From sequence record CP033547.1: a stretch of 64,000 nt of DNA. One strand, written 5' to 3'. The stretch is from a plasmid. Shown here piece after piece: positions 1 to 64,000 of the stretch (within the stretch, counting starts at the first letter, position 1; every line of letters begins with the position of its first letter). The notes beneath the pieces are model-generated. The model was not told the DNA's origin. It did not search any database and saw only the letters and a list, made by a program, of their open reading frames with translations. A program made the position numbers and the translations under genes.

Positions 1-517
1 ACTCGAAAATTGTGATGTTCCTCAGAAAATTATTGTAGGAGTTTTATCAAATGGCTACAAATACTCTATAGATAATCATCGAACTTTTGTTTCTTCTGGA
101 GGGACTGCCGGATATAGTATTATTAATGTGCCTGAACATAGTCCATACTCAATTTATTATATACAAGCTCTTCTATCATCTAAGTATTTAGAATGGTTTG
201 CATCAGTTTATGGCGAAGTATTTAGAGGTGGATTTATTGCTCGTGGAACGAAAGTACAGACTCGTATGCCTATTCCTATAATTGATTTCGAAAATCAGTC
301 GGAAAAAGAGAAGCATGATCAGATAGCTAGTCTGCAAGCAAAAATGAATAAGCTATACACAGATCTTTCCAAAGCAGACAACCGTTCAAGAGTCACGTTA
401 AAAAGACAATTTGATGCTATGGTTTTAGAAATGAATGACCTGCTTAAAATTCTTTTCGACTTAGGTGATTTTGATAAAAATATACCAAATGTGAACGAAC
501 TATATAGCTCACTCTAA
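1..517 (+). CDS. 3' end of a restriction-modification family gene (TaqI/Eco57I-like C-terminal domain); the ORF is open to the window start
   Basis: No stop codon from position 2 in this frame. C-terminal FIARGTKVQTRMPIPII motif resembles the C-terminal target-recognition domain of gamma-class N6-adenine MTases / type IIG enzymes. Confidence 0.35.
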   Translation, partial: LENCDVPQKIIVGVLSNGYKYSIDNHRTFVSSGGTAGYSIINVPEHSPYSIYYIQALLSSKYLEWFASVYGEVFRGGFIARGTKVQTRMPIPIIDFENQSEKEKHDQIASLQAKMNKLYTDLSKADNRSRVTLKRQFDAMVLEMNDLLKILFDLGDFDKNIPNVNELYSSL

Positions 518-523
518 CAAAGA

Positions 524-556
524 AGTAGGGAGGAAATAAATTTCCTCCCTACTTCA
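524..556. terminator. Bidirectional rho-independent terminator hairpin (gtagggaggaaataaatttcctccctac) between convergent genes
   Basis: Perfect inverted repeat followed by a T-rich tract. Confidence 0.6.
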
Positions 557-617
557 TATTATATAAATTATCTGCCAATAGATAAATTTTAACTATACAA
601 CACGCAAATATGTAATT

Positions 618-2245
618 TTATTTACGCATACGACGATCACGCAATTTTTGCCAGATTTTCATAAGCTCTTCATTATCTTGTTTAGAGAACCCTAATTTAG
701 TGAAAATGGCTTCGCCTTGGTTTCTAATAACTTCCTCAACTTTTCCATCCTTTACTAATTGGTTCAGAGTATCAGGATCATGTTTATAATCATCAATTAC
801 AGGTATATATAGCTTCTCAATTTCAGAAGGAACAAGCTCCAACACACCTCCACCATAATATCTACCTTCTAATTCTGCTGTGATAGCAGTTAACGGGTTT
901 AAGAAGCTACAAACTAAATTTTCAGCATTTGTGAAACTAGATGTAATACGATAGGCCGTATCAGTCGTATAAGCTCCGACGCTATTCAAAATTAGTCTAG
1001 GGGCCTCATGACAGCGCTTTAGCATCCCAATCTCTGTACTATAAATTGATGGAACTTTATACCAAGGCTTTCGTATACGACACTTATACCGTTCATTGAG
1101 CTTTTCCTGCTCTCCAAGTTGTATATAATTCTGAACACTTAAAGGAAGTTCATTGTAATCAGATTCAATATACAAAAAGTTTGTTGGAAGGTTGTTTAAC
1201 TGGTTTGATTTATGCTGATTTTCATCATATAAAATACCTGGACAATGTTGGCTTTTACCAAACATTGGATGAGCATAAGCTGAAAGGTTGTATGTCTCTA
1301 CGGTTTCGTTGTCTACTAAGAAGAATTTATTAGCTCCAGTTACAATACCAACATCTACTGTAGCTATAGTTTTAAATTTGTGAACTGATTCATGACTAAT
1401 AATCTTATTAATTAATGAAATTTCACTTTTATTTAAGACTGCTTTAGTCCATTTACCCTCTACTGTTTCACCATTAATTCCTAATGTTTCATTGAATAAT
1501 ACCTCAGGACTTTTTTCCAAAAACTCAGAACCTTCGACACTAAGAATACCAACACCCTCAGATGGTATGCTGATATCGGTTTTTTTTCTCTGCCATGATA
1601 ATTACAGCACCTTGCAGAGTATTTTCAAACCAGATTTCTTTTGGATCTATGATCAATATCTTTGAACAAATTTCACCCATATAGCTACGCAAAGACTGAG
1701 CATGCATTACATTAATTATCTCAGATGGAATAACCATAGCCATACGCCCACCCTTGTTTAATAGAGCAAGCGTTGATAATAAGAAAGGAACCCAAGCATT
1801 CGTGTGTTTAGTAAATTTTTGATCTAGTTTTTTAAAAACAAGTTCTGCCTGTTCCTGAAATGACTTTTCTAAAAACTGATATCTAATGAAAGGAGGATTA
1901 CCTATAACTGCATCAAATAATTCAATTTTTTTTATCAAGTTGATCATTCGCCCATACTAAAAAATCGCCAGATGTAACACTAGCATTCTTGAATCCTAAT
2001 TCTGTACACAGGTTAGATGCTTTTTGAACTTCAGTATCAAGCAATTCAAAACATGACAGTTCTATATTTTTGTCACACTTGTTGTTGTGTAAAGCTTGAA
2101 TAAATACTCCATCACCACAACTTGGTTCAAGCACCGATTTAGGCTGCTTTTCCAATACCCATTTAGAAACAAAATCTGCCAAATTTTGAGGAGTATAATA
2201 ACCGCCACGTAATTTTTGAGTGGTCTGATCTACTTTAAATTTCAT
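618..2245 (-). CDS. N6-adenine DNA methyltransferase (Eco57I/TaqI-like gamma class), split into 3 ORFs by two frameshifts at T8 runs
   Basis: Motif [10 protein letters not shown] (ORF 1922..2245) and motif IV NPPF (ORF 1558..1947), followed by a C-terminal TRD-like region (618..1520). Frame breaks fall at the poly-T runs near 1580-1587 and 1925-1932. Confidence 0.65.
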
Positions 2246-2423
2246 TACGTTCCTTCAAAAAGCTTTTAATAAGTTCTGGCTTATTTTCCTCTATATGCTT
2301 ATGCGCTTTATCAGTGAACCAGTCTTTCAACGTTTGCTGTTTATGAGCTAAGATCGAGTAAAGAGCTTTCTTTAATTCGGGGTCTACTTCCAGAACTATA
2401 CGTCCTGATTCACCTTTTGCCAT
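2235..2423 (-). CDS. Small hypothetical protein upstream of the methyltransferase (possible regulator)
   Basis: 62-aa ORF with a start that overlaps the MTase gene. Confidence 0.3.
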
Positions 2424-2774
2424 GATGTAACCTATATGATATCTGTTATGTTACATAGGTTACATAAATTTCATCTAAGGTAAAATATAATTTTAAGAGA
2501 ATTAAATTTAATTGATTGCTATTCAATCAATTATTTGTAGCTATATCTAAAAGTTTTTTTATTTAAAATAGCAACTCTTATCCGAAGCATGCATCTAGCT
2601 CACTATATAAATAACTCCTTTTAGAAGATCCTATTCATTTTATTTGAGCCGTTACAATACGTATTTAAGTTGTTATTAGAAAATTTTTTATGACCATTTA
2701 TCATTTTTATATTGTTTTTCCAATAATTTAAAGCTTAATATTTGATTTTGTCACAAAAATCAAAGAGGGCTTTT

Positions 2775-3357
2775 ATGAATGCAAAAACAAAAGGTGGTTA
2801 TAGGGAAGGTGCAGGAAGAAAAGACCATTTATGATGAACCGACTAAGACTATTCGTGTACCAGTATCGCGTATTGTAGAGATTAAAAATTTCTTAGCGGG
2901 CAATAAAAAGCCTACTTTCAATGATGTAGCTTCTATTACCTTAATTAATCCTACAACATTTAAACGTATTCCTTTGGCTTCTGAAAAAGTGGCCGCTGGT
3001 TTCCCCTCTCCCGCACAGGATTATATTGATAAAACTTTAGATATGAATGAACACCTTGTGAAAAATGAAGCTACAACATTTGTTGTCAAAGTTGCTTCTC
3101 TTTCCATGCGTGACGCAGGCATTGAAATTGATGATGAGCTTCTAGTGGATCGTAGTCTTGAAGCTAAACACGAAGATATTGTTATTGCCTTAATTGACAA
3201 TGAGTTCACCGTTAAACGGTTAATGGTTGAAGGTGATAAGTGTTGGCTTAAAGCTGAAAATCCAGATTATGACGACATTCACCTTAATGATTGCCAAGAA
3301 TTATTAATATGGGGTGTAGTGACCTTTGTCATTAAGCCATTTAGGAAACATAAATAA
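2775..3357 (+). CDS. umuD: UmuD-like SOS mutagenesis protein (S24 peptidase) with an N-terminal extension; probable frameshift near 2822
   Basis: AAGFPSPAQDY cleavage region, SMRDAGI serine motif and KRLM lysine motif. The alternative ATG at 2775 gives MNAKTKGGYREGAGRK, which matches the N-terminus of the umuD copy at 31783. Confidence 0.75.
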
Positions 3358-3381
3358 TCTAATCCTATTGGTCTAATCTAC

Positions 3382-3663
3382 ATGGAAAATCAAAATAAGA
3401 TCTTTGCTTTGGTAGACATTAATAACTGTTATGTAAGTTGTGAACGTGTCTTTAATCCAAGCCTGAATAATAAACCAGTAATCGTATTATCTAATAATGA
3501 CGGTTGTACTGTGGCTCGTTCACAAGAAGCTAAAGACTTAGGCATAAAGATGGGTGTACCTGTATTTCAACTCAAGGATCTTATAGAGCAGCACAACATT
3601 ACAGTCCTTTCGAGTAATTATGCTCTATATGGGGGTTCTAGGGATTTTTCCCCTCTAAAGTAA
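3382..3663 (+). pseudogene. umuC: umuC 5' fragment (Y-family polymerase N-terminus), truncated by a Tn3-family terminal repeat
   Basis: N-terminus (ALVDINNCYVSCERVFNP, VLSNNDGC) matches umuC at 56428. The reading frame ends where the repeat begins at 3634. Confidence 0.75.
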
Positions 3664-3676
3664 CATAAATCGCCAC
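3634..3676. repeat. Tn3-family terminal-repeat-like 43-bp sequence (GGGGTTCTAGGGATTTTTCCCCTCTAAAGTAAC...); copy 1
   Basis: Begins GGGG and contains TAAAG. A Tn3 tnpA 3' end sits directly inside it. A second direct copy lies at 4225..4267. Confidence 0.5.
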
Positions 3677-3720
3677 AACCCTCGCAGTTAATGGCTTGTG
3701 GAGCTGGGTTACCTTTCATT

Positions 3721-4197
3721 TTAGACTTCATTTTCAACAATAGGCCTAGTTATTTCCTGTAAATCAGGTAGTTTGCGGTTACTAGCGAACTGATAAGTGC
3801 CGCTCAGATTAATGTTCTGCCATGCAACGGGTGATACTTGTCGAGTTATTGCTGCTTTTTCCTCGTCACCAACTTCTTCAAAGTGCAGTAATAGATGACT
3901 TAGGATCATCGAGTTAAAGTAGATAATAGCATTTGCCGTCAAACGGGCACACTCGTTCCAGACGACTATTTCTGATTCGTTTTTTCCACGGAACTGGTCA
4001 CGATTGACCGATGCAATAGCTCGCCTGAGGAAATGCCAGGCTTCGCCTCGGTTCAGTGCTCGTTGAACATATTGGCGCAGACTTGCATCATCAATATAAT
4101 CAAGTAAATATTGGGCTTTGATGAGCCTATTATATTCCGTTAATGCTTGTAATATAGGGTGTCTAGATGGATAACCAGATAATTTGCGTACTAGCAA
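3721..4197 (-). pseudogene. tnpA: Tn3-family transposase C-terminal fragment
   Basis: 158-aa C-terminus typical of Tn3-family TnpA, ending close to the terminal repeat. Confidence 0.65.
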
Positions 4198-4224
4198 TGC
4201 CTGTGTTGTGCGTTTTTCTTGAAG

Positions 4225-4267
4225 GGGTTCTAGGGATTTTCCCCTCTAAAGTAACATAAATCGCCAT
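4225..4267. repeat. Second direct copy of the Tn3-family terminal-repeat-like sequence
   Basis: Identical to 3634..3676 apart from a one-T difference. Confidence 0.45.
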
Positions 4268-4358
4268 ACTCACCATATTTAAAGGCATACAAAGGTGGGT
4301 TACTTCTCCAAAGTATGGCAAATTATGAGGTTAACAACCCCTTAAACTTAATTTAATT

Positions 4359-5179
4359 GGCACTGTTGCAAATAGTCGGTGGTGATAAACTTATCATCCC
4401 CTTTTGCTGATGGAGCTGCACATGAACCCATTCAAAGGCCGGCATTTTCAGCGTGACATCATTCTGTGGGCCGTACGCTGGTACTGCAAATACGGCATCA
4501 GTTACCGTGAGCTGCAGGAGATGCTGGCTGAACGCGGAGTGAATGTCGATCACTCCACGATTTACCGCTGGGTTCAGCGTTATGCGCCTGAAATGGAAAA
4601 ACGGCTGCGCTGGTACTGGCGTAACCCTTCCGATCTTTGCCCGTGGCACATGGATGAAACCTACGTGAAGGTCAATGGCCGCTGGGCGTATCTGTACCGG
4701 GCCGTCGACAGCCGGGGCCGCACTGTCGATTTTTATCTCTCCTCCCGTCGTAACAGCAAAGCTGCATACCGGTTTCTGGGTAAAATCCTCAACAACGTGA
4801 AGAAGTGGCAGATCCCACGATTCATCAACACGGATAAAGCGCCCGCCTATGGTCGCGCGCTTGCTCTGCTCAAACGCGAAGGCCGGTGCCCGTCTGACGT
4901 TGAACACCGACAGATTAAGTACCGGAACAACGTGATTGAATGCGATCATGGCAAACTGAAACGGATAATCAACGCCACGCTGGGATTTAAATCCATGAAG
5001 ACGGCTTACGCCACCATCAAAGGTATTGAGGTGATGCGTGCACTACGCAAAGGCCAGGCCTCAGCATTTTATTATGGTGATCCCCCTGGGCGAAATGCGC
5101 CTGGTAAGCAGAGTTTTTGAAATGTAAGGCCTTTGAATAAGACAAAAGGCTGCCTCATCGCTAACTTTGCAACAGTGCC
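4359..5179 (+). mobile_element. IS26 (IS6 family), 821 bp, with a 1-bp C insertion relative to the copy at 17705
   Basis: 14-bp terminal IRs GGCACTGTTGCAAA at both ends. The Tnp26 protein sequence is recognised. Confidence 0.9.
4404..5120 (+). CDS. tnp26: IS26 transposase Tnp26 with a frameshifted C-terminus (extra C in the run at 5083-5087)
   Basis: Identical to the intact copy at 17757..18479 up to YYGDP. After that the sequence has GATCCCCCTGGG where the other copy has GATCCCCTGGG. Confidence 0.85.
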   Translation: MLMELHMNPFKGRHFQRDIILWAVRWYCKYGISYRELQEMLAERGVNVDHSTIYRWVQRYAPEMEKRLRWYWRNPSDLCPWHMDETYVKVNGRWAYLYRAVDSRGRTVDFYLSSRRNSKAAYRFLGKILNNVKKWQIPRFINTDKAPAYGRALALLKREGRCPSDVEHRQIKYRNNVIECDHGKLKRIINATLGFKSMKTAYATIKGIEVMRALRKGQASAFYYGDPPGRNAPGKQSF

Positions 5180-5492
5180 GAAAAATGGTATCAAAGTAGA
5201 TGGGAAACAAAACTATCAGTGCAAAGACTGTAAACGTCAGTTTATTGGTGATCATGCACTGAGCTATCTAGGATGTAAGTCAGGTATTACTCGTAAAATA
5301 TTACAGTTGATGGTCAGAGGCAGCGGTATACGAGATATTGCTGAAGTTGAGCGCATCAGTATCGGTAAAGTTTTACGTACTTTAACTGAATCAACCTATG
5401 AAATTCAGCCTCAGCAAAGTCATTATGAATCTCTCGAAGTAGATGAGTTCTGGAATTTTGTTGGAAATAAAAAGAATAAACAATGGCTTATT
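5180..5492 (+). mobile_element. ISAba3 (IS1 family) internal/3' fragment, joined to IS26 at the 8-bp junction GAAAAATG
   Basis: Identical to ISAba3 19657..19969 (tnp KNGIKVDGKQNYQCKDCKRQF...). Diverges after CAATGGCTTATTT. Confidence 0.8.
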
Positions 5493-5580
5493 TTTGTTCA
5501 AAAGTCATATTTTACCTCGGAGAAACCGGACATTTTTATTGGTGAGAATATAGACACTTTAAATGGGTTCTAACACTCTC

Positions 5581-6701
5581 TGTTATTCCAAAGTAGAAAT
5601 GTCCTATCTTAAAACCAAATAGAAATGTCCTATACAGACATTTCCAAGTCAAGCACAGGATTCAGATTTCGTTGTTGAATTGCTGTTTTCTGTGCACGTC
5701 TTTTTGGCATAGATTGAGAACGATTGCGTTTGTATTGCTGTTCCAATTCTTCATGCTGTTGTTGAATATGATTGAGAACAGCACCTAAACGTTTATTCTC
5801 AACAATCTCTCGCTGGTTAAGCTGACTTAATTTATCGAAGATGCTGTAATTGATTTTTCTTCCCTGATATTCAATTGCGACTGTACCATCCGGGTATTCT
5901 AGGAACTCAAGATACTTACCAATCAATCTTTGGTTTTCTTCCGTGTTTTCCAGGAGATATACGCATTTATCATAAGTAATCGTCAGGCTATTCGTGACTC
6001 TGCGGGGTTCACGCCAAGTAAAAACATCATCTAACTCCTCAGCAGTTTCAGTAACAGTCCGGTGTAAATCCTTGGGATTAAAAGCCATCTTGGCGAACTT
6101 CTGATTGAACTGCTCAATGAAGCAGGGTAGCCAGGCATTCGCTTGCTCAATCGAACAGATGCCTTCCAGGCGCATTTCTTTGATCAGACGGTCCTGGAAG
6201 CGTTCTATTGGCCCGTTCTACACGGCCTTTGGCCTGTGGTGAATTAGCGAAGATAATATCGATATTCAGGGTGCTGAGTACGCGCCCAAACTGGGTAATC
6301 TTGGTGTCTTTCTTACTGCTTTGATTCACCCTGAAGACTGAATGTTTATCGCTGTAAAATGCCAACGGCTTACCATGCTGCTCAATATACAAACGTGTTG
6401 AAATCATATAGTCAAAGGCTGATTCTGATTCACAGAAGCGTAAATGCTGCAATTTTCCTGTGGCATCATCGATAAATACCAGCAGACAGCATTTAGGGGC
6501 TCGACCTTCAAACCAGTCATGGTGTGAGCCATCGATTTGGATCAGTTCACCATAACAGTCCCGGTTATAACGAGGCTGATACGGGCGTTTCAGACGCTTG
6601 GCGCGAGGAATCCATAAATCGGCTGCAATCATCCAAGGAACGCAGTGTTTCCACTGAAATATCAAAGCCATGAACGGTGGTGAGCTTTTCATGCGCTAAA
6701 G
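5581..6701 (-). mobile_element. IS1202-group (ISNCY, ISAjo2-like) IS, divergent copy; 5' end truncated by the IS6-family insertion
   Basis: Left end TGTTATTCCAAAGTAGAAATGTCC. Tnp in two frames (5630..6175, 6147..6692), about 90% identical to the copies at 20394, 29911 and 36704. Confidence 0.75.
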
Positions 6702-7522
6702 GGCACTGTTGCAAATAGGCTGACATGATAAGCTAAATATCTTATTTATTTCGAGATACAGCAGATGAATCCCTTCCATGGTCGGCACTTTCAAGGTGAA
6801 ATCATTCTTTGGGCTGTTCGTTGGTATTGTAAATATGGCATCAGCTATCGTGAACTTCAAGAAATGCTCGCTGAACGGGGTGTGAATGTTGACCACACCA
6901 CAATTTATCGTTGGGTTCAGCGTTATGCTCCAGAAATGGAAAAACGCTTACGCTGGTATTGGCGTAATCCTACAGATTTACATTCATGGCATATGGATGA
7001 GACTTATATCAAAGTGAAGGGGCGATGGACTTACCTGTATCGTGCAGTTGATCAACGTGGTCATACGATTGACTTTTACCTTTCCGCTAGACGGAACAGT
7101 AAATCAGCCTATTGTTTTTTAGGAAAAATCTTCAATACGGTGAAAAAATGGCAAATTCCACGGGTCATCAATACAGATAAAGCAGCGACCTATGGCCATG
7201 CTTTATCACGGTTAAAGCGAGAAGGAAAATGTCCAGTAGATATTGAGCACAGGCAGATTAAGTATAAAAATAATGTCATTGAATGTGATCATGGTAAGTT
7301 AAAGCGGATCATCAGGGCCACATTAGGATTCAAATCTATGAAGACGGCTTATGCCACAATTAAAGGTATTGAAGTCATGCGTGCACTACGTAAAGGACAA
7401 GCATCGTCATTTTATTATGGTCAGCCTCAAGGTGAAGTGTGTCTAATCAACAGGGTTTTCGGTCTCTAAGCACTTTTAAAAAGGAACTTCATCGACTCAA
7501 ATCTCTATTTGCAACAGTGCCG
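6702..7522 (+). mobile_element. IS1006/IS1008-like IS6-family element (821 bp)
   Basis: Terminal IRs GGCACTGTTGCAAA / TTTGCAACAGTGCC. It interrupts both the IS1202-group copy and the first unit of the tandem array. Confidence 0.8.
6765..7469 (+). CDS. IS6-family transposase (IS1006/IS1008-like), 234 aa
   Basis: About 85% identical to Tnp26, with the characteristic MNPFHGRHFQGEIILWAVRWYCKYG start. Confidence 0.85.
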   Translation: MNPFHGRHFQGEIILWAVRWYCKYGISYRELQEMLAERGVNVDHTTIYRWVQRYAPEMEKRLRWYWRNPTDLHSWHMDETYIKVKGRWTYLYRAVDQRGHTIDFYLSARRNSKSAYCFLGKIFNTVKKWQIPRVINTDKAATYGHALSRLKREGKCPVDIEHRQIKYKNNVIECDHGKLKRIIRATLGFKSMKTAYATIKGIEVMRALRKGQASSFYYGQPQGEVCLINRVFGL

Positions 7523-9966
7523 GAATTTGTCCACTTATTCCAATGATGATGAGAACTGCAGCATTGACTTAGATCGCCAGTGCTCAGTACTGGCCATCAT
7601 GTAGCTTTTATCGCTTTAGCGCCTTAACTTATTTAAGTGGCGTAACTTGCATAACTTATGCATCCTATTTAAGTGATGTAAGTTATAGTATTCCGTGTCA
7701 GGAATCTGTCTACTTATCAGCGTCCGCGGAACTGCAGGATTTCTGGCTTTGTTGTTCGCAACGAGGGCTAATTCTGGAGTTCCGTATAAGGCATAATCAA
7801 TAACGACATCTCGGCTGATAATCAGCGCAGTAACTTTAGCCAATCTCGCTGCAATTTCCATGTCAGGAATTTGTCCACTTATTCCAATGATGATGAGAAC
7901 TGCAGCATTGACTTAGATCGCCAGTGCTCAGTACTGGCCATCATGTAGCTTTTATCGCTTTAGCGCCTTAACTTATTTAAGTGGCGTAACTTGCATAACT
8001 TATGCATCCTATTTAAGTGATGTAAGTTATAGTATTCCGTGTCAGGAATCTGTCTACTTATCAGCGTCCGCGGAACTGCAGGATTTCTGGTTTTGTTGTT
8101 CGCAACGAGGGCTAATTCTGGAGTTCCGTATAAGGCATAATCAATAACGACATCTCGGCTGATAATCAGCGCAGTAACTTTAGCCAATCTCGCTGCAATT
8201 TCCATGTCAGGAATTTGTCCACTTATTCCAATGATGATGAGAACTGCAGCATTGACTTAGATCGCCAGTGCTCAGTACTGGCCATCATGTAGCTTTTATC
8301 GCTTTAGCGCCTTAACTTATTTAAGTGGCGTAACTTGCATAACTTATGCATCCTATTTAAGTGATGTAAGTTATAGTATTCCGTGTCAGGAATCTGTCTA
8401 CTTATCAGCGTCCGCGGAACTGCAGGATTTCTGGCTTTGTTGTTCGCAACGAGGGCTAATTCTGGAGTTCCGTATAAGGCATAATCAATAACGACATCTC
8501 GGCTGATAATCAGCGCAGTAACTTTAGCCAATCTCGCTGCAATTTCCATGTCAGGAATTTGTCCACTTATTCCAATGATGATGAGAACTGCAGCATTGAC
8601 TTAGATCGCCAGTGCTCAGTACTGGCCATCATGTAGCTTTTATCGCTTTAGCGCCTTAACTTATTTAAGTGGCGTAACTTGCATAACTTATGCATCCTAT
8701 TTAAGTGATGTAAGTTATAGTATTCCGTGTCAGGAATCTGTCTACTTATCAGCGTCCGCGGAACTGCAGGATTTCTGGTTTTGTTGTTCGCAACGAGGGC
8801 TAATTCTGGAGTTCCGTATAAGGCATAATCAATAACGACATCTCGGCTGATAATCAGCGCAGTAACTTTAGCCAATCTCGCTGCAATTTCCATGTCAGGA
8901 ATTTGTCCACTTATTCCAATGATGATGAGAACTGCAGCATTGACTTAGATCGCCAGTGCTCAGTACTGGCCATCATGTAGCTTTTATCGCTTTAGCGCCT
9001 TAACTTATTTAAGTGGCGTAACTTGCATAACTTATGCATCCTATTTAAGTGATGTAAGTTATAGTATTCCGTGTCAGGAATCTGTCTACTTATCAGCGTC
9101 CGCGGAACTGCAGGATTTCTGGCTTTGTTGTTCGCAACGAGGGCTAATTCTGGAGTTCCGTATAAGGCATAATCAATAACGACATCTCGGCTGATAATCA
9201 GCGCAGTAACTTTAGCCAATCTCGCTGCAATTTCCATGTCAGGAATTTGTCCACTTATTCCAATGATGATGAGAACTGCAGCATTGACTTAGATCGCCAG
9301 TGCTCAGTACTGGCCATCATGTAGCTTTTATCGCTTTAGCGCCTTAACTTATTTAAGTGGCGTAACTTGCATAACTTATGTATCCTATTTAAGTGATGTA
9401 AGTTATAGTATTCCGTGTCAGGAATCTGTCTACTTATCAGCGTCCGCGGAACTGCAGGATTTCTGGTTTTGTTGTTCGCAACGAGGGCTAATTCTGGAGT
9501 TCCGTATAAGGCATAATCAATAACGACATCTCGGCTGATAATCAGCGCAGTAACTTTAGCCAATCTCGCTGCAATTTCCATGTCAGGAATTTGTCCACTT
9601 ATTCCAATGATGATGAGAACTGCAGCATTGACTTAGATCGCCAGTGCTCAGTACTGGCCATCATGTAGCTTTTATCGCTTTAGCGCCTTAACTTATTTAA
9701 GTGGCGTAACTTGCATAACTTATGCATCCTATTTAAGTGATGTAAGTTATAGTATTCCGTGTCAGGAATCTGTCTACTTATCAGCGTCCGCGGAACTGCA
9801 GGATTTCTGGCTTTGTTGTTCGCAACGAGGGCTAATTCTGGAGTTCCGTATAAGGCATAATCAATAACGACATCTCGGCTGATAATCAGCGCAGTAACTT
9901 TAGCCAATCTCGCTGCAATTTCCATGTCAGGAATTTGTCCACTTATTCCAATGATGATGAGAACTG
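7523..9966. repeat. Tandem array of about 7.1 copies of a 344-bp unit with a strictly alternating C/T polymorphism
   Basis: Period of 344 bp, as seen from the identical 81-aa ORFs at 7616, 7960 ... 9680. The variable base is at 7747+344n (C,T,C,T,C,T,C). There is one further SNP near 9381. The unit contains ATAAGTTAT/AACTTAT-type sub-repeats. Confidence 0.9.
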
Positions 9967-10124
9967 CAGCAATAAATTATAAAGGCAGGATAGGTGGTTA
10001 CTTAACCAGCATAAGTTATGTAACTTATGCTAATTCATATTAAAATCACATGAAAGCAATCTTAATTAAAAACTTAGTATGAGAGGGCGTGGTCTTTTGT
10101 TTAAAGTGACAATTAACTAAAGGG

Positions 10125-11111
10125 TTACTTCTTGTATTTAGGAGCATAACCAACTTCTAACAAATAAGAAAAATACTTTCTAACATTATCGCTATCAAGA
10201 AGATCACTTGATATCCTTTCCTGAAAGTCTTCTAGAGTCTCTCCACGATGTGCGAAATCATTACCAAATTTTGGATAGTTAGTAATATCACATAGCTTTT
10301 TAGCAAAGAATATACATTGCTTAGCTGTCAATTTATAAGTTGGCTCTAAAGGAGCACTTGTACTCGTTTTATTTTGTTCTTTTTCTTCAAACATGAAATG
10401 TAATTCTGAAATATTTCTTCCCTCCTTTTTTTTTTGTATATAAGAAACAGTAATATCCGTAAATTTGTTAATTTGATTTAAAGCTACGGTAAGAACCCTT
10501 TTTTAAAGTCTCCCATCTTTTTATATTCATCTTCTATCAATCCGAGTTTTGATCTAAGCTCATCTATAGAAATATATAACTTACCAGTTGATCTCCAACG
10601 TATGAGTAACTCATACAGGCGAATAGCATAAATGCTTGTAAGTGGTGAGATTTGTTTAAGTTCATATCTTGTGAACTTTTCTTCAAGTTTTACAAATAAG
10701 GGGATAATATCTGGTGCAAAAATTAGTTGGACGCATCCCTCTTCCTTAACATAACCAACTTTTGAAACCCACCTACTTTTTGTATATTCCTATTTTTCCA
10801 GTTATAGGATCTACTGCTTTATAATTCAAATGCCGTTCAAAAAGATTATCACATGCAGATTGTAACGCTTCATAAGATGCTTGACGTCCTAAATTAAACT
10901 GTTTCATGTATTCAGAAGCATGAATCGTAAGTATAGTATCAGAAGTAAGTTCTTTCTCAATTTCTCGAGCAGCAATGATCGCAATTAATATTAGCCTTTG
11001 CTCAGATAGATTTAGTGAATACGATGCTTCAACCAAATTATTATCTTTATATACTATGTTACTCATAGGAAGATATATTAAGGAAAATGTTATAAATAGA
11101 TATATTGACAA
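10125..11111 (-). CDS. rep: Rep_3-family plasmid replication initiator (RepAci-like), frameshifted
   Basis: N-terminal NNLVEASYSLNLSEQRLILIAI motif. C-terminal ORF at 10125..10394. A T10 run at 10426-10435 sits at a frame break. Confidence 0.7.
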
Positions 11112-11145
11112 TACTACTTAACGTCCACAAATGAAAGTATTTTTA

Positions 11146-11275
11146 ATAAAAGAATTTGTCAACTTATGCACAGAATTTGTCAACTTAGAAACAGGAAAAA
11201 GTCAACTTATTGGTAGGAATATGTCAACTCAGAAACAGGAAAAAGTCAACTTATTGGTAGGAATTTGTCAACATA
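11146..11275. promoter_or_regulatory. Iteron region / oriV upstream of rep
   Basis: Direct repeats GAATTTGTCAACTTA x2 and a 41-bp repeat AGAAACAGGAAAAAGTCAACTTATTGGTAGGAAT(A/T)TGTCAAC x2, followed by an AT-rich tract. Confidence 0.7.
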
Positions 11276-11469
11276 TACTTCCTGTATCCCTTTGCTAGTC
11301 AAGCTTTGAGCAGAGATATAAATAATAAATTTAAATAAATATATATAAATTCAAAAAGACCATTCTTTTGTGGATAACTTTTTTTTAATTTTTTTTTTCA
11401 TGATAGTTGATTACTTCATAAATCACCGTTAAATTATACACAAACAAACTTACGTAACTTACATAAATT

Positions 11470-12052
11470 ATGATTATCTTAGTTGGTGGTGAAAAAGGCG
11501 GTGCTGGTAAAAGCTGTTTAGCTCAAAATCTTGCAGTTTACTTACAACAAAGTCAAAGAGACGTCCTCTTATTAGATGCTGACCCTCAAGGAACAACAAC
11601 AGATTGGGTCAAAGAAAGAGATGAAAACGATGAATTAAATAATATTCCATCAGTACAAGCATCAGGGAATATACGTTCAGTTTTAAAAGATTTAGATAAA
11701 AGATACCAAGATATTATCATTGATGCAGGTGGACAGGATTCTGGAAGCATTACGTTCAGCAATGACTATAGCTACACATATGTTATTGCCGTTTAGACCC
11801 AAACGAAGAGATCTAAAAACTTTAGATCATATGGAACAAGTTTTAAAATTAGCAAAGACAGTAAATCCAAATCTGAAAGCTAGAGCAATTATTACTCAGT
11901 GTCCAACTCTTCCTTCTCAAGTTCAAAGAATTTTAGATGCAAAAGAGGCATGCAAATCATTTGGTATTGATGCATTGAATTCAATCACAACAAATCGAAA
12001 TGTTTATGATGATGCAGATGAAAATGGGCTTTCGGTTTTTGGAAGTAAATAG
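11470..12052 (+). CDS. parA: ParA-family partition ATPase, frameshifted near 11750
   Basis: Walker A GGEKGGAGKS. The C-terminal half continues in ORF 11720..12052. Confidence 0.7.
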
Positions 12053-12165
12053 TGATCCTAAAGCGAAAGCTGAAATTGAAAGTATTGCAAGAGAGTTTTT
12101 AGGAGTATAACTATGGCTGGTTTAACTGGGCTAAACAAAAACCTGAACCTACTGAACAAGATAAA

Positions 12166-12399
12166 ATGTTAGATGCATTTATATCTGGTGCAGAAAAGAG
12201 GGTAAAGGCTTTAGAATCAAGTGAAAAAAAATTTATTCGTTACACTTTTTCTCTCAATGAAGATATTAGTAAACTAATTGATGAGCTGGTTGTAAAAGGG
12301 CAAAATGCAAGAATAAATCGTTCAAGTATTGTTCGAGCAGCTATAGAAAATTTATCGACATATAGTGCAGATGAATTAAAAGAAATATTAAATAAATAA
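12166..12399 (+). CDS. Small partition protein (ParG / ribbon-helix-helix-like) downstream of parA
   Basis: 77-aa ORF in parG position, followed by a terminator. Confidence 0.4.
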   Translation: MLDAFISGAEKRVKALESSEKKFIRYTFSLNEDISKLIDELVVKGQNARINRSSIVRAAIENLSTYSADELKEILNK

Positions 12400-12403
12400 A
12401 TTA

Positions 12404-12436
12404 AAAATATCCCACTTTTTTAAGGGGGATATTTTT
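12404..12436 (+). terminator. Rho-independent terminator (aaaatatccc...ggggatatttttt)
   Basis: Inverted repeat plus a T tract. Confidence 0.55.
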
Positions 12437-12644
12437 TATCCAAGCTAAATTTACTGTAAGTCCCCGGTGAACCCTATAGATATTTTTTAAATTCAGCTCA
12501 GGCTCTAGCAGTGTGGTGGTAATTTATCTATTTGAGTTATTTTATATGAAGGCGTCCTTTTCTGCACAGACACGGATCTAGGCTATTCAGCTTGGCTGAC
12601 TGAATTGATGTCATGATGTTTGATGCACATTGTCAAATTCTTTA

Positions 12645-12830
12645 TCAAGCGAAACTCTGAATCAATGCTTGTAATTGTTTCACTATGATGAGTTTGAGTC
12701 CAGTGAAATGTTGCTTGTTCCAACCGTAGAGCTTTTGAATACCCAGTCCATCATATATCAACACTTTCATACAATGACCACGCTTATTCCAAAACAAGAT
12801 AACCTCAATGTTGCGATTTGACATGGTCAA
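12645..12830 (-). pseudogene. IS66-family TnpB-like fragment
   Basis: The VLIYDGLGIQKLYGWNKQHF region resembles the IS66 orf2 KILYWDxNGFCLWxKRLE motif. Confidence 0.25.
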
Positions 12831-13006
12831 AGGCTTTTAGGACATGAGAAAGAGCAGTATAAGTAACTGCTCGCATATCCATGGGCTGAGTAGAAAGCCA
12901 GATTTCATCAATGTGAATCTTATTGTGAGCACCTTGGGGAATTCTGCCAAAGCGATTGCTCCTGATACCTTCCGTTTCAGCCCAATCGCTATGTTCGCAT
13001 CAGGCG

Positions 13007-13350
13007 TCGTTATTGATTATGCCTTATACGGAACTCCAGAATTAGCCCTCGTTGCGAACAACAAAGCAGAAATCCTGCAGTTCCGCGGACGCTGATAAGT
13101 AGACAGATTCCTGACACGGAATACTATAACTTACATCACTTAAATAGGATGCATAAGTTATGCAAGTTACGCCACTTAAATAAGTTAAGGCGCTAAAGCG
13201 ATAAAAGCTACATGATGGCCAGTACTGAGCACTGGCGATCTAAGTCAATGCTGCAGTTCTCATCATCATTGGAATAAGTGGACAAATTCCTGACATGGAA
13301 ATTGCAGCGAGATTGGCTAAAGTTACTGCGCTGATTATCAGCCGAGATAA
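13007..13350. repeat. Single inverted copy of the 344-bp unit, exactly one unit long
   Basis: Reverse complement of the array unit. Differs by a 1-bp indel (aaagcagaaatcc versus aaagccagaaatcc). Confidence 0.85.
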
Positions 13351-13606
13351 AGTAATGTGAACGGGTAGTATTGCTGTAATGGATGGATTAAACGTTGCAG
13401 GGTAAGGCAATGTAATAAATGTGGGCTTTGGTGGTGCAGAGCTTGTTCTCCATCCAAAAGGCGAATATATCTACATACGGGATTTGAATTTAGTACTTAC
13501 TGCAAAGCTACTGGAAGCGAGGGATGTGTTGGGTGCTTTATCGGATGGTTACCTTTAATCCTTCATAAATGAGTGTACTAGTGAACAATACCACTTTATA
13601 GCAGTT

Positions 13607-13660
13607 AAACTTATTAAACTTATTAAACTTATTAAACTTATTAAACTTATTAAACTTAAA
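13607..13660. repeat. Short tandem repeat (TTAAACTTA)x6
   Basis: Direct reading of the sequence. Confidence 0.8.
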
Positions 13661-13866
13661 TTGCTTAGGTGGTCTAACTAAAATTTTGTAGCAGAGTGAT
13701 CTAATAATAAATGTATTAATAGACCATACCCTAAAGTTACAATCTGAAAGTTCATGAAATTATGTATCATTTAAATGATTTTTAATCATAAGTAACATGT
13801 AACTTTAGTGTTAAAGAATTATAATTTACGAAATTGTTCATTTTTATCCAATTGGGGCGTGAAAAA

Positions 13867-14438
13867 GTGAAAGGCCAAAAAGTAGGGTATGTCCGGGTAA
13901 GTTCTGTCGAGCAAAACACTGGACGTCAACTTGAAGGAATTGAGGTCGACCGGATTTTTGTTGACCGTGCTTCCAGGTAAAAATACTGACCGACCTAAAT
14001 TTCAGGAAATGTTGAACTATGTCCGGGAAGGGGACAGGGTGATTGTACATTCAATGGATCGTTTTGCGCGAAGCCTAAAAGATTTGGTCACTGGAAGTAG
14101 ATAAACTGGTCAAACGAGGGATCGCCATCCAGTTTGTAAAAGAAAATATTACTTTTACAGCCGAATCCACCCCGATGGATAATTTGATGCTTCAAATGAT
14201 GGGTGCTTTTGCACAGTTCGAACGTGAGATCATTTTAGAGCGGCAAAAGGAAGGAATAAAACTCGCCTCTGCTCAGGGGAAGTACAAAGGTCGGGTGCAT
14301 AAACTAAAGCCTGACCAAGCTGGAAGCTTTACGACAAGCATGGAAGGAGGGGAAGTATCCATCGAAAATGGCATTAGGGAAAGCTTTTGGGATTAGTCGT
14401 CAGGCGGTATACCGATATTTACAAGTTAGTGAATAGCT
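13867..14438 (+). pseudogene. Serine recombinase / resolvase with multiple frameshifts
   Basis: Reconstructed translation VKGQKVGYVRVSSVEQNTGRQLEG...MDRFARS...QFEREIILERQKEG... with a C-terminal HTH. Broken into three or more frames. Confidence 0.6.
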
Positions 14439-14550
14439 TATTGGGATTAGCAAATCTTTTATGACTTTTACATATATTCTTATTAAAGGAAAACTATTTT
14501 TAATCTTTTAAAATAGTTATAAGATAAACAAAATTTGTTGATTTTATAAC

Positions 14551-15355
14551 ATGAAAATATCATTACTGATCTCATCACTTCCCAGTCAAAGCACAACCGC
14601 AAGAATGCGAATTTGGCGTTCATTAAAGTCAAATGGTGCAGCAACTTTAAGAGATGGTGTTTACCTCTTACCCGAAGCACATTCTGAAAAATTTGAGTCT
14701 GTTGTTCATGATCATCTTAATGAACATGGGCATGCCTATATCTTTCAGACTGAACCTCCTGCACATTTAGACCTTGCTCAACTTTTCGACAGAACTGGAG
14801 AATATGAAGAACTGAGAACTGAAATTTCACAAATACAAAATACGCTTGAGGAAAATAAGAAAAAGAACATCTCAAACAGATTCGAAAATTAAGAAAAACC
14901 TCAATTCACTGATAGAAATAGATTTTTTCCCAAATACTCATCAAAGCAAAACACTGAATGAACTCACCCGATTAGAACAAGTTATTGCCCGGTTAGGTGA
15001 ATACGATGAACCCAATAATTTTGAACAGCAATTAAAAGTCCTATGCAAGCAAGATTTTCAAAATAAAATCTGGGCAACCAGAAAGCGTCCTTGGGTTGAC
15101 CGTTTGGCATCGGCATGGATCATTCAGAAATTTGTAGACCCTCAGGCAAAATTTATTTGGTTAGAGCATCCCAATGATTGCCCCAAAGATACCTTAGGTT
15201 TTGATTTTGATGATGCCCAATTTACCCATATCAATCATCTAGTCACTTTTGAAGTGTTAATGCATAGCTTTGAATTACAAAACCCTGCTTTAAATAAAAT
15301 CGCTGAAATTGTTCATTTTTTAGATGTTGGGGAAATGAGCCTGCCGAAGCCTTAG
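14551..15355 (+). CDS. chrB: ChrB chromate resistance regulator, frameshifted (14551..14892 and 14846..15355)
   Basis: The WATRKRPWVDRLASAWIIQKFVDP motif is characteristic of ChrB. Confidence 0.6.
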
Positions 15356-15470
15356 GCATTGAAAAAATCTTGCAAGGCTTAAGAAGCACGATCACAGATG
15401 ATGATCAATTACTCCATCTTTCAAACCATATTTTTGATGGCTTATATGCAGACTTTCAAAGGAATTTAAC

Positions 15471-16807
15471 ATGAATAATAAGCCATCTTTAATAGATGAA
15501 ACAGAAATTGAATCTATCAGCTTTTGGCAAGCATTCAAATTTTGGTTAAAACTGGGATTCATTAGCTTTGGTGGTCCTGCCGGGCAAATCGCTGTTATGC
15601 ACCAAGAGTTAGTTGAAGAAAAAAAATGGATTTCAGAACAGCGTTTTATGCACGCATTGAATTATTGCATGCTCTTACCCGGCCCCGAAGCTCAACAACT
15701 TGCAACTTATATTGGCTGGTTAATGCATAAAACCAAAGGTGGCATCGTTGCAGGGGTTTTATTTATTCTACCTTCTCTTTTTATCCTCATTGGGCTGTCT
15801 TGGGTCTATGTGAAATATGGCAACGTCCCGATCATTGCCGGTTTGTTTTATGGCATTAAGCCCGCAGTTGCCGCAATTGTATTTCATGCCACGTATCGTA
15901 TTGGCAGTCGTTCATTAAAGAATAAATTTCTATGGGCGATTGCAGTTATCGCTTTTCTTGCAATATTTATTTTTAATATTCCTTTCCCTTTAATCGTTTT
16001 ATGTGCAGCGATATCGGGTTATTTGGTCGGTAAAAGTATCCTGATTTATTTAAGCTAAATGCACATCAGTCCAGTCAAAAATCCTATGGACGTGCAATTA
16101 TTGATGATGATACCCCTACACCTGAACATGCTGTTTTTAAATGGTCTCATCTGATCAAAATAACTGTAATTTCAGCACTTTTATGGGCAATTCCACTCAT
16201 CTCTTTAACAGCAGTTTTGGGATGGAGTCATTCTTATACTCAACTGGCTTGGTTCTTTACTAAAGCTGCACTTCTGACATTTGGTGGTGCTTATGCTGTT
16301 CTGCCTTACGTTTATCAAGGCGCTGTCGGTTTTTATCACTGGCTCACCCCAACTCAAATGATCGATGGTTTAGCCCTAGGTGAAAGTACTCCCGGCCCAT
16401 TGATCATGGTGGTGGCTTTTGTCGGCTTCTTAGCAGCTTATAACCATTCGCTGTTGGGTGCTGAATATCAATTTATTGCAGGTGCATTAGGTGCAATCAT
16501 CGTCACGTGGTTTACTTTTATTTTCTCATTTTTCTTTATCTTAGCCGGAGCACCTGTTATAGAGTCCACACACAATCAAATTAAATTTACTGCCCCTTTA
16601 ACCGCCATTACCGCTGCCGTGGTGGGCGTAATTTTAAATTTGGCACTCTTTTTATGTTACCACGTGCTTTGGCCACAGGGTTTTGAAGGGAATTTTGATT
16701 ATATCTCTGCCATTATTGCAATTTTAGCTGTAGTCGCATTATTTAAATTTAATCAAAGTGTGCTCAGAGTCATCATCGGTTCTGCTTTTAGTGGGTTTAA
16801 CGATTAA
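15471..16807 (+). CDS. chrA: ChrA chromate efflux transporter, with a frameshift around 16040-16080
   Basis: Two CHR-family halves (FGGPAGQIAVMHQELVEEKKW; TFGGAYAVLPYVYQG). The linker is readable in a third frame. Confidence 0.7.
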
Positions 16808-16929
16808 AATTTTACTATAAAGAATGAACACTAGAGGTATGGATAAAAAATCTATGCTTCTTTTGACACGATTCAAGGTATCTTCTTTCATATAAAAAAT
16901 TAAAGAATATTCCACTAAATCACTCACCA

Positions 16930-16957
16930 TTTAACATAATGGTGGTTATGCGAAGTC
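16930..16957. other. pdif-like XerD/XerC site (ATTTAACATAA-tggtgg-TTATGCGAAGT)
   Basis: 11-6-11 architecture matching the Acinetobacter plasmid pdif consensus. Confidence 0.55.
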
Positions 16958-17016
16958 GACTTGTAATGCAATTTGCATTACAATATTCCTAGTACATTAA
17001 ATACTTGGGAAATATG

Positions 17017-17265
17017 ATGGCTACTGTTAACTTCCAGGATCGATGAAGCCCTTAAAGAAAAATCTTATTCAATCCTTAAAGAGCAAGGTATTGCACCTAC
17101 TGATTTCTTCACTAGTATTCTTGAGTATGTTGCTACGACTGGGAAACTGCCTGTCAAAAAGCTTTGCTTTCGGAAGAAGATGAAGAATTATTAGCTCTTG
17201 TCCGTAAGCGCATTAATGATCCTAAAGAGATGTTTGAGGAAGTCACATTAGATGACTTATAAGCT
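17017..17265 (+). CDS. relB: RelB/DinJ-family antitoxin, frameshifted twice (one break at an A5 run)
   Basis: Reconstructed MATVNF..IDEALKEKSYSILKEQGIAPTDFFTSILEYVATTGKLPVKK..ALLSEEDEELLALVRKRINDPKEMFEEVTLDDL. Overlaps relE. Confidence 0.55.
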
Positions 17266-17545
17266 TTTACGTCACAAGGACTTTACAGCAGAATGGGAAA
17301 AACTCCCTGTTGCTATACGAGATCAATTTAAAAAGAAACTAGCCAAAGTCATAGAGCAGCCACATATTCCAAAGAATATGCTTAGAGGCGATCTTGCAGG
17401 TTGCTATAAAATCAAATTATTAAAAGCTGGTGTCCGACTTGTCTATCAAGTTAAAGATGATCAGGTAGTTATCCTGCTCATTACCGTCGGAAAACGAGCT
17501 GATAGCATAGTTTATGACGAAGCGAAAAAGCGAATTAAAGACTAA
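17252..17545 (+). CDS. relE: RelE/ParE-family toxin
   Basis: 97-aa RelE-like protein (KIKLLKAGVRLVYQVKDDQVVILLITVGKR). Confidence 0.7.
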   Translation: MTYKLLRHKDFTAEWEKLPVAIRDQFKKKLAKVIEQPHIPKNMLRGDLAGCYKIKLLKAGVRLVYQVKDDQVVILLITVGKRADSIVYDEAKKRIKD

Positions 17546-17572
17546 AAATGGGAGCTTATAGCTCCCATTTTT
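17546..17572 (+). terminator. Hairpin AAATGGGAGCTTATAGCTCCCATTTTT
   Basis: The same hairpin recurs at 24280, 25646 and 26871. Confidence 0.55.
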
Positions 17573-17704
17573 GTGTAGAGGCAGCAAGATTATGCTGTTT
17601 TGATCAGAACTCAGTTAACCATCCCGGGATTCTGCTCTGGCCCATTCAGCGCAGTTTTTTACTTTGGATGAAGTTAACCCATGTTATATTGCACAAGATA
17701 AAAA

Positions 17705-18524
17705 GGCACTGTTGCAAAGTTAGCGATGAGGCAGCCTTTTGTCTTATTCAAAGGCCTTACATTTCAAAAACTCTGCTTACCAGGCGCATTTCGCCCAGGG
17801 GATCACCATAATAAAATGCTGAGGCCTGGCCTTTGCGTAGTGCACGCATCACCTCAATACCTTTGATGGTGGCGTAAGCCGTCTTCATGGATTTAAATCC
17901 CAGCGTGGCGTTGATTATCCGTTTCAGTTTGCCATGATCGCATTCAATCACGTTGTTCCGGTACTTAATCTGTCGGTGTTCAACGTCAGACGGGCACCGG
18001 CCTTCGCGTTTGAGCAGAGCAAGCGCGCGACCATAGGCGGGCGCTTTATCCGTGTTGATGAATCGTGGGATCTGCCACTTCTTCACGTTGTTGAGGATTT
18101 TACCCAGAAACCGGTATGCAGCTTTGCTGTTACGACGGGAGGAGAGATAAAAATCGACAGTGCGGCCCCGGCTGTCGACGGCCCGGTACAGATACGCCCA
18201 GCGGCCATTGACCTTCACGTAGGTTTCATCCATGTGCCACGGGCAAAGATCGGAAGGGTTACGCCAGTACCAGCGCAGCCGTTTTTCCATTTCAGGCGCA
18301 TAACGCTGAACCCAGCGGTAAATCGTGGAGTGATCGACATTCACTCCGCGTTCAGCCAGCATCTCCTGCAGCTCACGGTAACTGATGCCGTATTTGCAGT
18401 ACCAGCGTACGGCCCACAGAATGATGTCACGCTGAAAATGCCGGCCTTTGAATGGGTTCATGTGCAGCTCCATCAGCAAAAGGGGATGATAAGTTTATCA
18501 CCACCGACTATTTGCAACAGTGCC
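17705..18524 (-). mobile_element. IS26, 820 bp, intact
   Basis: IRs at 17705-17718 and 18511-18524. Tnp26 is intact (ORF 17757..18479). Confidence 0.92.
17757..18461 (-). CDS. tnp26: IS26 transposase Tnp26
   Basis: Recognised protein sequence, 234 aa from MNPFKGRHF. Confidence 0.9.
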   Translation of the reverse strand: MNPFKGRHFQRDIILWAVRWYCKYGISYRELQEMLAERGVNVDHSTIYRWVQRYAPEMEKRLRWYWRNPSDLCPWHMDETYVKVNGRWAYLYRAVDSRGRTVDFYLSSRRNSKAAYRFLGKILNNVKKWQIPRFINTDKAPAYGRALALLKREGRCPSDVEHRQIKYRNNVIECDHGKLKRIINATLGFKSMKTAYATIKGIEVMRALRKGQASAFYYGDPLGEMRLVSRVFEM

Positions 18525-19507
<983 letters not shown>

Positions 19508-19547
19508 TAAGAATTAGAAGTTTGAGGTTAATCTATTTTTGGTAGTG

Positions 19548-20339
19548 TTTCAAAAAGTATGCTGGAAGAAAAAAGCCGATTGGATTTTGATAAAATAGAG
19601 AAATGCAAATAACTCTAGCAATCAAATGTCCAACCTGCCTCAGTGATAGTATAAAGAAAAATGGTATCAAAGTAGATGGGAAACAAAACTATCAGTGCAA
19701 AGACTGTAAACGTCAGTTTATTGGTGATCATGCACTGAGCTATCTAGGATGTAAGTCAGGTATTACTCGTAAAATATTACAGTTGATGGTCAGAGGCAGC
19801 GGTATACGAGATATTGCTGAAGTTGAGCGCATCAGTATCGGTAAAGTTTTACGTACTTTAACTGAATCAACCTATGAAATTCAGCCTCAGCAAAGTCATT
19901 ATGAATCTCTCGAAGTAGATGAGTTCTGGAATTTTGTTGGAAATAAAAAGAATAAACAATGGCTTATTTACGCCTATCATCGAGAAACAGGTGAAATTGT
20001 TGCTTATGTTTGGGGTAAACGAGATTTAGCTACAGTCTAACAATTGAAGACAAAGCTTAAACAATTAGATATTCACTACACCCGAATTGCAAGTGATCAT
20101 TGGGACAGTTTCATCACTGCTTTTTAAAAAATGGTAAGCAAAGTATTGGTAAATTTTTTACTGTAGGTATTGAAGGCAATAATTGCAAAATAAGGCATAG
20201 AATTAGGCGTAGCTTCAGAAGAAGCTGTAATTTTTCAAAAAGCTTGAAAACCATTTTAAAGCTTTTGATTTAGCCTTCTTTTCTTTTACATCAATAATGG
20301 CTTCATTTAAAGGCAGCATACTTTTTGAAGCACCACCAA
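19548..20339 (+). mobile_element. ISAba3 (IS1 family), about 792 bp
   Basis: Terminal IRs GGTAGTGTTTCAAAAAGTATGCTG... / ...AAGGCAGCATACTTTTTGAAGCACCACC. Encodes an IS1-type transposase. Confidence 0.85.
19603..20040 (+). CDS. ISAba3 transposase (IS1 family; zinc-finger N-terminus)
   Basis: CPTC...CKDCKRQF zinc-finger motif. Confidence 0.8.
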   Translation: MQITLAIKCPTCLSDSIKKNGIKVDGKQNYQCKDCKRQFIGDHALSYLGCKSGITRKILQLMVRGSGIRDIAEVERISIGKVLRTLTESTYEIQPQQSHYESLEVDEFWNFVGNKKNKQWLIYAYHRETGEIVAYVWGKRDLATV

Positions 20340-20393
20340 AATTTTATGTTAAGTAGAGACTAAAAATGCCCTTGATTAAGGGCTTACAAGGGC

Positions 20394-21878
20394 TGTTATT
20401 CCCAAGTAGAAATGTCCTACCTAATAACCAAATAGAAATGTCCTATATGGACATTTCCAAGTCAAGCACAGGATTTAGATTTCGTTGTTCAATCGCTGTT
20501 TTCTGTGCTTGTCTACGTGGCATCTTTTGAGAACGATTGCGTTTGTTTTGGTGTTCCAGTTGTTCATGCTGTTGTTGAATATGTGCCAGCACAGAACCCA
20601 AACGTTTATTCTCAACGATCTCTCGCTGGTTGAGCTGACTTAATTTATCAAAGATGCTGTAATTGATTTTTCTTCCCTGATATTCAATGGCTACAGTACC
20701 ATCCGGATATTCCAAGGAACTCAAGATACTTGCCGCCCAATCTTTGATTTTCTTCGCTGTTTTCCAAGATATATACGCATTTATCATAAGTAATCGTCAA
20801 GCTGTTCGTGACCCTGCGGGGTTCACGCCAGGTAAAAACATCATCTAATTCTTCGGCTGTTTCAGCGATAGGCCGATGTAGATCCTTGGAATTAAAAGCC
20901 ATCTTGGCGAATTTACGATTAAATTGCTCAATAAAAGCACGGCAGCCACTTATTGGCATCTGCAATTGAACTGATGCCTTCTAGACGCATCTCCTTAATC
21001 AGACGATCCTGAAGTGTTCTATTCGCTCGTTCTACACGACCTTTGGCTTGAGGGGAGTTAGCGAAAATGATATCGATATTGAGAGTGCTCAGAACACGTC
21101 CAAACTGGGTAATCTTGGTGTCTTTCTTGCTACTTTGATTCACCCTAAAAACTGAATGTTTGTCACTGTAAAATGCCAATGGCTTACCATGCTGTTCGAT
21201 ATATAAACGTGTCGAAATCATATAGTCAAAGGCTGACTCTGACGCACAGAAGCGTAAATGCTGCAATTTTCCTGTGGCATCATCGATGAATACTAGCAGA
21301 CAGCATTTAGGTGCTCGACCTTCAAACCAATCATGGTGTGAGCCATCAATTTGGATCAATTCACCATAACAATCTCGGTTATAACGAGGCTGATATGGTC
21401 GTTTCAGGCGCTTGCAGCGAGGGATCCATAAATCGGCTGCAATCATCCAAGGAACGCAGGGTTTCTACTGAAAGATCGAATCCATGCACGGTGGTGAGCT
21501 TTTCATGCGCTAAAGTGGGTCCGAAACCATAAAGTTGATCTGAAACAATATTGAGACACTTAAGTCTGAGTTCTTCAGGAAGTTTAGAATTGCTGATTTG
21601 GCCACGACCGGCATGGGCTAATGCAGCGGGACCTTGAGCTTTGTATTTCTGCAGTAAGCGTCTGATGTGACGTTCTGAGATATGAAGTAGCTGAGCAGCC
21701 TGGGATTGAGTTATACGTTGATCACAGATTTCTTGCAAGACCGACAATCGTTTAAGTTCTTTATCCGACATAGACACCAACATATCAAACCGTCCGCTAA
21801 GGAAATTGCAAAAGCGCATATTCTAAAAGCGGACATTTTTACTTTGGAGAAACCGGACATTTCTATTTTGGGCTTACA
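20394..21878 (-). mobile_element. IS1202-group (ISNCY, ISAjo2-like) IS, 1485 bp, inserted 5 bp from the XerC arm of a pdif site
   Basis: Imperfect IRs TGTAAGCCCAAAATAGAAATGTCC / TGTTATTCCCAAGTAGAAATGTCC. The transposase is split over four ORFs (20443..21819). Confidence 0.8.
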
Positions 21879-21883
21879 AGGGC

Positions 21884-21911
21884 ATTTTGTATAAGGTGTA
21901 TTATGTTAATT
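21884..21911. other. pdif site XerC/XerD (ATTTTGTATAA-ggtgta-TTATGTTAATT)
   Basis: 11-6-11 architecture. Bounds the OXA-58 module. Confidence 0.65.
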
Positions 21912-21973
21912 TTAGAATTTCTTCATTAGATAATTTTTGATAAGCTAAATCCATTAGGACTAATTAAGTAAAT

Positions 21974-22790
21974 ATGAGCAATTGGGTCAATGTCACACAG
22001 GATAAGTCTACAGGTATAGAACTAATTCATGCCCACTTCAAAGGCTTTGCATACGATCCTCATCTACACTCAAGTTATCTTATAGGGGTAACAGAGTTAG
22101 GACATCAACAATTCAATTGTAGAAAAAAAAAATTATTGATAGCTATCAAGGTCAAACTTTCATGCTTGAACCTGAAGAAGTTCATGATGGTAATGCACCA
22201 GATCCTCTCGGCTTCACTTATAAAATGATGCATTTAGATCCAGCATGGTTAAAAAAAAAGCTATGAAGGAATATTTAATGAGCCTATCGAACTTGCTATC
22301 GAATCAACCCTACGTTCTGATCCTCAACTTTCACATTTGATACTTTCAACCTACAATATATTGAATAACAATGAATCTCAATTGATGAAAGATACGTATT
22401 TAGATCTTTTATTAGAAAACTTAGTAAATAAAAAAATTTTATATAAACGTGAAAAGTCTATCCAGACATTACCTAATATTGCATTAAAGCTAAAAGAAAT
22501 TTTACATGAAAGTCTCTTTCATGATTTAGACTTACAAACACTCTCAACATTGGTGAAAACAGATCGTTTTTATATTAACCGTGTATTTAAAAAAACTTTA
22601 ACTGTTCTCCACATCAATATCTGATCCAACTCCGTTTAAATAAGGCAAAAGAATTGTTAAGAAAAGGATTATCAGCAACAACTGTTGCTTCATATCTTTG
22701 TTTTTCTGATCAAAGTCATCTAGGTCGATGGTTTAAACGTTGTTATGGCATAACATTGAATCAATATCAAAAGCGTGCACAAATGTTCTA
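21974..22790 (+). pseudogene. araC1: AraC-family regulator araC1 of the OXA-58 module, frameshifted at poly-A runs
   Basis: N-terminal cupin region and a C-terminal HTH (SDQSHLGRWFKRCYGIT) in different frames. A10 runs at about 22126 and 22250. Confidence 0.65.
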
Positions 22791-22842
22791 GATATATCTT
22801 GAAGATATTTATCAAACTAGCCAAATAGTTTATTAATTTTTG

Positions 22843-23456
22843 GATTTTATTTTGGAAACGATTTTAGCTTTTTGTGCCTTTTCTTTTGTTGCATCAATTA
22901 CTCCTGGACCAACCAATTTCCTTATTCTTAGTACAAGTCATCAATTCAGTATTAAAAAACATTAGGCTTAATCTTCGGTGGAAGTATTGGTGCTGCATCA
23001 TTAGTCTTAATTACAGGACTTGGAATTGGTACAACACTCAATGAATACCCCAAGATTCAATTAATATTAAGTTTCACTGGCGGCATTTGGTTAAGCTATA
23101 TTGGATGGAAAATTTTTAATTATAGACCTGATCTAGAATCTAAAATCCAAAATCAAAATAAGAAAAATGGTTTTTTTACAGGCTTCTTTTTACAGTTTAT
23201 CAACCCTAAAAGCTGGTTGATGGCTATTGCTGTTATTACTGTTTATACAGCACAACTAGCTAACTACTATCAGTCACTCATTCTATTTTCATTCATCTTT
23301 ATGCTGATTTCTCTACCTTGTTTATTTATTTGGGCTTATTTAGGAAAAATCACAAAAAAAATACTTTCTACAGCTCATCATATGGTGCTCTTTAATCGAG
23401 TATTAGGTACTGTTTTACTTATTTCAGTATGGTATCCAATATTGCATGCTATTTAA
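22843..23456 (+). pseudogene. lysE: LysE-family amino-acid exporter of the OXA-58 module, frameshifted
   Basis: PGPTNFLILS motif and the C-terminal ORF 23217..23456, in the expected position after araC1. Confidence 0.65.
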
Positions 23457-23478
23457 CATAATGGGCGTTATACGAAAT
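23451..23478. other. pdif site XerD/XerC (ATTTAACATAA-tgggcg-TTATACGAAAT)
   Basis: Direct reading of the sequence. Confidence 0.7.
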
Positions 23479-23688
23479 GCAGCACAAATTGAAAAATATA
23501 AAAATCAAAAACTTATGATATAAATTATTTGCTCGATGATGTTCAAAAGCCGACTTGGAAACAAGTCGGCTTTTTTTATGAGCAGTTTTGATAGTTCTTG
23601 CCAATAAATTTGACTAAAAATTACGCTTCTCAACTTGAGTTATACAATTTTGTGATACATTATTGTATATACAAATTTGAATGTTTTT

Positions 23689-23978
23689 TATGGAACAGTA
23701 TTTTTGAATGGGATGAGGCTAAGAATCGAAAGAATCAGAAAAAGCATGATATCTCTTTCGAAACTGCAAGCCTTGTTTTTGAAGATCCATTACGGATCTC
23801 AATCCAAGACAGACATACCGATGGTGAAGAACGTTGGCAAACCATTGGACGAGTTAAAGGCGTACTAATGTTATTGGTGGCTCACACCATTTTTGATGAA
23901 GATGACTGTGAAATCATACGAATCATTAGTGCAAGGCAAGTGACTAAAGCGGAGCGAAACAAATATGAGCATGGTTAG
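23689..23978 (+). CDS. brnT: BrnT toxin (DUF497/RelE-fold), with a +1 frameshift in a T run near 23703
   Basis: Reconstructed MEQYFEWDEAKNRKNQKKHDISFETASLVFEDP... Confidence 0.65.
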
Positions 23979-24306
23979 ATACTCACGCAAAGAGCTGAAT
24001 GAGAAATTTGGTGAGAAGCAAGATGCTGAAATTCAACGCTTGCTTGCTAAAGGCACGGTTCCTGATGATCAGCTAGATCTATCAGATATTCCTGAAATTA
24101 CCGATTGGAGCAGTGCTGTACGCCAAAATCAATTTTACCGCCCAGTGAAGCAACAAACTTCAATTCGGTTAGATGCTGATGTACTTGCTTGGTTCAAAGC
24201 ACAAGGCAAAGGTTATCAAACACGAATGAATGAAATTTTACGGGATGCTATGCTGAAAGAATTAAAAATCATCAATAAAAATGGGAGCTTAAGCTCCCAT
24301 TTTTGA
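23965..24306 (+). CDS. brnA: BrnA antitoxin (CopG/RHH family)
   Basis: Partner of brnT, with overlapping start. A terminator hairpin lies at its 3' end. Confidence 0.65.
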   Translation: MSMVRYSRKELNEKFGEKQDAEIQRLLAKGTVPDDQLDLSDIPEITDWSSAVRQNQFYRPVKQQTSIRLDADVLAWFKAQGKGYQTRMNEILRDAMLKELKIINKNGSLSSHF

Positions 24307-24333
24307 CTTCGCATAACGCCCATTATGTTAATT
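24306..24333. other. pdif site XerC/XerD (ACTTCGCATAA-cgccca-TTATGTTAATT)
   Basis: Direct reading of the sequence. Confidence 0.7.
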
Positions 24334-24366
24334 TTAGTTTTCCTTAATACGACAAAAATATCTACT

Positions 24367-24898
24367 TCATTTCACGAGAATTTCTTTTGCTAAAAGTTCT
24401 TCTTTCGTTACACCGAAATATCTTATTTCTAATTTAGGCCTGCCTAACATCTTTAAAAGATTGTTTTCATCATTTATATTTTTTATAGCTTTGCTTACAC
24501 AATCAATTACGTCATTAGTTTTAGAAATAGCTTCTTTTTCAGATACTTGATCGCTTACTTTTCGAGATATTAAGTCATCAAAATATATCCTATATTCTTC
24601 ACAAACTAGATAAAAATAAGGGTCTAATCTATCTAAATCATATTCAGATTCAAAGGGTTTACGATCTAATAAATCTTTTTCAGGATAAATAATCAATTGT
24701 CCTGCATCGAACCAAAACTCCACAGAAAAAATTATCAAACTCAATTCCATTTAAATCATTACTAAAATTTTGAAAATACTGTAATAAAAGATTTTCTATA
24801 TCCTCTAAAAACTCTTTATTCTTAATATCAAATATTAAAGATTCATTAGAAATAGCTTTGATACAATCTTCTTGAATATCTAACCCCTTTAAAGTCAT
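24367..24898 (-). CDS. Hypothetical protein (probably a single frameshifted gene) forming an orphan pdif module
   Basis: Two overlapping ORFs (24367..24750 and 24680..24898) between two pdif sites. Confidence 0.35.
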
Positions 24899-24948
24899 TT
24901 TTACTCCATTTAAATTTTTAGGTTTTGGTGCATTAAGAATTTTGATTA

Positions 24949-24976
24949 ACTTAACATAATGGCGGTTATACGAAAT
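24949..24976. other. pdif site XerD/XerC (ACTTAACATAA-tggcgg-TTATACGAAAT)
   Basis: Direct reading of the sequence. Confidence 0.7.
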
Positions 24977-25040
24977 TCACCGTTTCGAGCCCCAAATATC
25001 AAGTTTATTTCTTGCATAAATGTATCCTATAGGATACATT

Positions 25041-25349
25041 CTACTTATGTACTCAATATATACCACTGAAGTCTTTGATGACTGGTTCACCAAGTTAAAA
25101 GACCAGCAGGCAAAAAGACGCATACAAGTCCGAATTGATCGGGTTGAAGATGGAAACTTTGGAGATACTGAGCCGGTCGGTGAAGGTGTTTCTGAATTAC
25201 GTTTCTTCTTTGGGCCAGGCTATAGGATTTATTACTGCAAGCAAGGGCAAAGGGTTGTTATTCTTTTAGCAGGCGGAGATAAGTCTACGCAAAGTAAAGA
25301 TATAAAACTTGCCCTGCAATTGGCACAAGATTTAGAGGAGGAGCTATAA
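25041..25349 (+). CDS. RelE/HigB-like addiction-module killer toxin
   Basis: MYSIYTTEVFDDWFTKLKD...VVILLAGGDKSTQSKDI, typical of killer proteins paired with an HTH antidote. Confidence 0.65.
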   Translation, partial: LLMYSIYTTEVFDDWFTKLKDQQAKRRIQVRIDRVEDGNFGDTEPVGEGVSELRFFFGPGYRIYYCKQGQRVVILLAGGDKSTQSKDIKLALQLAQDLEEEL

Positions 25350-25631
25350 ATGGCTATTAAACTTCGCAAATGGGACAGTGCTGAGCATCTTAAAACAGAG
25401 GATGATATGCAGGCTTACTTACAAGCATGTATTGAAGAATCTAATGGCGATGCCGCATTCATTGCAAAGGCTTTAGGTAACATTGCAAAAGCTAAAGGAA
25501 TGGCTCAATTATCACGAGATACAGGCTTAGGCCGAGAAAGTCTTTATAAAGCACTTTCTGGTGATGTTAACCCTAGTTTTGATACTGTGATTAAAGTTGT
25601 AAAAGCACTGAATTTACGCTTAGCAATTTAA
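25350..25631 (+). CDS. Addiction-module antidote / HigA-like HTH antitoxin
   Basis: Follows the toxin immediately (ATG at 25350 overlaps the toxin stop). Confidence 0.6.
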   Translation: MAIKLRKWDSAEHLKTEDDMQAYLQACIEESNGDAAFIAKALGNIAKAKGMAQLSRDTGLGRESLYKALSGDVNPSFDTVIKVVKALNLRLAI

Positions 25632-25672
25632 AAAGTTATTAAAAAATGGAGCTTTAGGCTCCATTTTTTTAA

Positions 25673-25700
25673 TTCTCGTATAAGGTGTATTATGTTAATT
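25673..25700. other. pdif site XerC/XerD (TTCTCGTATAA-ggtgta-TTATGTTAATT)
   Basis: Direct reading of the sequence. Confidence 0.65.
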
Positions 25701-25710
25701 TTAGAAATTC

Positions 25711-26136
25711 TTAATTTCCATCTATCCAAACTTGCTTGATCCAATCTGCTAAATCTTCCCACTGCTCATCGCTATATCCATCTGCTGTCCAATATCTAAT
25801 TTTATGATTAGGAGATAGGCAATAATAACTACCATTATCTTCACAAATAGGTAGCCAATCTTCTGGCAGACCTTGCTCCCTAGCATCATTTAATATCTGA
25901 GATAGCCCTCGATAGCATTCTTTCTCATCTGTAAGAGACGCTAATTCAATTGTTCCATAAAAGATATTGCTAATCTCTTTCAAAACTTTTTTATAATCTT
26001 TTGGAAAAATAAAACCTATTTTTCGTTCATAAGCAGATATGAAAATATCATCAGGTAGTTCTATGTTTAGACGACTATTCCCAGATAGTTCTTTTAATTC
26101 TTGAATAATGTTATCAAGCTTATTTTGCATATACAT
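25711..26136 (-). CDS. SMI1/KNR4-family protein
   Basis: 141-aa protein with an SMI1/KNR4-like sequence. Sits in its own pdif module. Confidence 0.5.
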   Translation of the reverse strand: MYMQNKLDNIIQELKELSGNSRLNIELPDDIFISAYERKIGFIFPKDYKKVLKEISNIFYGTIELASLTDEKECYRGLSQILNDAREQGLPEDWLPICEDNGSYYCLSPNHKIRYWTADGYSDEQWEDLADWIKQVWIDGN

Positions 26137-26167
26137 TCTGCTCTATCGCATTAAAGTTCTTACTACA

Positions 26168-26195
26168 ATTTAACATAATGGCTGTTATGCGAAAC
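26168..26195. other. pdif site XerD/XerC (ATTTAACATAA-tggctg-TTATGCGAAAC)
   Basis: Direct reading of the sequence. Confidence 0.65.
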
Positions 26196-26269
26196 GAGAT
26201 CTACCAGCTCTCGTTTTTGTTATGGAAACTGCTAAAATTCAAATACGCCATTGACGTATAAAGAGTCCA

Positions 26270-26590
26270 TGTTATTTATTGAAACCAGCATCTTTACCAA
26301 GCAAATTAAAGACCTTGTATCTGATGAGGAATATCGTCAACTTCAGCAAGATCTTTTTGGTACAGCCTGATAGAGGTGACCTAATCAAGAATGGCGGTGG
26401 TATTCGCAAAGTACGTTGTGCTCAAGGTAACAAAGGGAAAAGTGGTGGGATACGGGTGATTTATTATTGGGTCACCGAGGATGATCAGATCTTTTTCTTA
26501 GTGGCTTATCCAAAATCAGTAAAAGATAATTTAACAGATAAGGAAACCGCCATTCTGCACCAACTCGTGAAGGAGCAATTTCATGGATAA
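26270..26590 (+). CDS. higB: HigB-type toxin (RelE family), frameshifted near 26360
   Basis: N-terminus MLFIETSIFTKQIKDLVSDEEYRQLQQDL in one frame, then QPDRGDLIKNGGGIRKVRCAQGNKGKSGGIRVIYYW in ORF 26279..26590. Confidence 0.65.
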   Translation, partial: CYLLKPASLPSKLKTLYLMRNIVNFSKIFLVQPDRGDLIKNGGGIRKVRCAQGNKGKSGGIRVIYYWVTEDDQIFFLVAYPKSVKDNLTDKETAILHQLVKEQFHG

Positions 26591-26855
26591 CAACTTATTT
26601 GATGACTTGGTTGCTTCAATCAAAGAAGCTGGAGCTATCAAACGTAAAGAAGTTAAAGCAAGCCGAGTTACAGAACTCGAATTGCCTGATATTAAAGAAG
26701 TACGTGAAAAAACTGGCTTGAGCCAAAATGAATTTGCTGCACGTCTACATATTAGCCCCCGTACCCTGCAAAATTGGGAACAGGGACGACGCTATCCAAC
26801 TGGACCAGCAGCTACATTGATTCGAATTTTAGATGCTCACCCAAGCCTTATTTGA
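26583..26855 (+). CDS. higA: HigA antitoxin (XRE HTH)
   Basis: HTH LSQNEFAARLHISPRTLQNWEQGRR. Confidence 0.7.
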   Translation: MDNNLFDDLVASIKEAGAIKRKEVKASRVTELELPDIKEVREKTGLSQNEFAARLHISPRTLQNWEQGRRYPTGPAATLIRILDAHPSLI

Positions 26856-26895
26856 AAAATTACTTAAAAAATGGGAGCTTAAGGCTCCCATTTTT

Positions 26896-26923
26896 ATTTC
26901 GTATAAGGTGTATTATGTTAATT
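26896..26923. other. pdif site XerC/XerD (ATTTCGTATAA-ggtgta-TTATGTTAATT), preceded by a terminator hairpin at 26871-26897
   Basis: Direct reading of the sequence. Confidence 0.75.
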
Positions 26924-27271
26924 TTAGAAAATCTTCACTACTATTATTTTAAAATAAGCCTTATATCCAAGCATAAAACAAGGTTGTCTAGACTTCTTTT
27001 AACAGTAAAGTTATCATAAAACTGAATTTTTATTTTTTAGGTAAGTTTATGCATTCTATCCGCATTCGTTAAGACACAACTATTTGCATAGTGACACTAT
27101 TTTATAATGGTGGGCTTTTGTTGTGTCTTTAAGAATATATGCGGATATATAAAGTAAAAGTATGCTTAATTTATAAGTATGCTTTTAGTGCATAGTTTCC
27201 AGTTATAACTTAATTGACTAGCTATTTGTCCACCCTGTGGATGAATAGCTTTTTTTTGGGAGGACACTGTG

Positions 27272-27331
27272 ATGCTAGCTTTTGTTTTTCACCTAAATCC
27301 TGTTTGCTGCATAAAAAATTTCAAGAGCTAA
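27272..27331 (+). promoter_or_regulatory. msr(E) leader peptide ORF (MLAFVFHLNPVCCIKNFKS) / attenuator region
   Basis: 19-codon ORF 16 bp upstream of msr(E), like the leader peptides of macrolide-resistance genes. Confidence 0.5.
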
Positions 27332-27347
27332 ACAGGAGTAAATAAAA

Positions 27348-28822
27348 ATGAGTTTAATTATTAAAGCGAGAAACATACGCTTGGATTATGCTGGGCGTGA
27401 TGTTTTGGATATTGATGAATTGGAAATTCACTCTTATGACCGTATTGGTCTTGTGGGTGATAACGGAGCAGGAAAGAGTAGTTTACTCAAAGTACTTAAT
27501 GGCGAAATTGTTTTAGCCGAAGCGACATTACAGCGTTTTGGTGATTTTGCACATATCAGCCAACTGGGCGGAATCGAAATAGAAACGGTCGAAGACCGGG
27601 CAATGTTATCTCGCCTTGGTGTTTCCAATGTACAAAACGACACAATGAGTGGCGGAGAGGAAACTCGTGCAAAAATTGCTGCCGCATTTTCCCAACAAGT
27701 ACATGGCATTCTAGCGGATGAACCAACCAGCCACCTTGATCTCAATGGAATAGATCTACTTATTGGTCAACTTAAAGCATTTGATGGAGCATTACTTGTT
27801 ATCAGTCATGACCGATATTTTCTTGATATGGTTGTAGACAAGATATGGGAGTTAAAAGACGGTAAAATTACGGAATATTGGGGTGGTTACTCGGATTACT
27901 TGCGTCAAAAAGAAGAAGAGCGACAACACCAAGCCGTAGAATATGAGCTGATGATGAAGGAACGGGAGCGATTAGAATCTGCTGTGCAAGAAAAACGCCA
28001 GCAAGCTAATCGATTAGACAATAAGAAAAAAGGAGAAAAATCCAAAAACTCTACCGAAAGTGCTGGACGACTTGGGCATGCAAAAATGACTGGCACCAAG
28101 CAAAGAAAACTGTATCAGGCAGCTAAGAGTATGGAAAAGCGTTTGGCTGCATTAGAAGATATTCAAGCACCAGAGCATTTGCGTTCTATTCGTTTTCGTC
28201 AAAGTTCAGCCCTAGAACTGCACAATAAGTTCCCGATTACGGCAGATGGTCTGAGCTTAAAATTTGGTAGCCGTACTATCTTTGATGACGCTAACTTTAT
28301 AATACCGCTTGGCGCTAAAGTCGCTATAACTGGATCGAATGGAACAGGGAAAACGTCCTTGTTAAAAATGATATCAGAACGTGCTGATGGATTAACCATA
28401 TCTCCAAAAGCTGAAATTGGCTACTTTACACAAACAGGATATAAATTTAACACGCATAAATCTGTGCTCTCCTTTATGCAGGAAGAGTGCGAGTACACAG
28501 TTGCGGAAATTCGTGCAGTATTGGCTTCAATGGGGATCGGAGCGAATGATATTCAAAAAACTTATCCGACTTATCGGGAGGTGAAATCATCAAACTGCTT
28601 TTATCCAAAATGCTTTTAGGAAAATATAATATTTTGCTTATGGATGAACCATGAAACTATCTTGACCTAAAAAGTATTGCCGCATTAGAAACAATGATGA
28701 AGTCCTATGCAGGAACTATTATCTTCGTATCTCATGACAAGCAATTGGTCGATAATATTGCTGACATTATCTACGAGATCAAAGACCACAAAATCATCAA
28801 GACTTTTGAGAGAGATTGTTAA
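27348..28822 (+). pseudogene. msr(E): ABC-F ribosomal protection protein Msr(E), disrupted by a 1-bp deletion near 28566 and an in-frame TGA at 28652-28654
   Basis: First 405 aa match Msr(E) ([45 protein letters not shown]...). The remainder ([34 protein letters not shown]...KTFERDC) is in another frame. Confidence 0.85.
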
Positions 28823-28877
28823 TGATAGCCAATCTAATCCGAACATTAATTATTGAACTCTTTAAAGGAAATTAAAA

Positions 28878-29765
28878 ATGACAATTCAAGATATTCAATC
28901 ACTTGCTGGAAGCACACGGCTTGTTGCTTACGGACAAAATGAATTTCAAATGAAATGGGCATTGATTTTAAGGTCGTTTTTGCTCTTGATACAAAGGGGC
29001 AACAATGGTTGCTGCGTATTCCTCGTCGTGATGGCATGAGGGAACAAATCAAGAAAGAAAAACGCATTTTAGAATTGGTAAAAAAACATCTTTCTGTAGA
29101 GGTTCCTGATTGGAGAATTTCATCTACAGAATTAGTGGCTTATCCCATACTTAAAGATAATCCTGTTTTTAAATTTGGATGCTGAAACCTATGAAATAAT
29201 TTGGAATATGGACAAAGATAGCCCGAAATACATAACATCTTTGGCAAAAACCTTATTTGAAATCCATAGTATTCCTGAAAAAGAAGTTCGGGAAAATGAT
29301 TTGAAAATTATGAAACCTTCAGATTTAAGACCTGAAATAGCAAACAATTTGCAGTTAGTAAAATCTGAAATTGGTATAAGTGAGCAATTGGAAACCCGCT
29401 ACAGAAAATGGTTGGATAATGATGTTCTATGGGCAGATTTCACCCAATTTATACATGGCGATTTATATGCTGGGCATGTACTAGCTTCAAAGGATGGAGC
29501 TGTTTCAGGCGTTATTGATTGGTCAACAGCCCATATAGATGACCCAGCGATTGATTTTGCTGGGCATGTAACTTTGTTTGGAGAAGAAAGCCTCAAAACT
29601 CTAATCATCGAGTATGAAAAACTAGGGGGTAAAGTTTGGAATAAACTATATGAACAGACTTTAGAAAGAGCAGCGGCCTCTCCTTTGATGTATGGTTTAT
29701 TTGCCTTAGAAACTCAAAATGAAAGCCTTATCGTTGGAGCAAAAGCTCAGTTGGGAGTTATATAA
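28878..29765 (+). pseudogene. mph(E): Macrolide 2'-phosphotransferase Mph(E), with three or more +1 frameshifts near 28890, 28950 and 29160
   Basis: MTIQDIQSLA...MGIDFKVVFALDTKGQQWLLRIPRRDGMREQIKKEK...HGDLYAGHVL matches Mph(E) across three frames. Confidence 0.85.
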
Positions 29766-29876
29766 TTTAAAAATATGATTGCTGAGAACTGCCTTGTTTT
29801 GAAACTTGGTTGGCTTTAATTAGTTTTTAGTATTCTTTATAGAAAATGCCTCGATCAAGGGGCATTTCTAACAATC

Positions 29877-29904
29877 ATTTAACATAAAATTTCTTATGTG
29901 AAGT
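29877..29904. other. pdif site XerD/XerC (ATTTAACATAA-aatttc-TTATGTGAAGT), preceded by terminator hairpin 29843-29869
   Basis: Direct reading of the sequence. Confidence 0.6.
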
Positions 29905-29910
29905 AACCTG

Positions 29911-31397
29911 TGTAAGCCCAAAATAGAAATGTCCGGTTTCTCCAAAGTAAAAAATGTCCGCTTTTAGAATATGCGCTTTTGCAATTTCCTTAGCGGACGG
30001 TTTGATATGTTGGTGTCTATGTCGGATAAAGAACTTAAACGATTGTCGGTCTTGCAAGAAATCTGTGATCAACGTATAACTCAATCCCAGGCTGCTCAGC
30101 TACTTCATATCTCAGAACGTCACATCAGACGCTTACTGCAGAAATACAAAGCTCAAGGTCCCGCTGCATTAGCCCATGCCGGTCGTGGCCAAATCAGCAA
30201 TTCTAAACTTCCTGAAGAACTCAGACTTAAGTGTCTCAATATTGTTTCAGATCAACTTTATGGTTTCGGACCCACTTTAGCGCATGAAAAGCTCACCACC
30301 GTGCATGGATTCGATCTTTCAGTAGAAACCCTGCGTTCCTTGGATGATTGCAGCCGATTTATGGATCCCTCGCTGCAAGCGCCTGAAACGACCATATCAG
30401 CCTCGTTATAACCGAGATTGTTATGGTGAATTGATCCAAATTGATGGCTCACACCATGATTGGTTTGAAGGTCGAGCACCTAAATGCTGTCTGCTAGTAT
30501 TCATCGATGATGCCACAGGAAAATTGCAGCATTTACGCTTCTGTGCGTCAGAGTCAGCCTTTGACTATATGATTTCGACACGTTTATATATCGAACAGCA
30601 TGGTAAGCCATTGGCATTTTACAGTGACAAACATTCAGTTTTTAGGGTGAATCAAAGTAGCAAGAAAGACACCAAGATTACCCAGTTTGGACGTGTTCTG
30701 AGCACTCTCAATATCGATATCATTTTCGCTAACTCCCCTCAAAGCCAAAGGTCGTGTAGAACGAGCGAATAGAACACTTCCAGGATCGTCTGATTAAGGA
30801 GATGCGTCTAGAAGGCATCAGTTCAATTGCAGATGCCAATAAGTGGCTGCCGTGCTTTATTGAGCAATTTAATCGTAAATTCGCCAAGATGGCTTTTAAT
30901 TCCAAGGATCTACATCGGCCTATCGCTGAAACAGCCGAAGAATTAGATGATGTTTTTACCTGGCGTGAACCCCGCAGGGTCACGAACAGCTTGACGATTA
31001 CTTATGATAAATGCGTATATATCTTGGAAAACAGCGAAGAAAATCAAAGATTGGGCGGCAAGTATCTTGAGTTCCTTGGAATATCCGGATGGTACTGTAG
31101 CCATTGAATATCAGGGAAGAAAAATCAATTACAGCATCTTTGATAAATTAAGTCAGCTCAACCAGCGAGAGATCGTTGAGAATAAACGTTTGGGTTCTGT
31201 GCTGGCACATATTCAACAACAGCATGAACAACTGGAACACCAAAACAAACGCAATCGTTCTCAAAAGATGCCACGTAGACAAGCACAGAAAACAGCGATT
31301 GAACAACGAAATCTAAATCCTGTGTTTGACTTGGAAATGTCCATATAGGACATTTCTATTTGGTTATTAGGTAGGACATTTCTACTTGGGAATAACA
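29911..31397 (+). mobile_element. IS1202-group (ISAjo2-like) IS, 1487 bp, inserted about 5 bp from the XerC arm of a pdif site
   Basis: Same IRs as the copy at 20394. The transposase is split over four ORFs (29971..31348). Confidence 0.8.
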
Positions 31398-31450
31398 ACA
31401 GATGCTTTTTAAATTGTGTTATAATTCAGTATGCTAACACCTAGTTTACA

Positions 31451-31482
31451 GCCCACTCACCCTCGAGTGGGCTTTTTTTATG
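31451..31482 (+). terminator. Rho-independent terminator (cagcccactcaccctcgagtgggcttttttt)
   Basis: GC-rich hairpin plus T7. Confidence 0.6.
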
Positions 31483-31782
31483 ATTTTTCACGTTCCACGC
31501 CTATTCTTTAATCAATGTTCCACGGTTTTATTTAATGTTGCTGAACAATCAATGGATACCAGTAAAGCCCTTTAGGTCTTCTGTTGCTTCAAATATAAAG
31601 TCTCTACGATCAAGGATTAGACAATCTTTATTGTGTCGTCTGACTGATCTTGTGGCTTTGCTAATATCATGGCAATCCCAAGATTTGGGATAATACTTTA
31701 TTAAAGAACGGACAATCTTGTTTTTATATTCTGAGGTTTTCTATAATCTTAATTATGTTACATAATCAAGATTGATAATAAA

Positions 31783-32300
31783 AATGACGCAAAATAAGCA
31801 TGGTGGTGCACGCAAAGGTTCTGGCCGTCCTTTTTGTCTATAACGAACCGACCAAGGTCATTCGGGTGCCAGAGTCTCGTGTATTGGAAATCAAGAAATA
31901 CCTGAAAAAAAATGACACTCCAAAGTTTAACGATATTTCCTCTATTACATTGCTTGGAGACAAAAACACATTATGAGATTCCTGTTGCTTTGCAAAAAGT
32001 TGCTGCAGGCTTCCCTTCCCCTGCTCAGGACTATATCGATAAGACCCTTGATCTAAACGAGTTTCTTATTCAAAACCAACAGGCAACCTTTATCGTTGAA
32101 GTGGAATCCTTATCCATGCGTGATGCAGGGATTGATCTGAATGACAAGCTAATCGTTGACCGTAGTATTGAAGCCAAGCATGGGGATATTGTTCTGGCAT
32201 TGATAGACAATGATTTTACGATTAAACGTTTAATGATTGAGGGTAATCAATGCTGGTTGCAGGCGGCTAATCCTGATTTTGCTGATATCTATTTGAAAGA
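31783..32300 (+). pseudogene. umuD: UmuD-like protein (second copy), frameshifted in its N-terminal extension
   Basis: MTQNKHGGARKGSGRPF...EPTKVIRVPESRVLEIKKYL...VAAGFPSPAQDY...SMRDAGI...KRLMIEG. Confidence 0.7.
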
Positions 32301-32329
32301 TAATCAAACCATGCTGATTTGGGGTGGGG

Positions 32330-32798
32330 CAAGTATGTACAGGATGCGGTCATACGTTTACGAGCAGACGCTTCCTTATGTGGATGTGTCATTGCTTTTG
32401 TGCAATCGAATCCTTTTGATTCAAAGGTTCCCTATTACAGTAAATCGTTGGCTTTTGAGTTTCCTGAACCGACGGATTGTGTTTTGGATCTGATTAAAAC
32501 AGCTATGCAACTGCTGGAACACATTTATAAATCTGACGTGAAATATAAAAAGTGTGGTGTAATTCTGACGGATTTAATTGCTAAGCAGCGCTTTACTCCT
32601 GACCTGCTGACGGACCACAGCCAGCGTGAAAGTAATGAAAGCCTCATGCAGACTTTAGAAGCGGTACAGGCGAGATATGGGAAAACTAAATTAGCTGTTG
32701 GCAGCTGCTACTTGCCACAACGAAAGTGGTCCATGAATCGTACCCATTTGACCCAAAACTATTTCAGCTGGCAGGGATTATTAAAGATCAGCCATTAA
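32330..32798 (+). pseudogene. umuC: umuC C-terminal remnant, fused directly after umuD by an internal deletion of most of umuC
   Basis: The 159-aa ORF aligns with the last ~150 aa of UmuC at 57240..57725 (KYKKCGVILTDLIAKQRFTPDLLTDHSQRE). Confidence 0.65.
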
Positions 32799-33051
32799 AT
32801 TAATTAGCCTCACCTATTTGGTTTAAGTCAGCTTAATGAAGAACTCGACACATAAGCCGACACAGGCTTGATCCTCAGTCAACCATTTAACAACGTAAGT
32901 ATGTTGTTTGGGATCCATGTAACACCTCTCGAGGAAAAGGTGGTTAGTAATAAAACTCTGCTCAAGCAAATTTATTGGGTTAACTGTCAGTTTTCACCAT
33001 CTCATGTCCTTTATTTCTAGAACATTCTAGACTTTTCTCGACCTAGAATTT

Positions 33052-33246
33052 TTATTCTTTAAAGGTGTCATTCAACGCCTGTTGCACAGCATCAATACGT
33101 AATTTGCAGGCTTTATAGGCAGTCATGGACTCTTCAACGATCGCCATAAGGTTATCAATATCCGGTTCTTCCTGAGATTCAAGAAATTCGGCATTTTTCT
33201 TGAGAATTTCATAACCTTTCTTGAAACTTAGTTCTTCATTGTTCAT
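33052..33246 (-). CDS. xseB: Exodeoxyribonuclease VII small subunit
   Basis: 64-aa XseB-like protein directly downstream of xseA. Confidence 0.65.
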   Translation of the reverse strand: MNNEELSFKKGYEILKKNAEFLESQEEPDIDNLMAIVEESMTAYKACKLRIDAVQQALNDTFKE

Positions 33247-34503
33247 GTGCGTTTACCTGTGTCACGGTGGCATCAATGGTGCCATCCTTAAGTTCAATCT
33301 GTAATTGCTGGTCAGTAATCTGCTGTATGGAACGGATGGCTTTGCCTTGGCTACGGACAATTGCATAGCCCTTGGCCATCACATTACGTGGATTCTGTAG
33401 CAAGGTTTCCCTCATCAATGACTCTACCTGCTGTGAAGCTAGTTTAATCTGTTGTTGAGCAAGATACTTAGTATCACTCTTCAGCATATCAACTCTACGT
33501 TGGGCTTCATTGATCTGGTTCTGTGTCAGAGTTTTGATAGTTTTCAGATACTGATCACTCTGGCTCTGGTAGGTGATCAACTGGTGCTGTGACAGTAGCT
33601 TGATGGTCTGCAAAGCAGTACTAACTTCATTGACTCGCTCCACAATCAGGTTACGGATCCCTGCGATCACTTTACTCGGAGTATCAAAGGAACGGTGTGC
33701 AATTTCATCCAAAATAGTGTGGTCTTTCTCGTGGCCAATACCGACCCAGATAGGCACAGTTCTTTTTACACAGCAGTGCGGCCAGATCATAATCATTCAG
33801 GTAAGCTAGGTCATTCACGGCTCCACCACCACGGATAATCACAATAAGGTCTGGTGCTATCAAGTAATCTTGAGCCCACTGTCTTAAGGCACGGCCCAAA
33901 ACCTGAATGATGCTGGCAGAAGCAGTATTACCCTGAAAAGTTGCTGAATGATAAACGAAATGGCAGACACCAGCCTGAGCCAGGGCATCCGCATCTTTTT
34001 AAAGTCACCTAACCCTGCAGCATTTTCCGGTGCAATGACCAAGACATTCTGAATATCAAAGGGTACCGGCAACTGTTTATTGTTATTGAGCAGGCCTTCC
34101 TCAGTCAGTCGCAGCAGAATCTGCTGATAGCGTTTGGCGATGTCTCCTAGAGTAAAGCTAGAGTCGATATCTTCGATATTGACCGAGAAGCCATATTGCG
34201 GATCAAATCTAGCTTTGACCTTGATCAGTACATTCAGGTCTTTCGACAGTTCAATACCACTTTCTCGTTCAAACTTTAGAACTATTTTTGTGCCGTAAAT
34301 TTCCAAATGGTGCCTTTACAACTAGCGATCACCTTATGGCTTTCTTCATCTTTCTCAGCCAACTCAAGATAATAGTGACCGCCTTTAATACTTAAATTAC
34401 GGATCTCAGCCTTGACCCACACTGCCCCATCAAAAGTCAGATGGATGACTTCCTGTACAGTGGCAAGGTATTCACTAAGGCTGAGTTGTTGACGTTCTGA
34501 CAT
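33236..34503 (-). CDS. xseA: Exodeoxyribonuclease VII large subunit, split into 4 ORFs by frameshifts
   Basis: N-terminal OB-fold region, then RGGGAVNDLAYLND and the C-terminal coiled-coil region, spread over successive frames. Confidence 0.65.
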
Positions 34504-34719
34504 GATGTAAAGGATAGCTAAAATATAAGGAGGTGAGATTTAACCTAATATTGATCAATTCTACTGCAAATCAGATGAGTTTATTGCAATTTTGAGAAAT
34601 GTATAAGTTCTTCTTAGACACCTAGAGTGATCATTGAGATTTTTAGTTTAATTATACTTTTATATTAAAATAGATATATAATCAATAAAATCATTATATT
34701 TTACTATTTTAATAAAATT

Positions 34720-36024
34720 ATGAAGCAATACTGTACACTGCAAATCTACCAAGACTATGAATGGCATGACTGTGCTTTGGTTGAGGTTACGGATGATCAA
34801 AATGCTGGATGGCAGGCAGCTACACGTACATCATATTTGTTCGAATATGCTATTTCATATATGGATCTAAGAGATGGTCATGCGCTTGCTTATGACTTAC
34901 CAGTGAACGTTCAAAATAGATTGGAATCAACTTGGCCAGCATTTCTTATGGATCTATTACCTCAAGGATACGGCCGCAAAGAATTACTAATACAGCTTGA
35001 TTTTTCTGAGAATGTTCAGGAACAAGCGGACTGGGCGCTTTTAAAAGCAGGCGCAGGAAATCCAATTGGGAATCTGCGAGTCAAAGAGGCTCATGAGTGG
35101 TTACAAAGTCATTTCCCAAAGCTGCAGAATCAGGGATTTAGCCTAAGCCAAATTATTGAACGTAAAGAGAAGTTTATTGAATCGCTCGCATCTTATGGAC
35201 TTTTTATTGCTGGTTCATCTGGTATTCAGGGTGAGTGGCCAAAATTGTTGTTAACACAAGGTTATGATGATCTTTTCTATCTAGATCATACTCTTCCAGA
35301 TGATCAAGTTAAGCAGCATTGGTTGGTTAAATTTAGCCGCGGCAGTGATCAAAATTTGAATAAAATCCTGATGAACGAAGCTTTGTATATGAAAGTCGCT
35401 CAGTACTTGCAACTACGTGTACACCGGGATCTTGAGCTACATGGCAAGACTTTGTTTATTCCAAGATTTGATCGCAAAGTAATTAATGGCAAAGTTGAAA
35501 GAATTGCTCAGGAAAGCCTTGCATCTCTAGGTGGGAAGGCGGGCTTTGGGGTTAGAATGACCCATAATCAAATATGTACCCTGCTTATGGAGGCTTGTAC
35601 CGAACCAAAGCAGGAAGTATTTGAGTATTTGAAGCGTGATCTCGCAAATGTTGCCTTAGGCAATAAAGATAACCATACTCGCAATACAGCAATCCAACGC
35701 TTCAATAATGGTAAAATTCAGCTCACACCATTATTTGATTTTGCGCCAATGTGGTTACATCCTGATGGTATTGCACGTACTACTCGTTGGGAAAGAGATG
35801 ATCATGGTGGTATGCCACTTTTGAGTTCTGTGATTGAGCAGATAGCTGAAAGCACTTCGATTGGTCCACAAGAAATTAAAACTTTATTAATTGAACAGTT
35901 ACCAATTTATCGGGGATTGTTAGAAAAGATGCAGGCTCTTCAAGTAGCGGATGAAATTCTGGAAAATAGCCAATATCGAATAATCAATATTTGCCAGCAG
36001 TTGGAGGAGATCAGCCATGGATAA
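34720..36024 (+). CDS. hipA: HipA-family serine/threonine kinase toxin
   Basis: 434-aa protein with HipA N-terminal and C-terminal kinase domains (NKDNHTRNTAIQRFNNGKIQLTPLFDF). Confidence 0.75.
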   Translation: MKQYCTLQIYQDYEWHDCALVEVTDDQNAGWQAATRTSYLFEYAISYMDLRDGHALAYDLPVNVQNRLESTWPAFLMDLLPQGYGRKELLIQLDFSENVQEQADWALLKAGAGNPIGNLRVKEAHEWLQSHFPKLQNQGFSLSQIIERKEKFIESLASYGLFIAGSSGIQGEWPKLLLTQGYDDLFYLDHTLPDDQVKQHWLVKFSRGSDQNLNKILMNEALYMKVAQYLQLRVHRDLELHGKTLFIPRFDRKVINGKVERIAQESLASLGGKAGFGVRMTHNQICTLLMEACTEPKQEVFEYLKRDLANVALGNKDNHTRNTAIQRFNNGKIQLTPLFDFAPMWLHPDGIARTTRWERDDHGGMPLLSSVIEQIAESTSIGPQEIKTLLIEQLPIYRGLLEKMQALQVADEILENSQYRIINICQQLEEISHG

Positions 36025-36235
36025 ACGTTTTAAACCATTGACCCCTATTCAACAAATGGAAAAAAGACTATCTGTGCTTGAAACCATCAATAATCATCCA
36101 GACTGGTCTTTTTATCAAGTTGCTCGATTTATTCGAACAGAGCTACATTTAACACTGAATGATATGGCTAAAATTACTAAGATTGCGCCACAGACACTGC
36201 AAAAATGGAGCAACCAGGGAGCAATCCTACTTTGA
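36017..36235 (+). CDS. XRE-family HTH protein (HipB-like) overlapping the 3' end of hipA
   Basis: HTH LTLNDMAKITKIAPQTLQKWSNQG. 8-bp overlap with hipA. Confidence 0.5.
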   Translation: MDKRFKPLTPIQQMEKRLSVLETINNHPDWSFYQVARFIRTELHLTLNDMAKITKIAPQTLQKWSNQGAILL

Positions 36236-36388
36236 AATCCATGCAGAAATTACTCGATACTTTCGGTTTACAATTACAAATAAAAGTTAAATGATTTTTA
36301 ATTCTGAGCCATCGGTTTTTCTAAAATCTTATCCGTTTAAGGATACAAAGAGGAAATAAACAGGCTCTAGGTTGTTTTATGATTATTT

Positions 36389-36610
36389 TTAGACAAACGA
36401 CTCCAAAACCTTATGTAGCAAGGGTTTTGTCTCTACAGTAATTAATTTATTTTTGAAAAAATGGAGTAGAGTGTTTGAAATATGAATAATCGAATTCCGA
36501 GTTTCTGTAAGCACAGCAATTTCATCTGCATGTGCTTTATATTCATCTATATTTTCGAGTAATTCATCCTCTGAGAATGGGAGTTTTTTTTGATTTTCAG
36601 TGTCGTTCAT
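36389..36610 (-). CDS. Hypothetical protein (73 aa)
   Basis: ORF only. Confidence 0.25.
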   Translation of the reverse strand: MNDTENQKKLPFSEDELLENIDEYKAHADEIAVLTETRNSIIHISNTLLHFFKNKLITVETKPLLHKVLESFV

Positions 36611-36703
36611 AGAGTCATATCCTGAGAAGTTATTTAGATCATCATAAACCAGACATTTTTAATGGTGAGAATACAGACACTTTAAATGGTTTCTAACAAG
36701 ATT

Positions 36704-38187
36704 TGTTATTCCCAAGTAGAAATGTCCTACCTAATAACCAAATAGAAATGTCCTATATGGACATTTCCAAGTCAAGCACAGGATTTAGATTTCGTTGTTC
36801 AATCGCTGTTTTCTGTGCTTGTCTACGTGGCATCTTTTGAGAACGATTGCGTTTGTTTTGGTGTTCCAGTTGTTCATGCTGTTGTTGAATATGTGCCAGC
36901 ACAGAACCCAAACGTTTATTCTCAACGATCTCTCGCTGGTTGAGCTGACTTAATTTATCAAAGATGCTGTAATTGATTTTTCTTCCCTGATATTCAATGG
37001 CTACAGTACCATCCGGATATTCCAAGGAACTCAAGATACTTGCCGCCCAATCTTTGATTTTTCTTCGCTGTTTTCCAAGATATATACGCATTTATCATAA
37101 GTAATCGTCAAGCTGTTCGTGACCCTGCGGGGTTCACGCCAGGTAAAAACATCATCTAATTCTTCGGCTGTTTCAGCGATAGGCCGATGTAGATCCTTGG
37201 AATTAAAAGCCATCTTGGCGAATTTACGATTAAATTGCTCAATAAAGCACGGCAGCCACTTATTGGCATCTGCAATTGAACTGATGCCTTCTAGACGCAT
37301 CTCCTTAATCAGACGATCCTGAAGTGTTCTATTCGCTCGTTCTACACGACCTTTGGCTTGAGGGGAGTTAGCGAAAATGATATCGATATTGAGAGTGCTC
37401 AGAACACGTCCAAACTGGGTAATCTTGGTGTCTTTCTTGCTACTTTGATTCACCCTAAAAACTGAATGTTTGTCACTGTAAAATGCCAATGGCTTACCAT
37501 GCTGTTCGATATATAAACGTGTCGAAATCATATAGTCAAAGGCTGACTCTGACGCACAGAAGCGTAAATGCTGCAATTTTCCTGTGGCATCATCGATGAA
37601 TACTAGCAGACAGCATTTAGGTGCTCGACCTTCAAACCAATCATGGTGTGAGCCATCAATTTGGATCAATTCACCATAACAATCTCGGTTATAACGAGGC
37701 TGATATGGTCGTTTCAGGCGCTTGCAGCGAGGGATCCATAAATCGGCTGCAATCATCCAGGAACGCAGGGTTTCTACTGAAAGATCGAATCCATGCACGG
37801 TGGTGAGCTTTTCATGCGCTAAAGTGGGTCCGAAACCATAAAGTTGATCTGAAACAATATTGAGACACTTAAGTCTGAGTTCTTCAGGAAGTTTAGAATT
37901 GCTGATTTGGCCACGACCGGCATGGGCTAATGCAGCGGGACCTTGAGCTTTGTATTTCTGCAGTAAGCGTCTGATGTGACGTTCTGAGATATGAAGTAGC
38001 TGAGCAGCCTGGGATTGAGTTATACGTTGATCACAGATTTCTTGCAAGACCGACAATCGTTTAAGTTCTTTATCCGACATAGACACCAACATATCAAACC
38101 GTCCGCTAAGGAAATTGCAAAAGCGCATATTCTAAAAGCGGACATTTTTACTTTGGAGAAACCGGACATTTCTATTTTGGGCTTACA
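36704..38187 (-). mobile_element. IS1202-group (ISAjo2-like) IS, best-preserved copy, inserted about 6 bp from the XerC arm of a pdif site
   Basis: Transposase largely intact (365-aa ORF 37031..38128 plus 112-aa ORF 36753..37091). Same IRs as the other copies. Confidence 0.85.
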
Positions 38188-38193
38188 AAGATT

Positions 38194-38221
38194 GCTTCAC
38201 ATAAGAGATTTTATGTTAAAT
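38194..38221. other. pdif site XerC/XerD (GCTTCACATAA-gagatt-TTATGTTAAAT)
   Basis: Direct reading of the sequence. Confidence 0.6.
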
Positions 38222-38254
38222 GTCTTTTTTCATTGCTCTCTGAACTGTTGCAAT

Positions 38255-38392
38255 ACCTACAAACAAAATAAACGCAATCGTTCTCAAAAGATGCCAAGCA
38301 GACGTGCACAGAAAACAGTAATCAAAGAACGAAATCTGAATCCTGTGCTTGACTTGGAAATGTCTGTATAGGACATTTCTACTTGGGAATAA
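38255..38392 (+). mobile_element. 3'-terminal remnant (~135 bp) of another IS1202-group copy on the other side of the same pdif site
   Basis: Encodes ...NKRNRSQKMPSRRAQKTVIKERNLNPVLDLEMSV and ends TTCTACTTGGGAATAACA. Confidence 0.7.
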
Positions 38393-38817
38393 CATCATCA
38401 TGCTATATAAGTATTTAACCGTATTCTTTTATTTTTTGGCGCACCATGTATATAGATACAAAAAAAAGCAATTATTGGATAAATTAATATAGCTCCACCT
38501 GCTCGACCATCTACGGATGGAGATAAGGACATGCTTAAAACAATAAATACAATAAGATATAAAATATAACATGTTCCCCAAGTTAATAATCCAAAGAGTA
38601 TAGGGAAACAAAATTTTGAAATAACTCCAAAGGGCTTCGATCTTTTATAGAGATGCTTTTCAAAAGATTATTCGAAATATTAACAGCAACAATTGTCATA
38701 AATAGATTAAAAAGCAGAAAATAAAGCATACTAAAAATTAAATATGAAAAATAATTTATTATATATTAGTTGATTAAATTTAACATTAATTAAAATATAC
38801 GTTTAAAGATAAGCAAT

Positions 38818-38848
38818 AAAAAACCCCGACATCCTGTCGGGGTTTTTC
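38818..38848. terminator. Strong bidirectional terminator (aaaaaccccgacatcctgtcggggttttt)
   Basis: Inverted repeat flanked by A and T tracts. Confidence 0.65.
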
Positions 38849-39162
38849 GTGTTTGGTTGCAAGGTATAACTCCTGTCGTACCTAACCATCCTTGTGCTGA
38901 TCTTTCTTATTCTTATTGTTTGGAGCTTCCTGCTCTCTATGACTTCATCATAAGAAATAACGCTTTGATCAGCTAGAAGCAGATTCCTTAAATTACTGTA
39001 CGTCAAAGCGTACAAAACTGGCTTAAAAATAGCCCCCAGATTTATCCGCAGAAATTGTGGATTTTTTTCAGGCTGAAAGCCTTATAGATTGTAGGTGATT
39101 TTCTGTTTTGAGTGTTTTTAAGCAAAACTGTTGGCAAAAATATCAAAACCGCTCACAAAAAA

Positions 39163-39192
39163 AGCCGACTATTTCAAAGTCGGCTTTTTGGG
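39163..39192. terminator. Terminator hairpin (aaaaaaagccgactatttcaaagtcggcttttt)
   Basis: Inverted repeat plus a T tract. Confidence 0.6.
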
Positions 39193-39347
39193 CATTTTGG
39201 ATTTTTATGATTTAAATAAGTATCTGATTTTTATATTAATATACGAGTGTATTGCGTATAAGCACCATTATGTTAAATAGACAGTGAATTAGTGGAAAAA
39301 TCCAGTTATTGTGAAGCGTGGATAAGAGATTTTATGTCGAGCAATGA

Positions 39348-39833
39348 TTACCTATCAACAAAGTATTCAGATAAAGTCTGTTTCCATTGAGATTGTATCT
39401 CTTTATTCTTATCTCTATATTTCTCAATACATTTCATAAGGTTATATCTATTTTTTGTACAAATAGTATCTGCTATTTTACTTAATACATCTATTTGATA
39501 AGGAATAGTTAGGCCAAATTTCTCAAGGAGAATATCTATTTCTGGTAAAAATAATCTGACTAATTCTTCATTAGATTTATTAAATTTGTTTTTAAATTCT
39601 TGAGGAATACATGAATTTCCTATGCGATCATAAATTTCAGGATTTTGAACATAATGCTTATTTTCCAATATAAGGCCTTTGTATCTAAGATACTCAATAT
39701 CAATTTTTGATAAATCTTGCTCAAGAAAATAATAACAAGTCCATTTTATTTGTGATAAATGAGTTAATTCAACAAATTGGAATGGTCTCTCAATATATAT
39801 TCCCGTATTATTTATTATTTCACTAATAAACAA
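39348..39833 (-). CDS. Hypothetical protein (161 aa), AT-rich, downstream of the CBASS operon
   Basis: ORF only. No recognisable motifs. Confidence 0.35.
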   Translation of the reverse strand: MFISEIINNTGIYIERPFQFVELTHLSQIKWTCYYFLEQDLSKIDIEYLRYKGLILENKHYVQNPEIYDRIGNSCIPQEFKNKFNKSNEELVRLFLPEIDILLEKFGLTIPYQIDVLSKIADTICTKNRYNLMKCIEKYRDKNKEIQSQWKQTLSEYFVDR

Positions 39834-39871
39834 TATAAAATTAATATGATTCTTATTTAGATATTTTAGAG

Positions 39872-39978
39872 TAGACCTCTTGCGAAAGTATTATTTTTGA
39901 CTATTTTAGACTTTGATATTTATTTAAAAATCAACGTTTATCACTGATTAAATTTTGACTAACGCAAGAGGTCTATAT
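39872..39978. mobile_element. MITE-like 107-bp element with terminal inverted repeats TAGACCTCTTGCG... / ...CGCAAGAGGTCTA
   Basis: Its 19-bp left terminus is identical to the start of the IS5-family remnant at 46090. Confidence 0.5.
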
Positions 39979-40150
39979 ATTATTGGGGATATTAAAGTGA
40001 AGAGAGTCGCTGAGACTTATACAACTTAAAAAATATTTATGTATGCCGACCTTATTTAAAACAAAAAGACTCTTAATTAAAAAAAACAATATATTTATTT
40101 TAACAATTAACTGCTTCGTTAATTAGTCATTTAATCTAACTAAAGAATAT

Positions 40151-41939
40151 CTACAAAGTCGGTTTCTCTTCAATAGATGAAGTATTAGAACTTTCTGAAA
40201 ATTTACCATTATGTAATTTTTCAAAGCAATGTGGACAGGTGTCTCGAGCCACTAATTTCATATCATTAATTTTTCTACCAGTGTAACCAATACTGTAACG
40301 AGTAAAATAGTTATTTTCTAATTGATTAGAATTTCTCCATTCTAAAAGAAGATCGATTGCTAAACCCGCCACAGATAGACTGGATGAAACTGAATAAGGA
40401 GTATATGCAGCGCAAGGTCCCAAGCCCATAACTTTTTTATAGTCCTTATTCCCTAGAGGGTCTAAATCATCTTTATAATCCTGTATTCCAGATTGATGCA
40501 AACAACTAATACATCCACCTTTACTCTCATAATCGGAAGGAGTATTCATCAATGCTTGCACACATTCTCCATTGCCATATATCCATAAATGTAAAAGGTG
40601 TGGCCTATCATGTGCAGGTATTTGAATTATCTTTTCATTTAAATACTCTGCGATTTCAACTTGTCCAGTAGAATCTACTATTAAATCATATTCGTCAAAA
40701 TTACTAATTGTATTTACACTTTTTTCTACAGAGTGAATGAAAAGTCCATTATTACCAACCTGCTCTTTAATATATTCGATTATTGCATTTGCTTTATTTA
40801 ATCCAATATACTTTTTCCCTAATATATGTCTTCCTATATTTTCAAGTTTAAGGTCATCATAATCACAAACACTAAAACAACCTGTTTCCATACCAGCACC
40901 AATTTTAACTAATGCATCTGCAACATATCCTCCGATTGCACCTGCTCCAATTTGTAAAATTTTCAGATTCGTTAAATTATTGTTTTTAATACCTTCTATA
41001 TTTCTATTAATTAATTCTTGCATACAGTAACTCTTTATATAAACAGGTAACACCATCTCCCTCAATATTTCCGATAATATTCTCACATTCCCTTTTAACA
41101 ATTTATAATATTTACTCTTCCATTCTACAAAAAATGAAAAAAAATGATTCTCAAAGACCAAAGAAACGAATATTTTTTTATCGGATTTAAATTTATTTAA
41201 ATTTCTTTTTAAAACAAAAAACAATTAGGATCAATATCATTAATAAATAAAAACATTTTCCCTAATGTTATCTCCCCCTCCCTATTAAAGTAATTTGACA
41301 ATAAAGGAATATTATCTTTAAAAACTTTCAACAAAATAAAATCAAAATCAATCGTTTTTGACATTTATTATCTTTAGTAGAAATATATGTTAAAGGTAGA
41401 TTCTGAAAACTCCCATTATTATTTAACTCCACAAATAAGTTTTCAGAACTATACTTTTTCTCAAACTCATTTGAAAATATCATCCACATTGGAATTATTT
41501 CTTTTCTCAACTCTTTCATAAAAATTGAGGGATTCATTAATTCTAATATTACATGTTTAAATTGGCTTTCCAGAAAACATATAACATCTACCAGATTCTT
41601 TCTATTAATTTCTATTTTGTCATGCAAGGCATAGCAAAAATTATAGGCTTTTTATTCAAATAAGTAAAATGAGAATCAATTGAAAAATGAGGCAAAGGGA
41701 AAATAAAATGTTTAATCCTTTTATTTACTTCCAATTAAATCATCTTCAAACAAATACACTCTTGGAGGATTAATAAAATCCCAATCCAAAAAAAAATACA
41801 CCTAATCTTATATTGAATCCAGATACAACAATATTTTTCACCCATAAACTATTGTAAAACCGTTTTTTTAAATTTGTATCATAGGGATCCACTAGATTAT
41901 AACCTAGCTGTGTAAGATATTGAGCACATGAAGCGGGAA
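40151..41939 (-). CDS. cap2: CBASS Cap2-like E2/E1 (ThiF/MoeB) protein. The E1 part (40151..41224) is intact. The upstream E2-like part (41328..41939) is fragmented.
   Basis: ThiF fold GAGAIGGYVADALVKIGAG...D...CxxC. Upstream fragments include ...INPPRVYLFEDDL and the 99-aa ORF. The overall length of about 596 aa fits Cap2. Confidence 0.55.
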
Positions 41940-42440
41940 TCAAAGCGTATCCCCCTCATAAACTCTTAAAGCATAATATTTTTTATTTAAAAGTAAACTA
42001 AACCAATCTTCTTTATAACTTTTGTTTCCTGCTATCCATAGTAACTTAGGAAGCTCATTAAATTTCCCATTACTAATAAGTTGACTCCACCCTTGATAAT
42101 CACAATTAGAAGGCCGTGGTTGTGGTTCTGGATGAGTATGCCATTCGCCTATATATTGTAATATCCCATTTGAAATTTCATGTACCTTGTTTAAATAACT
42201 TTGATGTTTTGTAGACTTTCTATGAAAGCTATAAATAGTTCTTTCATCATCATCTGCTGGAGAACTAATATCGATTACCCTTAATGATTTACTACGTATT
42301 TCACCAATAATTATTCCACACGCCTCAGCTTTTTGAGCATCTGCAAACTGTCTGTGAAGATGAATTAAATGAAGTGCACTATCTGTTAAGTGCACTTCAA
42401 ATCTTAGTTCATCAGAATAAAGATGCAAGCCCAACTTCAC
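41940..42440 (-). CDS. cap3: CBASS Cap3-like JAB/MPN (JAMM) deubiquitinase-like protein
   Basis: JAMM motif EWHTHPEPQPRPSNCD (HxHx7Sx2D) and an upstream E (CGIIIGE). Confidence 0.7.
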   Translation of the reverse strand: MKLGLHLYSDELRFEVHLTDSALHLIHLHRQFADAQKAEACGIIIGEIRSKSLRVIDISSPADDDERTIYSFHRKSTKHQSYLNKVHEISNGILQYIGEWHTHPEPQPRPSNCDYQGWSQLISNGKFNELPKLLWIAGNKSYKEDWFSLLLNKKYYALRVYEGDTL

Positions 42441-43619
42441 CCACCCCTTGTAGGTTCAATTATTGCTGGGGACGTAGCTTGATATGGCAATTCCTGATTA
42501 GCATTCTCAATAACCACATAACTTTCATTGTCAGGAATTCTTTTTCCGAATTGGCTTCGCAGAAAACCAATTGAAGTTTTAGGTGATTCAATATCAATAG
42601 CTACTGAAACTGCGCTAAGTAAATCTTTAGCTAAATCATGCGCTTCTTGTCTTTCCTCTTTAGGAATTCTATTGAAGTCTTCATCTGTATGTTCAGGAAT
42701 AGAAGGTTCTTTGACTGGCCCAAGTAATGCCTTTGGGAGATGTCTTAAAACATGCAATAAAAGCAAGATCATCTCTATCTTTAACATATTGATAATTTTG
42801 ATTTGCTATAATCATCAGCAATATTGAGCTTGGCCCTCCACCATCTTTATATTCTTGATCTCGCCAAGCTTTAAGATAACGAGCAATATATCTTAATTGC
42901 CGACCATTATCTTCTTGATCAGCCAAAAAATCTGCATACCATTTACGAATTAACTCACAGTCACTATCTTTCCAATTACCATCACGTAAAGCCATATGGA
43001 TTTTAGTAATGTAATGTAATTCGATGATTTTCGCTTCACTTTCAAAGCTTTCAGTTGCGTAGTGATAACCCTTGAATACATATTCATCTTTGGCAATTGT
43101 TGCTTTTGCCTCATCTAGAATCATATTGTTTCTTTCAACTAAGCTATCGAACATTGGATCAGGTACAATATAAAGAGGTACATCCATATGTGCATTGCCT
43201 TTCAATATAAGTCGGCAACAAGTATTTTTATCTTTACATAGTTTCCAACCCTCACTATCAGCCAAAGGTTGCAATAACGTTTCCACTGCCAAATAATATG
43301 ATTTAGCTACCTTATCAGAACGTCCCTGAGCTAATAAAGAATTTGGAAGGTACACACCATAATCAACATCCATTTCTTGTGTAGGGTATGCTGGCTGGTT
43401 ACAAGTACCATAAGCCCAAGATCCTTGAAGACGGAATTTTGGCTTAACAAGATTTGGATCGCCTCCATTCTCTACAATGAAATTTGCCATACCTTGCTTC
43501 CAGCGTGGCTCTTACCTTTTGACGACACGCATTTAAATAATCACGCTGATCATTTGTAGGCTTAATTTGTGTAATAAAGCCGTCATCTCTAGCTCTAAAA
43601 GTTCTGTGTAAATTACTAC
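42437..43619 (-). CDS. CD-NTase (cGAS/DncV-like nucleotidyltransferase), with two frameshifts
   Basis: GSWAYGT...DVDYGVYL (GS...DxD) and a downstream MDVPLY. The N-terminus MGSNLHRTFRARDDGF...KVRATLEA continues in another frame from the ATG at 43619. Confidence 0.7.
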
Positions 43620-44640
43620 CCATTTAATTTATCTCCCCCTACATTTTTTTGTGGCCCATCAAACCATTCTCTTTTTCTAGAAGGCTGATTAAAATAATTT
43701 CGTATAAAATCTTTGCCCAATGCAACTTTTGCAGATTGAATTCCATTTCCTTCAAGTACTTGCTTAGCAGCATCACTTGTTTCATCTAGTCCAATAAATT
43801 GGGCTGATGCTTGCACGATCTGTTCGTCGATTTTGTAAAATTGGTTTGGAAATGGTTCCATTCTATGCTTAACCATTTGTTCCATAAATTGTTGCTGGCT
43901 ACTCAAAACTAGATCAATAATATTTGGAGCTGCCTTAAGGATAGACCCCTCACCCCAATCTAGGTATCCACCATCTTTTTTTTGTACTTGGATTAAGCTG
44001 CTTTTTTGACGATAAAGTACCAATCGAAAGAATGTGTACATCTTGAATATTCTTTTTAAACATATAATCAGCTTCATGTAAGCCAATCAAGCTAGGATCA
44101 TTAGCAAAAAGCCCACCATCTACATATTCATTTGGACCAATCGGATGTCGTGGAAAATAAGTAGGCGCTGCAGATGTAGCTAAAGCTACATCAACTATTT
44201 TTAATTTCCAATCACGTTTCAGATTTGGATTATGTGGTGTTTTCAGGGTTACAGGACTGCCTCGTGTGAAATCAATTGTAGGAATAACTACAGGACATTT
44301 GAGATCTCCTAAAATTGAATCTCCGAACCACTCTTCTAAGACAGTTTTCAATGATTCATTAGAGTATTTTGAACCTGTAAATTTAAGAAAAGGCTTAGGC
44401 TGAAATATTTTATCACCGTGTGATTTAAACAAATCAACGATAGCTTCAACTTTTATTCCATAAGCAATTGCCAACGCGACTATACCACCGACAGAGGTAC
44501 CGGTTATTAGATCAAAACAATCAGCTATAGAGTCGTGTCCATTTTCTTTAGCTTCTTGCTCTAATTCTTTTAAAACTGTTGCAGTGAATAACCCTCGATA
44601 TCCCCCCTCCTGATAGAGCTAGGATTTGAAATTTTTCCAT
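43616..44640 (-). CDS. capV: Patatin-like phospholipase effector (CapV-like), frameshifted
   Basis: N-terminal GGGYRG and GTSVGG (RC of 44475-44640), then DGG (VDGGLFANDPS). Its stop overlaps the CD-NTase start (ATGGGTAG). Confidence 0.7.
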
Positions 44641-44989
44641 TTTTGTTGAACTTATAATATGAATTACTTTTTTTTTATGAGGCCATTTGTGTGAATTTCA
44701 ACCCATTTTTTGAAAAAAAATTTATATTTTTGTTGGTTTTGTTGCATAAACATTTTGCAAGGTACTGATTTTTTAAAGGTTTGCGCAGAATTTCAACCTA
44801 AGAATAAATTTAATAAAATCATATTCTTAGGTATTTATGCAACAAAGCCTTTTTGTTTGCAAGAGCTACTTATATGCACTGCTATTATATTGAGTAATAT
44901 ATTTCTAAAAATTAAGATGGAGTTTTACTCTTATAACAAATAAAATTTAGTAACAATATATTTTTTATAATTTAATTTAGGTATATCTA

Positions 44990-45436
44990 GTGACACATTC
45001 AGTCGATCGACTCATACATAACTCACTTAAAGAAATATGTAAAAAATGTAAAGAAGATTTTTCAGGCTTAGCGATAGTTTGTTATGAGGATTTAAGTCAC
45101 CTTCCCTATATAAGCTTACATAAAGAACAATTTTTTACCGATTTTGATTTAAAAAATATTAATGAAACCTTACTGAGAATATCTACTTATTCTTCAGCCT
45201 ACCATGATGGATTTCATTTCTATGATATTAACTCTAAAAAATTAACCCATATTTCTCAATTCATCTCCCCTCCGTTAGAGTCTGTAGCATATATGAATAT
45301 TGAAAATATCATTCCTTGCGGTGCTCGTGAGATGACAGCTTACTTAACATCGAGTATTCAAGGAATATTTTGTGTAGGCCTGATCAGTGCCAATAAGACT
45401 ATAAAAGTTTTTAAAAACAACTCAATTGTTAAATAA
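44990..45436 (+). CDS. Stand-alone diadenylate-cyclase (DisA_N/DAC)-like domain protein, 148 aa, with an atypical REM in place of RHR
   Basis: YHDGFHFYD (compare HDGAVII) and GAREMTAYLTS (compare GTRHRAALGIS), with DAC-like spacing. No DisA linker or HhH domains. Confidence 0.5.
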   Translation: MTHSVDRLIHNSLKEICKKCKEDFSGLAIVCYEDLSHLPYISLHKEQFFTDFDLKNINETLLRISTYSSAYHDGFHFYDINSKKLTHISQFISPPLESVAYMNIENIIPCGAREMTAYLTSSIQGIFCVGLISANKTIKVFKNNSIVK

Positions 45437-45447
45437 CGGGTAAGTGC

Positions 45448-46089
45448 ATGAGTTTTTTAGTACTAAAATTTAATGAGCTAACAAAAATAATTTACTTATT
45501 TGTAGGACTTACTGGTGTATTTATTGGATTAATACAATTTGTTAATTGGCTTGTTGCTGGAAGTCTAACTTTACTCCAATCTCTAACCCCTTCCATTACC
45601 GTATCACTTTTTATCTTAGGCTTACTTCTTAGAACAGTTACAATTAAGCATAAGTTTTTAAGTATTATTATTGGCAAGCCAATTATACATGGATTATGGA
45701 AAGGGAATTTGACGAGCAATTTTGAGGTAAATGGACAAAAAATTCCTCCAATTGAAATCTATTTCTTCATAAAGCAGACTTTCTTAATAACCACCATCAA
45801 ATCTTACACCTCACATCAGGCATCTGAATCAATCATTACAGCTTTGTCCCACAATAAAGACAGTGAAATTTCTGATTTTATCTATATTTATAAGTTTTAT
45901 CGGACAAAACATAGTGAAAATAAGGTGACTTTCGGTAGTGGAAATTTAAGACTAATCAACCAAGGACAAACTTTGGAAGGCTTCTATTGGACTACTGCAA
46001 ATACATGCGGTGAAATCGAGTTAAATTTGATAGAACGTAATTGTGAAAGCATAGACTCCTATCAACTAGCAAAGCAACATGATAAATAA
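45448..46089 (+). CDS. Two-TM membrane protein with a C-terminal soluble domain (predicted effector partner of the DAC-like gene)
   Basis: Two hydrophobic helices in the first ~65 aa. Starts 11 bp after the DAC-like gene. Confidence 0.45.
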   Translation: MSFLVLKFNELTKIIYLFVGLTGVFIGLIQFVNWLVAGSLTLLQSLTPSITVSLFILGLLLRTVTIKHKFLSIIIGKPIIHGLWKGNLTSNFEVNGQKIPPIEIYFFIKQTFLITTIKSYTSHQASESIITALSHNKDSEISDFIYIYKFYRTKHSENKVTFGSGNLRLINQGQTLEGFYWTTANTCGEIELNLIERNCESIDSYQLAKQHDK

Positions 46090-46372
46090 TAGACCTCTTG
46101 CGAAAGTAAAAAATGCCTCAATATAGATTTCATGAGATATGAGAAATTAAACCGTTTTTCAGATTCTGAATTTAAGCGCTTGGTTGGTGTACCTCGACCA
46201 GTTTTTACTGGAAGTGGTCGATGTTTTAGAAAAAGCAGAATCACTTAAAAAGAAATCAGGTCGTCCTCATACTTTAGCTATAGAGGATCAATTATTATTA
46301 ACGCTCAATTACTTACGCAACTACAACACTCAACTAGAATTGGCGGCATACTACCATATCGCTGAAAGTAAT
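46090..46372 (+). mobile_element. 5' remnant of an IS5-family element (DDE transposase N-terminal HTH), interrupted by the IS3-family insertion
   Basis: The GRPHTLAIEDQLLLTLNYLRNYNTQLELAAYYHIAESNVNRT motif is typical of IS5/IS427-group transposase N-termini. Confidence 0.5.
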
Positions 46373-47706
46373 GTGAACCGTACCGGGTTTGTCGGAGAGT
46401 CAATATTCTGAGAGACTACCCCCGATGACAAAATTAAAATACACCCCTGAAATCAGAGATAGAGCGGTTCAATTATTGATTGAATCTGAAAAAGATTATC
46501 CTTCTACTTGGGCTGCAATCACAGCAATTGCGCCTAAGATTGGTTGTACTCCTGAAACACTTCGTGCCTGGCATCAAAAGCATTTAGATCAGCAAAATCC
46601 AGTTAAAGTACAGCAGCTTTCAGACCAAGAACGTATCAAACAACTCGAACGCGAAAATAAAGAAATAAAGAACTGCAACGCACCAATGAGATTCTACGTA
46701 AAGCAGCCGCTTTTTTCGCCCAGGCGGAGCTCGACCGCCCACACAAATAATGGTGGATTTCATCCATAACAATAAAGATCGATATGGTGTTGATGCGATT
46801 TGTAGGATTTTACCGATCGCAGCTTCAACCTATTACCGAACTTTAGATCTCGCTGACAATCCAGAACATCGAGCGAAACGAGATCTACATGATGAGTATC
46901 ATGCTGAACAAATTCAACGAATTTGGAAAGAAAGTTCAGGTCGATATGGTGTGCGTAAGGTCTGGCAACAATTGAAACGTGAAGGTTATGTTATCGCACG
47001 TTGTACAGTTGCTCGATTGATGCAGAAGCTAGGTATACAAGGTGTCTGGCGTGGTAAGAATAAACAAACCACCCGTAGCCGAGATGATCAAAAACGAGCA
47101 GCTGACTTAGTGAAACGGAATTTTAGTGCAGATCAGCCCGACCACCTTACGAAACAGTGTTTCTCAGGTCACTGATTTTACGTATATTCAAACCCATTCA
47201 GGCTGGGTCTATACCGCCTTTATTATTGATGAGTTCTCACGAGCAATTGTTGGATGGAAAGTATCGACACGGATGAATACAGATATGGTGCTCGATGCAT
47301 TAGAGCAAGCATTACATGATCGAGGTATACCCAAGAATGTGATTCATCATTCCGACAGAGGTGTGCAATATCTTTCCATTCGTTATACCAATCGTTTAGA
47401 AGCAGCAAATTTACGAGCTTCCAGTCGGTACAACTGGTGATTCATACGATAATGCTTTGGCTGAAACGGTGAATGGCTTATACAAAACAGAGGTGATTGA
47501 ATATTTAAAAGCAGATTGGCGTGGTTTAGCAGATGTACAACTTGCGACATTAAACTGGGTAGATTGGTTCAATAAAGAGCGTGTACATAGTGCACTGGGT
47601 TATGTGTCACCTGTTGATTTTTGGAAGCAATGTACTATGATAAAATTAATCCGTTAGGTCAGGTAGCCTAACTTAAATAAAGTCTCCGACAAACCCGGTA
47701 CGGTTC
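46373..47706 (+). mobile_element. IS3-family IS (copy A, degenerate), about 1334 bp
   Basis: IRs TGAACCGTACCGGGTTTGTCGGAGAG. orfA 46425..46769. orfB broken over 46750..47657. Confidence 0.8.
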
Positions 47707-47767
47707 AGGTTGATTTATCCAATAGCCTGCAATTAGTTGAATATTCTTATCTAAATATAAAATTTTC

Positions 47768-48957
47768 CTTTGTACACGACAAAAAAAGATAACTCATTGA
47801 AATAATGGCATAATACTTGTTTTCTGACGACGAATATGATGACACATTTCAATGAGTTACATCTCATCTTAAACAAATATCTAAAGTGGAACAAGTCACA
47901 TGCAAAATGTTTTACACTGATTATGCTTGCATTAATTGTAAAACAGACATGTAATCTTTCTTCTGCATCTAAAGCCTTACCCATCAAGTGCTTACCACAA
48001 TCATTTTATCGACGTATACAACGCTTCTTTGCAGATCAGTATTTCGATTATCGTCAAATTTCTCAGTTAATTTTCAATATATTTTCATTCGATAAAGTCC
48101 AATTAACTTTGGATAGAACCAACTGGAAATGGGGAAAACGAGATATCAATATCTTGATGTTAGCCATCGTCTATCGTGGAATAGCGATACCTATTGTTTG
48201 GACATTGCTCAATAAACGTGGCAATTCAGATACAAAAGAGCGTATTGCTTTGATTCAACGCTTTATCTCCATTTTTGGTAAAGATCGTATTGTGAATGTG
48301 TTCGCAGACAGAGAATTTATCGGTGAGAAATGGTTTACATGGTTAATTGAAAATGACATTCACTTCTGTATACGTGTTAAAAAAAACTTTATTGTGACCA
48401 ATCACTTAGCCAAGAATCATAAAATTAGTGATTTATTTCGTCATCTTCAAGTTGGTCAAACAGAATGTCGTAAACGACGTATTTGGGTTGGTCGAGTGAA
48501 ACTGTATATTAGTGCGCTACGATTAGAAGATGGAGAACTTTTACTTGTTGTTTCTCCTATGTTTAATGCTTCTGCTATTCGTGATTATGCATTACGCTGG
48601 GAAATCGAAACCTTATTTAGTTGTCTCAAAGGACGTGGATTCAATCTTGAAAATACTCGTTTAACAGACCCTAGACGAGTTAAGAAATTGATAGCAGTGC
48701 TAGCTATCGGTTTCTGTTGGTGCTATTTAACAGGTGAATGGCAACATGATCGAAAAAAGCGATAAAAATAAAGAAGCATGGACGACTTTCAATAAGTTTA
48801 TTTCGCTACGGTTTGGACTATGTTCAAATGGTTATTCTACGTTTGATTGGTTTTGGAAAAAAAGAAGAATTTAAGAAAGTGCTCGCAATTTTAAGAAAGA
48901 AAAAGCCTGATAGAACAAGGGCCCTATGAAATTTGTCGTGTACAGAGAAAATTTTCA
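47768..48957 (+). mobile_element. ISAba1-like IS4-family element flanked by a 9-bp target duplication AAAATTTTC
   Basis: Ends CTTTGTACACGACA... / ...TTTGTCGTGTACAGAG. Identical 9-mers at 47759-47767 and 48958-48966. Confidence 0.7.
47836..48765 (+). CDS. IS4-family transposase (ISAba1-like), 309 aa
   Basis: DDE transposase within the IS. Confidence 0.7.
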   Translation: MMTHFNELHLILNKYLKWNKSHAKCFTLIMLALIVKQTCNLSSASKALPIKCLPQSFYRRIQRFFADQYFDYRQISQLIFNIFSFDKVQLTLDRTNWKWGKRDINILMLAIVYRGIAIPIVWTLLNKRGNSDTKERIALIQRFISIFGKDRIVNVFADREFIGEKWFTWLIENDIHFCIRVKKNFIVTNHLAKNHKISDLFRHLQVGQTECRKRRIWVGRVKLYISALRLEDGELLLVVSPMFNASAIRDYALRWEIETLFSCLKGRGFNLENTRLTDPRRVKKLIAVLAIGFCWCYLTGEWQHDRKKR

Positions 48958-50154
48958 CTGAGCAGCACTTAAATAATCTCCCCACCACTGCATCATTTCA
49001 GTTCGTTGAATTAAATAATCCGCATGATTATAGCTAGCACGTGTACGATTCTTATCAATATGCGAAAGTTGAGCCTCAATCCAATTATCTTGGAACAATC
49101 CTGAGTCATTCAAAATAGTACTGAAGGTAGAACGTAATCCATGGGAGGAAAGTTGATGTTTTCCATACCCCATCTTACGTATAGCCATATTTAATGTATT
49201 AAAATGAATCGGGTGATCCTGCTTTCGCGGACTAGCAAAAATGAATTTTTCACCCAATGACCATTGCATCGCATCTTTTAAGATCTCTAACGCCTGATCT
49301 GAAAGTGGAACTAAAAAATCTGGAATTTCATGTCCTAGGATAACTTTACGTCGAAACTGTTTAATATGTAAGGCTGGAATTCTCCAAATTTTATCTTTTA
49401 TATCAAAATGATGAGGTTCAGCCATTAACAACTCTGCCCCTCGCACGCCAGTATATAATTTAAACATGAGTGCTTTTTTTAATAATGGGATGTGCATCCA
49501 ACTTTTTTAATTTATGCATAAAATCTGAGATGTCTTCAGCTTTTAAATAAGGATAGTTCTTCTTGATTTTATTGTTAACAGCAATTTTATTTAAACCATG
49601 CGCGATATTATATTCACAATAGCCCATTGCTACAGCATAGTCAAAAATTTGGTTCAAATAACTACAAGCTTTTTGACAGGTTCTTTAACTTGACGTGACT
49701 CTATTTTTCTAATTATTGAAACTAGGTCATAGCGCTTAATATCTTGAAAAGGGATATCCTGAAGAACTGGATAAATATCATGCTGTAAACATTTTTCTGC
49801 TAACTGGAGAACACCACAGCGTGGTAAATCATTGAATGCATTTTTAAGTTTGAACTGTAGCCACTCCTCTGCTACCTGATGAAAAGTAATTAAATTAGAA
49901 ACAGTTTCATTTTCAAAACAGAAATTATTATCTCTAAAATCATCCCTGACTTGTCGTGCCTTTTTCAGGGATAAATCAGGATAAAGCCCTAACTGAATTC
50001 GGCGGCGTTTCTTGGTTTTTGGATCTGTATATCGATAACTCCAAGACTTCCTTCCATTTGGTTCAATTTTTAGACTAAGTCCATCTTCATCCGATAAAAA
50101 ACAAGTTTTTTCCTTGCAATGAGCTTGGCGAACTTTAATTTCAGTAAGACTCAT
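48955..50154 (-). CDS. int: Tyrosine integrase (P4-like), split into 3 ORFs by frameshifts
   Basis: C-terminal catalytic domain (HGLRSTF...RASYNHADY) and an N-terminal arm-binding/SAM-like region. Confidence 0.7.
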
Positions 50155-50548
50155 GAGATTTGAATGAAACCTATCAATGGACTGATCAAATTAATTATAC
50201 CAAAATAGAAGGACTTTCATATGATGCGTAGACTACGCATCATATATATTCTGTAATATATTGTTTTATATATTTAATATTTTAAGTATTTGTATTTTAG
50301 TAACCATTATAAGTACCACCTCTTCTTTAAGTTCCCAACAACTCACTTTTTCTGTCATCAATGTTAAATAAGTCTTGTGCTTTAAATTCTTAGATGACCT
50401 CCTCTACCCTTTATTATCATTTTTATAAAAGTAACTATATGTACTCATTAAAATTTGTAGAGCTCAAAAACAAAAAAGACCGCTATATAGCAGTCTTTTA
50501 ACTTAATTAAATAATAATTAATTCATTTTCATCATAAGTGCATAAGCA

Positions 50549-50803
50549 TCACGTTTGTTTTGACGCAATGATTCTATCTCGGACTTCGTCAGCTGTTTTA
50601 CGAGAGTTGAGGATATACTTTGCTTCCCACTCTGTGAGCCTTTCGAAATCGTACCCGTAAATCGATTTCCACCATGCTTCAAGATTACCATATACATCCC
50701 TCAATTGCTGAAGAGTTTCTTTACTTAGAGCTAATTGTGATGAGTATTGTTTACCCGTCAGTGCATATGCTCCAATAACTTTATTCGTCCCAGTTGTTTC
50801 CAA
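50549..50803 (-). CDS. Hypothetical protein (84 aa)
   Basis: ORF only. Confidence 0.25.
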   Translation of the reverse strand: METTGTNKVIGAYALTGKQYSSQLALSKETLQQLRDVYGNLEAWWKSIYGYDFERLTEWEAKYILNSRKTADEVRDRIIASKQT

Positions 50804-51093
50804 TATGACCTTTTAATGATGGCTAGCATTAAATTTTACACTAAATTTACCGCTAGCATCTCTTGGATATTATTTTTCGTATCAGGCAGCACTCTCAAAA
50901 GCCGTTTGTTTGGACAGTCCCCATGATCATACACGAGGCAGCTTCAAATACTTATGGGCCCATCCTATCCAGTTGTATCTTCTTGCATCACATGAATATT
51001 GTATACTCATTTTGACTACTTGAAAATTATGGAACAACGTCAATAAAAACAATAACTCTAGAGTCTTTAGTCGACATTCCTAAAAAGTGAACC

Positions 51094-52394
51094 GTACCGG
51101 GTTTGTCGGAGAGTCAATATTCTGAGAGACTATCCCGATGACAAAATTAAAATATACCCCTGAAATCAGAGAAAGAGCGGTTCAATTATTGATTGAATCT
51201 GAAAAAGATTATCCTTCTACTTGGGCTGCAATCACAGCAATTGCGCCTAAGATTGGTTGTACTCCTGAAACACTTCGTGCCTGGCATCAAAAGCATTTAG
51301 ATCAGCAAAATCCTATTAAAGTACAACAGATATCTGATCAAGAAAAAATGAAGCAAATGGAACGTGAAATTAAAGAATTAAAGCGTGCCAATGAAATTCT
51401 ACGTAAAGCAGCCGCTTTTTTCGCCCAGGCGGAGCTCGACCGCCCACACAAATAATGGTGGATTTCATCCATAACAATAAAGACTTATATGGTGTTGATG
51501 CGATTTGTAGGATTTTACCGATCGCAGCTTCAACCTATTACCGGACTCTAGATCTCTGCGAAAATCCAGAACATCGAGCAAAGCGAGATTTACATGACTT
51601 GCATCATGCTGAGGAGATTAAACGAATTTGGAAGGAAAGTTCAGGTCGGTATGGTGTACGTAAAGTCTGGCAAAAACTGAAACGTGAAGGCTATATTATT
51701 GCACGCTGTACTGTTGCTCGATTAATGAAAAAGCTAGGTATACAAGGTATTTGGCGAGGTAAGAACAAACAAACCACCCGTAGTCGAGATGACCAAAAAC
51801 GAGCACCTGACTTGGTGAAACGGAATTTTAGAGCTGATCAGCCTAATCACTTGTGGGTTGCTGACTTTACCTATATTCAAACAAATTCAGGCTGGGTCTA
51901 TACCGCCTTTATTATTGATGTGTTCTCACGAGCAATTGTTGGATGGAAAGTATCTACACGGATGAATACAGATATGGTACTCGATGCACTTGAGCAAGCA
52001 TTGCACGATCGAGGCATGCCAAAGAATGTGATTCATCATTCCGATAGAGGTGTTCAATATCTTTCTATTCGCTATACCAATCGTTTAGAAGCTGCAAATT
52101 TACGAGCATCAGTCGGTACAACTGGTGATTCATACGATAATGCTCTGGCTGAAACGGTGAATGGCTTATACAAAACAGAGGTGATTGAATATCTAAAAGC
52201 AGATTGGCAAGGTTTAGCGGATGTACAACTTGCGACACTAAACTGGGTAGATTGGTTCAATAAAAGCGTGTACACAGTGCACTGGGTTATGTATCGCCTT
52301 TTTGAGTTTGAAGCAATGTACTATGATAAGATTAACCCGTTAGGTCAGGTGGCCTAACTTAAATAAAAAGTCTCCGACAAACCCGGTACGGTTC
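51094..52394 (+). mobile_element. IS3-family IS (copy B), about 1301 bp
   Basis: Same IRs as copy A. orfA 51138..51455. orfB 51455..52357 has a frameshifted C-terminus. Confidence 0.85.
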
Positions 52395-52618
52395 AAAGGT
52401 AAATTCAACATTTCTTTCCATATCATTTCTTTGTGTCTCTGGATGAACAAAAGAAACATAGCTTATTTCAAAGAATCGGGCTAGGGTTTTTATGCCAATG
52501 ATTTTGTTCTCTTCATTAGCAATTAAAACATCTAATTCCAGATCAAACTCTTCTAATTATTTAATTAAATCTTTAACTTTCATTTTACTATCAACCTCTA
52601 TGAATTATTTAAAAATTA

Positions 52619-52888
52619 TCACAATGAAACTTGTGAAAAAAAATGGATTTGAACAAAATTTTTTAGCAAAAAAAGCATAGCAACCAGAAAAATCTTTCCA
52701 GCAATCAACAAAAATATCCCCGTGTGCTTCCAGTTTACAACATTTTGACTACCACACTGCCCACAGTAGTAATAATAGCCTTTGATACGGCCACCGCATT
52801 CAGGACAATTTTTATGATTAATGAATAAGTTACTCAACGTCTCTTCTCCAAAATTCTTATTATCAAGTTGTAAGTGAAGATAGCACAC
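52619..52888 (-). CDS. Zinc-ribbon membrane protein (CPECGG...CGQCG)
   Basis: Paired CxxC motifs, then a hydrophobic helix. Confidence 0.3.
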   Translation of the reverse strand: MCYLHLQLDNKNFGEETLSNLFINHKNCPECGGRIKGYYYYCGQCGSQNVVNWKHTGIFLLIAGKIFLVAMLFLLKNFVQIHFFSQVSL

Positions 52889-53102
52889 ATTTATAAAAAT
52901 GTCTTTTTTTAAAACATCAAAAGATGTTATAAAAAGACATTCGCTACTTTAGGATAACTTTTAAGATGAATTTAAACCTCCTTGATGAAGAATCAATCCA
53001 ACCTTCTGAACCCACGCCATGTGATTTTTTCAAAGGTGAAAATGCTATCAAAAAGCTAAACAGTTAGGATTACCTGATCTCGAGTTAGTCAGAAACGCAA
53101 TT

Positions 53103-53675
53103 ATGATCGGTGATGCTGACTATAGAACAAATACTCACTATAACCGTGCACGCTTTATTGCACGATGGGGAAAAATTGGAGAACAGATTGCTTTACTGCT
53201 TCGACAATCTGATCCTGCTTGGATATTCCACAATGACAGCCAGCCAAGAATTGAGAATACAGTAAAGAAAATACAAATTATCTTTATGAGCGGGAATATT
53301 GCATTGGGGTTAGCTGATCAAGTTGTATCAGCACACTGTGAAAAAGGATTAATGACATTAAATAATATTAAGGAGAATCAGTCTGCTTATGATGATGAGA
53401 CAAAATTGAGAACATGGATTTTATACTTTCCTTCAGCATCACATCCAGCCTATAAAGACATTGATATCCCAAATATTCCTTTTGAATTTGCATACCCAAC
53501 TAGCTTCGTACAGGACTTAAAAGCGAAAAAAATTTCAATTTTACCAAGTGACCATACTTGCAGAATTGCATTTGAAATAGATAATACAGTTCCTGTAAAA
53601 ACTGATCCTAAGCCAGTATTGGAACCATCTAATGAAATTAAACCAGATGATTTTGATATTCAGCTTGTAGTTTAA
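53103..53675 (+). CDS. Hypothetical protein (190 aa)
   Basis: ORF only. Confidence 0.3.
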   Translation: MIGDADYRTNTHYNRARFIARWGKIGEQIALLLRQSDPAWIFHNDSQPRIENTVKKIQIIFMSGNIALGLADQVVSAHCEKGLMTLNNIKENQSAYDDETKLRTWILYFPSASHPAYKDIDIPNIPFEFAYPTSFVQDLKAKKISILPSDHTCRIAFEIDNTVPVKTDPKPVLEPSNEIKPDDFDIQLVV

Positions 53676-53687
53676 TCTGAGGTTAAT

Positions 53688-54793
53688 GTGTTTAATAAAG
53701 ATCGTTTACGTATTGCTAAAGAATTACGAGGACTTAGCAATACCGATTTCGCAGAAAAATTGAGTTGCTCTATCTCTAAGGTAAAGCAACTTTTAGACGT
53801 GGATAAAGAAATCAATGAAAATGATCAAGATGATATATGCCGTGTATTAAATTTACCCAAGTCATTCTTTGCAGGTAATGACACACAACCACATGAAACA
53901 GACCAAATCTTCTATAGATCGGTTGCTCGTATTAAAGCACAGCATAGAAAAGCTAATGAGGCATATACTCTTTTAGCAATAAATATTAACAAGTACTTAA
54001 ATCAGAAAGTAAAGTTACCTACTTTTCACCGTCCTGATTTAGATATTACTGAGTTTTTGGGTGAATCTAAGTATGCCGATCACCTAGCGTCAGAGTTGAG
54101 AGGTTTATGGGCTTTAGGTAATCAACCTATTAATAACATTGTTTCGTTGTGTGAGCTAAAGGGAATCCGTGTCTTTAGATTACCGACTGAAATTCGAGAA
54201 ATTGATGCACTATCTTTTTTTGATGATGAAAGTGGTAGCCCTTTCATATTTCTAAATACATTTAAGTCTGCCGAAAGAGCCCGCTTCGATTGTGCACACG
54301 AACTTGGTCATATCGTTATGCATACGCATAACAAAAATTCGTGTCGAGAAAGATAATCGTGTTCTCGAAACTGGAAGCAGATCAATTTTCATCTGAATTT
54401 TTAATGCCAACAGATGCATTTCTTTCTACTGCTCCACGCTATTTTTCACTAGAAAATATGATTGAATATAAAAAGATTTGGCGAACATCCCTGAAGACTA
54501 TTAACTATAAAGCTCACAAGCTTGGATTAGTTAGCGATTGGGTTAATCGTAGTAACTCTATAAAGATCAATTCATTGGGTTACAATATTAATGAACCTGA
54601 AGAAACTCATCGAGATGAGAGTTTGATGTTGCCTAAAATTATCTCTGTTTTAGCCTCACAACCATCATTTGATAAAAATCAAATGCTTGATGAAATTGGA
54701 ATCGCTGAAGAAGATTTTAATCAATTAACATTTGATGCCTTAACTAAAGTTGAGCCTCCTAAGAAAAAACATAAGTTATATATTGTCGAGTAA
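53688..54793 (+). CDS. XRE-family HTH fused to an ImmA/IrrE (M78) metallopeptidase, frameshifted near 54350
   Basis: HTH LRIAKELRGLSNTDFAEKL. HEXXH motif HELGHIVMH, then EADQFSSEFLMP in the next frame. Confidence 0.65.
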
Positions 54794-55032
54794 TACAAAC
54801 CTTCCTTAAAAATAATGCGCCTCACGGCGCACTATTTATGCAAAATCCTGAATAAATTTTTATGACTTCACGCCCAACGTAGTTTTGCATCCCATAAGTC
54901 ATACTGAAAATGTAACTTGCCCCATCATGACTTTTTTCATATAGCCTACTTGAACTGACACCATAAATCCCATGTGTTCCATGAAGCATCGTATACAATT
55001 TCAGATAAATTCTTTAGTTATGTGATCATACA

Positions 55033-55674
55033 ATGTGCTCAAATTACCTATTTCCAAGTAAAAGAAATTTGACACTTTTAGGTGTCGATACCAGCCTGTT
55101 CAATCTTGAGCTTAAGGACCATGTGTTCCCTTCTTACCATGCCCCGATCATTTTAAATGGCTCTGAACATTTGGAACTTGATATAGCAAAGTTTGGCTTG
55201 CTCCCGAGCTGGGCAAAAGAGTTGAAATTCAGTAGTCATACCTATAACGCTCGTACCGAGTCTGTAGCAGATAAGCCCAGTTTTCGACATGCTTGGAAGT
55301 ACAGCAAGTTTTGCCTTGTGCCTGTACAGGAGTTCTATGAACCCAAATACATCAATGGCAAACCACACTGGTACACCATCAAGCGTAAAGATGAACAGCC
55401 TTTTACAGTTGCTGGTATCTATGACGATGCTGTGATTAATGGCAATAAGGTACGTTCATTTTCAATGCTCACCATCAATTCTGATCATCACCCATTCATG
55501 AAGCAGTTCCATGCACCGAAGGATGAGAAGCGATCCATCATCGTGATTCCAGAGCAGTACAGAAAAGACTGGCTAACAGCCGATCATGAACATGCGCATG
55601 AATATTTCTTTCAAATGCCCGATGAATTCGTCACATTTCCACGCGATGAGCAGAAACAAAACGTCTTATTCTGA
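55033..55674 (+). CDS. SOS-response-associated peptidase (SRAP/YedK family)
   Basis: N-terminal MCSNY catalytic Cys2. 213 aa. Confidence 0.7.
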   Translation: MCSNYLFPSKRNLTLLGVDTSLFNLELKDHVFPSYHAPIILNGSEHLELDIAKFGLLPSWAKELKFSSHTYNARTESVADKPSFRHAWKYSKFCLVPVQEFYEPKYINGKPHWYTIKRKDEQPFTVAGIYDDAVINGNKVRSFSMLTINSDHHPFMKQFHAPKDEKRSIIVIPEQYRKDWLTADHEHAHEYFFQMPDEFVTFPRDEQKQNVLF

Positions 55675-55786
55675 CGCATCCTTGTTTATCCACAACTTTT
55701 TTAAATTTGAATTTTAAACGCTGTTAGTAATATCCTATTTAAACAAATTCTACTTCCAAACACGCCTCGTAGCGTAGGAGTATCTC

Positions 55787-56413
55787 ATGTCTAAGAAGTT
55801 GCCTATTTACTTCTCTGACGACGCATGGTCATCTTTACAAGAGCTCATGGGTCCAGAGGGTAAACCAAGTCCTACCATCAACACCGTGCTTGAACAAATC
55901 GCTGTTCAAAATGAGCTTGTTGAAAAATTAGGGCTTACTGCTGTCCTACCCAAATCCAAAGTATCTATTCCCGTCTCTTTAGAGCGTATTTCTGCAGGTC
56001 CGGCCTTCAGCACCAAGGATGAGCAAGACAAAGCACTCGATCTGAATGAGTTCCTGATTCACAACCCTATTTCTACTTTTATTGCCTATGTAGACAGTGA
56101 ATCCATGCTCGATGCTGGCCTAGAGATTAATGATCCAATCATTATTGATCGCAGTATTGAAGCCAAGCATTACGATATCGTGGTTGCCCTGATTGATGAC
56201 AATGCCTCGACCATTAAGCGGCTGATGATCACCAATAAGATGTCCAAGTCTGAAATCAAAGAAATATTTGGAGATGAAGATTATCCGCTTCCAGAACTTT
56301 GGTTGAAGGCTGAAAATTCGAATTACAATCACATCATTCCTGATGATAGTCAGACCATATCAATCTGGGGTGTGGTGACTTTTAATTTAAAGCGTATTTA
56401 TCACCGCTCATAA
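55787..56413 (+). CDS. umuD: UmuD-like protein (third copy, divergent, long N-terminal extension)
   Basis: SESMLDAGLEINDPIIIDRSIEAKHYDIVVALID...KRLM. Confidence 0.7.
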   Translation: MSKKLPIYFSDDAWSSLQELMGPEGKPSPTINTVLEQIAVQNELVEKLGLTAVLPKSKVSIPVSLERISAGPAFSTKDEQDKALDLNEFLIHNPISTFIAYVDSESMLDAGLEINDPIIIDRSIEAKHYDIVVALIDDNASTIKRLMITNKMSKSEIKEIFGDEDYPLPELWLKAENSNYNHIIPDDSQTISIWGVVTFNLKRIYHRS

Positions 56414-56427
56414 AAAGAAGAATAACC

Positions 56428-57725
56428 ATGCAAAGTGAAAATGAAATATTCGCGTTAGTCGACGTGAATAATTGCTACGTCTCGTGTGAGCGTGTGTTTA
56501 ATCCTGCCTTGAATGATCGCCCAACCATTGTGCTCAGCAACAATGACGGCTGTGCCGTGGCCAGAAAGCCAGGAAGCGAAAGACTTAGGCATCAAGATGG
56601 GTGTTCCTGTATTCCAAATTAAAGAGCTGATCAAACAACATAACATTCAGGTGCTATCCAGTAATTTCTCCTTATATGGCGAAATGTCCAAGCGCTTTAT
56701 GGAGCTGCTTGGGGACTATGTTGCACCAGGAGATCAAGAGGTCTATTCCATTGATGAATGCTTTCTGGAAGCTCACAGCTTACGAGCATCTATTTGACCT
56801 GACTGTATATGCTCAAGACATGAGGGCTAAGGCTTGGCGTTGGTTAGGCCTACCCTGCTGTATTGGAATTGGTCGCTCTAAAACCGAAGCCAAGATTGCC
56901 AATCATCTCGCCAAGAAAAACAAGTTCTTCAATGGGGTCTGTAATCTGGCCCATATGGACCCATGCTCTACAGAAACGCTACTCGCGCAGGTTGATGTGT
57001 CTGAGGTTTGGGGCGTAGGCAGACAGAACTGTAAGAAGCTCAATACTATGGGTGTTCAATCTGTGCTGGATCTGATCAATGCCAATCCTAAAGAAATCAA
57101 AAAGCAGTTTAGTATCGTGATGGAAAAGACGGTGCTTGAGCTACAGGGCCTTTCTTGTATTGACCTTAGTGATGATACTGTAGCGAAGAAGCAAATCATC
57201 AGCAGCCGTTCATATGGCAACCCAGTGTATGAAATGGATGACATTAAAGCTTCGGTTCGGCTTTATGTGGCCAGAGCCGTGAAACGAATGCGGGAAGATG
57301 GCTCAATCTGCAAGATGATCGGCGTGTATATCCAAACCAGTCGCTTTGATAAGACAGAGCGCTACTCGCCTTACATCGTCGTTCAAATGCATGAGCATAC
57401 GGATGATCTACTGCTCATCACCAAGGCCGCGATGAAAGGCATCGATCAGATATTTAAGAAAGGCTTTAAGTATAAAAAGGCGGGAATCGTGCTGCTCGAA
57501 ATTACAGATCAATCCAAGTTTGTGCCCGATCTATTCACGGACTATTCACATAAGCAAGAGCGAGAAAGGCTTTCAGATGCCATCGAAGCCATCAGTGAAC
57601 GGTTTGGGAAGAATCTCGTCACGCTAGGCATTGCCAACAATAAAGAAGCCACATGGCACATGAATCAAAACCTTAGATCACCTTCGTATTTAACCAAATG
57701 GTCTGACTTACCAAGAGTAGGATAA
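56428..57725 (+). CDS. umuC: UmuC error-prone polymerase V subunit, split into 3 ORFs by frameshifts
   Basis: MQSENEIFALVDVNNCYVSCERVFNP...; ORFs 56428..56622, 56513..56797 and 56676..57725. Confidence 0.75.
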
Positions 57726-57729
57726 AAAC

Positions 57730-57948
57730 ATGCACTTATTTAAATTAACTGACGAACAACTCGCACAAATTCTTATCCCGAAACGATTTGTACCACCTAC
57801 TCCACCTGAACATGAAGGCAAGAATATGGTCTATGTATTTGATAGTGAGGATAAGTTTGAACTGACTTATGATGAGCTGGTGGAGATCATTAGCAAAGCA
57901 AGGATGGCTGGTCCGAAGTTGATACCTGTCTTAGGCACCGTGAATTAA
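57730..57948 (+). CDS. Small hypothetical protein downstream of umuC
   Basis: 72-aa ORF 5 bp after the umuC stop. Confidence 0.35.
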   Translation: MHLFKLTDEQLAQILIPKRFVPPTPPEHEGKNMVYVFDSEDKFELTYDELVEIISKARMAGPKLIPVLGTVN

Positions 57949-58661
57949 ATTGTGCAGTGTTCGCACGCCACTTGAAACATAACTTGATTGGAAATGAATT
58001 TGGGCTGAGAAAAATTCAGTTCAAATTTAACCTGACGGGCACACTAAAAAATGGGTAATTGTCAGATCGAGTTTGGACTACAACACTTTAGCTCATCGAT
58101 TTACCAAAGTGCTAATCTTTACACTATTGTCTAAAATCCAGTGACCAAATTGTGATGCTAAAGCTTTTAAATTCCCTTTATTATGAATCAAAGTTAGTAT
58201 GATGCTTTTCATAAAGACAGTTTACTTATAACCAGAGAGATTTTTAAACAATTCCCCTTTTCAGTTTGCTTAGGCTATTTGATCCAGAGTTCATCTTTTT
58301 GCATCATTTTTAACATTAAATTAAATATAACCAGCGGAGTAACATTTTTTTTTGTTAGAGCCGACAACTCTTTGAAAACTAAATTTAACGGTTCGCTCAG
58401 GAGCATCCAAATTAACTGGGTAGTTTTGTTTTTCTAAATACAGATGATCTCCTAACATTGGCTCTATACCAGTAATAAAATTAACAATTTGTTGCTCATC
58501 ACCTTTCATTCGGCATTGAAAATGTAGAAAATTCTTACGCAGTTTTCCAAATAATAATAATATTTTAAGCGCCTTAACCATGTTCTTTTCTTTCAGTGCA
58601 TCTTGCTGCCTATCATCTTTATAATGAAAATCAAGGAGAGGAATTATTTCATCTGGACGAG

Positions 58662-60733
58662 TCAGTTTTTAGCCTTTTCGTAAAGTTCATCAAACCAACT
58701 CTCTTCTAAATTCTTACTATAAACATAATTCGTTTTTAAATTAAATTTTTGGCGATCCATCCATTTAGTGCTCATCCATTGACATCGTTGCATCCATTCT
58801 TGAGCTTGGGTATCTTCGCTTAAACGACCTTCTCTAAAACTTATCAAACGTTGAAAAGGTGTCAGAGTACTCTTCTCTATACTAAACTTCTTTTCTTGTC
58901 GGCCAGCCATCGTAACTGGCTGTGTTTGCTGATAAGAATTAAACCATTTCTGTTGCTGAGTATAACGATTTAGGTTTATGTAGTCTGTACTTGACTTCAC
59001 TGGACTAAAACACTGTTCTAATACTTTTTTTGAAATGATACACGGCGAATTATAAATTCGATCGACTGCTAATAAATCCAAAACATGAAGGTAATTTGAA
59101 GCCGTTTGCTCAATACTGCTATGCCCCATCCAAGAGGCGAGCACCTGCCATTTATGTTGAATAATCTCTTCTTGAGCACGTGCTTTCATACCAAACAATA
59201 AATCCCTCATCTTTTTGCTTTTACCCAAGGACAATCTGTGTAGGTCTTGATCATTTCTTTTGAACCGAGCAAAGTTATTGCTAGATAGTTAGCAGCACTG
59301 TGGCGTAATGTATGAAAACTAAAGCCATGATGCATACCTAATATTTGACTAAACAAATCTACTGTAATTTTGCTGATACATTGATCAGTTAATACACGAT
59401 GATTCACACTAAAAAGTTGATCATCCTGCTGATTAACCAAATATTGCTCATAACGATGTTGTATGTAACGTTGTACTACTAAAAACTCATGTTCTGACAA
59501 TGCAATTTTCAATGGTATTTGACGATTCGCACTTCGCGTTTTCAGACGGCGATATGAATTGTCTTGGATATGAAGCGTGATATTATTAAAAACTGTATTT
59601 TTCTTTTTCTTTTATAAAAGTAGCTCTGGGCAAATAATATCTTGTATTTTAAGACAACGAACTTCATTTAATCGAAGTCCAGTTCTATAACTTAGTAAAT
59701 ACATCAGCTTTAAACAACTCAGATGATCGACCCACTCTGATGCCGTTGGCTCTTGACTTAAATTTTCTAGTTTTTCCAATAATTTGCCAAATAGCAAAGG
59801 ACTCACTAGCCGTGCATTGCAAATTTGTAAATGCTTAAAACTTGAATTCTGTAACACCAATACCCCTGGAGCATCATAATTCTCTATACAGAATTGATGA
59901 AAATCTTTTAGGCGACCAAAACGGTATTCTGCGCTTTGGTGCATCTTACGAGAGGTTTTTCCTTTCACCGAATCTCGTTGAACTGCTTTTTCATCACGTT
60001 CACTGCTGTATTTCAATAGCTGCCGATATAAATCCTCATAGTCATCTATGGATTGTTGCTTTAAATCTAATTTATTGAGCCAAATCTCAAATATAAATTC
60101 TTTGCCAAACGATCCTAAGTAGCTTTCAATAGTTGATAATTGAAGCCCTCGTTTTTTAAATGCATTAACCAGTGAATTAAGCGTAGTTGAGCATCAATTA
60201 AAGACTTTTCCTCCGTATTAGCATCAACTATCTTCTCCTCTAACACCCTTCTAGTTTCTTGCCAAAAACGTAGCGTGCGTTCTTCTTTATTCCTCTTTTT
60301 ATCTAAACGCTCAACTTTTTGACCTTTACGTTTCTTTTGACCAAACAACATCAACTCATACGGAATCGTTTGTAATTTGCTTTGAACAGTCGGAACTTCA
60401 GGAAGTAACTGCTCTTGTTCAAAATGAATAGGGCGATTATCTGGTTCTGTGACTTGATTGTAATCATTATTCCACAGCAATCTAAATTCGGATGGCCTTA
60501 AAGCAACAGTATTAATCTCTTGCTGGAAGCACATTACTCAAAAATATATCTATGCTGAGGTTTGGATTAAATTCGAGTACCATTTGCACATCATTAAATG
60601 CACGAAATCCACGGCGTTTAATTTGATATTGCAGATCCCCAAGACTTTTTTTCCTGCCTATCTTACTCAAGCTTTCTAAAATACAATCTTCAACTGAATG
60701 TTGCAGACAAAATTCTTTCTGAGTAGCTTTCAA
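58662..60733 (-). pseudogene. Large tyrosine recombinase, heavily frameshifted
   Basis: Box I GLRLNEVRCLKIQDI, box II HTLRHSAANYL, and C-terminal LASWMGHSSIEQTASNYLHV. The N-terminal region continues through 60115..60733. Confidence 0.55.
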
Positions 60734-60863
60734 CTTTTTAAATATTGCAAAATGAACTGCGCATATGGGTTAAAAAAAAACATGTTTCCATTGGTACAAC
60801 TTTCCCTGTTCTACATCGTTGCCATATTGAGAGTTTTCAACACGATAATGTAGTAACAATGGA

Positions 60864-63726
60864 TTAGTGATTTTTGTAGTCCGAATGGTATAACCGAAAA
60901 CAATTCAGATCTGTACCAAGCTCAATGGCCTCCTGCAATTGCTTCTGAATAGCAATCAAATGCTGTTCATCTGCACAGCCTGAAATATATATAAAACTTA
61001 AGCATAAATTTCCCCATAAGTACTTTGGTTCATTCCAATATTCAAATGAATCTTGCCAATACTGCCTTAATTCCTTAAGTACATGGATATGTAGATGCCC
61101 CTGTTCTAACCGTGACTCTGTACTCTCAATTTTTCTAGGCAGTACGATCCGTTTAGTATGTGGATTTAGCTTAATTCTGTATGATTTTTTATCTACATTC
61201 TGGTTGAATTGCTTCCTTCTTTTATTAAATTCATCTTCAGTAAATTGCATCAGTTTTGATTGTTCGTCTCGGCTCAACTTTTGACTCAAACAATCAACAC
61301 TATCTTTAATGTCATGCCATTTTTCAGCGATCTGCTGATCAAGTTTTTGCTGCATTTCTTTCGTCAATACTTCCAGGTGGAGAAGGCTGTCTATCTAGCG
61401 ACTTTTTCACCATTTTATGAATATCAACAAATAGATCATCTAGTTGTGGTTTTATTAGTTCTTTGATTTTTGCATACAACTATTTTCGCTCTAAGTGTTT
61501 AATCGATAAAGATTTGACATTATCTTGCAATTGCTGGCGGGCTTGCTGTACATAGACATTCGGGATAAGTGAAGAATGCGGATGAAAAGCCTCTCGGTCA
61601 CGTTGGTCATGACCATACAGGGCCTGAATTAAGTGAAAAGCTAATGCTGGTTTACCCTCTTGCTGCTCATGCATCAAAAAGTTCATGTCAAAATGACGTA
61701 ACCAATTCGAATACATATTCTTTGGAAAGACTCCTTGCATATATGAATTCACCCATTTTCTCGATAAAGGGATTAACTTAATTTTCCTGCTCTGCCATTC
61801 TTTGACAGTTATCGGCAAGATATCTTTACTAAAAATGACCTTACCAAAAGATCATTTACAGTTATCTTCTTCTTTGCAAAGACTTGTCTAAAAAATGAAC
61901 CGTACGCTTCAATAATTTGTTCTAAAAAGGCAGTGTAATTTTGCAGTGTTTTTATGAAAAAAATCAGATAATGGGATAAAGCGACCATCCTTTCTTGCCT
62001 TACTATTTTTCTTATCATTCACATATAAAAGCTTGAGCTCAACACAATAATCATCCAAATTCCCCAACAGGTTTTTTTTAGGCCGACTTGCCAAACTCAA
62101 CAAACTGATATGCCACATCCAACACGCATATGCATTAAGTTGATTAATAATGTGCTTATCTTCTTGGATGTTTTCGTGACAATGTCTATGTAAAATATGG
62201 AATTGCTCTTTCACAAAATTGGGTTCAAGTGCCAGTTGGCTCCCTATCCTTCCTATAGATAATGCAGATTGCACTTTGAATTGTTGTTGCAATATTTTTA
62301 GTTCAGCCGTGTCTTCAGTAAAATGTGTGGAATGTGGTGTAAGTGCTTTTTTCTAAAAAGGCTAGATATGTGCTACTGAGTTGAGTTTTCGGTAGCCCGC
62401 CATAATAGATACCAGGCATGTGATGCTGACTATCCCGCCCAGCAATTACATGAGCAAGATATTCATTATATGTTTCATAATATATATGAAAATATAATTG
62501 AGCCTGCAGTTTTTCTACAGTGATCGAACCTACAAACCGATTATCAAGCCAATTCTTAAGCTTGGTATTAATATAAGCTGAAGATATAGATGGATTATCT
62601 CCTTGCTCGATGTAGTCAAACCATGCCGCAGGTAGATGTAGTTGATGCGACATCTCTTCATTCCATCGCACATGATTAAGACGCTGTATTTTCTGCTCTG
62701 AAATTTTTAAATCTAAATTGAGTAAATATTCCCGTCGTTTTCGTGAACCTTTTTGGATCAAAATTCCATCTTGAATAAGCTCGTTAAAATTCATCAGTGC
62801 AACGGGTGATAATCCTGTCAACAGTGATAATAAACATGCTGCAGCGATTGCAGCATCTTTCCAGTTTCCAAATAATTCGGCTCTTAGTACATATACAACT
62901 TGCTTCCAGTACGTCCGGCGCTAAATAATGAGGATTTGTAATAAATGGAGCATGCCGGCGTTGGCGATGACGCGTGTAATGCGCAACATAATCACTAATT
63001 ATATGATTAAATTGTTTAGTCTTTTCATCTTCTGAATATAACTCTACTTCCAGCGTCTGCAAGCTCAATTTCACCATCTTCATCTTTGTGAAGAGCGGCA
63101 TCATGAAAACTGATTTTTGCGTTATATCCGACATCTTCTTGCTTACCTGATTTTATTTCACGAAATATTCTGACTTCGTTTTTAGTTGGCCATTGTAAAG
63201 CTTTCCGTTCTTTTGACTTACGTTGACGAAGAACAACACTACGATCATCTAGTCGTATAAATATGATCAATAGTGCCGATAAATATTCAATTACTTTTAT
63301 TTCTTGAAAATCATTAATATTAAAAAGTTGATTACGATCCTCGTTTTTCAAGCTACGTTCGTACATGACATAACGATTTAATAGCTTACTGCATTCTTCA
63401 AATAATTCAGCATGATTAGAATGCAGCACATATCGTGATACATAACGCAAGAGATCACAGACCTGTTTTTTCTTATTCTCACCTTTAGGAATTTTTGAAA
63501 AATCTTGGTAATGTCGATAAGTTAAAAAACTTGCTTGCAGAATCAGATAACGTTGAGACGACAGCTCTTGAGTATTACTAGTATCAGGAGATGCAAAATA
63601 ACTTAAACAAGCTAGCAAATAATAATTACCAATTTGCCTCGTACTAGATATATAGCCGTATATCTGTTGCGCCTTCTCATATAGCGCATGGGCTTTTTTC
63701 ACGTAAATCATCTGATAGATCGACAA
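60864..63726 (-). other. Cluster of further tyrosine-recombinase-like gene fragments that probably extends past the window end
   Basis: 61909..62292 has LSIGRIGSQLAL (box I-like). 61480..61818 has HPHSSLIPNVYV (Y-motif-like). 62315..62821 has TGLSPVALMNFNEL and LPKTQLSSTYLAF (degenerate motifs). Confidence 0.3.
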
Positions 63727-64000
63727 ATTGTGTATTCACAACATGATTGCGTAATAAACAATAATCTTTTTGGAATTTTTCTGCTAAATCTAAGAATTGC
63801 TCTTCTGTTTCAATCTTTGGCATATTCGCTTTCGCTTAATTTTTTATCAAATTGCATTGGTTAAATTCATTACGATCTGAACAATTTGGTAAAAGTTGAT
63901 CTTTTATTGAACTCTTTGTCAGCTTAAAAAATCTAGCAAAAAAATTTAGCATCCAGCTCTTTCTGAGCTTTTCTCTCAAAGCACAAGTGTTGCTGTGATT

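Follow-up and report, generated by a model that had tools for sequence, protein, structure and literature searches.

A putative auxiliary iteron locus fused with centromere-like sites and resized by recombination in Acinetobacter GR34 plasmids

The plasmid stretch analysed here (sequence record CP033547.1, 64,000 nucleotides; hereafter the window) carries, beside its Rep_3 gene repM, a tandem array of a 344-bp unit that we read, with a probability of roughly 0.6, as a cis-acting control region of the basic replicon, in which auxiliary RepM iterons are interleaved with a second, putative protein-binding motif. From the make-up of its repeats we infer an auxiliary iteron locus that became fused with centromere-like sites and is resized by recombination. 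The array would most likely serve the control of copy number, incompatibility and segregation, and is most likely not a gene, a transposon or an assembly error. An initial annotation of the window had listed, among other options, an array of amplified binding sites acting in partition, incompatibility or handcuffing; the evidence favours this option, since the direct repeats within the unit are copies of the repM origin iterons and the sub-repeats are the heptads found at parA.

A near-identical tandem array truncated by an insertion sequence

The initial annotation placed the tandem array next to the Rep_3 gene, and this was borne out: Tandem Repeats Finder delimited 7.1 near-identical units at 7522-9971 (period 344, 99% matches, no indels, score 4872), and a repeat comparison within the window aligned seven copies in register at 100, 100, 100, 100, 100, 99 and 100% identity. 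Each 344-bp unit includes a 152-bp X segment, which lies between two iteron-like repeats and contains a heptad cluster, and a 138-bp Y segment without such a cluster. The array and its immediate surroundings comprise:

6692-7521, + strand: IS6-family element, IS1008-like (transposase at 6765-7469); truncates the array with its right inverted repeat ...TTTGCAACAGTGCC, the last base of which is 7521
7522-9971, + strand: array of 7.1 copies of the 344-bp unit with 15 iteron-like sites; rep-distal end cut by the IS
7747, + strand: hypervariable site, C in units 1, 3, 5 and 7, T in units 2, 4 and 6 (8091, 8779, 9467)
9381, + strand: additional SNP, T for C in unit 6; same variant in CP102936.1 and CP102764.1

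The IS had been thought to be inserted into the first unit; its end instead abuts the rep-distal end of the array. In relatives with an intact rep-distal end, the array runs on to as many as 17 units.

Unit-by-unit comparison reproduced the alternation of a single base noted earlier (C,T,C,T,C,T,C across the array, + strand) as well as the additional SNP. The alternation is also present in the independent records CP033537.1 (9 units) and CP102936.1 and CP102764.1 (8 units each), and this recurrence marks both the alternation and the 9381-type SNP as inherited haplotypes rather than noise. CP026086.2, CP059478.1 and CP027249.2 share the window's IS junction and have C throughout all units. Judged from these records, the alternation is the mark of a 688-bp higher-order repeat confined to one IS1008-truncated sublineage. 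The very recent dimer amplification proposed at the outset is too narrow for the array as such, which is old and family-wide. In other plasmids, a 1-bp indel allele occupies the position of the hypervariable site.

Might the array be an assembly artefact, or a repeated protein-coding or RNA gene? The assembly of the window is indeed error-prone, with ~20 single-base indels in ~9 kb relative to CP026086.2, which explains the broken repM, parA, parB-like and resolvase frames as artefacts, and each unit contains an 81-aa open reading frame. However, in two independent records the entire segment from the IS through the array to rep aligns as a single match at 99.9%, again with 7.1 copies, arguing against assembly expansion, and arrays are found in 99 plasmids. 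As to coding potential, the initial annotation had doubted the 81-aa frames, and rightly so: they have no Pfam match, the frame is broken by a GC/GCC indel in many copies (the GC allele being common), and in relatives the units have unrelated spacers that lack the frame. A structured RNA was rejected as well, with no Rfam match at E <= 1 over 7000-14500, as was an array of promoters or terminators (21 promoter-like sites vs 22 expected; 3 terminators vs 3.8 expected). We give an artefact or a gene next to no credence.

Repeats of the array are homologues of the origin iterons

The 19-bp direct repeats described earlier are present, but are really parts of 27-bp repeats of two types, both homologous to the iterons of the repM origin:

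7691-7717, + strand: 27-bp repeat type a, TTCCGTGTCAGGAATCTGTCTACTTAT; core with 2 mismatches, recurring every 344 bp (cores at 7700 + 344n, n = 0-6)
7856-7882, + strand: 27-bp repeat type b, TTCCATGTCAGGAATTTGTCCACTTAT; core AGGAATTTGTCCACTTAT with 1 mismatch to the origin consensus, recurring every 344 bp (cores at 7521, cut by the IS, and at 7865, 8209, 8553, 8897, 9241, 9585 and 9929)
10125-11066, - strand: repM, Rep_3 initiator with Rep3_N and Rep3_C; frame broken by assembly indels, intact in relatives (WP_002046604.1)
11150-11280, + strand: origin iterons, six contiguous 22-bp repeats, core GAATTTGTCAACTTA
11368-11378, + strand: DnaA-box-like TTGTGGATAAC, then a T-rich tract; conserved in all RepM relatives and marking the origin side

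Allowing up to 3 mismatches, the origin consensus AGGAATTTGTCAACTTAT matched 23 times in the 64 kb, against 0.14 matches expected. Fifteen of these fall in the array, six in the origin and two in a solo unit described below, with none in the rest of the 64 kb, and all 15 sites of the array (15/15) are oriented as the origin iterons. Two of the hallmarks of an auxiliary iteron locus were thereby found, namely cognate iteron sequence, in the window and also in relatives, and a position beside rep outside the minimal origin, with the array beginning ~150 bp past the repM stop. The array is not itself the origin, as the DnaA box, the AT-rich tract and the contiguous iterons all lie across rep from it.

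The two sets of sites differ systematically in their central triplet, which is RRA in the auxiliary iterons and mostly NTT in those of the origin; RRA-type sites might bind Rep differently or less well. Sites within the array are spaced 165-179 bp apart. Classical auxiliary iterons are closely spaced, and this counts against the auxiliary-iteron reading, as does the 138-bp Y half of the unit with its missing heptad cluster.

Heptads link the array to the par operon

The palindromic sub-repeats reported for the unit do exist and were reread as the heptads that are also found next to parA. The heptads and the par genes are arranged as follows:

7625-7685, unstranded: heptad cluster in the X segment, TAACTTA, TAAGTTA and CACTTAA variants in both orientations; recurs every 344 bp
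10008-10031, unstranded: two heptads forming a perfect palindrome, AGCATAAGTTA TG TAACTTATGCT; lies between the array and the repM stop
11441-11469, + strand: AAACTTACGTAACTTACATAA, heptads directly against the parA start codon; conserved family-wide, putatively an operator or a centromere-type site
11470-12110, + strand: parA, small Walker-type ATPase, 212 aa in relatives; frame broken by assembly indels
12113-12399, + strand: small parB-like gene, 95 aa in relatives (WP_000908082.1); sub-threshold ribbon-helix-helix similarity
13605-13658, + strand: (TTAAACTTA)x6, the same heptad core repeated in tandem every 9 bp downstream of parB; 5-9 copies in relatives

TAACTTA occurs 41 times in the window (14.6 expected), concentrated at 7.6-13.7 kb. 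All relatives have heptads against the start of parA, and the ParB-like protein is conserved as well. The region thus has one trait of a type Ib centromere: short iterated motifs at the operon of a small ParA, at what would also be its operator. Against Pfam, the ParB-like protein scored just below the ribbon-helix-helix cut-off (RHH_1, E = 1e-3, 19.5 bits vs 20.5; RHH_3, E = 0.01-0.04). An AlphaFold2 model built from a 23-sequence alignment (pLDDT 69.4) showed a coil-helix-helix pattern and represents a monomer only, while ribbon-helix-helix proteins are obligate dimers. A Foldseek search of this monomer model against the PDB gave no match at E <= 0.001, and phmmer and hmmsearch with the sequence against PDB sequences returned nothing relevant. 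It is the position of the heptads that ties the predicted ParB-like protein to them.

These observations raise the alternative that the array is primarily a partition centromere, whose heptads would be coated by the ParB-like protein for ParA to segregate the plasmid, the iteron-like sequences contributing little. Tandem centromeres of variable repeat number are known, for instance F sopC with 12 x 43 bp, and such precedents fit this alternative, as do the heptads of the same core abutting parA in all relatives, the 9-bp tandem heptad array downstream of parB and the presence of heptads in every array unit of every lineage. Across lineages, however, the most conserved element of the unit is the 22-bp iteron and not the heptads, the Y half-unit has an iteron but lacks a heptad cluster, a heptad array in its own right is already found at 13605-13658, and both the fold and the DNA target of the ParB-like protein are predictions. 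We consider a primary centromere unlikely, albeit an alternative to be taken seriously.

Iteron and heptad modules recur across RepM relatives

The initial annotation had suggested a search with the 344-bp unit against Acinetobacter plasmids, and this recovered the array or unit in 99 plasmids of type GR34/R3-T28. Among the GR34 plasmids examined, the number of iteron-like sites ranges from 3 to 34. Only 3-5 sites are found in pNDM-32 and pApW20-2, and the low number in pNDM-32 may reflect a collapsed assembly. As plasmids with 3-5 sites exist, a large site number is not essential and much of the copy variation could be neutral.

Beyond these, RepM relatives from 91% down to ~71% identity have long-period arrays or pairs of units directly past the rep stop codon, with periods of 138, 157, 164, 173, 183 and 192 bp. 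Their units start with a match to the iterons of their own plasmid, continue with 3-6 AACTT/AAGTT motifs ~8-10 bp apart and end in spacers that are unrelated between lineages. Within these 13-21-kb loci, the 8-base core GACNNNT[TC]CCT matches almost only origin iterons and the downstream sites. In the 90 nt 3' of auxiliary iterons, AACTT/AAGTT was counted 130 times against 20.6 expected, a figure in which copies within arrays are not independent; the excess was seen in 11 of 12 loci. A more distant relative from A. radioresistens has a minimal form: its downstream iterons number just two, spaced at 175 bp, and a heptad cluster comes after one of them. In all sequenced branches of the RepM family, then, the module of iteron and heptad cluster is located downstream of rep, and the array is a real, family-wide feature.

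Identity within arrays is 99-100% here and 72-90% in other lineages, from which it follows that the arrays are old and have been homogenised to differing degrees. In the sister plasmid PK01, segments are arranged as X-X-X-Y, which requires recombination at the 27-bp repeats.

Such turnover could also be neutral throughout, with one or two ancestral regulatory iterons having seeded unequal crossing-over and array length being set by drift. The 3 to 34 sites in near-identical plasmids would be expected on this account, as would near-identical copies, which indicate recent amplification, and a minimal relative with two sites only. It accommodates less well that independent lineages with unrelated spacers all built or retained this two-motif module in one and the same position, and that in several lineages the copies diverged to 72-90% while iteron and heptads stayed intact. 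This pattern is that of purifying selection on the motifs rather than of drift, and we regard functionally neutral repeats as quite unlikely.

A single solo unit downstream of parB

An inverted solo unit with a 1-bp indel, noted earlier, was confirmed:

13006-13348, - strand: solo unit, inverted, 343 bp, with two iteron-like sites (13095-13112 and 13274-13291)

Relative to the array unit, it has a 1-bp deletion precisely at the array's variable site, and so represents the deletion allele. An identical 343-bp form in many other plasmids establishes that the indel is real. PK01 has an empty site at this place, into which exactly one unit was inserted, in circularly permuted form, to give the solo unit. 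Alignment of filled and empty sites placed the junctions (slash) at ...CATCAGGC / GTCGTT... and ...GAGAT / AAAGTAATG..., and revealed neither a target-site duplication nor terminal inverted repeats there. Every filled site is one and the same site, marking a single shared event; a pA297-3-type solo copy, considered as an independent insertion, was rejected as such, being located in a captured parB-solo fragment of the same backbone. Beside the solo copy lies a weak IS66 TnpB-like remnant (E = 0.023), which explains nothing about the insertion.

That a single, exactly permuted unit came to lie at a site empty in PK01 is what a small mobile element, whether of MITE type or travelling as a circle, would produce if it had been amplified in tandem and transposed once, and to this extent the satellite-like or discrete element suggested initially finds weak support. 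The event is a single one, however. Copies at several unrelated sites were absent among the 99 plasmid records, all of which (99/99) have the unit in the repM/par context or in a fragment of that context, and no core is common to the unit junction and the target. An IS, MITE or transposon end was rejected for want of inverted repeats and a duplication and for the occurrence of the solo unit at one site. A pdif site of Acinetobacter plasmids comprises 28 bp, with XerC and XerD arms at module boundaries. The closest candidate, GTTCCGTATAA-GGCATA-ATCAATAACGA, occurs once per unit and matches the XerC arm of the consensus at 9/11 bases and the XerD arm at 3/11, i.e. a XerC-like half-site alone, and the unit junction falls outside its central region; a pdif/Xer module was rejected. 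Altogether, a mobile element appears very improbable.

A model for the array and its relation to known systems

For an auxiliary iteron control region, the following mechanism can be envisaged. RepM monomers bound to array sites would titrate the initiator, and array-bound RepM could pair with origin iterons, either in cis or from one plasmid copy to another, by handcuffing or looping. Titration and pairing would keep copy number low and cause incompatibility, in the manner of P1 incA, F incC and Vibrio cholerae ori2-inc. The small ParB-like protein would be recruited to the heptad clusters, such that the array would serve as, or reinforce, a partition centromere, and partition proteins at the array may modulate Rep binding. 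Unequal recombination or slippage would shift the number of units, in steps of 344 or 688 bp between units and of 165/179 bp between 27-bp repeats; unequal recombination would thereby homogenise the copies and render site number easily changed. The one hint, an indirect one, that the array may lower copy number, exert incompatibility and be dispensable for replication is the range of 3 to 34 sites with which plasmids replicate in nature.

Auxiliary iterons downstream of rep are known from P1 incA (9), F incC (5) and the RepFIB downstream repeats (e.g. Chattoraj 2000, cited in PMC7315799). In common with these, the array has copies of the origin iterons beyond the minimal origin, across rep from it (layout: origin iterons, rep, extra iterons), and by analogy titration, handcuffing, copy-number control and incompatibility would be its expected roles. 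Unlike these, in which iterons are ~20-40 bp apart, the GR34 array has them 165-179 bp apart in a long-period tandem repeat, reaches 34 sites, varies between near-identical plasmids, and carries in its repeats a second motif cluster and a central triplet different from that of the origin iterons.

The ori2-inc region of V. cholerae contains regulatory iterons and 39-mers with parS2 adjacent (reviewed in PMC6090056). There, extra initiator sites beside the origin titrate and handcuff the initiator, as proposed for the array, and a partition protein at or beside such sites modulates initiator binding, which sets a precedent for interleaved control and partition sites (PMC6090056). In contrast to ori2-inc, with RctB, a few unique sites and another type of ParB, the GR34 array pairs a Rep_3 initiator with a homogenised tandem array; ori2-inc is experimentally established, whereas the GR34 array is known from its sequence.

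In type Ib centromeres, small dimeric proteins bind to short motifs that are iterated, as in pB171 parC1/parC2, TP228 parH and the pSM19035 omega heptads, and F sopC is tandem. The GR34 locus resembles them in its small ParA and ~95-aa protein, in its direct and inverted heptads, which lie before parA, after parB and within the array, and in the variable repeat number. It differs in that the heptad clusters are interleaved with initiator sites beyond rep and that the binding protein and its fold are predicted. In EBV oriP FR, bound by EBNA1, which is also the initiator, and in yeast 2-micron STB, bound by Rep1/Rep2, tandem sites for maintenance proteins lie beside the true origin. A separate tandem family of binding sites next to a true origin likens the array to these by analogy only; proteins and hosts are unrelated, and a role of RepM in segregation would likewise be an analogy.

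A bolder version, which we hold to be speculative and on the improbable side, is that RepM on the iterons and the ParB-like protein on the heptads form a single higher-order complex, a combined organelle for replication control and partition, which would handcuff the origin and at the same time be the centromere, with array length as a rapidly evolving rheostat. Recombination steps of 165/179/344/688 bp may then re-set copy number and incompatibility, and the NTT iterons of the origin and RRA auxiliary iterons may represent activating and inhibitory binding modes, in analogy to the Vibrio 12-mers/39-mers. If so, this could make it easier for GR34 plasmids to coexist or form cointegrates with relatives as they spread NDM-1 and OXA-58, and the array would be a bacterial counterpart of the logic of EBV FR or 2-micron STB.

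A published description of the array was not found in the full-text literature searched, whose scope excluded the GR34-defining paper (Liu, Moran et al. 2021, J Antimicrob Chemother 76:1130), nor did that literature contain a study of GR34/R3-T28 replication control. In many Acinetobacter species, blaNDM-1, blaOXA-58 and further resistance genes are borne on GR34/R3-T28 plasmids. Were the array the determinant of copy number and incompatibility, it would govern gene dosage, stability and which plasmids coexist or fuse, and would be the obvious target for curing or incompatibility-based displacement. Ranging naturally from 3 to 34 auxiliary sites, GR34 arrays also form a graded series with nucleosome-like spacing, two iteron classes and interleaved partition-type motifs, by which titration vs handcuffing and replication-partition crosstalk become directly testable. 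On a practical note, the array breaks short-read assemblies just past repM, can be collapsed or homogenised by polishing, and attracts spurious 'hypothetical protein' annotations.

Reality of the array and of its alternating variant

Tandem Repeats Finder called a single array at 7522-9971 (period 344, 7.1 copies, 99% matches, 0 indels, score 4872), bearing out the near-identical 344-bp units of the initial annotation, and a repeat search of the window returned seven in-register copies with identities of 100, 100, 100, 100, 100, 99 and 100%. Phased against the inverted solo copy, the array comprises six full units, a 100-bp rep-proximal partial and a 286-bp distal partial; its left end adjoins the right inverted repeat (end 7521) of an IS1008-like element. 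The phased units differ at two positions only, both recognized at the outset: one reads G,A,G,A,G,A,G in solo orientation, i.e. C/T on the plus strand with T at 8091, 8779 and 9467, and the other is one change at 9381. An assembly artefact or expansion, initially considered possible, is ruled out by two independent records, pOXA58_005069 (CP026086.2) and p17-84_OXA (CP059478.1), which cover the entire IS-array-repM stretch with one unbroken match at 99.9%, and by the proposed comparison with Acinetobacter plasmids, which detected the unit in 99 plasmid records, each from Acinetobacter and each with 1-20 occurrences.

The window itself is an error-prone assembly, differing from CP026086.2 by about 20 single-base indels over roughly 9 kb. 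These sit at homopolymers, and five of the six non-homopolymer cases fall at CTGAAG/CTTCAG (one-base insertions at 11743, 13513, 13973, 14093 and 14322; another, at 12041, lies at TTGAAG). The pattern resembles the systematic errors that nanopore-type sequencing makes at methylated motifs, and it suggests that the host methylates CTGAAG. Because the single-base indels are assembly errors, the broken repM, parA, parB-like and resolvase frames are artefacts. The alternating C/T site lies outside this error context; strict alternation recurs in CP033537.1 (9 units), and CP102936.1 and CP102764.1 read G A G A G A G G and both share the 9381-type variant. We therefore take the 688-bp higher-order repeat to be most likely genuine and limited to the IS1008-truncated sublineage. 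Three records with the same IS junction carry C in every unit, possibly homogenised by short-read polishing. More widely, this hypervariable position (window 7747 + 344n; arrays in loci L032-L036) has three alleles in solo orientation, GCC, ACC and GC, in strict alternation in one sublineage and irregular order in others; the solo copy has GC in most records and GCC in pA297-3 and in pA of A. junii SC22.

Iterons and heptads within the unit

Each unit contains two 27-bp direct repeats, TTCCATGTCAGGAATTTGTCCACTTAT and TTCCGTGTCAGGAATCTGTCTACTTAT, spaced alternately by a 152-bp (X) and a 138-bp (Y) segment, and the repeat core matches the iteron of the neighbouring repM replicon. Heptads of the TAACTTA/TAAGTTA type, in both orientations, cluster within the X segment.

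Features of the replicon around the array
10008-10031, perfect palindrome of heptads between the repM stop and the array
10125-11066, minus strand, repM, a Rep_3 gene with Rep3_N and Rep3_C domains
11150-11280, six contiguous 22-bp origin iterons directly upstream of repM
11441-11469, heptads abutting the parA start codon
13605-13658, 9-bp tandem (TTAAACTTA)x6 downstream of the parB-like gene, same motif as the heptads

Searching the 64-kb window with the origin consensus AGGAATTTGTCAACTTAT (≤3 mismatches) gave 23 matches against 0.14 expected: 15 in the array, all oriented as the origin iterons, six at the origin, two in the solo unit and none elsewhere. By sequence match, the array thus consists of iteron copies and heptad clusters outside the origin, downstream of rep, which favours one option of the initial annotation, an amplified binding-site array, as its predicted function. 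The 9-bp tandem varies in number (6 in the window, 7 in CP026086.2 and locus L005, 5 in the sister plasmid of Acinetobacter sp. PK01, 9 in A. ursingii DSM 16037); in A. gerneri (L024, 11579-11620) a similar array, (AACTTACTT)x5, adjoins an auxiliary iteron.

Other identities for the unit were rejected. The 81-aa ORFs, already doubted as genes, have no Pfam match, are commonly interrupted by a frameshifting allele and are not conserved in relatives. No Rfam match was found at E ≤ 1, promoter or terminator sites are not enriched, and reading of the unit revealed only the XerC-like arm of a pdif module. An IS or MITE is excluded by the lack of inverted repeats and duplication and by the single site; nor, on the same two grounds, is the unit a known IS or transposon end, a possibility raised initially. 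In GC-allele arrays (L032, L033, L035, L036), RefSeq annotates every unit with a 47-aa 'hypothetical protein' (WP_153565456.1), almost certainly a spurious gene in non-coding repeat.

Conservation among RepM relatives

Among RepM relatives (one genome per species, 24 loci, 100-71% identity), long-period repeats directly after the rep stop are general, with periods of 173/289/321 (91% RepM), 157, 164, 164/328, 138, 183 and 192 bp. Many draft contigs end 200-1000 bp past the stop (L006, L007, L008, L010, L013, L015-L018, L023), consistent with downstream arrays breaking short-read assemblies or with collapsed repeats. The iteron-anchored units share a plan: a 22-bp sequence matching the plasmid's own iterons (e.g. 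ATATATGGACAGATTCCTGACA), then three to six AACTT/AAGTT motifs at roughly 8-10 bp spacing, then a lineage-unrelated spacer. Within 90 nt 3′ of auxiliary iterons we counted 130 such motifs against 20.6 expected, array copies being non-independent, and the excess appeared in 11 of 12 loci. The 8-base core GACNNNT[TC]CCT matches almost solely origin iterons and downstream sites in the 13-21-kb loci. A minimal form occurs in a more distant A. radioresistens replicon (ParB-like protein 56% identical), where rep is followed downstream by two iterons 175 bp apart, with TAAGTTATGTAACTTATTAAACTTATG after the first.

Units within an array are 99-100% identical in the window's lineage versus 72-90% elsewhere, which, together with the family-wide plan, indicates that the arrays are old and homogenised to differing degrees. 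In the diverged arrays, sequence comparison identifies iteron and heptad motifs as the constant part, and this two-motif module is kept across the RepM family. Auxiliary iterons of every lineage (all RepM loci L005-L027 and L037; window) have a purine central triplet and full CCTGACA tail (GAC-RRA-TYCCTGACA), whereas origin iterons of the same loci (window 11150-11280) mostly have NTT and more degenerate tails; the two look like site classes for one initiator.

Across rep from the array lies the canonical origin, made up of contiguous iterons, an AT-rich tract and a DnaA-box-like TTGTGGATAAC; a small Walker-type parA and a gene of 95-99 aa come next. All of these features are kept in every relative, and in each the heptads abut the parA start. 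Between iterons and rep, the TGGAC half of the iteron recurs as an inverted repeat, which the A. radioresistens relative has in perfect and the window in imperfect form. Rep-dimer operators of other Rep_3 replicons look like this, which suggests that Rep reads the GGAC part rather than the heptads. The ParB-like protein has an invariant segment, KKFxRCTFSLN, then two helices, the pattern of a candidate ribbon-helix-helix protein; its Pfam RHH_1 and RHH_3 scores fall just under threshold, its AlphaFold2 monomer model reaches a pLDDT of only 69, and Foldseek and PDB sequence searches gave no match.

A putative control array

At P1 incA and F incC, extra iterons titrate the initiator, limit initiation and cause incompatibility. 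Sites at V. cholerae ori2-inc titrate the initiator and pair with origin iterons, and ParB-initiator competition is described in Vibrio (PMC6090056). The array resembles all three in having extra iterons near the origin, its role being inferred from sequence. We consider it probable (roughly 0.6) that it acts likewise: RepM would bind the extra iterons, which would titrate it and pair with origin iterons, thereby limiting initiation, keeping copy number low and causing incompatibility. The heptads may be sites of the ParB-like protein, so that the array doubles as, or reinforces, a centromere and may permit ParB-initiator competition. The main rival, an array that is mainly a centromere, has in its favour the heptads at parA and downstream of the parB-like gene; set against the iteron, the most conserved element of the units, it seems rather unlikely.

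Auxiliary iterons are a classical concept, and the kind of array is thus already known. Unusual are the long-period tandem architecture with 165-179-bp spacing, the up to 34 sites and their variable number, the obligatory pairing with a second, partition-type motif, and the two iteron sequence classes. No description of the array was found in the full-text literature searched, a scope outside which the GR34-defining paper (Liu et al. 2021) falls.

Array length and the solo unit

The plasmid type is R3-T28 in the scheme of PMC9927589 and GR34 in terminology quoted in PMC9455709. In its intact members the array, longer than the window's, lies between the hipBA/alkaline-phosphatase region and repM and shows a GC/GCC indel in irregular order at the window's variable site.

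Iteron-like sites in plasmids of the same type
pAS70-2, 34
pACI-55cf, 26
pAURM-1, 24
two other plasmids, 20 each
pApW20-2, 5
pNDM-32, 3

Unequal recombination or slippage, between units or 27-bp repeats, would alter array length. In the PK01 sister plasmid (L004, NZ_CP094644.1), units are about 94% identical and ordered X-X-X-Y and similar, which requires recombination between the 27-bp repeats themselves. Such variable site numbers are also what neutral expansion of one or two ancestral sites might leave; with the two-motif module kept across the family, we regard this as improbable and rank it after the centromere. Intact arrays stop, at their distal ends and within an X segment, against the relic of an IS6-family inverted repeat, GGCACTGTTGGAAATATAG (L001, reverse complement, about 15190-15210; L004, about 15520-15560), so even the longest arrays are anciently truncated.

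The full inverted unit noticed initially lies at 13006-13348, its arms 100% complementary over 286 nt. Alignment with PK01 revealed an empty site there, ...TTCGCATCAGGC / AAAGTAATGTGAA... (also written ...CATCAGGC / AAAGTAATG...), at which the window (13005/13006, 13348/13349) has exactly one unit, circularly permuted with its break at ...CAGCCGAGAT / GTCGTTATTG..., with no target duplication, no terminal inverted repeats and no core shared by unit junction and target. The view of the unit as a discrete element thus holds insofar as exactly one was inserted; lacking inverted repeats and duplication and occurring at a single site, it is not a mobile element. All members of the 100%-RepM lineage, among them the parB-solo fragment that pA297-3-type plasmids have captured, are filled at this one site (by 343 or 344 bp), and the solo copy therefore reflects one historical event. 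Our preferred guess is that a 344-bp circle left the array by excision and integrated here illegitimately; alternatively, PK01 lost the unit precisely. With the solo unit, the par side of the replicon holds two further iterons, in inverted orientation.

Between the parB-like gene and the solo unit, a 61-aa ORF (12645-12830, minus strand), also in PK01, weakly resembles IS66 Orf2/TnpB (E = 0.023, below threshold) and may be an IS66 relic. Elsewhere, identical short tandem-repeat calls at 21511-21871 and 37820-38180, 16,309 bp apart, indicate two copies of one element, probably an IS.

Follow-up and report, generated by a model that had tools for sequence, protein, structure and literature searches.

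The DNA analysed here, referred to as the window, is a stretch of 64,000 nucleotides of the plasmid sequence CP033547.1. The plasmid is of the pOXA58_005069 lineage, comes from Acinetobacter and carries blaOXA-58 and msr(E)-mph(E). A BLAST search of the window with copy 1 of the insertion sequence (IS) returned exactly three full copies with 99.7–100% identity, together with a truncated variant and a short remnant. The boundaries given for the full copies in an earlier note on this DNA were confirmed to the base. A scan for 11-6-11 XerC/XerD sites (11-bp XerC arm, 6-bp spacer, 11-bp XerD arm) yielded about 12 pdif sites in the window; those between positions 21884 and 29904 alternate in orientation, as in dif-module arrays. 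Remnants of a second, ISAba32-like element from cluster 2 are also present, for which we use the working name IS-X. For coordinates see Table 1.

Table 1. Features of the window (positions refer to the 64,000-nt stretch).
Feature	Position	Strand	Remarks
Second IS-X IRL remnant	5523..5575	-	CTCTC between remnant and IRR of the 5581 variant
Truncated cluster-1 IS variant	5581..6701	-	87.8% to ISApi2; IS nt 364-1485
9-nt ISAjo2-type IRL tip (TGTAAGCCC)	20380..20388	-	in empty site, exactly 5 bp from XerC arm
TSD AGGGC of copy 1, left	20389..20393		reconstructed empty site
ISApi2 copy 1	20394..21878	-	IRR at 20394, IRL at 21878; 1485 bp assembled vs 1482-bp reference
TSD AGGGC of copy 1, right (5-bp IRL-XerC gap)	21879..21883		empty site
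pdif ATTTTGTATAA-GGTGTA-TTATGTTAATT (C-spacer-D)	21884..21911	+	araC1 side of blaOXA-58 region
pdif ACTTCACATAA-GAAATT-TTATGTTAAAT	29877..29904	-	11-6-11 scan
Copy 2 gap AACCTG, native flank	29905..29910		IS-free pAS4-1 reads ...GAAGT AACCTG AATGCAGCGG
ISApi2 copy 2	29911..31397	+	IRL at 29911; TSD absent; IRR flank ACAGAT
Junction ACAGATGC at copy 2 IRR	31398..31405		relatives here: ISApi2/ACAGA/IS-X/ACAGC
Cargo between inverted ISApi2 copies: umuD/truncated umuC, xseB-xseA, hipA, HTH regulator	31406..36633		annotation of homologous pOXA58_100004 stretch
IS-X IRL remnant, 65 bp, cluster 2 (ISAba32-like)	36634..36698	-	empty site: 5 bp from XerC arm of pdif 38194
TSD AGATT of copy 3, left	36699..36703		empty site in pOXA58_100004
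ISApi2 copy 3	36704..38187	-	IRR at 36704, IRL at 38187
Gap AAGATT (TSD AGATT plus one extra A)	38188..38193		same insertion in pOXA58_005069: AGATT only
pdif GCTTCACATAA-GAGATT-TTATGTTAAAT	38194..38221	+	11-6-11 scan
IRR-end remnant, 131 bp, different cluster-1 IS	38264..38394	+	42 bp past XerD arm

Judged by their sequence, the three full copies are assigned to ISApi2, which belongs to the ISAjo2-type elements of the IS1202 family (cluster 1, ISAba32 subgroup). The comparison was made with the ISApi2 accessions listed in Table 4 of PMC10132070 (CP033536, CP051863 and MK134375), in place of the ISfinder entry, and resulted in 99.9% nucleotide identity, which reaches the isoform level (>95–98%). 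The IS1202-group label of the earlier note stands, whereas the element that it called ISAjo2-like is ISApi2. The reference ISApi2 has a length of 1482 bp (ISAjo2-type range 1481–1482 bp). Our copies comprise 1484–1487 bp as assembled and align with it end to end, all length differences being +1 insertions. The termini, TGT...ACA, belong to an imperfect terminal inverted repeat (TIR) with 19 of 26 positions matching (24–26 bp with 19–20 matches in ISAjo2-type elements), and these ends recur with 0 mismatches in each window copy. The inner 19 bp of the TIR are repeated internally at nt 32 on the left (3 mismatches) and at nt 34 on the right (2 mismatches).

The transposase ORF of the reference comprises 441 residues, or 457 counted from an upstream ATG, and contains the DDE triad D142/D203/E247. 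The protein matches NCBIfam NF033594 (ISNCY family transposase) with an E-value of 3.9e-145. A Pfam search revealed HTH_28, HTH_23 and HTH_29 domains together with a weak rve_3 match. No solved structure was matched in a PDB sequence search with the transposase, so that its similarity to TnsB/Mu is taken entirely from published modelling. A tblastn search with the same protein for additional divergent copies found none. With regard to the target site duplication (TSD), for which 5 or 27 bp had been considered, the length is 5 bp (AGGGC for copy 1, AGATT for copy 3), and this places the element in the ISAjo2/ISAba32 subgroup. In every testable respect the window copies read as members of the ISAjo2-type group.

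All three full copies are oriented in the same way with respect to their pdif site: the IRL (TGTAAGCCC), which adjoins the start of tnp, is turned towards the XerC arm. The gap between the two is 5 bp for copy 1 and 6 bp for copies 2 and 3, as the earlier note had described. The XerD arms of the three targeted sites are perfect (TTATGTTAAAT or TTATGTTAATT), and the XerC arms show 1–2 mismatches to NNTTCGTATAA. Among the three targets, conservation is seen in the XerD arm and at the ATAA end of the XerC arm; 6 of the 11 XerC-arm positions are invariant, and the spacers differ.

The empty site of copy 1, reconstructed with a single AGGGC, matches sequences in more than 100 Acinetobacter plasmids with 100% identity over 264 nt. 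For copy 3 the empty site is found in pOXA58_100004, where the flanks overlap by the duplicated bases. The same insertion in pOXA58_005069 has a gap of 5 bp (AGATT), and the extra A in the window is therefore probably an assembly error. A true 6-bp TSD for copy 3, as the 6-bp flank overlap in the empty-site comparison would imply, was downgraded in view of the 5-bp gap in the sister plasmid and of the homopolymer-error pattern. We also rejected a 14-bp TSD (GGGCTTACAAGGGC) for copy 1, because the terminus TGTAAGCCC is fixed by other insertions (e.g. in CP033536, with the TSD GCTAT) and the 9-mer is already contained in the empty site. At the two flanks of copy 2 (AACCTG vs ACAGAT) no TSD was found and the gap is 6 bp; only position and orientation thus argue for its insertion. 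A TSD is missing in a minority of published family members, with which copy 2 agrees.

Other plasmids have each of the three sites in an empty or IS-free form, and XerC arms, spacers and flanks differ among all three. From these comparisons the three ISApi2 copies are taken to be independent insertions beside pdif sites that were already there.

The loss of the TSD at copy 2 is attributed to a later rearrangement. In pOXA58_005069 this region has the tandem order ISApi2, ACAGA, IS-X, while at the copy 2 junction in the window IS-X is gone except for 2 nt, so that the junction resembles the footprint of a deletion. A PLSDB search showed that the IRR junction of copy 2 is common to no plasmid, and a recombination partner in the window, i.e. 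an IS end flanked by AACCTG or ACAGA, was not found. Most likely, two ISApi2 copies underwent homologous recombination, and the adjoining IS-X was deleted afterwards.

The earlier note had stressed that the copies are not identical. This is true of the assembled sequence but overstated, since the differences are probably mostly sequencing noise of the type expected from an unpolished long-read assembly. Compared with each other and with the 1482-bp reference, the copies show single-base insertions in short runs and one substitution, each of them carrying 2–5 extra single bases. Of the eight positions at which any copy departs from the reference, seven show a +1 insertion within a short run, and two of these seven share a CCTGG context. 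The non-IS DNA, too, differs from a sister plasmid by little else than +/-1 homopolymer indels (approximately one per 400–700 bp), among them a frameshift in mph(E). As assembled, single-base insertions break the reading frame of each of the three tnp genes. A majority consensus of the three copies did not restore an intact tnp (two insertions are common to two or three copies); the reading frame was resolved by comparison with the reference ISApi2. Taken at face value, the frameshifts and extra bases in the given sequence would describe three decaying, inactive ISApi2 pseudogenes and a truly 6-bp TSD for copy 3, and 6-bp distances and TSDs are indeed on record for the ISAjo2-type group. Given the run-associated insertions, the same indels outside the IS and the 5-bp gap in pOXA58_005069, genuine mutation is quite improbable. 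If the frameshifts were real, the copies would be inactive today, yet they would still record past targeted insertions. Polishing of the assembly is required before statements on the integrity of the transposase can be made.

Based on the junctions and on published work we propose that each ISApi2 copy very probably arrived by a separate, targeted transposition beside a pre-existing pdif site. The bases duplicated in copies 1 and 3 are those directly adjoining the XerC arm. According to the literature, a single TnsB/Mu-like DDE transposase, consisting of two N-terminal HTH domains and a catalytic core, would bind the TIRs and the internal repeats, and ISApi2 would probably move via a circular copy-out-paste-in intermediate. 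Inspection by eye of a hypothetical circle junction showed no convincing match to a promoter made up of an outward -35 and an inward -10 element. The strand-transfer complex could be positioned either by contact with XerC on the site or by the architecture of the XerCD-pdif complex, which would set the 5-bp offset as well as the orientation; the contact with XerC is a published hypothesis. The window sequence sheds no light on the way in which one transposase would locate the XerC side of a dif site.

Targeted transposition might also proceed with the transposase reading dif-like DNA or its intrinsic shape directly, without contact to the XerC or XerD protein. ISApi2 encodes one protein only, the conserved XerD arm and ATAA end would offer a sequence to be read, and Siguier et al. 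(bioRxiv 10.1101/2022.12.17.520857) mention it as possible that the site architecture is recognised directly. We regard this variant as rather unlikely, though of some weight, because only 6 of the 11 XerC-arm positions are invariant and the spacers differ, because in the published logos of 78 targeted sites both the arms and the spacer are unconserved for a given IS, and because the common trait of the sites would be XerCD binding and not their sequence. It is far less probable that all junctions descend from one ancestral IS-pdif unit that Xer or homologous recombination spread through the plasmid. Since pOXA58_005069 has copies 2 and 3 as well, these two were inherited rather than inserted in the plasmid of the window, and copy 2 lacks a TSD; both points would suit such a history. 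The junctions, however, differ in XerC arm, spacer and the flank of 5–6 bp, copies 1 and 3 have intact TSDs with matching empty sites in other plasmids, and copy 2 has the flank that is native in the IS-free pAS4-1. A mere coincidence, or an artefact of end assignment such as the earlier note had named as a way to be wrong, can be dismissed with near certainty. We found no point in its favour, and the placement of the ends is secured by the match to the 1482-bp reference as well as by the empty sites. For a random insertion, the probability of lying 5 or 6 bp from any of the 12 XerC arms and in the correct orientation is ~1.9e-4, and for three such insertions it is ~7e-12.

Separate, targeted insertion is in line with known behaviour. 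Targeting of dif sites by ISAjo2-type elements, which the earlier note had mentioned, is already documented in the literature (Harmer, Pong & Hall 2023, PMC10132070; Siguier et al., bioRxiv 10.1101/2022.12.17.520857; Moran et al. 2022, PMC9455709), and little is new here in this respect. In the pattern described in these three works the IRL lies 5, sometimes 6, bp away from the XerC arm, the orientation is fixed and the TSD has a length of 5–6 bp. Tandem insertions, partial copies keeping the IRL, a minority of insertions without direct repeats and successive insertions with the newest copy closest to the site have also been reported (PMC10132070; bioRxiv 10.1101/2022.12.17.520857). To these the window adds three clean, empty-site-verified examples of Xer-site hunting; the fourth, truncated copy once counted with them is not one.

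The reference ISApi2 shares its 1482-bp architecture, TIRs, internal repeats, DDE residues, position, orientation and 5-bp TSD with the window copies, and nothing substantive separates them apart from the extra single bases. The cluster-1 "dif site hunters" ISAjo2, ISAba71 and ISAso2 share family, length, end structure and targeting with ISApi2, but with ~90% nucleotide identity to it (Table 2 of PMC10132070) they are distinct IS under the ISfinder identity criteria. IS1202 proper and the ISTde1 subgroup have related transposases and TIRs (PMC10132070; bioRxiv 10.1101/2022.12.17.520857); their TSDs, in contrast to the 5 bp of ISApi2 here, are 27–28 or 15–17 bp long, and they do not target Xer sites. 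A more distant likeness exists to Tn7, with its TnsB transposase and TnsD-directed insertion at attTn7: TGT/ACA termini, multiple transposase-binding end repeats, a 5-bp TSD and an oriented insertion whose distance from a protein-bound site is constant (PMC10132070). ISApi2 differs in having a single protein and no homologues of TnsA, TnsC or TnsD/E. For annotation, the ISApi2 copies are useful as flags for pdif sites, two of which (at 29877 and 38194) have unusual XerC arms ending in TTCACATAA, a variant absent from the examples tabulated in PMC10132070. The copies also account for rearrangements in the neighbourhood of the resistance modules blaOXA-58 and msr(E)-mph(E).

Two of the three pdif sites were used earlier by IS of the same family, and the IRL remnants are located distal to the newer copy. 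The 9-nt IRL tip at 20380 is probably the fossil of such an earlier insertion. What the earlier note had taken for a fourth copy abutting the pdif site at 38194 is instead the 131-bp IRR remnant, whose IRR end is directed away from the site; an extension to the XerD arm was checked, and the remnant does not reach that far. It is 88.6% identical to ISApi2, has the 5581 variant as its nearest relative and has lost 26 bp between the TIR and the internal repeat of the TIR; both belong to the cluster of ISAjo2, ISAba71 and ISAso2. Since the remnant is also present in pOXA58_100004, which lacks copy 3, it is older than the ISApi2 insertion. The 5581 variant, previously described as a copy of roughly 90% identity, is indeed divergent but not a full copy. 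An IS6-family end (GGCACTGTTGCAAA at 6704) interrupts the variant, which consequently has neither an IRL nor an adjacent pdif site. Together with the IS-X remnant at 5523 it is read as a former tandem array.

We give little credence to the more far-reaching idea that the pdif sites of this lineage hold a layered fossil record of repeated ISAjo2-type occupation and loss, with scars left by a specific process. Candidate processes would be a transposase-mediated excision or an Xer- or IS-end-promoted deletion that leaves the IRL tip in place, in contrast to random deletions; a specific process would add a new facet to the interaction of IS and dif modules. The scars in question are the 9-nt IRL tip, which is fixed in a very widespread flank of the blaOXA-58 module, the IRL stubs of 53 and 65 bp and the junction ACAGA-TG-C.

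A BLAST search of the window with the first copy claimed in the earlier note (20394-21878) located three full-length copies, 99.7-100% identical, at exactly the places where that note had put them; a tblastn search with the transposase gave no further copies in the window. Scanning for 11-6-11 XerC/XerD sites (an 11-bp XerC arm, a 6-bp spacer and an 11-bp XerD arm) yielded approximately 12 plasmid dif-like (pdif) sites, three of which lie beside the full copies (see the table). In all three cases the XerC arm is faced by the left IS end (IRL, TGTAAGCCC...), which is the end adjoining the start of the transposase gene. The gap between IRL and XerC arm amounts to 5 bp in copy 1 (AGGGC), 6 bp in copy 2 (AACCTG) and, as assembled, 6 bp in copy 3 (AAGATT), in agreement with the 5–6 bp and the constant IS end noted earlier. 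By a rough estimate, the chance of such a placement for three random insertions is ~7e-12.

IS copies, pdif sites, IS remnants and neighboring genes in the window (IRL/IRR, left/right IS end; IS-X, our working name for an ISAba32-like, cluster 2 IS; cluster 1, ISAjo2-type IS including ISApi2)
Feature	Coordinates	Strand	Remarks
ISApi2 copy 1	20394-21878	-	BLAST against the window
ISApi2 copy 2	29911-31397	+	BLAST against the window
ISApi2 copy 3	36704-38187	-	BLAST against the window
pdif beside copy 1	21884-21911	+	11-6-11 scan; XerD arm perfect
pdif beside copy 2	29877-29904	-	11-6-11 scan; XerD arm perfect
pdif beside copy 3	38194-38221	+	11-6-11 scan; XerD arm perfect
IS-X IRL remnant, 53 bp	5523-5575		CTCTC between remnant and IRR of the 5581 variant
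Truncated variant, 87.8% to copy 1	5581-6701		IS nt 364-1485; BLAST against the window
IRL tip TGTAAGCCC, 9 nt	20380-20388	-	exactly 5 bp from XerC arm in the copy 1 empty site
IS-X-like IRL remnant, 65 bp	36634-36698		ends exactly 5 bp from XerC arm in the copy 3 empty site
Remnant	38264-38394		terminal 131-bp piece (IRR end) of a cluster-1 IS that is close to the 5581 variant
blaOXA-58			upstream of copy 1
Small dif module array and msr(E)-mph(E)			between copies 1 and 2
umuD / truncated umuC, xseBA, hipA-HTH			between copies 2 and 3

The element had been described as ISAjo2-like and a member of the IS1202 group. A megablast search of PLSDB identified it as 99.9% identical, over its full length, to 1482-bp elements in CP033536, CP051863 and MK134375, which Harmer, Pong & Hall 2023 (PMC10132070) give as ISApi2 in their Table 4. 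All 260 matching records came from Acinetobacter. The reference ISApi2 has the termini TGT...ACA and an imperfect TIR (19/26), the inner 19 bp of which are repeated internally at both ends. Its ORF comprises 441 aa, or 457 aa if counted from an ATG further upstream, has D142, D203 and E247 at the published positions and matches NCBIfam NF033594 (ISNCY family transposase) with E 3.9e-145. Pfam matches of the transposase consist of HTH_28/23/29 at the N-terminus and a weak hit to rve_3. Since a PDB sequence search with the transposase gave no match, its resemblance to TnsB/Mu rests on published modeling. The window element shows every testable defining feature of an ISAjo2-type IS, and the earlier assignment can be narrowed to ISApi2. 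The target site duplication (TSD), for which 5 bp and 27 bp had been named as the alternatives, is 5 bp long in copies 1 and 3 and not 15-17 or 27-28 bp; by this length the element belongs to the ISAjo2/ISAba32 subgroup.

The copies had also been called non-identical. As given, their sequences do differ, but in an alignment with the reference the differences, with one exception, are each due to one additional base within a short run; CCTGG contexts account for two of the extra bases, and one extra base is common to all three copies. The transposase gene is frameshifted in 3/3 copies as assembled, and so are mph(E) and xseA. That these differences are real changes is very unlikely: the non-IS DNA of the window differs in the same way from the sister plasmid pOXA58_100004, namely almost only by +/-1 homopolymer indels at ~1 per 400-700 bp. 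Long-read assemblies that have not been polished are expected to show this pattern, which may stem from either record; judging from it, the window assembly is probably unpolished. Because of these short-run and homopolymer indels we read the differences between the copies as mostly technical noise. Examples of +/-1 homopolymer indels relative to sister plasmids are found at 29166, 33763, 38460 and 39157.

Joining the flanks of copy 1 with one AGGGC results in 264 nt that are 100% identical in >100 plasmids, including pACICU1, pXBB1-9 and pOXA58_005069. Since this empty site with a single AGGGC exists, the TSD of copy 1 is 5 bp and the pdif site is older than the IS. For copy 3, the uninterrupted site in pOXA58_100004 reads ...CTAACA AGATT GCTTCACATAA GAGATT TTATGTTAAAT, and in pOXA58_005069, which shares this ISApi2 insertion, the gap is 5 bp (gggcttaca-agatt-gcttcacataa). 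The sixth gap base in the window is most likely an error, because the extra A falls in a run of A. At the copy 2 locus the IS-free plasmid pAS4-1 reads ...TTATGTGAAGT AACCTG AATGCAGCGG..., so that the six gap bases are native flank and the 6-bp spacing, also present in pOXA58_005069, is real. The XerC arms are all different (ATTTTGTATAA, ACTTCACATAA and GCTTCACATAA for copies 1, 2 and 3), as are the spacers and flanks of the three target sites, which rules out the spread of a single IS-pdif unit. The three insertions are independent events, and their position, their orientation and the duplication of arm-adjacent bases are seen directly.

Copy 2 has no TSD; its IRR is flanked by ACAGAT. At this locus pOXA58_005069 contains ISApi2, ACAGA, a complete 1481-bp IS-X and ACAGC-TTTTTAAATTG. 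IS-X is ~70% identical to ISApi2 and ~91% identical to elements annotated as ISAba32-like. The window junction (31398-31405) is ISApi2-ACAGATGC-TTTTTAAATTG, with ACAGATGC corresponding to the sister structure (1050-2540 of locus L003) after removal of IS-X nt 3-1481 and of 4 nt from the right-hand repeat; no plasmid in PLSDB had the same junction. It resembles a footprint-like deletion of a whole IS, in this case IS-X. In the simplest history for copy 2, homologous recombination between an ISApi2 at the mph(E)-module pdif and an ISApi2 at the pdif before IS-X would have been followed by the deletion of IS-X. Siguier et al. reported direct repeats to be absent in 4/61 targeted copies and gave the same recombination explanation. 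In pLHC22-2 (CP084298; 2455-2510 of locus L005) IS-X adjoins a different pdif. The distance of the full IS-X from the XerC arm is 15 bp there (AACAACAACAACAGA) instead of 5 bp, and the repetitive ACA/ACAAC spacer may record earlier cycles of insertion and loss.

Older layers are preserved at several sites. Copy 3 was inserted later than the 65-bp IS-X-like remnant, between it and the pdif. The 53-bp remnant and the 5581 variant are what remains of a former tandem array, which lost its pdif-proximal part to an IS6-family end at 6704. Through the IS6/IS26-family element in question (6702-7470; IR GGCACTGTTGCAAA at 6704, transposase ORF 6765-7469), the variant breaks off at IS nt 364 and lacks IRL and any adjacent pdif. 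The two IRL remnants of the cluster 2 IS, distal to cluster-1 copies, show that different members of the family used the same pdif sites in succession. Siguier et al. described both the newest insertion nearest to the site and partial copies keeping IRL at 5-6 bp. The 9-mer TGTAAGCCC occurs four times in the window (0.27 expected), three times as the IRL tip of ISApi2. The pre-insertion site with the fourth occurrence is 100% identical in >100 blaOXA-58 plasmids; this tip was probably left as a scar by an earlier insertion of a cluster-1 IS and became fixed in the common flank of the blaOXA-58 module.

The pdif at 16929-16956 (ACTTCGCATAA-CCACCA-TTATGTTAAAT) is not occupied by an IS. Its flank, up to ~16985, consists of CGACT past the XerC arm and then a near-palindrome, TGTAATGCAATTTGCATTACA, which begins with TGTAA exactly 5 bp from that arm. 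Read on the opposite strand, CGACT is AGTCG, a published TSD of ISAba71 at a similar site. The near-palindrome could represent a further scar or the hairpin of a terminator. At 20300-20355 an IS end (GGCAGCATACTTTTTGAAGCACCACC), which we take to be ISAba3-like, abuts a XerD-like arm (TTATGTTAAGT, 20345-20355). This looks like half a pdif site, since the IS terminus occupies the position of the XerC arm.

A truncated fourth copy had been said to abut the pdif at 38194. The remnant exists, with a 26-bp deletion between TIR and internal repeat, but "abuts" was too strong. It starts 42 bp past the XerD arm, points away from the site and is also present in a plasmid without copy 3; it is not an example of targeting.

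The earlier statement that ISAjo2-group elements target dif-like sites is borne out by the literature: Moran et al. 2022 (PMC9455709) reported this behavior for ISApi2 itself, and an in-depth analysis followed in 2023. Targeting of pdif sites by ISApi2 in the window is real, as the earlier note had interpreted it, and already known. According to the literature, a single TnsB-like DDE transposase would bind the TIRs and internal repeats; circular IRR-5 bp-IRL forms seen for the relative ISKpn21 suggest a copy-out-paste-in route (Siguier et al.). Both groups hypothesize that site-bound XerC, or else the XerCD site architecture, positions the transposase. We found no experimental resolution of site recognition in the literature up to 2026. 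Only 6/11 XerC-arm positions are invariant among the three targets, and the TTCACATAA ending of two of these arms is absent from the tables of PMC10132070. Arms as variable as these are more readily reconciled with recognition of a bound protein or a DNA shape than with that of a strict sequence. Only three details are mildly new, namely the use of XerC arms ending in TTCACATAA as targets, the probable scar of an IRL tip in the common OXA-58 flank and the loss of IS-X in a footprint-like manner.

The window falls in the Acinetobacter plasmid lineage of pOXA58_005069, CP059478 and CP033537. Copies 2 and 3 are common to the window and pOXA58_005069; copy 1 is not shared, because its site is empty there. 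The pdif sites beside copies 2 and 3 bracket an ISApi2 - umuDC/xse/hipA - ISApi2 segment and resemble each other in their atypical XerC arms (ACTTCACATAA, GCTTCACATAA) and in their AT-rich spacers (GAAATT, GAGATT). With both XerC arms directed inward, this segment formally qualifies as a C-type dif module, holding inverted ISApi2 copies at both ends. Compared with pOXA58_100004 it carries an 855-bp deletion at 32326/32327, so that umuD lacks its 3' end and the Y-family polymerase gene (umuC) its 5' two-thirds.

Follow-up and report, generated by a model that had tools for sequence, protein, structure and literature searches.

The closest described relatives of the gene pair considered here are Panoptoo (Ragucci, Haley & Kranzusch, bioRxiv 10.64898/2026.08.10.743927) and PanDA (Nabhani et al., PMC13640721), a system first described in two preprints that are both dated 11 August 2026. 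In this work, PanS homologues constitutively make c-di-AMP or cUA and so repress PanE: the synthases co-purify with their product; PanE binds c-di-AMP; PanE on its own is toxic, a toxicity that PanS relieves unless it carries D68A or R105A; and Acb4 triggers the system. PanE toxicity, its repression and the sponge trigger (Acb4/Acb2) have been established in E. coli and other homologues (the same two preprints), and homologues confer direct phage-defence phenotypes (PMC13640721). The preprints disagree on the physiological ligand, cUA versus c-di-AMP, even for the E. coli systems.

The 64,000-nt stretch of plasmid DNA analysed here (record CP033547.1; hereafter the window) encodes a pair of genes on the same strand, separated by 11 nt (45437-45447) and transcribed divergently from a type II CBASS (Table 1). 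The pair is very probably a panS-panE operon, that is, a Panoptoo/PanDA guard defence system beside the type II CBASS that it backs up. A first-pass annotation of the sequence had recognised both reading frames and the 11-bp spacing correctly, and had considered that the pair might be an undescribed family. It is not: the family is already published as Panoptoo and PanDA, the structure deposited as PDB 37jy is that of a PanS, and a PanS from Acinetobacter has already been assayed. The results obtained for this locus are the diadenylate cyclase (DAC) fold, the homology to PanS, the catalytic residues, the Cap15-type effector, the operon, and a conserved pairing in a conserved CBASS neighbourhood.

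Table 1. Features of the panSE region of the window, with the basis of each assignment.
Feature	Coordinates	Strand	Description and basis
panS	44990..45436	+	minimal diadenylate-cyclase-fold synthase, GTG start, 148 aa; ORF, 37jy_A match, AF2/Foldseek fold, motifs
panE	45448..46089	+	S-2TMbeta (Cap15-type) effector, 213 aa; PF18153, PADLOC 2TM, Cap15 7n34, hydropathy
capV-panS divergent intergenic region	44642..44989	.	AT-rich, presumed promoters; base composition
capV	43616..44641	-	patatin-like phospholipase effector; tblastn pieces, PADLOC phospholipase E 3.9e-111
DncV-like CD-NTase	42437..43623	-	RefSeq 'cyclic GMP-AMP synthase DncV-like nucleotidyltransferase'
cap3	41940..42440	-	JAB deubiquitinase-like; intact in window
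cap2	40151..41943	-	E1/E2 ThiF-family; four pieces in window via homopolymer indels
104-bp MITE-like element	39872..39975	.	copy 1 of the 19-bp repeat forms its left terminal inverted repeat
truncated DDE-transposase IS, left end	46090..46370	+	copy 2 of the 19-bp repeat forms its terminal repeat

PanS as a single sequence retrieves PDB 37jy_A, 'Panoptoo PanS synthase', at E 7e-11 (phmmer); a PanS profile aligns to the same chain over residues 9-148 at E 9.2e-19; and the protein is 27% identical over its full length to the R. etli Mim1 PanS (BLASTP, E 3e-17). Its AF2 model (pLDDT 78, pTM 0.79) bears out the DAC fold supposed in the first-pass annotation, the best 50 Foldseek matches in the PDB all being diadenylate cyclases (CdaA, DacA, DisA or CdaM; probability 1.00, TM 0.55-0.63); 139-148 of the 148 residues align with DAC catalytic domains, leaving no room for an accessory domain of the DisA or CdaA kind, as had also been noted. 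Pfam, PADLOC-DB 2.0 and NCBIfam contain no match to PanS even at E<=10, and this includes DisA_N (PF02457), the very domain to which its core had been likened; Pfam likewise gave no match to a GGDEF or mCpol domain. The identity of PanS therefore rests on PDB sequences, the fold search and the literature, not on Pfam, PADLOC or NCBIfam. Together, the alignments and the predicted structure support its assignment as a stand-alone minimal DAC-fold nucleotide cyclase.

The motifs read from the sequence are where they had been placed, HDGFH at residues 72-76 and GAREMTA from residue 111; their spacing is somewhat longer than the approximately 30 residues first given, with 36 residues between G74 and G111 and a distance of 40 from D73 to R113, within the range of 33-42 found among 186 PanS family members. 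An alignment of 21 homologues shows no variation at H72, D73, G74, F75, H76, G111, R113 or S121 and at least 90% conservation of F24, the signature serine (S121) lying 8 residues after R113. HDGFH occurs in 172 of the 186 family proteins and G-x-R in all 186. In the PanDA paper conservation is 100% for D, G, G and R, 94% of the homologues have HDGFH, and >99% have F22, F70 and S113 (PMC13640721); the counterparts of these residues in the plasmid PanS are those just listed. Of the RHR region the family keeps only G-x-R, and the two residues that follow the arginine vary freely (REM, RQM, RHM, RYM, RLM, RYL and others), which rules out the earlier idea that REM marks a new DAC variant. PanS also carries A112 and T116, as does the assayed Acinetobacter PanS, which made c-di-AMP only (one of the two August 2026 preprints). 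By this two-residue rule, drawn from few enzymes, the product of the plasmid PanS is most likely 3'3'-c-di-AMP. The exact plasmid-borne sequence is unnamed in the main text of either paper; the assayed 'AbPanS' carries no accession there, and is either this sequence or a chromosomal A. baumannii/pittii homologue 53% identical to it.

PanE has the architecture that the first-pass annotation had described, two N-terminal membrane helices followed by a soluble domain, and PF18153, PADLOC and 7n34 place it in the Cap15 type. By hydropathy the protein is hydrophobic over about residues 10-43 and again over 42-67, and the two TM helices are placed at about residues 14-36 and 45-65. An AF2 model built from the single sequence shows helix with confidence across residues 2-75; the model has an overall pLDDT of 51.6, falls below 50 over residues 76-213 and is unusable past the TM helices. 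The predicted beta-barrel nucleotide-receptor domain, at about residues 78-200, is consequently drawn from sequence profiles only: PanE matches Pfam PF18153 (Cap15_CD_rec) over residues 78-192 at E 2.7e-10, with 41 bits against a gathering cut-off of 31.2; it matches the PADLOC '2TM effector' model PDLC00702 at E 1.2e-23, so that of the two proteins the defence-system HMM set recognises the second and not the first; and a profile of 11 PanE sequences matches Cap15 (7n34) at E 2e-4, covering the whole barrel. The single PanE sequence gave only chance matches in the PDB (phmmer). These profiles support the assignment of PanE as an S-2TMbeta/Cap15-type membrane effector.

Comparison with the homologues suggests how the two proteins may act. 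PanS, a regulator-less minimal diadenylate cyclase, would dimerise around its active site and constitutively make a 3'3' cyclic dinucleotide, most likely 3'3'-c-di-AMP for an Acinetobacter-type A112/T116 enzyme; the nucleotide would bind the cytoplasmic beta-barrel of the two-TM PanE and hold it inactive; a phage cyclic-nucleotide sponge (Acb4, Acb2) aimed at CBASS would also absorb the decoy signal; and the de-repressed PanE would permeabilise the inner membrane, aborting infection. Constitutive synthesis, negative regulation, the sponge trigger, permeabilisation and product identity we infer for this locus from the preprints on homologues.

The pair recurs across genera (Acinetobacter, Psychrobacter, Marinomonas, Luteimonas, Dechloromonas and Rhizobium), in most cases next to a type II CBASS of the patatin type. 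In a species-level genome scan PanE is encoded directly downstream of PanS in 9 of 11 loci, and a type II CBASS lies within 7 kb in 8 of 11. The pair may be divergent from, in tandem with or convergent upon the CapV/CD-NTase/Cap2/Cap3 genes, and the gap between panS and panE is 0-30 nt whatever that orientation. The PanS family comprises 303 clusters at 50% identity, nearly all of 140-165 aa; no match to PanS was found among 50,697 phage records (tblastn). This distribution supports a conserved, defence-associated, CBASS-adjacent pair.

At this locus the panS DNA is 100% identical to the pNDM-32 gene for WP_000149838.1 and the PanE protein equals WP_000009204.1 (pNDM-32); at least seven clinical Acinetobacter plasmids (61-112 kb), pNDM-32 among them, carry the panSE locus with 100% conservation. 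In a window with frequent indel errors, the unbroken state of these 1.1 kb does not by itself testify to selection; that evidence comes from the identity to seven plasmids. The AT-rich divergent region shared with the CBASS, put at 350 bp in the first-pass annotation, is approximately 349 bp when the CapV start is taken as the ATG at about 44641, a start that the tblastn and PADLOC matches support, and has 22.6% GC versus 36.9% for the whole window; if the start of the longer, 377-aa CapV (RefSeq, pNDM-32) is mapped onto the window, the capV-panS gap is approximately 236 bp. Promoters are presumed to lie in this region, in which one weak sigma-70-like match was found (44933-44962, + strand), a count no higher than in shuffled sequence.

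The neighbouring type II CBASS consists of a CapV patatin, a DncV-like CD-NTase, a Cap2 E1/E2 protein and a Cap3 JAB protein. In the window capV is frameshifted at 43976 and 44602 and the CD-NTase gene at 42759 and 43500; capV is intact in pNDM-32 and in a MAG contig (L009), the two references used for the frameshift comparison, as are the other three CBASS genes. The 14-19 indels in the window are single-base changes in run length that are specific to it and absent from these two independent, near-identical references; judged by this comparison, the CBASS frameshifts are homopolymer errors. A decaying CBASS reduced to pseudogenes while its guard was kept is thereby ruled out, the indels being window-specific and all 4 of 4 CBASS genes intact in the references.

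The 19-bp repeat that had been taken to bracket a defence island, TAGACCTCTTGCGAAAGTA, is indeed exact at both sites, 39872-39890 and 46090-46108 (about 0.01 expected by chance); the island boundary does not stand. The first copy is the direct end of a MITE-like element whose inverted end lies at 39957-39975 (16/19 bases), and the same MITE is present in Acinetobacter sp. Ac_5812 (contig L011, 11902-12006). The second is the terminus of a truncated IS: the ORF beside it, corrected for an extra G that the window has at 46210, gives a match to Pfam HTH_Tnp_4 (E 1.3e-8), and an IS3-family copy begins at about 46370. A reading of the direct repeats as att or target-duplication boundaries is ruled out, since one belongs to the terminal inverted repeats of a MITE and the other to those of a truncated IS, and the MITE recurs elsewhere; no tRNA gene was found in the window. 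The MITE and the truncated IS are context and not part of the defence system.

The membership of PanE in the Cap15 receptor family, whose namesake is activated by its ligand in CBASS, would suit a classical abortive-infection pair with positive signalling, in which PanS is silent until infection and its product then activates PanE. This is highly improbable: PanS consists of the catalytic domain alone, with neither sensor nor regulatory module, and its homologues co-purify with product, while the toxicity of PanE by itself is relieved by active PanS. Of the abortive-infection signalling architecture first proposed, the combination of cyclase and membrane effector thus survives and the infection-triggered logic does not, the signal being constitutive and inhibitory in the homologues. 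A related possibility is that PanE serves the adjacent CBASS as an additional effector of the Cap15 type, with the product of the DncV-like CD-NTase as its ligand, and that PanS is unrelated. CBASS directly adjoins panSE, and Cap15 proteins of CBASS make up 73% of S2TMbeta effectors (August 2026 preprints); against this, the CBASS is already provided with an effector in CapV, PanE always accompanies PanS whatever its orientation relative to CBASS, and the DAC active site of PanS is intact. We regard this as the least probable of the alternatives.

The third alternative, that panSE is mainly an addiction (post-segregational killing) module on Acinetobacter plasmids with a secondary anti-phage role, is very unlikely. 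A toxin with a constitutively made inhibitor does formally resemble a toxin-antitoxin pair, and the complete conservation of the locus on clinical plasmids could be read in its favour; yet the pair is also found on the chromosomes of A. pittii, A. baumannii and Psychrobacter, where it is tied to CBASS and not to replication or partition genes, and homologues give direct phage-defence phenotypes. Somewhat less improbable, by analogy, is that on pNDM-32-type plasmids panSE might act also as an addiction module with a small-molecule antitoxin, plasmid loss diluting c-di-AMP and freeing a long-lived PanE; if so, panSE would help to stabilise such plasmids. In a weaker variant of this idea, the PanS clade with the longer lid loop and GAR/T116 may make a product other than c-di-AMP or cUA. 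A guard operon of the Panoptoo/PanDA type remains the preferred reading of the pair.

Little of this biology is new: the family, its structure, its products and the guard mechanism are in the two August 2026 preprints, one of them with an assay of an Acinetobacter homologue. The gain is in annotation, because WP_000149838.1 and WP_000009204.1, which several clinical Acinetobacter plasmids carry under the label 'hypothetical protein', can be named PanS and PanE, and in the observation that a cassette of CBASS plus guard travels on plasmids such as pNDM-32, where it may affect susceptibility to phages, including therapeutic phages with Acb-type sponges. The DAC active site was recognised from sequence alone, though missed by Pfam, PADLOC 2023 and NCBIfam.

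Compared with Panoptoo/PanDA, the locus shares a DAC-only synthase of approximately 150 aa with HDGFH and G-x-R motifs, an effector gene for a 2TM beta-barrel protein immediately downstream, an adjacent type II CBASS that has a patatin as its effector together with Cap2/Cap3, a mobile-element location and a Pseudomonadota host. It differs in nothing of kind: the 27% identity noted above is to the crystallised R. etli PanS, the plasmid PanS is 53% identical to chromosomal A. baumannii homologues, and its lid loop exceeds that of Re/Ec PanS by 2-3 residues (D-to-R 40 versus 37). Canonical DACs (DisA, CdaA and CdaS) share the catalytic fold, and PanS keeps the D-G and first arginine of their DGA and RHR motifs, whereas it lacks any regulatory, membrane or DNA-binding domain, reads DGF for DGA and R-E-M for RHR, is unmatched by the Pfam HMM, and has a predicted defence role rather than one in homeostasis; according to the PanDA paper, which describes mutual exclusivity, the host clade is otherwise without c-di-AMP signalling (PMC13640721).

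CBASS Cap15 (7n34) resembles PanE in its two TM segments and beta-barrel cyclic-dinucleotide receptor, but is encoded in a CD-NTase operon and activated by its ligand, whereas PanE is encoded with a DAC and is ligand-inhibited in homologues; here panE lies outside the CD-NTase operon, paired with the DAC gene and divergent from a CBASS that has its own CapV. In Hailong (HalB and HalA) a constitutive nucleotide-derived inhibitor likewise holds a membrane effector off, and the PanDA paper calls it mechanistically similar (PMC13640721); the synthase and effector families are different, and the DAC-fold and Cap15-family assignments set the present pair apart. Panoptes (OptS mCpol and OptE 2TMbeta; PMC12657218, PMC12657230), to which the first-pass annotation had aptly compared the pair, is also a two-gene guard next to CBASS with an S2TMbeta effector. 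Its constitutive decoy cyclic nucleotide represses that effector and phage sponges trigger it, as would be the case for panSE by analogy; its synthase, a minimal CRISPR polymerase (GGDEF/Cas10 palm), makes 2'3'-c-di-AMP, whereas PanS has the DAC fold and the products of its homologues are 3'3'-linked.

Both open reading frames proposed by the first-pass annotation are confirmed, 11 nt apart, and its structural reading of them, a minimal diadenylate cyclase (DAC) paired with a two-transmembrane effector in a defence-related, Panoptes-like arrangement, is correct. The first protein, hereafter PanS, has no match in Pfam, PADLOC-DB 2.0 or NCBIfam, even at E ≤ 10; among PDB sequences it matches a single entry, 37jy, the 147-aa 'Panoptoo PanS synthase' (E 7e-11, residues 9-141), a match strengthened to E 9.2e-19 when 21 homologues are combined in a profile. 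From the homologue alignment AlphaFold2 gives a model (pLDDT 78.3, pTM 0.79) whose best 50 Foldseek hits in the PDB are all diadenylate cyclases (CdaA, DacA, DisA, DacM and CdaM; probability 1.00, TM 0.55-0.63, 139-148 columns aligned). Because only DACs are found, across 139-148 aligned columns, the predicted DAC fold of PanS holds, with no part beyond the catalytic domain; this upholds a recognition made from raw sequence, for a protein that current HMM libraries miss.

Coordinates (window positions) of the features discussed
Feature	Position	Strand	Description
panS	44990..45436	+	ORF, GTG start, 148 aa
panE	45448..46089	+	ORF, 213 aa
MITE-like element	39872-39975		104 bp here (104-105 bp counting the Ac_5812 copy); terminal inverted repeats of ~19 bp, TAGACCTCTTGCGAAAGTA ... 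its reverse complement
IS3-family copy 1	46370-47660		inserted in another IS just 3' of panE; frameshifted in window
IS3-family copy 2	51084-52400		usual orfA/orfB layout kept
Tyrosine integrase (Arm-DNA-bind_3 + Phage_int_M domains)	48955-50154	-	three ORFs in window: 166, 65 and 180 aa

The expected DAC motifs are present in PanS (HDGFH, residues 72-76; GAREMTA, 111-117), but their supposed spacing of about 30 residues is too short, D73 to R113 being 40 residues. Invariant positions in the homologue alignment are H72, D73, G74, F75, H76, G111, A112, R113, M115 and S121, with F24, E114 and T116 at least 90% conserved, and the protein agrees with every conserved feature reported for PanS (D, G, G and R 100%; HDGFH 94%; F22, F70 and S113 >99%; PMC13640721). 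G-x-R occurs in all 186 family proteins and HDGFH in 172 of them, and the residues following the conserved arginine differ widely (REM, RQM, RHM, RYM, RLM, RYR, RYL and others). REM, once taken as a distinguishing variant, does not set this protein apart; it is the form belonging to the Acinetobacter/Psychrobacter clade.

The second protein, PanE, has two N-terminal hydrophobic segments, and AF2, run on the single sequence, confidently predicts helix for residues 2-75. Residues 78-192 match the Cap15 cyclic-dinucleotide receptor domain (Pfam PF18153; E 2.7e-10, 41 bits against a cut-off of 31.2), and fourteen PADLOC '2TM effector' models match the protein (best E 1.2e-23). A profile of 11 proteins in the PanE position finds the Cap15 beta-barrel structure 7n34 (E 2e-4) with the whole barrel covered.

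The pair co-occurs elsewhere. On A. pittii and A. baumannii chromosomes, orthologues of 153 and 217 aa lie divergent from CapV, a DncV-like CD-NTase, Cap3 and Cap2, the layout of the window; in Psychrobacter the pair stands in tandem after the same CBASS type, in marine metagenome contigs it is convergent with CBASS, and on a Rhizobium etli Mim1 plasmid, one of whose products matches 37jy in sequence, it adjoins a CapV-type type II CBASS. Twelve loci emerged from a scan limited to one genome per species; of the 11 that are non-self, nine have a PanE homologue starting no more than about 30 nt from the end of PanS and eight have a type II CBASS within 7 kb. An exhaustive profile search (E ≤ 1e-3) yielded 303 PanS-family clusters at 50% identity, nearly all of 140-165 aa. 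Two MAG contigs carry 'orphan' minimal DACs (HDGFH, GQGART) with no PanE downstream: L019 (JAJYDF010000048.1, 6962-7438), with a DUF5662 protein gene immediately 5' on the same strand, and L020 (JAGVJQ010000034.1, 6950-7438), with a 2H phosphoesterase gene (PF13563, 2'-5' RNA ligase superfamily) in that position and orientation. Such a pairing of a DAC and a candidate cyclic-nucleotide phosphodiesterase could represent a separate type of module.

Window 36000-52000 is ~99% identical to clinical Acinetobacter plasmids, namely pNDM-32 of A. baumannii CHI-32 and several others, 61-112 kb in size, from A. pittii and A. baumannii; it is 99.7% identical to a MAG contig (L009); the shared block comprises an ISNCY transposase, a 161-aa hypothetical gene (39348-39833), CBASS, panSE, IS copies and the tyrosine integrase. 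Since 44788-46210 has neither mismatches nor indels relative to pNDM-32, panS-panE is identical to the copy there, whose products (WP_000149838.1, PanS; WP_000009204.1, PanE) are both labelled 'hypothetical protein' in RefSeq. The intergenic region 5' of panS has 22.6% GC, against 36.9% in the window, and spans ~349 bp on the presumption that the ATG near 44641 is the CapV start, as judged from the A. pittii orthologue and from PADLOC's phospholipase profile.

The reading frames of Cap2, CapV and the CD-NTase are broken in the window, each into two to four pieces, which might be read as CBASS decay. At every split site, however, pNDM-32 and L009 concur against the window, and all four CBASS genes are whole in both, so decay is rejected. 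Nearly every discrepancy alters the length of an A, T or C run by one base, mostly in A/T runs of 5-9 bases; single-base indels span 38460-47622 (e.g. 41216, 41355, 41788, 42759, 43500, 43976 and 44602) and split cap2, capV, the CD-NTase gene, one copy of IS3 and further genes. By this comparison the frameshifts are window-specific homopolymer errors. The integrase, a single gene of ~400 aa (1,200 bp) in pNDM-32, is probably split by another such artefact, and the small number of long ORFs (the 64 kb hold 43 that reach 150 aa) suggests the same problem window-wide. The source is probably an unpolished long-read assembly; apparent pseudogenes elsewhere in the window are therefore untrustworthy. 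The 19-nt repeat TAGACCTCTTGCGAAAGTA, exact at 39872 and 46090 (~0.01 chance matches expected), had been thought to bracket a defence island. Its left copy and an inverted one at 39957-39975 (16/19 bases) are the two ends of a MITE-like element, which recurs with identical ends at another position in Acinetobacter sp. Ac_5812 (L011, 11902-12006); its right copy is the outer end, shared with that element, of a truncated IS whose HTH_Tnp_4 transposase N-terminus begins ~40 nt inside the repeat and which an IS3-family insertion cuts short. The repeats thus flank CBASS-panSE by chance, and, being transposable-element termini, are rejected as att sites; the 64-kb window contains no tRNA gene. The Ac_5812 copy sits between two CBASS matches in that strain, one to cap2 and one to the patatin gene. 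The two IS3-family copies are ~89-92% identical to each other.

Exactly this two-gene architecture is described in two preprints dated 11 August 2026, as Panoptoo by Ragucci, Haley and Kranzusch (10.64898/2026.08.10.743927) and as PanDA by Nabhani et al. (PMC13640721). In Panoptoo, PanE alone is toxic and toxicity is triggered by the phage sponge Acb4 (10.64898/2026.08.10.743927); in PanDA, escaper phages carry acb4 mutations, and PanE binds c-di-AMP and permeabilises membranes (PMC13640721). Minimal DACs share an operon with a 2TM-beta protein in more than 90% of cases, and ~50% have a CBASS no more than 10 genes away, typically one that combines Cap2/Cap3 with an effector of the patatin or 2TM type (PMC13640721). 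The suggestion of an undescribed family falls, because every feature compared agrees with a family that has been characterised before, the very outcome that the first-pass annotation had set against novelty; the pair is a further, uncharacterised member of Panoptoo/PanDA. An unlikely further reading, in line with its strict conservation on pNDM-32-type plasmids, is that panSE might serve there as a plasmid-addiction module of toxin and small-molecule inhibitor. In the 1.5 Å structure of R. etli PanS with cUA, D71/G72 and G107/R108 contact the ligand backbone and a flexible lid selects the bases (10.64898/2026.08.10.743927), and the two groups differ on the physiological ligand in E. coli (10.64898/2026.08.10.743927; PMC13640721). 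An Acinetobacter PanS makes only c-di-AMP, ascribed to A112 and T116 at the DisA T107 and T111 positions, where the cUA-capable EcPanS has G104 and A108 (PMC13640721); the window protein may be this assayed AbPanS itself. Because it carries A112 and T116, where RePanS, which makes cUA, has G and A, its predicted product is c-di-AMP, by a two-residue rule drawn from few enzymes.
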